Assembly: GCA_047631715.1 (NCBI GenBank)
Contig: JBLICC010000008.1
Coordinates: 1 to 23,886 of the forward strand
DNA from: Alteromonas naphthalenivorans
GTDB lineage: Bacteria > Babelota > Babeliae > Babelales > CAIQNR01
Length of the DNA stretch: 23,886 nucleotides
Direction of reading: 5' to 3'
Both the position numbers and the translations under genes were made by a program. The notes beneath the pieces were generated by a model. It made no database searches. It was given only the letters and a program-made list of their open reading frames with translations, and was not told where the DNA came from. Positions 1-23,886 of this stretch are shown piece after piece (positions within the stretch are counted from its first letter, which is position 1; each line of letters opens with the position of its first letter).

Positions 1-1
1 C

Positions 2-166
2 ATGATTAAAAACCGCACAAATCAATTGTCATACACATTTGGTTGGGAAGCAAGATACGGTCTTAAAGCTGGTGCAACGATTAGTACCGGTTCTGAGCAT
101 GTAATAAAAGCAGAAAATAGTCCTCAGTACCATAGTTGGTTCTTGAGAACAGAGGTTGGTTTTTAG
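2..166 (+). CDS. 3' end of a gene entering from the left edge; probable outer-membrane beta-barrel protein
   Basis: Frame 2 is open from the window edge to TAG 164-166: ...LSYTFGWEARYG...YHSWFLRTEVGF*. Alternating hydrophobic pattern and terminal Phe fit a beta-barrel C-terminal signal. Followed by a terminator. Confidence 0.6.
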   Translation: MIKNRTNQLSYTFGWEARYGLKAGATISTGSEHVIKAENSPQYHSWFLRTEVGF

Positions 167-178
167 TTCTCTGATATA

Positions 179-232
179 CACTAAAGACTAAAAAAGACCG
201 GTTTAAACGCCGGTCTTTTTTAGTCTTTAGTG
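179..232. terminator. Perfect 23-bp inverted repeat, probable bidirectional intrinsic terminator
   Basis: CACTAAAGACTAAAAAAGACCGG (179-201), 8-nt loop, CCGGTCTTTTTTAGTCTTTAGTG (210-232), between convergent genes. Confidence 0.8.
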
Positions 233-251
233 ATTTTGTATAAGGACTTGA

Positions 252-394
252 CCCTTCGATACAACGATCTCTTTGTTCGCGCCACTCAGGGTGATTTGTA
301 CTTTCTATCGAGTCATACTGTCGTACCCGACGAAGCTTTATGCGAAGCCTGGGAGTGATTTTGAGCGTAGTGAGAAATTGTATCGAATGTATGT
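252..394. repeat. REP/MITE-like palindromic repeat doublet with a nested 33-nt insert
   Basis: Unit CTTCGATAC...CACTCAGGGTGA at 252-294 and an inverted unit at 307-394. 307-394 is a close reverse-complement match to 22737-22824. Confidence 0.8.
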
Positions 395-406
395 GTCATT
401 ATTAAC

Positions 407-1990
407 TTATAATGGCTTATTTAATTCTTTTATGATGTCATCAATATGCTTTGCAAAATTATCCACTTGAATCTTATGTTCAGTTACTCGTGCTGTTGGA
501 GTTGTGCTGTTTAAAAGACCAGATGCATTTTTTATTTTAGTATGTAGATCTTGAGTTGAACGTAGTTTATCGTTTACCTGTTGTTTTATTCGATCAATAG
601 TGTTACGACATTCTGTTCCTGAAGATGCTTGAGATTTTATTTTTAGAACCCAAGAAGCAACATCTTTTTTGACCTTGGAAAGCTCAAACGATGCTTCATT
701 AAAAATATCAGATATATCTTTACTTGTGCCTGGATTAACATCATCTGTGCTGACTAAATACGTATCCATAAAACTATCTAACTTAGATTTATTGTAACCT
801 GTAATTTGATCTACATGATCTATACGAGTTTTTATTTTTTGTTCAAGCGCATAAGTTTTATCAGCTTCGGTTTCTTTGATTGGTGAGGTAGCTTTCTCTT
901 CTTCTTTTTTCTTTTTATCGGTAGTTTTTTTTGCATTAGCAGTTCCTGCTGTGCCTGGTGTCCCAGGAGTACTACTTGATGGGGATGATGCTGGTAAACT
1001 CATAGAACTTCCTGGTCTTGCAGAAGATCCAGCTAAACCAGTTCCTCCACCACCATAAGAACCACCTCGGTTACCGGGTCCACCAGTGTATTGCTGAGTT
1101 GCTTTTTTACCGCTTGGCGACTGATATGTTTGTACTGTATTGGTAGTAGGCAAGCTTGTTTTGTGTGCACTTGCTTTCTTTTCTTTTTCTTCTTGGTCCT
1201 TTTTGATCTTTAATGCTTCTGGTTCATACTTTTGAACTAACCGCTCGAGATCGGTAAGTATATGTTTTTGTGCGGTTGCAGACTCTATAATAGAAATAAA
1301 TTTTTGTAACAAACTTGTAGCATCTTTAATTTGTTGTCTTTGGAGTTTAAGATCTGCAGTTGTTTGTTTTTTACCAACTTCTATTTCTGGTACTGTTAAT
1401 TCTGAATCAATTTCTTCAACCTGCTCATAGAGCTTTCTAAGGTTGTTATTAAGTGGAGTAAATTCAGTATCTGTTAAATGCACTAAATGCTTACTGTAGT
1501 TAACAACGTTTAAGTAATAAGTAAGATCACTTAATGTTTTATTAAGAGGCGCAATAAGTTGTACCAATGTTTCGTCACTCGTAGCCTTTTGACGAATAGA
1601 TGCAATGGTATCTACCAATCCAGAAAGAATTCGTTGAATACGTGATTTTTCTTTAGAAGTAAGTACTCGTGCTTTTGGTTTTGCTTGCTCTTTTGGTTTA
1701 ACGGTATGTTTAGTTGATGTTGGTTTTGGCTTAGGTGTAGTTGGCGCTACCGGTGCTGGACCAAAGAGAGGGCGACCTTCTTTTTCTGCTGTTTCGATCA
1801 TTTCTTCACCAATTTTTGCTAGCTCATCAAGCTCTTCTGGGCTAAGAGTATCTAGAAACTTTTGAATCTCTTCCATCTCTTGCGCAGTTGGCATGGGCAA
1901 CATTCCACCACCCGGTTTACCAGGAGGCATTCCAGCAATCACTGGAGAGAGGCATAAAAGACTAACTAAAAGTAATAATAATTTTTTCAT
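407..1990 (-). CDS. Hypothetical exported protein, helical with Pro/Lys- and Gly/Ser-rich linkers
   Basis: Long ORF; likely start MKKLLLLLVSLLCLSPVIA (signal peptide) at 1990. No family recognised. Confidence 0.8.
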   Translation of the reverse strand: MKKLLLLLVSLLCLSPVIAGMPPGKPGGGMLPMPTAQEMEEIQKFLDTLSPEELDELAKIGEEMIETAEKEGRPLFGPAPVAPTTPKPKPTSTKHTVKPKEQAKPKARVLTSKEKSRIQRILSGLVDTIASIRQKATSDETLVQLIAPLNKTLSDLTYYLNVVNYSKHLVHLTDTEFTPLNNNLRKLYEQVEEIDSELTVPEIEVGKKQTTADLKLQRQQIKDATSLLQKFISIIESATAQKHILTDLERLVQKYEPEALKIKKDQEEKEKKASAHKTSLPTTNTVQTYQSPSGKKATQQYTGGPGNRGGSYGGGGTGLAGSSARPGSSMSLPASSPSSSTPGTPGTAGTANAKKTTDKKKKEEEKATSPIKETEADKTYALEQKIKTRIDHVDQITGYNKSKLDSFMDTYLVSTDDVNPGTSKDISDIFNEASFELSKVKKDVASWVLKIKSQASSGTECRNTIDRIKQQVNDKLRSTQDLHTKIKNASGLLNSTTPTARVTEHKIQVDNFAKHIDDIIKELNKPL

Positions 1991-2181
1991 AATAATAGGC
2001 ACCTTTGGTAATTTTTATCTTTATTCATAAGGGTTTTAGTGTAAAGACAGAGGGGTTTAAAGTCAAAAGGTGGTATATGGGTAAGCTTAAACCAAAACTT
2101 GAATTCTTATTAAAGACGGGTTACGTTCAAAATATATCTGTTTTAATTATTATAATAATCTACCTTAAAAGGAGAGTGATT

Positions 2182-2331
2182 ATGAAAAAGTTATTATTTG
2201 GTGGCTGTAATTGTGATGGTGACTGTAACTGTAGCGGCGGCGGATGTTCTGATGGAAGCTGCGGAAGCGATAAAAGCAGTAAAGGCGAAAAAACTGGTTC
2301 AGACCATAGCCAGCAGCAGGGTGGCGAATAA
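2182..2331 (+). CDS. Small Cys-rich peptide (49 aa, 6 Cys), metallothionein-like or precursor-like
   Basis: Strong RBS AAAAGGAGAG then ATG 2182. MKKLLFGGCNCDGDCNCSGGGCSDGSCGS...; stop 9 nt before lnt. Confidence 0.6.
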   Translation: MKKLLFGGCNCDGDCNCSGGGCSDGSCGSDKSSKGEKTGSDHSQQQGGE

Positions 2332-2340
2332 CCAATAATC

Positions 2341-3573
2341 ATGACAACCTGGTTATACTTATTAAGTTCGGCGGCATTATATGTCGCCTCTTTTTTATGG
2401 ATTAAATATTGTTGGTGGGGTACGCTTCTTTTTTTAACTCCTCTTTTTTATGTAGCTCGCTATAAACAACTTACTTTTGTTCAAGGCTTTGCCTGGGGAT
2501 GTATTGTTTACACAGCACATATGTCTGCAATCTGGTTGGTATGCATAGAATACGGAACAGGGTGGTTGCGATTTGGTGCTCCGGTTGCTACAGTTTTCTG
2601 GTTTGCCATACTCTCCGGCCTTTGGTTTATACTTCTTAAGACACGCTTTATTATCATTCGTTACACAGCAACCATAGGGTTTTTCTTTTTTATCGATTCT
2701 ATCGTTCTTTTTCCATTCTTTAATTGTCTTGAAGGTTATCCATTTGCGCTACCGCTTATACCATTAATGCATGGAGCTCATCTTGGCCTTTTGCCCACAC
2801 TAGGAAAAATAGGGTTATTAGCTGGTCTTATACTTATACAATTATTATATGCGTACCAATACTTTATAGTGCCAATTGTTGTAACGGGTCTCTTGTTTTT
2901 TACCGTGCCTATAAAACAGCAGCAGGGTGATTGGAAAGATCAATGCATTGGTATTGCGCACATGTGGAAAGAGCAACAACCTTATGAGCGAGCGCAAGAG
3001 ATTTGTCATGTATTAATAGATACCATTAGGAAACATCCAGAAAAAAGGGTGGTAGTATTGCCCGAATCGGTGTTCCCATGGCCATTGCATGAACACGAGT
3101 ATGCACTTAAGATGTGGACAGATAATGCACTCGAACAAACCAGATATTTAATTTTAGGTTCTTATCGCAAAAACAATGGAAAGCTGCTCAATACCTTTTA
3201 TATTGTACAGCGAAGTCGTATAATATTTTATTATGACAAGACACATTTGATTCCTTTTTTTGAAAAAACAAACTCGTCCCCGTTATTAAAAGGATTGAAC
3301 TCTTTATTTTTATCAACAAAGGAATCTTTTTCGAAAAGTACTTTGTATCGAAAGTGGATTTTTCGCGGCTCAAGGACTTTTACAGATATAACTCCTTTAA
3401 TCTGTTCCGAAGCTTTTTGGCACATGCCAAAGAATAAGAAAGCAATAAATCTGGTTAATGATGCCTACTTTAGGCTCCCCTACTTTCCTCGCCTCATGAG
3501 GTCTTTGGCTCATCTGAATGCGGCTGAACAGAATACAGAACTCTTTTATTGCTCCTGGCGGAGCAATTTTTAA
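2341..3573 (+). CDS. lnt: Apolipoprotein N-acyltransferase (multi-TM plus CN-hydrolase domain)
   Basis: N-terminal TM helices; nitrilase triad motifs VLPES (E), YDKTHLIPF (K), PLICSE (C), plus LVNDA. Confidence 0.8.
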   Translation: MTTWLYLLSSAALYVASFLWIKYCWWGTLLFLTPLFYVARYKQLTFVQGFAWGCIVYTAHMSAIWLVCIEYGTGWLRFGAPVATVFWFAILSGLWFILLKTRFIIIRYTATIGFFFFIDSIVLFPFFNCLEGYPFALPLIPLMHGAHLGLLPTLGKIGLLAGLILIQLLYAYQYFIVPIVVTGLLFFTVPIKQQQGDWKDQCIGIAHMWKEQQPYERAQEICHVLIDTIRKHPEKRVVVLPESVFPWPLHEHEYALKMWTDNALEQTRYLILGSYRKNNGKLLNTFYIVQRSRIIFYYDKTHLIPFFEKTNSSPLLKGLNSLFLSTKESFSKSTLYRKWIFRGSRTFTDITPLICSEAFWHMPKNKKAINLVNDAYFRLPYFPRLMRSLAHLNAAEQNTELFYCSWRSNF

Positions 3574-3626
3574 CTTTTTTGCTAAGCTTAAATAAGCTCA
3601 CCCTCAGAAATTAATTTAAAAAAGAC

Positions 3627-3655
3627 TTGCAATTAATAATTTCAAATAGTATAAT
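3627..3655 (+). promoter_or_regulatory. Sigma70-type promoter for the 46-aa peptide gene
   Basis: TTGCAA (3627-3632), 17-nt spacer, TATAAT (3650-3655). Confidence 0.7.
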
Positions 3656-3725
3656 TGTACTTAGGTGGAAATGGAGGTTTTCAACCTTAAGAGTTTATAA
3701 ACTTTTCAGAATGACAGGAGGCAAC

Positions 3726-3866
3726 ATGAATTTCATAGAACGACAAATAGAAAAGTTACGAAATTGGATCTCGGGAGCATCAAAGGTTCCTGTAAAGATT
3801 AAAGAAGAAAAAAGGGGAAATGGAGAAAAACCACAAGCCGATAAAATTAGACGCTTTTGGAAGTAA
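3726..3866 (+). CDS. Small basic 46-aa protein, copy 1
   Basis: RBS AGGAGG, promoter and terminator present. MNFIERQIEKLRNWISGASKVPVKIKEEKRGNGEKPQADKIRRFWK. Paralogue differs mostly by silent changes. Confidence 0.8.
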   Translation: MNFIERQIEKLRNWISGASKVPVKIKEEKRGNGEKPQADKIRRFWK

Positions 3867-3891
3867 GTCTTAAAACAAATTAAGATACCCT

Positions 3892-3926
3892 AACCCAACG
3901 GAATTTTTTCCGTTGGGTTTTTTTTT
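3892..3926 (+). terminator. Intrinsic terminator
   Basis: AACCCAACGGAA-loop-TTCCGTTGGGTT followed by a T run. Confidence 0.8.
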
Positions 3927-3931
3927 GCTCA

Positions 3932-4129
3932 TTATTCTTTTTCTTTAAATGCTAATGCTATTAAGCGCTCGAGTTCATCTACTTTTTTTGTTAACTCTAC
4001 AATTTGAGTTACTTTTTTTTTATTTTTTTTATCTTTTTCCAAGGCAACTTTTGCTTCTGAACTTTCTTCATCAGCGGCATTCAAAAACATTATTTCAAAA
4101 GCCAAAGAGAGAAGTAATTTTTTATTCAT
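3932..4129 (-). CDS. Small hypothetical protein, signal-peptide-like N terminus and coiled coil
   Basis: RBS AAAGGA before ATG; MNKKLLLSLAF...; converges on the 3892 terminator. Confidence 0.6.
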   Translation of the reverse strand: MNKKLLLSLAFEIMFLNAADEESSEAKVALEKDKKNKKKVTQIVELTKKVDELERLIALAFKEKE

Positions 4130-4273
4130 TTTTTCCTTTATTTTAAGTATTAATTACTCTTTATACTCTATAGTACTATTTTAGAAATTAAGCTTTATTG
4201 TTTAATGCTACAAAAAATGCTTAAGTAATAATTATATTATTATTGTATTTATACTAAAAAGGAGAATAACAGT

Positions 4274-4825
4274 ATGAAGATCAAAAGTTTATTACTCACC
4301 CTGGTATTGAGCTCTCTTAGTACCACAAACCCCGTTAGAATCAACAGTAAAACCATCCCGAAATCAACCTATCAAACAATTACAGCTGGAACGGTAGATG
4401 CTAATTTTGGAGGAAAAAATGGTGCCCCTGCGGGTTCTTATAATCCCTCTATCGTTCTTGATAATGATGATGATATAATGACAATGCAGCTACAAACAGA
4501 TGGAAAGATACTTATTGCTGGAGCCGCTACTATTGATGGTGAAGTACAATGGTATGTGCAAAGACTTAATGTAAACGGCACATTGGATACAAGTTTTAAT
4601 GCTGGCAGTGTAGATGGCACTCCCGGTTCTTATAACCCTGATCTTGGGGGAGCTAGTGGAATTTATACAATGCAGCTACAAACAGATGGTAAGATACTTC
4701 TTTTTGGATACGCTACTATTGAAGCTGACTTAAAATGGTATGCAAGACGTTTATTAAACGACATTAATCCACTGACTCAACTCAAAAGTTCATACGGCAA
4801 TACAGGGTTTATTACATCGGCATAA
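4274..4825 (+). CDS. Exported delta-60 repeat (beta-propeller blade) protein with two repeats
   Basis: Signal peptide; two MQLQTDGKIL..G...WY..RL units linked by NGTLDTSF; RBS AAGGAG. Paralogue at 22301. Confidence 0.8.
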   Translation: MKIKSLLLTLVLSSLSTTNPVRINSKTIPKSTYQTITAGTVDANFGGKNGAPAGSYNPSIVLDNDDDIMTMQLQTDGKILIAGAATIDGEVQWYVQRLNVNGTLDTSFNAGSVDGTPGSYNPDLGGASGIYTMQLQTDGKILLFGYATIEADLKWYARRLLNDINPLTQLKSSYGNTGFITSA

Positions 4826-4855
4826 CTAACTAAGTTTAACGTTGGTATAAATACG

Positions 4856-4898
4856 CGTCTTTCATGGGCTTAATTGCTTGTGGAAGGCGTTTGTTTTT
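4856..4898 (+). terminator. G-U-rich intrinsic terminator, shared with 22664-22700
   Basis: CGTCTTTCATGGGC/GCTTGTGGAAGGCG forms 14 pairs only with G-U wobbles (+ strand RNA); T-rich tail. Confidence 0.65.
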
Positions 4899-4973
4899 GT
4901 GCATTTTGCATGCAGCATCTCTTAGTATCAATATCTTGTTTTTTTTTATGCACTATACATTATCTTTCATAGA

Positions 4974-5154
4974 GTCATCCTGAGTGGCGTGAATGTAATG
5001 AGCGTTGTATCGAAGGATAGTAAAGAACGAGTTCCATACATTCGACCCATTCGATACAATTTCTACGAAATCACTCAGGGTGACTCACGTTGTTCAAAAT
5101 CACTCGGTACGACTCGATAAAAAATGTTCGATCACGCTAGGATTGAGTTATACT
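4974..5154. repeat. Cluster of REP/MITE-like repeat units (one nested, one truncated)
   Basis: GTCATCCTGAGTGG...GTATCGAAGG (4974-5017); CATTCGATACAATTTCTACGAAATCACTCAGGGTGA (~5048-5083); 5094-5154 matches 22767-22860 without the 33-nt insert. Confidence 0.8.
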
Positions 5155-5171
5155 TTTAACCTTTAACTTCA

Positions 5172-5209
5172 TTGTTCTACTGTGCTATCATACTAGAACA
5201 GTAGAACAA
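5172..5209. promoter_or_regulatory. Palindromic operator candidate for the downstream TrpR/YerC-like repressor
   Basis: TTGTTCTACTGTGCTA-N6-TAGAACAGTAGAACAA: 16-bp arms with 1 mismatch, built from 8-bp tandem half-sites, ending 18 nt before the ATG. Confidence 0.65.
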
Positions 5210-5227
5210 GTTAAAAAAAGGAATAAT

Positions 5228-5515
5228 ATGAATAATAAAGAAGATAAACTTAAAGAAAAACTCTTTGAAGCTTTGTTGAAAATAGAAAGCAAATCAGAGA
5301 TGGCCCGTGTTATGAAGGATTTGTGTACTCCACAAGAAATTAAAGCTTTGGCTGAACGCTGGCAAATATGTCAATTATTGGAGCAAGCAGAACTATCATA
5401 TAGAGCAATTAGTGAGCAAACAGGAGTAAGCCTTACCACTATTACCCGTGTAGCGCGATTTTTTAAAGATGAGCCCCATCGAGGCTATAAACTTTTATTA
5501 AAACGAACGAAATAA
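5228..5515 (+). CDS. YerC/YecD family TrpR-related transcriptional regulator
   Basis: DLCTPQEIKALAERW...SYRAISEQTGVSLTTITRVAR...GY: TrpR-like HTH signature. Confidence 0.9.
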   Translation: MNNKEDKLKEKLFEALLKIESKSEMARVMKDLCTPQEIKALAERWQICQLLEQAELSYRAISEQTGVSLTTITRVARFFKDEPHRGYKLLLKRTK

Positions 5516-5546
5516 TAAGGAATAAAAATGTATAAGGAAAGTGATC

Positions 5547-6311
5547 ATGAAAAAAATTATTATGGTAGTAGCACTACTCGGACTATGTATTGGATGTTTA
5601 CTCTCTATTAAAAAAAATCAAAAAAACAACTCTCTAACTGTTGGTATTGCAGCTAATTATGCTCCTTGGATTAGCATTAACTCACAAAATGAATATGAAG
5701 GTTTTGATATAGATGTTATTAAAGCCGTTGCACAAGAAATGAATGTTCCACTGGTGCTAAATGATTTGGGGTCAATGTCTTCATTACTTATTGCACTAGA
5801 TCAAGGCAAAGTGGACGCGGTTATTTGGGGAATGTCTATTGTTCCCGAACGTCTTAAGAAAATGGCAATGGTGCGCTACCAGGGAGAAGTGGTTACAAGT
5901 TACCCATTGCTATTCTGGAATAGCATCCCTAAAAACATTACTTCTATTAAAGATCTTAAAAACAAAATAGTCTGTGTTGAGCCTGCTTCTTCTCAAGATA
6001 CTGTGTTAAAAAAGTATTCTTACATTAATAAACTTGTTACAGAAAAAATTGATGACGCATTGCTTAATATTCAATATGGACGAGCAGATGCTGCTTTTGT
6101 GGAACCTGCAATTGCAAATAAATTTGTAAAAAAATATCCGGAAATAAAAACTCTGGATGTATTATTAGATAAAGAAGATCAAGTACAAGGCGTGGGCATT
6201 TGTATCAAAAAAAACAATATCAAATTAATAAATCAACTTGAGCAAGCAGCTCAGTCTTTAAATCAAAACGGGACCATTAAAGTATTTGAGCAGAGAAAGG
6301 AGGCAACATGA
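5547..6311 (+). CDS. Polar amino-acid ABC transporter substrate-binding protein (HisJ/ArtJ/GlnH family), C terminus probably altered
   Basis: LTVGIAANYAPW, GFDIDV, GKVDAVIWGMSIVPER, GRADA. Ends in RKEAT*, with the last codons inside the direct repeat. GTG 5541 is an alternative start. Confidence 0.88.
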   Translation: MKKIIMVVALLGLCIGCLLSIKKNQKNNSLTVGIAANYAPWISINSQNEYEGFDIDVIKAVAQEMNVPLVLNDLGSMSSLLIALDQGKVDAVIWGMSIVPERLKKMAMVRYQGEVVTSYPLLFWNSIPKNITSIKDLKNKIVCVEPASSQDTVLKKYSYINKLVTEKIDDALLNIQYGRADAAFVEPAIANKFVKKYPEIKTLDVLLDKEDQVQGVGICIKKNNIKLINQLEQAAQSLNQNGTIKVFEQRKEAT

Positions 6312-6448
6312 ATTTCATAGAACGACAAATAGAAAAGTTACGAAACTGGATCTCGGGAGCATCAAAGGTTCCTGTAAAGATTAAAGAAGAAAAAAGGGGA
6401 AATAGAGAAAAGCCACAAGCCGATAAAATTAGACGCTTTTGGAAATAG
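6308..6448 (+). CDS. Small basic 46-aa protein, copy 2 (not in the ORF track)
   Basis: ATG 6308 overlaps the binding-protein stop (ATGA); TAG 6446-6448; one amino-acid change (G33R) versus copy 1. Confidence 0.78.
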   Translation: MNFIERQIEKLRNWISGASKVPVKIKEEKRGNREKPQADKIRRFWK

Positions 6449-6471
6449 ATCTTAAAAAATTAAGATACCCT

Positions 6472-6504
6472 AACCCAACGAAATTCTTTCCGTTGGGTTT
6501 TTTT
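6472..6504 (+). terminator. Intrinsic terminator
   Basis: AACCCAACG...CGTTGGGTT plus T run. Confidence 0.75.
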
Positions 6505-6607
6505 GTCTATTTCTAAATTCTTATTTGATTGATTGACTCTGTCACAATAATTGATACGATTGAAATGGTTTAATATATCCACATTTTAATAATCGAGATT
6601 TTCTAAA

Positions 6608-7090
6608 ATGAAAAACATTCTGTATTTTTTTCTTTTATCTTTTTCTCTTTGTAATACTGCCGATATAACATTTGATATTACTGAATCTTTAAAAGAAGGA
6701 ATTGTAGAAAATTTATCAGCAACTGTTCTTAGTCAACCTCCAAGTGAAATTAATAATCTTGAAAAAAGAGGTATCGCATCTCTTACAGGAAATAACTTAA
6801 TGCTGATGACTCTGGCTGAAGATCGTTACAATAAACTAATTTTAGGTTTTATTAAAAGTAATTCTCAATACGAACTAACAACTTGTAAGCATATTGTAGT
6901 ACTTGGTAAAAAAGCTGCACGACTAGGAACATATATGGGAGTATTTAAGGTAACAAAAAGTTTTGTTTATAAAGGATCAGTAACTACTCCAGATCAACCT
7001 GTTTGCCAAATGTGTAGGGATAAGTTTAAAGATATGTTGCCAATGGTATTGCAAAGAATATGTAAAAACAGTCCAACAGTTCATATTTAA
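6608..7090 (+). CDS. Hypothetical exported protein with CxH and CxxC motifs
   Basis: Signal-peptide-like MKNILYFFLLSFSLC; TCKH and CQMCR motifs. Confidence 0.7.
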   Translation: MKNILYFFLLSFSLCNTADITFDITESLKEGIVENLSATVLSQPPSEINNLEKRGIASLTGNNLMLMTLAEDRYNKLILGFIKSNSQYELTTCKHIVVLGKKAARLGTYMGVFKVTKSFVYKGSVTTPDQPVCQMCRDKFKDMLPMVLQRICKNSPTVHI

Positions 7091-7177
7091 AATCTTAAAT
7101 TTTTCAAGTTAGCGCTTTTGGTTTATACTAATAACTCACTTAAAAGTGATCATCATTATCATGTCTTAAGGAGCATT

Positions 7178-7633
7178 ATGAAAGTATTTTTGTTAAAAGA
7201 TGTAGCAAACGTTGGAATGGCTGGCGAAGTGCTAAAAGTTAAAGAAGGATATGGTCTTAATTTTTTAATTCCAAGAAAACTTGCAGTTAAACTTACTGCA
7301 AAAAACGAAGCATTTTATGCATCTCGTATCAAATTAGTTGCAAATCGCAAAGAAGTAATTTCATCAAACACTTCTATGCTTGGTGAAAAAATTAAAACAT
7401 TAAAACTTTCTTTAAAACGTAAAATGCATGACGACGGCAAGCTCTATGGTGCAATCAGCTCTATGGAAATTGTTGATCTGCTAGCAAAAGAAGGCGTTAC
7501 TGTTTCTAAGAGCCAAGTAAAGTTTAATAAGAATATCAAAGAAAAAGGTGAGTTCACCGTTGATATTAAATTAACTTCTAAGCTTCAATCTGCATTCTCT
7601 TTAAAAATAGTTCCTGAAAAAAAATCTGCATAA
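7178..7633 (+). CDS. rplI: 50S ribosomal protein L9
   Basis: MKVFLLKDVANVGMAGEVLKVKEGYGLNFLIP, GKLYGAI; RBS AAGGAG before ATG 7178. Confidence 0.97.
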   Translation: MKVFLLKDVANVGMAGEVLKVKEGYGLNFLIPRKLAVKLTAKNEAFYASRIKLVANRKEVISSNTSMLGEKIKTLKLSLKRKMHDDGKLYGAISSMEIVDLLAKEGVTVSKSQVKFNKNIKEKGEFTVDIKLTSKLQSAFSLKIVPEKKSA

Positions 7634-7658
7634 GTTAAATTAAAGAAAGCAACATTAT

Positions 7659-9032
7659 ATGAGAGCACCTCAAACATCTTCTTATAAAAATACCAACACC
7701 ACAGAACGTGCTTTAGGTAAAAGATTGCCAGCAGCTCTAGAAGCTGAAAGTGCGTTGTTAGGTGCTCTTCTATTAAATGACGATAATGTTGCACAAGCTA
7801 TTGAAGTGCTTACGCCAGATGACTTTTATGTTTTTGCGCATCGTATTATTTACGAAGCTATTGTTACAATTTCGCAACGAACCGAACGTCTTGATATTGT
7901 AACTCTGCAAAATGAGTTAGAAAAAAAAGACATGCTAGAAAAAGTAGGTGGACTCACTTATTTGCTTGGCTTACAAGAAAATATTCCTGCACTTGGATTA
8001 GTTACTCAGCATAGTGGAATCATCAAAGAAAAAGCTATTCTGCGTGAGCTTATTAATTCAGCAACAGACATTATTACCAACTGTTATAATCAAGAAGATC
8101 AAGAAATAAGTAATATTTTAGATAGTGCAGAAAAAACTATTTTTCAAATTTCTAATCGACGCACCGAGCAAAACTTTGTGCAACTAAACATTTGGCTAAA
8201 GAAAACGTTTCAACATTTGTCCGACATTAAAAGCAACAGTGGTGGATTAACTGGAATATCCTCTGGGTTTAGTGTTTTGGATCAAATGACATCAGGGTTC
8301 CAAAAAGGGGACATGGTTGTTTTGGCCGGAAGACCGTCGATGGGTAAAACAGTTATTGGTCTTAATGCCGCTGCACATGCTGCAGCCAGTGGGCTTTCTG
8401 TTGGGTTTTTCTCATTAGAAATGTCAGCGGAACAATTAACCTTACGTTTGTTAACATCGGAATCAACTATTGCTCATCAAGCAATTAGAAACGCAACTAT
8501 TAGTTCTGATGAATGGGTTGAGCTAACCAATGCAGCTGGACGACTGGCAGAGTCAAAACTATTTATAGACGACACTGCGGGCCTAGACATTATGGCCTTA
8601 CGCGCAAAAGCACGTAAGTTAAAAGCACAGCATGGCGTAGATATGATTGTTATTGATTACTTACAGTTGTTGCATAGTGGCAAAAAACACGAAAATCGCC
8701 ATCAAGAAGTTTCCGAAATTTCTCGTGCACTCAAAGCATTAGCTAAAGAGTTAGAGATTCCTATTATTGCTTTATCTCAGCTTTCTCGTGGAGTTGATAG
8801 CCGTATGGACAAACGTCCTATGCTGTCTGATCTTCGTGAATCTGGTGCGATTGAGCAAGATGCCGATTTAATTATGTTTATCTATAGAGACATTGTTTAT
8901 AATCCAGACACAGAAAATCCTGCATCAGCCGAGCTTATTGTAGGTAAACAACGTAATGGTCCAACCGGTGTAGTTAATTTACATTTCTTAAAAGAGATCA
9001 TGAAGTTCGAAGACGCAGCAGATTCGTTCTGA
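7659..9032 (+). CDS. dnaB: Replicative DNA helicase
   Basis: Walker A AGRPSMGKT, FSLEMS, IDYLQL, LSQLSR, SDLRESGAIEQDAD, KQRNGPTG. Confidence 0.98.
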   Translation: MRAPQTSSYKNTNTTERALGKRLPAALEAESALLGALLLNDDNVAQAIEVLTPDDFYVFAHRIIYEAIVTISQRTERLDIVTLQNELEKKDMLEKVGGLTYLLGLQENIPALGLVTQHSGIIKEKAILRELINSATDIITNCYNQEDQEISNILDSAEKTIFQISNRRTEQNFVQLNIWLKKTFQHLSDIKSNSGGLTGISSGFSVLDQMTSGFQKGDMVVLAGRPSMGKTVIGLNAAAHAAASGLSVGFFSLEMSAEQLTLRLLTSESTIAHQAIRNATISSDEWVELTNAAGRLAESKLFIDDTAGLDIMALRAKARKLKAQHGVDMIVIDYLQLLHSGKKHENRHQEVSEISRALKALAKELEIPIIALSQLSRGVDSRMDKRPMLSDLRESGAIEQDADLIMFIYRDIVYNPDTENPASAELIVGKQRNGPTGVVNLHFLKEIMKFEDAADSF

Positions 9033-9065
9033 GCGATTCTCTCTAAAAAAAGAGGGGTATGAGTA

Positions 9066-9557
9066 GTGATTATGTTAGGAATAGATCCTGGGTTTAGATT
9101 TGCTGGCTTTGGGGTGGCAAAGAAAGAGGGGACACGTGTCTCGATCTTAGATTATGGCTTTTTGCGCTTGCAACCAACCAAACCACTTGTGGAAAGAACC
9201 GGCTTATTTCATTCCTTTTTTGACGAAAAAATAAAAACTCACGGTGTTACACATCTTTCTTTAGAAACACCGTTCTTAGGCAAAAACGCACAAAACTTTA
9301 TGAAGCTCGGTTATTTACGTGGCATCTTATATCTCTTGACCCATACGTATAAACTAGAGCTGCACGAGTTTGCACCGCGTCAGGTTAAGTCCGCTATTAC
9401 AGGATCTGGGGCTGCAAGCAAAGAGCAGGTTGCACGCGTTATTTATCAATTACTACCGCGCTTAAAAGCTCCTCAACGTGATGACGTTACCGATGCTTTA
9501 GCAATTACATTGTGTGGTTTATGGCAACAAAAAAACCCGTATCACATGCTAAAGTAG
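9066..9557 (+). CDS. ruvC: Crossover junction endodeoxyribonuclease
   Basis: LGIDPG, LETPF, VKSAITGSGAASKEQV, DDVTDALA. Confidence 0.96.
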   Translation: MIMLGIDPGFRFAGFGVAKKEGTRVSILDYGFLRLQPTKPLVERTGLFHSFFDEKIKTHGVTHLSLETPFLGKNAQNFMKLGYLRGILYLLTHTYKLELHEFAPRQVKSAITGSGAASKEQVARVIYQLLPRLKAPQRDDVTDALAITLCGLWQQKNPYHMLK

Positions 9558-9674
9558 TTTGAAAAACTCTTGTAATAATCTGCTCATTGTTTATACAATA
9601 AAAAGTGATGGAAAAAAGGAAGCGTTCATTAAAACTATCGATCAACATTCTTGAGCAAACAGGGAGGCTCAAAA

Positions 9675-10133
9675 ATGAAGAACTTAGAATTGCAAGAATA
9701 CGAGAGCACCATCATTGGAACCGGGGGACTATCTAAAAGAATAACAGCGCCGTATACCGAAGCTGAAATTCTTTACCTACAAACAATTTTCACAACCCCA
9801 GGTGTGCACACACTTGCCGTACCAAATATACGGGCAGGTCGCACCATGATTATGGAGCAACTCAAAGTACTCCAATGGCACCAAGAAATAGGGTTCTTAA
9901 CAGCAGACCAATCGGCTCGATGTTTATCCGCACAGAACATTCTAAAATTGATAGACCAACCCATAGACCAAGAGAATATAGAAACGTTCTTTATAGAGCA
10001 TTTTTATTACGATTTTCTATGGATAGAAACAACACACGGGCTCTTGAATATGCCATGGATTTATTCGTTTGAGCAGCAGTTGTTTAGTTATCGTTTAGAT
10101 ACTATGATTCCAATAGTGATACTTACATATTAG
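9675..10133 (+). CDS. Hypothetical protein, possibly a degenerate P-loop/RecA-like fold
   Basis: RBS GGGAGG before ATG 9675; YDFLWIE and IPIVILT strands. Confidence 0.7.
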   Translation: MKNLELQEYESTIIGTGGLSKRITAPYTEAEILYLQTIFTTPGVHTLAVPNIRAGRTMIMEQLKVLQWHQEIGFLTADQSARCLSAQNILKLIDQPIDQENIETFFIEHFYYDFLWIETTHGLLNMPWIYSFEQQLFSYRLDTMIPIVILTY

Positions 10134-10152
10134 TAATCAGCAAGCTTATAGA

Positions 10153-10180
10153 GAAACTGATAATGACTATTATGTTAAAA
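10153..10180 (+). other. dif-like XerC/XerD recombination site
   Basis: GAAACTGATAA-TGACTA-TTATGTTAAAA. XerD arm is 10/11 identical to E. coli TTATGTTAAAT, left arm ends ATAA, spacer 6 bp. Intergenic between convergent gene blocks. Confidence 0.75.
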
Positions 10181-10192
10181 AACTAAAAGAGA

Positions 10193-10238
10193 GTATCAAA
10201 GGATTCTTCGTACGATTTCTACGAAATCACTCAGGACA
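10193..10238. repeat. REP/MITE-like repeat unit overlapping the 3' end of the 10227-11450 gene
   Basis: ATTTCTACGAAATCACTCAGG is identical to 5059-5079. Confidence 0.75.
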
Positions 10239-11450
10239 ATTAGATGTATTGATTTCAGGAAATTCAAAACTTGTTTCACCATGTTCATTGATCCACATAT
10301 GTGGAGATGTAAGAGTGTCGTCGTCATGAGAAACAGAACCCCCGTAGTAGATTTTATTACCATAACAAAGTGGAGAAAAATGATGGCCATCATGGTCGTT
10401 CGTAAGTTCTTCTGAAACACCTGTTTTTTCGGAGTATTTATAAAGCCTTAAACCAGTTCCCGAATCATGCGAATAGTAGATAGCATCTTGATGATACAAA
10501 GGCAAAAGTGGAAGGATCGACTCGTACAATCTTTCTGGGTAATTGCGCTGTGGCATAAGAAGATGCAAAGGTATGCTAAAATCAAACAATTTTTTAACCT
10601 GCACATCTTGCTGACAAGAAAATGTATAACATTCAAAAGTCATGTGTTCATCATTTTTATTAATATTTATCGGATGTGTTAAGAAATAGCCTTTATGCTT
10701 ATTTTTCATACTTAAAAAAGCCAATTCTTTAGACGTATCTTTCCATACATACAATTGTTTTTTTGTGGTTGGATCAAGATATGTTTTAGAAAATAAATCG
10801 TTTTCTTCTTCGAATACTTTTTTTAACTGTTCCTGAAAATCTTGTTTTTCTTGGTTCCATGATCGTTGAGGTATATGGCGTAAAGGATATTCAGCTTGTT
10901 CTATAGTCATTTCTCCCTCATCGTCTTTAGTAAGATAAAAAAGACTCTCTTCTATTTTTTGAGGGTACATATAGTTACACAAAGTATCTCGAGTTAAATA
11001 AAACAACTCCCCTTCTATTGTGGCATGAAATAAATTAAGACATCCACGTTGACGAGCACAAAAATAAAATGACTCGCTATCAATCCATTCAATGGTTGTA
11101 AGGTCATAAGGACCATAAGGTAGATCAAGGGTTCGTGGTGAGCGTTTAGCAATATCTTTAATACGTATTCTATCGTTATCAATAAAGCTAAAGGCTTTTT
11201 TATGAGAAAGAATTCTAATTCCGGCTGGGGTAAAAGAAGAAAGCAGTCCTTTGACTGCTTCTAATGATTCTGGATCCCAAAACCATAACTCGAGATGAGA
11301 ATCTTTTTGATACAAAACACAGATTTTTTCTTTTCCGTCATGCGTAATAACGGCAACAGGATATAAAAATTCTTGGAACATTATACTGTGTACAGATGCA
11401 CACCACATAAATAATATGTAAAAAACAAAATATTTTTTTAAGCACAACAT
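10227..11450 (-). CDS. Hypothetical exported protein, beta-rich (possibly propeller)
   Basis: 407-aa ORF with signal-like N terminus, 12 nt downstream of the S8 peptidase gene. Confidence 0.75.
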   Translation of the reverse strand: MLCLKKYFVFYILFMWCASVHSIMFQEFLYPVAVITHDGKEKICVLYQKDSHLELWFWDPESLEAVKGLLSSFTPAGIRILSHKKAFSFIDNDRIRIKDIAKRSPRTLDLPYGPYDLTTIEWIDSESFYFCARQRGCLNLFHATIEGELFYLTRDTLCNYMYPQKIEESLFYLTKDDEGEMTIEQAEYPLRHIPQRSWNQEKQDFQEQLKKVFEEENDLFSKTYLDPTTKKQLYVWKDTSKELAFLSMKNKHKGYFLTHPININKNDEHMTFECYTFSCQQDVQVKKLFDFSIPLHLLMPQRNYPERLYESILPLLPLYHQDAIYYSHDSGTGLRLYKYSEKTGVSEELTNDHDGHHFSPLCYGNKIYYGGSVSHDDDTLTSPHMWINEHGETSFEFPEINTSNCPE

Positions 11451-11462
11451 TACATCAACCCT

Positions 11463-14213
11463 CTATTTTACTGTGCCGTATGCACCCTTAATTCTTCGTT
11501 TTGCACTATCTGTAAAATGCCCCAACATATCAACTTTTTCTTGTAAAAAAAGTTCTTTTAATTCTTTAAGAACATCTTGATGTAAATGTTTCTCAATAAG
11601 TGTTCTTTCTGTATCTGACAAAACTTTCTTATTTGCGCCATAAAGAACTGCATTAGTTACAAACTCAATAGCTTTATCTAAAGAGGTAAAGAGTTCTTTA
11701 TGATGATGTTGATGAGCAACTTTACGTGCACTGTTAAAGTATCCCATAAAGTTGTTTTCAAAATGAGCAGTAATGTCATGTTCTTTTGCAAAACTTTCTA
11801 CCATTCCAAAAAGCACCGTATGAATCGCTTCGCATAACCGATCGAAATCTTGCTCTACATGTAGCTTTACAAGCTTAGATTTCTTTTCTTTTTTAGGAGT
11901 ATACATGACTATCTTGTGAGTAAGTATTGTTTTAAGATTCTTAAGAACATGTAATTTAAACAATACTGTTCTAAAATCTAAAGCTCCTAAAAGTGCTTTC
12001 TTTTGCCATTCATCGGAATCTTCCATACGCAGCGCTGAAGAATAACAAAGAGCAAGAAACTTTTCTCGTTCTCCAGATGTAAAGAGACCAGAAAATTCTG
12101 CTGTTAATAATGCACTAAAGCCACTTAAAATAGGAGCGGCAGTAGAAGTACCTTGTAAAAAGATATACATAGAAGATTCTTTTTGTTGAGGAACAACTCC
12201 ACAACTTAAAATGTTTTGTCCCGGGGCCACAAATTTTGGACCCACACCTTCTTGATATTGAGAAAAAGCAGGAATATGACAATGATATTCGTCTTGCTTA
12301 TCTTTGTATAACACAAAAGCTCCTGCATCAAACGCTACATTCGAAAAGCGCGCAGGGTATCCTTCTCTGTCTGCTTGATAACCACCCATTCTATCTTGTT
12401 GCGCATTTCCCGATGCTGCTGCAATATAAGGAATTCCTTTTAATGCTTCTTGCAAGCTTTGTGATTCTAGTTCGGCAATATCCATATGATCGTCTATCTT
12501 AAGGCTTAAGTTAAGAATTTTTGCACCCTGCTCTTGCGCCTTTTTAACTGCCTGAGTAATGATGGAGCGATTAGTTGCAAATCCAGAACTTTTAAATGCT
12601 TTAATCATAACCAGTTCACATTGTGGAGCAATTCCGCAAATTCCAGAATCTTGTTCTAATAATTGAGCCACAGTGTCTTTATTGAGAGCTTCTGGAATAG
12701 AAGGTTGCAATAATCCCCCAATAATACCTGCTGTATGTGTTCCATGACCCGCTGTATGCAGAGTAGTCCATCGACTATCAAGTTGTTGTGATGAGGTAGA
12801 AAAGAGATTAAAAGGTTTTTTTGCCAAAGTAACTAAGGGCATAAATTCAAGAATTGCCTTTTTTCCATTATTAGGTGGCCCAAGCGTAACAAGTGTATAA
12901 TCAGGTGCATCTTGTCCTTTAGGATGCAACCCTACCTCACTATAAAGAATTTCATTCAAAGCAGTCTGCCCATATTTTGATAATTGTTTTTTATCTTTAT
13001 GTACAAACCCAGGCTTACCATTTTTAAGTAGATATTCTTTAATTAGTGCAATGCCTACCTCAAGATCTTCTTTGTTTTCTAAATAAGTACGTATCCAAAG
13101 AGGAAGGATTTTTTTTATGTTAGAAAAATTACGCTTTGATTTTTCGGTATGCGATTCTATAAGCTGAGCAAGTTGTTCTGTTTTATCCAGTAAACTTGTA
13201 TCTGAAGATACTAAGTTATAATTAAGTTTTTCAAAGTCTTCTTTCATTTGTAAATCTTGATTACTTTTATACTCAGCTTTCCCTATCACATCAAAAGCTG
13301 CCATTCCCGTATCTACGATAAAGACCTTGCTCCCCTTTCCCATTTTGGGAGCCAACTCCCACAAAGGAAAAGCATGTGGTAAAAAAGGATACATAAGTGG
13401 CCAAAAAGGCGCTTCGAGTCGCAAACCTGTTGTTGGGATACTTTGCCACCAAAAAAGATACGGTGAAACAAGTTTCTTTTTCTTAATCTCATGCTCTTTG
13501 TTCTGAGTGTTATGATAAAAAGAAGTACCATTAAGTAACGATTTATTCACAATATCAGGACCATTTACTACTACACTCTCTCGCTGAGCAAGAAGCTTTT
13601 TATCTTCTTTGTCTAAAGATTGTGTATCAGCATTACGCTTACAGGAATTCAAAGAATCTACAGTAAACGTAAGACCTTGTAGTATCGGATACCCCAGATT
13701 ACTTTCTTGAGAAATATGCCGAGAAAGAATAACATGTTGATCTGTATCAATAGATGCATTAATACCATGCTTAGCTATCATTTTGCGCAATACTTCTAAA
13801 AAATGCTTTTCTGGAATACCATCGGGAATATAAACAGAAAAACTTCCTAAACTATCATTTCTACGCACAATAAAAGCTTTATTTTTTTGACCTTGGTAAG
13901 CAATAGCTTTTTGATGAAAAAAGACCTCATAGTATAAATTAGTAAAATACTTATAAATACAAGTCCACCAAGAATCTATTTCCTTAAGCTCCAAGGGATG
14001 AATCTCTGGAATTAAAAGACCATCTCTTCTTAAATCCTTATTTACGCTTTTAACCGCACCTTTAACACCTTCTACCCAATCCAGGCATTGTTGGTCATCT
14101 TTTGGTTTTTGATTGAATTCAATAGTAATATGACGAGTGTCACGACGATTAATAGAAGTATTACAAAGAGAAAAAGATAAAAGAATAAGTAGATACAGAT
14201 GCGTTTTTCTCAT
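11463..14213 (-). CDS. Secreted S8 (subtilisin-like) serine peptidase
   Basis: Triad motifs IVDTG, GHGTHTAGII, GTSTAAP; oxyanion AASGN; VAPG. Likely start MRKTHL at 14213 after AAAGGA. Confidence 0.9.
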   Translation of the reverse strand: MRKTHLYLLILLSFSLCNTSINRRDTRHITIEFNQKPKDDQQCLDWVEGVKGAVKSVNKDLRRDGLLIPEIHPLELKEIDSWWTCIYKYFTNLYYEVFFHQKAIAYQGQKNKAFIVRRNDSLGSFSVYIPDGIPEKHFLEVLRKMIAKHGINASIDTDQHVILSRHISQESNLGYPILQGLTFTVDSLNSCKRNADTQSLDKEDKKLLAQRESVVVNGPDIVNKSLLNGTSFYHNTQNKEHEIKKKKLVSPYLFWWQSIPTTGLRLEAPFWPLMYPFLPHAFPLWELAPKMGKGSKVFIVDTGMAAFDVIGKAEYKSNQDLQMKEDFEKLNYNLVSSDTSLLDKTEQLAQLIESHTEKSKRNFSNIKKILPLWIRTYLENKEDLEVGIALIKEYLLKNGKPGFVHKDKKQLSKYGQTALNEILYSEVGLHPKGQDAPDYTLVTLGPPNNGKKAILEFMPLVTLAKKPFNLFSTSSQQLDSRWTTLHTAGHGTHTAGIIGGLLQPSIPEALNKDTVAQLLEQDSGICGIAPQCELVMIKAFKSSGFATNRSIITQAVKKAQEQGAKILNLSLKIDDHMDIAELESQSLQEALKGIPYIAAASGNAQQDRMGGYQADREGYPARFSNVAFDAGAFVLYKDKQDEYHCHIPAFSQYQEGVGPKFVAPGQNILSCGVVPQQKESSMYIFLQGTSTAAPILSGFSALLTAEFSGLFTSGEREKFLALCYSSALRMEDSDEWQKKALLGALDFRTVLFKLHVLKNLKTILTHKIVMYTPKKEKKSKLVKLHVEQDFDRLCEAIHTVLFGMVESFAKEHDITAHFENNFMGYFNSARKVAHQHHHKELFTSLDKAIEFVTNAVLYGANKKVLSDTERTLIEKHLHQDVLKELKELFLQEKVDMLGHFTDSAKRRIKGAYGTVK

Positions 14214-14306
14214 TAATAATTCCTTTATTATAATCACATCAAGATATCATGAACATAAAGAAAACACTAGATTGTACGCAACAGTATTCTGTGGTTAAAT
14301 TAAGCT

Positions 14307-14347
14307 AAAAAAATTCCACCGCACTGACCGAAATCAATGCGATGGAA
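14307..14347 (-). terminator. Intrinsic terminator on the minus strand
   Basis: Minus RNA UUCCAUCGCAUUGA-U-UUCG-G-UCAGUGCGGUGGAA-U7. The stem needs G-U pairs available only on this strand. Confidence 0.8.
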
Positions 14348-14407
14348 AAAAGGAGAGTAGTAATGAAGCCTTATTAAAATGGTGTCTTCTCTAAGAGAAA
14401 AACACCT
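14307..14407 (-). ncRNA. Candidate antisense-acting small RNA (may extend 5' to ~14495)
   Basis: 5' hairpin (14381-14406), unpaired CUUCAUUACUACUCUCCUUUU segment, terminator. Upstream TTGACA at 14442-14437 and 14529-14524. Confidence 0.5.
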
Positions 14408-14500
14408 GAGTTAAGGTTGCCTAAAAATAACAAATATGTCAAATTTAAATATTTAAAAGAGACGCCTATTTAAGGTACTCTTACGCATAACTCTCTTCAT

Positions 14501-14529
14501 ACTGTAATGAATAAGTTTGCTATTGTCAA
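14501..14529 (-). promoter_or_regulatory. Sigma70-type promoter pointing into the recF-S8 intergenic region
   Basis: TTGACA (14529-14524), 17-nt spacer, TACAGT (14506-14501). Confidence 0.6.
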
Positions 14530-14572
14530 ATGAATTTGTTTTAAAATAACCCCTTTACCAAGGCCCTTTCAT

Positions 14573-15646
14573 TCATATAGAAACTTTTAAGCTTGGTATA
14601 TTCTTTCGATTCAAAAAAATAAGCTCAGGACCCTGTTTAATAGGAGAAGCAAAGATAATTTGTACTTCTAAATCCAAACAGGCAGACATAAGTGTTTCTA
14701 GGTTTTCATTGTCAAAATCGGTCATAAAATCATCAATTAAGAGAAGAATGTGCTCTTTGCCGTGTAAAGCAATAAGATGGCTTACTTGAGCGATTTTAAG
14801 CAATAGAACAATAAGCTTCTGTTGGCCTCGAGAAGAAAAGAGTCGAGCCTTCTTTTTATTAAGGACAATCTCTATATCATCTAAATGAGCCCCAAAGAGC
14901 GATCGTCTATAACGTTTTTCTCTTTCGAATAAATGTGTGCTACGATCTACAAAAGCCTCAAAGCTCTCCCCTGCTTGAATCTCTTTCTTATTATACCTAA
15001 GCACATACTCTTTATCTGGCCAATAGCGCTCGCATAAACTCTGAACATGCTTAACCAAACCGGATAAATAGATTTCGCGATGTTTTTGAATGTCTTGAGA
15101 CAGTTCCCATACTTTACGAGTCCAAATCAGAAATTCATCCTGAGAAATAACATTACGCTGCAAAAGCGCATTTCTTTGATCTAATACCTGTTTAAACTGT
15201 TTGTATACTGTAGAAAGAGAACTTTCTAAAAGTATCAAAGCATGATCTAAAAATGATCGTCTTTTTTCTGGACTGCCTTTTACAAGCAAAAGATCATCTT
15301 CAGTAATCGTTACAACACGGTAATACTCTCTAAGTTCTTTATAAGAGGTGATAGGTTTCTTATCAACCTTAACTTGTTTTTTACCGCCGCTCGATCCAAC
15401 CGTTATAGAGTGATCTCTACAAGTTGCATTAATAAAAAAGTTTTCAGATTCAAAAGCAATTAAGTCTCGCGGAATATGTGTTCTAAATGATTTAAGATAA
15501 CAAGCATAATGAAGTGCTTCTAATAAAGATGTTTTTCCTGACCCATTCAACCCTTCTATCACCACAATGGGTGAATCAAGATCAAATGTCTGTGAGGAAA
15601 AACATCTAAAATTTTTTACCTGTAATCGCTGGATGCAAACTGTCAT
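14573..15646 (-). CDS. recF: DNA replication and repair protein RecF
   Basis: VKNFRC, Walker A GLNGSGKTS, KSFR, G.PEKRRSFLD, SSRGQQK, LLIDD; ATGA overlap with dnaN. Confidence 0.95.
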   Translation of the reverse strand: MTVCIQRLQVKNFRCFSSQTFDLDSPIVVIEGLNGSGKTSLLEALHYACYLKSFRTHIPRDLIAFESENFFINATCRDHSITVGSSGGKKQVKVDKKPITSYKELREYYRVVTITEDDLLLVKGSPEKRRSFLDHALILLESSLSTVYKQFKQVLDQRNALLQRNVISQDEFLIWTRKVWELSQDIQKHREIYLSGLVKHVQSLCERYWPDKEYVLRYNKKEIQAGESFEAFVDRSTHLFEREKRYRRSLFGAHLDDIEIVLNKKKARLFSSRGQQKLIVLLLKIAQVSHLIALHGKEHILLLIDDFMTDFDNENLETLMSACLDLEVQIIFASPIKQGPELIFLNRKNIPSLKVSI

Positions 15647-16770
15647 CGATTTGAGTTAGCAGAAACCGGCATCACTAAGTACGTAAGATTATATTTTTCT
15701 TTTTCTTCCGTTTCAAAGATGATAGGTTTTGCTGCGCTGTTTAGATAGAAAGTTAATTTGTCATCAGAAAACGCATGCAACCCACTTAACAAGTATGGTG
15801 CATAGAAGCGTAGATCAAGTGCATCTCCAGTAAACTCTCCTAGAGAAATCTTCTCCTCAAGTTTACCTACTTCTTTATTGGTCATAGACACATCAACGTT
15901 ATCTGCTTTAAATCCAAATTCTGTTGCAATAAATTGCCCAGAAAGCAAACAAGCCGATCGACGCAATGTTTTAATTAAACTGGTTCTATCGATACGTGCT
16001 GGCACAAAACCTTGTCGATTAAGAATCGTACTGTATTCAGGAAACTTAGTTGAAAGCAATTTAGTGAAAAAATTAAATGATTCACCAGAAAACACCAATT
16101 GATTTCCGCACGTTCCTAAAAATACATATTCTTCACTCGAGCCTTCTAAAATCTTTTTAAGTTCTAAAATAGCTCTACGTGGTAGCAACCAACTTTGTGG
16201 TTTTTCTAATTTATATTTTTGTGTTTTAATTTGAGCTAAACAATGACCATCTGTTGTAGTCAAAGTCATACATTCTTTAGTTAATTCAAAATACAAACCA
16301 TTCAAAGCAGGGTTTGCATTATTTTGAGGAATTAAAAAGGCTACTTTATCAAGCAGTGTTAATACAAAAGCTGATTCCATTTGCATAAGATTTTCGATAC
16401 GCTCTGGGAACGGAGGAAATTCTTCTGCATCTTTTATGTTAAGTGCTAAATGAACAGCGCCTGCAGTAAGTGCAAGTTGGCTTTTGGTGATTGTAAAAGT
16501 GATATCACTCTCAAGTTCTTTTACAATATCAAACAAACGCTTACCGCTTACTAAAAATGATTTTGTTTCACGCAATGTACATTCTTTAAGCCCATAACTT
16601 GACTGTAAACTTACTTCAAGATCGGTACTTTTTAGAACAAGTTCTTTTGGGCCAACACTAAAAAGAATACTCGCTGTTGCATCAAGTGTTGTACGTTTAG
16701 AACAAATCGGTTGCATTGAAGAGAGAATAGAAAGCAAAGGCTTCTGTTCGACTACAAACTTTTCTGCCAT
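15643..16770 (-). CDS. dnaN: DNA polymerase III beta sliding clamp
   Basis: STDLEV, AEEFP, LNG, TTDGHCL, KFPEY, C-terminal YLVMPV; likely start MAEKF at 16770. Confidence 0.95.
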   Translation of the reverse strand: MAEKFVVEQKPLLSILSSMQPICSKRTTLDATASILFSVGPKELVLKSTDLEVSLQSSYGLKECTLRETKSFLVSGKRLFDIVKELESDITFTITKSQLALTAGAVHLALNIKDAEEFPPFPERIENLMQMESAFVLTLLDKVAFLIPQNNANPALNGLYFELTKECMTLTTTDGHCLAQIKTQKYKLEKPQSWLLPRRAILELKKILEGSSEEYVFLGTCGNQLVFSGESFNFFTKLLSTKFPEYSTILNRQGFVPARIDRTSLIKTLRRSACLLSGQFIATEFGFKADNVDVSMTNKEVGKLEEKISLGEFTGDALDLRFYAPYLLSGLHAFSDDKLTFYLNSAAKPIIFETEEKEKYNLTYLVMPVSANSNR

Positions 16771-16849
16771 TTTGATAGACCTTATAGTAAGATACATACG
16801 TTATTTTTTATTAAAAATTATAATACAGTTGCTGCTGTTTTGCAAAAAA

Positions 16850-17464
16850 TCATTTAATAATGCCACACAAATGTTGCTCTAAAGCGCATAATCGTTCAAA
16901 ACTTTTAACAATAGATCTATGAACAGTCTCATCGTAAGGAAAAACTTTTCTTATATGCCAACGACATAAATGTTTATGCATTTTTAAATACAGTTCGAGT
17001 ACTGTTTTTTCTCTTTTGATTTCTTGTAAATATTTTTGCCGTATAATTGTTTTATCAAGTTGTCTCACATAAAGCATAAGTTCTTCATCATTGCTTTGCC
17101 CTACAGAGTTTGACCACGACCCTATTGTTTTTAACAATTTATATGCACGATAAATTACATAAAATGTTGCTCCGTAAGACATAAATGCGCCGCCAAGAGC
17201 CCATTTCAAAATTGGTTTAGCCATGCCCCATTTATCTAATTCCCCTGTTGCGGTGTCTGCAGTTTCAGAAGCCCATTCACCCCACCCCACTACTGTATCA
17301 AATACCGTACGCTCACCTTCAATCTTAATCGTCAATGGCCCAGGGTTATTCTGTTGATACTCTCGCAATGCTTCTATGCTTTTATATGAAAGATCTTTAA
17401 CTCGTATGGTTGTTGCTTGGGTCTGACTATACAAACAAGCGAGAAATAAAAGAGTTTTCTTCAT
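16850..17464 (-). CDS. Hypothetical exported/membrane protein
   Basis: Signal-like N terminus, one internal hydrophobic segment; ATGA overlap with the xerD stop. Confidence 0.7.
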   Translation of the reverse strand: MKKTLLFLACLYSQTQATTIRVKDLSYKSIEALREYQQNNPGPLTIKIEGERTVFDTVVGWGEWASETADTATGELDKWGMAKPILKWALGGAFMSYGATFYVIYRAYKLLKTIGSWSNSVGQSNDEELMLYVRQLDKTIIRQKYLQEIKREKTVLELYLKMHKHLCRWHIRKVFPYDETVHRSIVKSFERLCALEQHLCGIIK

Positions 17465-18372
17465 GATCGAGGATGTTTTTTATCATATATTTTACGTAAA
17501 TGCTCTGTTTCTACATGTGTATAAATCTGCACAGTGGTTAAGTTCTCGTGTCCCAACAGCATTTGTAGCGATCGTAAATTAGCGCCTTTCTTTAGCAAAT
17601 GTGTTGCTAATGAATGCCGTAACTGATGGGGAGAAAGCTCATGTTTAATACCTGCTCGTTGCCCCATATCTTTTAAATAGATCCAAAACATTTGTCGAGA
17701 CATTGCTTTTAACTTGCCACCATAAAATGTTGGGAACATATAATCTGTTTTAAGCGTTGTATTTTTTTTGGTTACTAACTGTGGATATACATTTTTAAGA
17801 TAGTTTTTTAAAAGTTCAGACATATGATGTGGTAGAGGAACCATGCGCTCTTTGCCCCCTTTTCCTGGTACTGTTACAAAGCCCGAAGAAAAGTCGACGC
17901 TTGATACCGTTACGTGTACCAATTCGCTAATACGCATGCCCGTTACATAGAGCAAGTATAACATGGTGCAATTACGTACTCCCGCATCAGAATCATCTTC
18001 TTTTGCTGCACTCAAAAGCATTTCTACTTCTTTTTCTTTTAAATGCTTGGGAAGCTTTTGTTCTAAACGTGGTGTTATGAGTTCTTCTGCACAGTTTTTA
18101 ATTTCATAGCGATCTTCTAGATATATATAAAATGCTTTAAGTGTAGATATTTTTCGGGCCGCACTTCTAGCTCCAATACCTTCTTTATTAAGATATTTTA
18201 AATATGCTTTAAGGTCTGTAGGTGTTACTTTTTTAAGTGCTAGTTTTTGAGTATCTAAAAAAACAGAAAATTGCTCAAGGTCTCTTCTATAAGCATCAAA
18301 GGTGTTTTTTGCTACTCGTTTTTCTGTTAATAAATAACTTTCAAACTTAGTAAAATAATCTTTGGTCTTCAT
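17461..18372 (-). CDS. xerD: Tyrosine recombinase, XerD-like
   Basis: NTFDAYRRDL, GMRISEL, GKGGKERMVP, SPHQLRHSLATHLL, QMLLGH, QIYTHV, HPR. Confidence 0.88.
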   Translation of the reverse strand: MKTKDYFTKFESYLLTEKRVAKNTFDAYRRDLEQFSVFLDTQKLALKKVTPTDLKAYLKYLNKEGIGARSAARKISTLKAFYIYLEDRYEIKNCAEELITPRLEQKLPKHLKEKEVEMLLSAAKEDDSDAGVRNCTMLYLLYVTGMRISELVHVTVSSVDFSSGFVTVPGKGGKERMVPLPHHMSELLKNYLKNVYPQLVTKKNTTLKTDYMFPTFYGGKLKAMSRQMFWIYLKDMGQRAGIKHELSPHQLRHSLATHLLKKGANLRSLQMLLGHENLTTVQIYTHVETEHLRKIYDKKHPRS

Positions 18373-18402
18373 TACTACTCTTTTTTTTAAATATAAAACT
18401 TC

Positions 18403-19179
18403 TTACTTACGATATACAGAAGATAAGAAATTCCAAGCACAATCAAAGCTTGGGATATATACTTCGTCTAAAGAAGTATTACCAAAAGCTTGCTCAAAAG
18501 CTTGTGTCCACATTTCTACTTGTGCAGGATTTGTGTCTTTACTGCTTGCTTGAACTGTTACAACACTATTTGGTTTAAGAATTCTTTTTAATTCATCCAT
18601 ATTTTTTATTGTTAGATCAACACAAAATTGGTCATCAGTAAGATCTATAAAAAGTTTATCGTAAGTGTTATCAGGAACAGACTTAATATTTTTAAAAGCA
18701 TCACCCAAAATTAATGTTACAACATCACTTTTAAGAACGTTATTGCCAATTGTACTTAGATGTTTGCTCGATACTTCAATCACTTCTTGATCGAGATCGT
18801 ACCAGTCTATAGAGCCACAATCTTGAGAAAGACACTCACGTGCAACTCCGCCGTCTCCACCACCAATAATAGCAACTTTATTTTTTGCATCACTCAGCTT
18901 TAAACTTGAATTTACAAAAGTAGAGCTATAAAGATGTTCATCTTTTGTAGAAACTTGTATATCGCCATCTATAAACAAAGCTTTTCCAAATTCTTTTACT
19001 TTAAAGACTTGAATGTGTTGACCCATTTTTGATGTAAAATCTTCTAACACTGCTTCTACTACATAATGCTTAACAAGGCCTTCAGAGCCAGTTAAACTAG
19101 GATAAAAAAAAGGTTTATGAAGCTCTTGGCTTAAAAGTAACATTGGAGTTAAGAGTAATAATAAAAATTTATTTTTCAT
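18403..19179 (-). CDS. speE: Spermidine synthase / polyamine aminopropyltransferase with signal-peptide-like N terminus
   Basis: FGKALFIDGDIQ, DEHLY, IIGGGDGG, DLDQEVI, GDAF, IDLTD. Confidence 0.88.
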   Translation of the reverse strand: MKNKFLLLLLTPMLLLSQELHKPFFYPSLTGSEGLVKHYVVEAVLEDFTSKMGQHIQVFKVKEFGKALFIDGDIQVSTKDEHLYSSTFVNSSLKLSDAKNKVAIIGGGDGGVARECLSQDCGSIDWYDLDQEVIEVSSKHLSTIGNNVLKSDVVTLILGDAFKNIKSVPDNTYDKLFIDLTDDQFCVDLTIKNMDELKRILKPNSVVTVQASSKDTNPAQVEMWTQAFEQAFGNTSLDEVYIPSFDCAWNFLSSVYRK

Positions 19180-19224
19180 GTTTGTATCCTGATCTATAAA
19201 ATTTGTGTTGTTTTTTTAACGATA

Positions 19225-19677
19225 CTATTTTGCGCGAACATTAGAAGTTGTGTAAAAATATTTTCTTATTAAAAATACAGTTACTATAATAATTGCAAAA
19301 GCAGAACTATTAATAGATGGATAGAAAGGCTCCATTGCATTACCCGTATTTCTATCAAATTCTTTTTTAACAATGCTGGTATGTTGAATTTCTTTTTTTA
19401 TAATTTCTTCTGCAATTCTTGGATGTACCTTGCCGCAGGTAAAAAAATCAAAACTTATAATGCCATGCTCTGGAAAAGTATGAACACTCATATGGCTTTC
19501 ACTGAGTAAAGCTAATGATGTTGATCCTTGAGGCTCAAATTTATGATGCGAGACATTTAACACTTTGACTTTAGCTTCTTTAGCAATTTTATAAAAAAGA
19601 TCTTCATAAAATTGAATACTATATTCTTGTGTTGTTCCTACGATATCTAATGTAACGTGTTCACCGACCTTAATCAT
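19225..19677 (-). CDS. speD: S-adenosylmethionine decarboxylase proenzyme with hydrophobic C-terminal tail
   Basis: HKFEPQG, LSESHMSVHTFPEHG (pyruvoyl E|S site), DFFTCG. Confidence 0.9.
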   Translation of the reverse strand: MIKVGEHVTLDIVGTTQEYSIQFYEDLFYKIAKEAKVKVLNVSHHKFEPQGSTSLALLSESHMSVHTFPEHGIISFDFFTCGKVHPRIAEEIIKKEIQHTSIVKKEFDRNTGNAMEPFYPSINSSAFAIIIVTVFLIRKYFYTTSNVRAK

Positions 19678-19741
19678 GATAAGCTTTCCTCATAACTTCT
19701 ATAGAATTAATAATGTTTTATTGTTTGTTACTTCTTTACTC

Positions 19742-20305
19742 TTAAAGCGAATCTGTTTCATCACCACTGTCATTTCCAAAAAAAACATCCGATGGAACAG
19801 ATACAAGTCTTGATCTTCTTGGAGGTGGTGGTGGAGAAAACAATGATGATTCCAATTTACAGTTCTCTTTATTTCTTTTTTTATTTTGTCTTTTAATCCT
19901 ATTTTTTTTTAATCGCTTCATTCCTAAATCTTCATCCGAAGATTCTGCAAGAGCTATAATGGTTGCTATAATCTCTTTTTGCCATAAATCCCCACATCCA
20001 TTTGGTACAGGCCGCCTTGTGCATTGATCAAGAAGATCTTTATATAATGTTCTAATATCAGATTTTTTCACATTAAAAAGTGGGCCTAAAGTTTGGTACA
20101 TTACAGTATTTACCCAAAACACACCTTGATTTTCTTCGATTTGAGCATTTTCACATAATTCTAAAAGAGCTGATCTTAATTTTAGTTCTATTTCAAAACT
20201 ATCAAATTGCAATCGAGTACTCTCATCAATAATAAGAGTATTGCTACCTTCCCAAGTGCAAAGCGGTGTAAGAACTGTAAGAAAAATAATAAAGAGTTTA
20301 TTCAT
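19742..20305 (-). CDS. Hypothetical exported protein with basic and polyproline motifs
   Basis: Signal peptide; KRLKKNRIKRQNKKRNK; SPPPPPRR; acidic tail. Confidence 0.75.
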   Translation of the reverse strand: MNKLFIIFLTVLTPLCTWEGSNTLIIDESTRLQFDSFEIELKLRSALLELCENAQIEENQGVFWVNTVMYQTLGPLFNVKKSDIRTLYKDLLDQCTRRPVPNGCGDLWQKEIIATIIALAESSDEDLGMKRLKKNRIKRQNKKRNKENCKLESSLFSPPPPPRRSRLVSVPSDVFFGNDSGDETDSL

Positions 20306-20310
20306 ATCTT

Positions 20311-21726
20311 TTAGTACGATCGGGCAACAACAACATCAGCAGTACTTGCCTTATCACAGCCAAAACAATTTTTAACAGTGTTATCCGACAAAACACATCT
20401 GATAGATAACTTTTTAGGCTTAAGCATTCTTTCGCACTCGTCCGATCCACAAAAACCTGTTAAGCACACAGACGATTCGGAAACTTCTACAATATCCGCT
20501 AGCTTATCTTTAACAGTCCACATATTATCAAGCCGTGTTTTTGCTCGGTCAAACAATGCTTTTTGAAAAGCTTCTAATTTTCTTGGAAGCACTTGTGCCA
20601 TATCTGCAAAAAGAACACCCTCTTTTTCTAACCCAAGACGATCTGCCACCATAGCATGTTTCTTTTCTAGGTCACGAGGCCCAATTTCTAAACGTAGAGG
20701 CACGCCTTTCATTTCCCAATGAAAGAACTTGCTCCCTGGTTTTTTATGTTCATCAGCGTCAATATGAACACGAACCAATCCATCTAATTCTTCTTTTACT
20801 TGTTGAGCAGCTTTTAATACTGCATCACGTTGCTCGTCTGTTTTATAAATTGGAATAATAACTGCTTCAATAGGAGCAATCTTTGGTGGAAGTATTAAGC
20901 CTTTTTCATCACCATGGCTCATAATAACTGCACCAATCAAACGCGTAGTTACGCCCCAACTAGTTAACCATGGGTACGCCATTTTGCTGTCTTTGTCTTG
21001 GTACTTCATATCGAATGATTTTGCAAAATTTTGTGAAAGCATGTGCGATGTTCCCATTTGCAATGCTTTTGCGTCTGGCATAAATGCTTCAAAAGTATGT
21101 GTTTCGTCTGCACCAGGGAATTTTTCTAAGTTAGATTTTTGGCCAACTACCACTGGAATAGCTAAATAGTTTTCTGCCAAGTCTTTATAATGCCCAAGCA
21201 TTAAAAGCGCTTCTTCTTTTGCTTCTTCTCTAGTTGCATGAGCAGTATGCCCTTCTTGCCAAAAGAATTCTGATGTTCGTAAAAATGCACGCGGACGCAT
21301 TTCCCAACGCATCACATTTGCCCACTGATTAATTTTAAGTGGTAGATCGCGCCACGATTTTATCCATTGCGCAAACATATGATGAACCATAGTTTCTGAT
21401 GTTGGACGAATAACAAGTGGTTCTGCTAATTTTTTGCCACCAGCATGCGTAACAATAGCAAGTTCTGGAGCAAATCCCTCGATATGTTCTGCTTCTTTTT
21501 TTAAGAAAGACTCGGGAATCAAAAGAGGAAAAATTGCGTTTTTGTGACCAGTATCTTTAATTTTCTTATCAAGAATAGATTTTATACTTTCCCAAATTTC
21601 TGTACCATAAGGTCTAATAACAATACAACCACGTACAGGAGATTGATCAGACAACTCTGCTTGCCGTATAACCTCTTGGTACCATTCAGGAAATTTAGTT
21701 TTGATATCTGGTAACTTTGCGCTCAT
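20311..21726 (-). CDS. proS: Proline--tRNA ligase, archaeal/eukaryote-like type
   Basis: IRPTSET, QWANVMRWE, EFFWQEGHT, GTSHMLSQNF, SWGVTTR, C-terminal ARSY; no INS editing domain. Confidence 0.97.
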   Translation of the reverse strand: MSAKLPDIKTKFPEWYQEVIRQAELSDQSPVRGCIVIRPYGTEIWESIKSILDKKIKDTGHKNAIFPLLIPESFLKKEAEHIEGFAPELAIVTHAGGKKLAEPLVIRPTSETMVHHMFAQWIKSWRDLPLKINQWANVMRWEMRPRAFLRTSEFFWQEGHTAHATREEAKEEALLMLGHYKDLAENYLAIPVVVGQKSNLEKFPGADETHTFEAFMPDAKALQMGTSHMLSQNFAKSFDMKYQDKDSKMAYPWLTSWGVTTRLIGAVIMSHGDEKGLILPPKIAPIEAVIIPIYKTDEQRDAVLKAAQQVKEELDGLVRVHIDADEHKKPGSKFFHWEMKGVPLRLEIGPRDLEKKHAMVADRLGLEKEGVLFADMAQVLPRKLEAFQKALFDRAKTRLDNMWTVKDKLADIVEVSESSVCLTGFCGSDECERMLKPKKLSIRCVLSDNTVKNCFGCDKASTADVVVARSY

Positions 21727-21811
21727 AATTTTATCTCTTTAGAATAAGTTCAAATATTTTAGCACTTATTATAAGCGTTTTATGCTTATTTGTAAAAACG
21801 AAAGTCACAAT

Positions 21812-22171
21812 ATGCCCACAAAAGAACTCTCCCTAAAGCAACTCAAGGAAAAAGTTAAACTGTTTGTTCAAGAACGAGACTGGCAGCAGTTTCATACTCC
21901 CAAGAATTTGAGCATGAATATCTCTATCGAAGCATCAGAACTCATGGAACTTTTCTTATGGTGTAAATCAGAAGATTCTTTAAAAGCTTATAAAGACAAA
22001 GAACAAGATGTGCAAGACGAAGTCGCCGATATATTATTTGGATTACTCTGTTTTTGCAATGCAACCGGCATAGACTTAGAAAAAGCGTTTTTAGCTAAAT
22101 TTAAAAAAGTCGCTGCTAAATATCCTGTTGATAAATGCAAAGGCAGATCACTTAAATATACCGAACTATAA
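21812..22171 (+). CDS. MazG-like nucleotide pyrophosphohydrolase (dCTP pyrophosphatase/RS21-C6 type)
   Basis: ERDWQQFHTPKNL, EASELMELF.W, DEVAD, KYP, KYTEL. Confidence 0.9.
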   Translation: MPTKELSLKQLKEKVKLFVQERDWQQFHTPKNLSMNISIEASELMELFLWCKSEDSLKAYKDKEQDVQDEVADILFGLLCFCNATGIDLEKAFLAKFKKVAAKYPVDKCKGRSLKYTEL

Positions 22172-22178
22172 TAAGGGT

Positions 22179-22281
22179 CCCTCGATACAATTTTAACTTC
22201 GTAAAAACCACTCGGGATGAACGTAATAACTTACTCTTTTAAATAAGACAGTTAACCTGCTCATCCCGAGTAGTTTTTGAG
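22179..22281. repeat. REP/MITE-like inverted doublet
   Basis: CCCTCGATACAA...CCACTCGGGATGA (22179-22220) and partial inverted TCATCCCGAGTAGTTTTT (22261-22278). Confidence 0.7.
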
Positions 22282-22300
22282 TTATAATGATAAAGATAGT

Positions 22301-22627
22301 ATGAAGATCAAAAATTTATTGCTCACTTTGGTACTGAGTACTCTCAGCACCACAAACCCCGTGCTTATAAACAGCTCAACCACACCGCAATGGACGTACC
22401 AAACAATAAAATCAAGTACGATCGATGCCAACTTTGGCGATGCTGGTAGTGACTTTTATACGAATACTGATGGTTATATAATTTATACCATGCAAATACA
22501 AACAGATGGCAAGATACTTATTGCTGGGTCTACCGGTACTACTAATTGGTATGTAGGAAGGTTATTAAATGATATCCATCCGCTTACTCAAATTACTGAA
22601 AACGGCAATACAGGGTTTATTGCATAG
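22301..22627 (+). CDS. Exported single delta-60 repeat protein, paralogue of 4274-4825
   Basis: MKIKNLLLTLVLSTLSTTNPV..., MQIQTDGKILIAG, LLNDIHPLTQ...GNTGFI. Confidence 0.75.
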   Translation: MKIKNLLLTLVLSTLSTTNPVLINSSTTPQWTYQTIKSSTIDANFGDAGSDFYTNTDGYIIYTMQIQTDGKILIAGSTGTTNWYVGRLLNDIHPLTQITENGNTGFIA

Positions 22628-22663
22628 GCATAATTAACTAAGTTTAACGTTGGTATAAATACG

Positions 22664-22700
22664 CGTCTTTAATGGGCTTAATTGCTTGTGGAAGGCGTTT
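22664..22700 (+). terminator. Intrinsic terminator, copy of 4856-4898
   Basis: Same hairpin with one substitution. Confidence 0.6.
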
Positions 22701-22736
22701 ATTTATTTAGAATAAGTTTATTCTGAAAAACAAATT

Positions 22737-22902
22737 ATATACATTCGATACAATTTATCGCTGCACTCAAAATCACTCCCAGGCTTCGCATAAACCTTCG
22801 CCGGGCACGGCAGTATGACTCGATGAAAAATACTCGAGCACACTAGGATTAAGTTATACTGAGTGAATATAAACAACATGAGTATTTGTATCGAATGTAT
22901 GT
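22737..22902. repeat. Complete MITE/REPIN-like element with terminal inverted repeats and nested 33-nt insert
   Basis: ATACATTCGATACAA ... TTGTATCGAATGTAT ends; insert at 22779-22811. Confidence 0.8.
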
Positions 22903-22924
22903 AGCTCGCAATTGAAGTTTAAAA

Positions 22925-23416
22925 TTACTGTATGTTCGCAAGAGTATGACCAAATACATGTTTTCTATATTCATCCTCACGCTCAAAATCAACAGATGGA
23001 AAACAATAAGGACATATAAATTGAGCAATTGCGACAACTGTTTGATGGGGTTGTTGCTGTGGAACTTGAGGAGCTACATGAAAATCGAATTCTACAGAAA
23101 GTAACTGATCTGCAGATGGGCTCATAGCTTTATCTTTTTGATGATCAGGTAAAAATTGCGCTAAATCAATCTCGCTATCACTAGCTTCTTGCTCATCCCT
23201 ATCACTTGCAAAACTCGCAACATCTAATTGATCACCAGATAATTGTTTTCTCTTTTTCTTTTTATTTTTTTTCTCGAATGCTCGTATCTGTTGACCTGCA
23301 AATGCTTCTTGTGCTTTTAAAGAAAGCTTTCTTATTCTTTTATTTGGTGATTCAGCAGATTCCATTGTTGAACATATCGATAACAATACAAAAGAAATGA
23401 GTATGCTTTTTTTCAT
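22925..23416 (-). CDS. Putative exported protein with NLS-like stretch and C-terminal C2H2 zinc finger
   Basis: Start MKKSILISFVLLSIC at 23416; KKNKKKKRK; FICPYC-x14-HVFGH. Confidence 0.75.
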   Translation of the reverse strand: MKKSILISFVLLSICSTMESAESPNKRIRKLSLKAQEAFAGQQIRAFEKKNKKKKRKQLSGDQLDVASFASDRDEQEASDSEIDLAQFLPDHQKDKAMSPSADQLLSVEFDFHVAPQVPQQQPHQTVVAIAQFICPYCFPSVDFEREDEYRKHVFGHTLANIQ

Positions 23417-23503
23417 AGTTAAAACCTTAATTCTTACTTTATTTATACTAATACAGTACAAAATATAGCACACTCTTAAAAAATGCCTACCCTGCAAGCG
23501 TTT

Positions 23504-23884
23504 TTATAACTCTTTCTCCACTTCTTCTATATCGTATTCTAAATACTTTAAGAATCCACTTGCATCTTGATCGGTATTGTCATCATCACCATCTTCTTTT
23601 AATAGATCAGCAATTTCTTGATGCATCTTATGATCATATGCTGGGAATTGTGGTGCTTCTATGGGCTCAAATTGCATAGCACTTAATTGATCTACTGATG
23701 GACTTGTAACTTCTTGCCCTGTTTCAATAATCATATAATCATTTAATAAGTCATTTCTGTCTCCCCAATCATCAATTGTTATTGGTGAAAAAACAGATGC
23801 AATCCCAGAATCAGTAGGCGAAGTTACTGTAGCGTTTTTTGAACGACTAGCAAAAGGGGATAAAGATTTTTTGACTCTTGACTC
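23504..23884 (-). CDS. Partial hypothetical acidic/disordered protein entering from the right edge
   Basis: Frame stays open 50 codons upstream of the ATG at 23734 to the window edge. Shares SPS.DQL with the adjacent gene. Confidence 0.7.
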   Translation of the reverse strand, partial: ESRVKKSLSPFASRSKNATVTSPTDSGIASVFSPITIDDWGDRNDLLNDYMIIETGQEVTSPSVDQLSAMQFEPIEAPQFPAYDHKMHQEIADLLKEDGDDDNTDQDASGFLKYLEYDIEEVEKEL

Positions 23885-23886
23885 TA

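Follow-up and report, generated by a model that had tools for sequence, protein, structure and literature searches.

The locus and its RNA gene

The window, that is, the whole stretch of 23,886 nucleotides analysed here, carries an RNA gene on its minus strand at 14307..14529. A minus-strand recF-like gene, which ends at 14573, lies on one side of it, and on the other begins a subtilase gene of the same strand. The element consists of a promoter, an optional 5' hairpin, a single-stranded seed, UUCAUUACUACUCUCCUU, and an intrinsic terminator (Table 1), and the seed reads as an anti-AUG, an anti-spacer and an anti-Shine-Dalgarno (anti-SD) segment. Over its full extent, AGGCUUCAUUACUACUCUCCUUUU, the unpaired region is made up of bases complementary to codons 2 and 3, the anti-AUG (CAU), the anti-spacer (UACUACU) and the anti-SD (CUCCUU).

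Table 1. Positions in the window of the elements of the RNA gene, its upstream neighbour and two candidate target start regions
Feature	Positions	Strand	Basis	Remarks
P1, sigma70-type promoter TTGACA-17-TACAGT	14501..14529	-	promoter scan, 10/12	would yield an RNA of ~188 nt
P2, proximal promoter TTGACA-17-CAACCT	14414..14442	-	sequence	would yield an RNA of ~100-107 nt
5' hairpin	14381..14406	-	folding	sequence and length variable; absent in some homologues, which start almost at the seed
A/U-rich linker	14372..14380	-	alignment	partly conserved, consensus UUAAnUU before AGGCU
Single-stranded seed	14348..14371	-		core 14351-14368 found phylum-wide
Intrinsic terminator stem-loop	14314..14347	-	compensatory changes in homologues	15 pairs
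U7 tail of the terminator	14307..14313	-	sequence (T7)	
recF-like gene	14573..15646	-	Pfam SMC_N/AAA_23; synteny	upstream neighbour kept in relatives
Start region of Xer-type tyrosine recombinase (xerD), ATG 18372-18370	18367..18390	-		best predicted target, not conserved
Start region of 49-aa Cys/Gly-rich ORF	2167..2187	+		weaker candidate target, rank 22 of 745

The initial annotation had described most of these elements, and they were recovered on the minus strand as described: the distal promoter, both hairpins with the run of T7, and the UUCG-capped terminator, although its tetraloop is closed by a U-G pair and the loop sequence varies among homologues. The second TTGACA, at 14442, is also present, but the -10 element that follows it (CAACCT) is degenerate in this genome and P2 falls below the threshold of the promoter scan. 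In 108 homologues, TTGAC[AT] positions peak chiefly 60-100 nt before the core, where P2 lies, and P1 falls within a second cluster at 120-180 nt. That both stems pair better on the minus strand agrees with the folding energies, which are -22.3 against -13.0 kcal/mol on the plus strand for the terminator and -11.8 against -9.9 kcal/mol for the 5' hairpin; the 114-nt region as a whole folds at -36.7 kcal/mol (z -6.5) on the minus strand and at -29.4 kcal/mol on the plus strand. The segment between the hairpins, held to be unpaired, is indeed predicted to be open, with a probability of 0.93-1.0 across 15 core bases in the 107-nt form.

The window holds no tRNA or tmRNA, and a DnaA-box scan of it gave four loose matches, of which the closest is some 760 nt away from the RNA. 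The reverse complement of the fixed seed, on the plus strand at 14356-14364, spells exactly the tandem stops UAG UAA UGA with an AUG inside, so that the seed also fits overlapping stop-start junctions (UAAUG, AUGA); this may be a coincidence of an AGU repeat.

Conservation across Babelota

Babelota (Dependentiae/TM6) are a little-studied phylum of parasites of protists. With at most one mismatch, the 18-nt core of the seed occurs in 230 of 261 Babelota genomes and in 181 of the 189 high-quality ones, and the reversed core pattern occurs in none of the 261. A DNA search of 40 relatives gave strong matches only to the last 75 nt (query 202-275, the seed and terminator). The named carriers are records of Ca. 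Dependentiae, Babeliales, TM6, Babelota and Vermiphilus, and many others bear vague submitter labels. Loci carrying the core number at least 120; of the 120 listed, 21 have no terminator, many of these being ordinary gene starts, mostly from other phyla.

Seventeen core columns are invariant in a set of 95 copies, with the caveat that the copies were found by that very core. This set had passed a strict terminator filter, among whose 58 rejects about 37 are true copies, and a better filter gave the set of 108. Of the 95 copies, 80 were selected and aligned; the terminator stem is paired in 99.5% of 960 cells, compared with 25-52% in slid controls, and 11 of its 12 pairs show two-sided changes. 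The RNA strand gives the better fold for 78 of the 95 copies and the worse one for 15. A promoter scoring at least 9/12 lies upstream of 84 of the 108 copies, as against 2 on the opposite strand, 5 in antisense and 6.1 in shuffled sequence. The -10 elements of homologues end 8-83 nt before the core, which makes the 5' hairpin optional and the shortest forms about 55 nt long.

The position of the gene is also kept: in 59 of 67 loci examined, a count that includes a few genomes twice, the end of recF lies 120-491 nt upstream, while the remainder comprise two loci with a recF match further off, three with too little DNA and three with none. Several families double the anti-SD, and in f12 the copies form tandem arrays, two or three to an array. 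Three tandem copies stand in one genome (L037, G026:C10:13031-13433). Elsewhere (L029, G015:C60:4057-4113) a decayed second copy stands off the main locus, with several changes in the seed and the terminator kept. Two families have no core, f16 (0 of 7 genomes) and f8 (0 of 3); in the three genomes of these families in which the locus was found there is a diverged syntenic copy that keeps the promoter, the anti-SD and the terminator, the f16 copy having CAU with a different spacer and the f8 copies having no CAU.

Searches of known families were negative: at the gathering thresholds of Rfam 15 there was no match for the window, three named homologues or two phage loci, and in E-value mode the best hit (E 0.29) was to an unrelated eukaryotic family. 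Hfq (PF17209) was not found in 61 genomes, while the control search was positive in 5 of 14 reference genomes. The literature searched gave no description of this RNA or of Babelota phages, though large RNA-motif screens could list it.

A plus-strand ribosome-binding site with a four-codon frame (MKPY) had been put forward as an alternative explanation. In homologues this frame varies from 2 to 46 codons and its silent positions are fixed, so that it is not the selected feature. Conservation of the seed in relatives, covariation and the polarity of promoter and terminator, which are the comparative tests of existence, all give a positive answer; judged on the sequence, core conservation, terminator covariation and promoter polarity place the element as a whole beyond chance, and there is little room for doubt that the RNA gene is real. 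It is a previously uncatalogued small-RNA family, a new one among the regulators directed against ribosome-binding sites.

xerD and other start regions in this genome

The initial annotation had drawn attention to an exact 15-nt complement over the xerD start codon. This match is present, since 14354-14368 and the reverse complement of 18367-18381 both read AGAGTAGTAATGAAG, and it is the longest that the segment has elsewhere in the 845-kb genome. When starts were ranked by duplex energy against 745 start regions taken from our own gene calls, xerD came first (-25.8 kcal/mol; median -10.1), and 24 of the 745 reached -20 kcal/mol or better. The other start regions that had been named, those of the Cys-rich ORF, the gene at 4274 and ruvC, do show complementarity, but rank just 22, 61 and 42. 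Among the labels used in this ranking, those of tig, uppS, GAPDH, ftsA and rpoB are our presumed identifications from the protein sequences, whereas ZapB and DUF5679 were assigned by search.

The caution that a 15-mer match is not rare was well founded: 10 of 210 permutations of the spacer give an exact match of at least 15 nt to some start window of the genome, and the xerD 15-mer, taken alone, is borderline with respect to chance. By three measures, the real spacer comes 8th, 19th and 71st among 210 permutations, column-shuffle tests within this genome were mostly not significant for an excess of matched starts, and one of its 37 GGAG-N7-ATG starts has 6 of 7 spacer matches (0.12 expected, p 0.12). 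The matched-start excess within this genome alone is weak or absent.

Although xerD lies a few kb upstream of the RNA in most relatives, the match does not follow it. Only 6 of 38 orthologues reach -20 kcal/mol or better and 32 are weaker, with a median of about -12.5, even though the best among nearby start codons was used, which flatters the result; the orthologue in the same genus gives -14.1 kcal/mol. xerD was thus rejected as a conserved target, and the control of chromosome dimer resolution, suggested earlier as the role of the RNA, is not supported, the complement being lost already within the genus; as a conserved role, xerD is largely refuted. It may be a lineage-specific target in this genome, and the chance that it is a true local one is put at slightly under even.

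Some neighbouring observations concern the genes themselves. The 49-aa ORF (2182-2331, plus strand) is rich in Cys, Gly and Ser, with a metallothionein-like composition and no Pfam match. The plus-strand genes at 4274-4825 and 22277-22627 are paralogues with signal peptides; the first has DUF5122 repeats, and the second is shorter and resembles a truncated copy of it. A second Xer recombinase match (G000:C46:4138-5004, minus strand) contains one internal TAA, which may mean a frameshift, a broken gene or an assembly error, and in another genome a seed complement with one mismatch (G018:C7:44760-44772) stands just before a second Xer recombinase match, at a putative start.

Matched starts across the phylum

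The enrichment of the complement at start codons, weak in a single genome, appears when the phylum is taken as a whole. At least 39 sites other than the RNA lie within one mismatch of the 18-nt complement in the 261 Babelota genomes, five of them exact, and 32 of the 39 open ORFs of at least 100 aa, mostly unrelated. The extra core matches were taken from genomes with two or more matches, and ten genomes were left out (G130, G136, G138, G140, G144, G150, G151, G153, G158 and G256), so that the counts are lower bounds. Permuting the seven spacer bases gave 2, 6 and 15 sites in the same genomes (0, 0 and 1 exact); with three controls only and a spread of 2-15, the excess is about 2.6- to 20-fold. 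Some sites belong to orthologues or paralogues, namely three secretins in one family and two further pairs. AGGAG-N7-ATGAAG sites whose spacer lacks the seed's G at position 5 form a pool of 601.

The matched genes encode ankyrin, WD40 and TPR proteins, a ubiquitin hydrolase, an M17 peptidase and the three orthologous secretins, and many of the 31 proteins scanned have no Pfam family. By a crude filter, 30 of 32 matched products begin with a hydrophobic stretch, as do 19 of 20 products of control AGGAG-N7-ATGAAG starts; in this genome the figures are 50 of 63 for strong-SD Met-Lys starts and 324 of 685 for genes overall. A specificity for secreted proteins beyond the class of strong SD and Met-Lys was thus rejected: the exported-protein class is favoured via the SD and AUG-AAG, not via the spacer. 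Two further sources of a spacer bias were discarded. The 16S 3' end, present in four of the five genomes looked at, is the ordinary GGAUCACCUCCUUU in all four, and an ordinary tail does not explain the spacer. A general preference of viral ribosome-binding sites for this spacer was rejected on viral contigs at large, where 38 non-hairpin matches compare with 48 and more than 118 for the controls.

There is no single orthologous target common to the phylum, since the 20 sites of an exact-complement search and the 39 near-perfect ones belong mostly to unrelated genes. In families f7 and f20 the seed has a match at the secretin start (L384, L385, L394, L765, L766), with -30 to -34.5 kcal/mol in three f7 genomes, -19.8 in a fourth and -29.4 in f20; the secretin reaches at most -20.2 in the 10 other genomes and was rejected as a conserved target. 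The secretin query had no match in family f1, this genome included.

Another lead is a histone-like gene rich in Lys and Arg, which ranks 29 among this genome's starts. Its start is of the GGGAGAG type in 10 of 13 readable f1 genomes, at -17.3 to -25.1 kcal/mol, values within the top 9% of this genome's starts, and is weaker in the other three and in both genomes outside f1. The lead is post hoc, being one of three genes followed (with xerD and the secretin), and a strong SD could be part of the cause of the match. The protein (L761:54-401, G000:C38:4254-4604; 116 aa, more than 50% Lys/Arg) is found in 19 of 41 genomes; it has no Pfam match, and we take it to be reminiscent of the chlamydial histone-like proteins.

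Copies in a tailed-phage family

In viral contigs, a hairpin directly follows 35 of 73 exact matches to the 17-mer; with wider flanks, 47 viral loci divide into 33 with a hairpin and T-rich tail, 5 with a hairpin and no tail, and 9 gene starts on the opposite strand. All 30 clustered hairpin loci share the genes of one tailed-phage group (N4-gp56-type capsid, portal and large terminase), in which the RNA copies stand at many different positions and in both orientations, with stems unlike that of the host. Some of them follow TTGAAT/TTGACA-16/17-TATATT/TAGTAT ending 9 nt before the core, others come after a stop codon, and some have the host-type doubled anti-SD. One phage (L652) has the seed duplicated head to tail before a single terminator, and in some phages small signal-peptide ORFs adjoin the RNA copy.

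In a set chosen by the capsid (86 loci, 80 viral and 6 from assemblies; partial genomes), the exact core with a terminator occurs in three loci, one of them on the query's own contig, and the RNA model with E up to 0.1 gives 14 matches in 13 loci. Seed-like sites with a terminator number 8, against 0-2 for 12 permuted seeds, and 3 of 57 phage GGAG-N7-ATG starts have the exact spacer (0.05 expected, p 0.0002). The family is uncultured and abundant, with genomes of 35-40 kb and 2553 capsid homologues (L615-L661, L670-L755), and its capsid gene is often broken up into two or three ORFs by the insertion of a further ORF or of an HNH gene.

The capsid appears at 82-95% identity in 3 of the 261 Babelota assemblies, on contigs of 35.5 kb, 39 kb or short length; being phage-sized or short, these contigs are read as co-binned, and integration is not shown. 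None of the members of the phage cluster has a host name, and cultured phages match the capsid distantly (23-27% for the 15 listed of 27 records, all below 60%). The case for Babelota as the host is suggestive only; probably the family does infect them.

Proposed mechanism and rival explanations

The central proposal of the initial annotation, an undescribed, multi-target small RNA of the minus strand with an anti-SD and anti-AUG seed, is upheld by conservation, covariation, polarity and the excess at start codons. Its sequence signals, an own promoter and an intrinsic terminator with no conserved ORF, place it in the class of trans-acting small RNAs, as do the conserved single-stranded seed and the excess of complementarity to mRNA starts, the latter weak in a single genome. 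It would be an RNA of 55-190 nt, ancestral to the phylum, which the conserved signals suggest is transcribed from its own sigma70-type promoter or promoters behind recF to its own terminator. The unpaired seed would pair continuously with the SD, spacer and AUG of a target and keep the 30S subunit off, and its 15-20 contiguous pairs would make an Hfq-type chaperone unnecessary. By analogy, it probably acts as a multi-target, Hfq-independent repressor of translation initiation, like the streptococcal csRNAs in action and belonging to a new family; that many targets are repressed is likewise considered probable.

The statistical excess suggests that the seed stays fixed and that genes join the regulon as their start regions drift towards AGGAGAGUAGUAAUGAAG, with no single phylum-wide target. 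Since strong-SD Met-Lys starts belong mostly to signal-peptide proteins in Babelota, the best-matched mRNAs are mostly those of exported proteins. xerD would be a local addition in this genome and the histone-like gene a candidate common to the family. A likely job, put forward as speculation, would be to keep a set of stage-specific proteins from being translated throughout one phase of the infection cycle, and tailed phages with the seed on terminators of their own and seed-matched starts of late genes may plug into this circuit.

The invariance of the seed, far above that of any target found, poses a difficulty: about 39 near-perfect sites in 261 genomes are well under one per genome, which seems too little to fix 17 bases across a phylum, and the excess matches inside this genome are few. 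The seed could instead be held by one conserved partner other than mRNA starts, either a protein that reads the pyrimidine strand or the ribosome, an account that we consider unlikely. It would make the RNA a general brake on initiation, mimicking the 16S anti-SD together with the initiator anticodon, or else a protein scaffold, with the matched starts as a secondary matter. It would suit the doubling of the anti-SD as CUCCUUUCUCCUUUU in some lineages, the retention in f8 of the anti-SD part only, and the best 16S duplex (L756-L759), which is formed some 400 nt short of the 3' end and at -21.6 kcal/mol equals, in an uncontrolled comparison, the tenth-best mRNA start. However, the 16S region matched by the seed belongs to a helix and is conserved among bacteria at large, and the surplus of starts matching the spacer, both in the phylum and in phages, means that pairing with mRNA is selected. 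Pairing with mRNA starts is the likely main action of the RNA.

Granting such pairing, the RNA might chiefly regulate xerD and hence chromosome dimer resolution. The first rank of xerD, the proportion of strong orthologues (6 of 38, as against 24 of 745 starts here) and the nearness of the gene in most relatives favour this reading; the weakness of the other orthologues, the same-genus one among them, the mismatch here of the CC that would pair with the SD, and the permuted seeds that equal the match by exact-match length make it most improbable that xerD control is the purpose of the RNA. It is just as improbable that pairing stabilises or stores mRNAs, or sets the moment at which they pass to the secretion machinery, rather than simply repressing them. 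Perfect complements in phage virion genes would be odd if pairing could only do harm, and a single csRNA is able to act positively (PMC4507080). Against this, covering the SD and AUG normally blocks initiation, as is established, and phages might equally delay their late genes by repression. Least credible of all is that the element is a mere terminator of the xerD-dnaN-recF transcript beside the plus-strand ribosome-binding site and MKPY, the other matches being chance or copies of that site. It is true that the hairpin comes after recF and on its strand, and a few matched sites (L358, L406, L245) resemble the 5' arm of the stem, as copies would; but a terminator does not need the fixed 17-mer, the promoters face the minus strand by 84 to 2, the small frame varies in length with its silent positions fixed, and in the tandem copies with promoters of their own, as in the phage copies, which stand at unrelated positions, the stem changes but the seed is retained.

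Meaning

Returning to repression by start-site pairing, it is unusual for a regulatory seed of 17 nt to be fixed throughout a phylum when the genes that it targets come and go. Such a seed offers a handle on how parasites with reduced genomes and few transcription regulators time a large secretome, and it serves as a phylum marker and gives a clue as to which host the abundant, uncultured phages infect. The C. destructans genome paper gives ffs (4.5S), rnpB (RNase P) and ssrA (tmRNA) as the only other non-coding RNAs and signal peptides in 44% of coding sequences (PMC6561590), and in the literature searched no regulatory RNA is listed for Babelota. A bolder proposal, offered tentatively and with rather less than an even chance, is that a fixed master antisense RNA acts as a programmable off-switch for the phylum, which genes join by the spelling of their ribosome-binding sites, and that a phage family has repeatedly acquired both mimics of it and matching starts of virion genes. 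If true, fast-turning effector repertoires could follow the timing of the infection cycle with no need of new regulators, the phage family would be the missing phage group of Babelota, and it would be the first phage to share a host small-RNA seed both as regulator and as target.

Comparison with known systems

Unlike the Hfq-dependent small RNAs, the present family occurs in genomes in which Hfq was not found (61 searched). IhtA of Chlamydia (PMC4355289) is an ecological analogue: its bacterium too is obligately intracellular, and the small RNA acts by blocking a start codon. The target of IhtA is a histone-like developmental protein, and a histone-like gene is a candidate target in f1. IhtA is described as having three stem-loops and as pairing through a loop of 6-7 nt around the AUG, not with the SD. 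The Babelota RNA differs in its 15-20 unpaired bases, which reach from the SD to codon 2 and form a linker between two stems, and shows no homology to IhtA.

The C/U-rich anti-SD small RNAs of Gram-positive bacteria, with LhrC of Listeria (PMC4132741), RsaE/RoxS and RNAIII as examples, share the pairing of single-stranded CU-rich motifs to the SD, with little or no dependence on Hfq, and the multicopy arrays. They use short UCCC motifs. The Babelota RNA differs from them in having the anti-AUG in a fixed register, and it gave no match in Rfam.

The nearest parallel is offered by the CiaR-dependent csRNAs of streptococci (PMC3091779, PMC4507080). They too have an unpaired anti-SD and anti-AUG (CAU), and their open sequence lies between a 5' stem-loop and the terminator, or before a lone terminator (PMC3091779), which is the arrangement found here. 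They share as well the plurality of targets, the tandem sibling copies and a host without Hfq, and one csRNA copy is known from a mobile element, plasmid pST0 (PMC3091779, PMC4507080). Nevertheless, there is no sequence or Rfam match between the two. A CiaR box (NTTAAG-N5-TTTAAG), which in the csRNAs takes the place of the -35, is missing, its two-mismatch matches being at chance level (6 against 4.5 expected) and none of them on the minus strand at either promoter, where homologues have TTGAC[AT]. In place of the nonamer [A/C]UCCUAAA[A/C], the alignment of the Babelota RNAs shows CUCCUUUUU, and the named carriers are records of Dependentiae, Babeliales and TM6 rather than streptococci bearing CiaRH. 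Finally, whereas the csRNAs are diverse, with 40 types, the Babelota seed is fixed across its phylum, including the bases that pair with the spacer, and is carried by phages.
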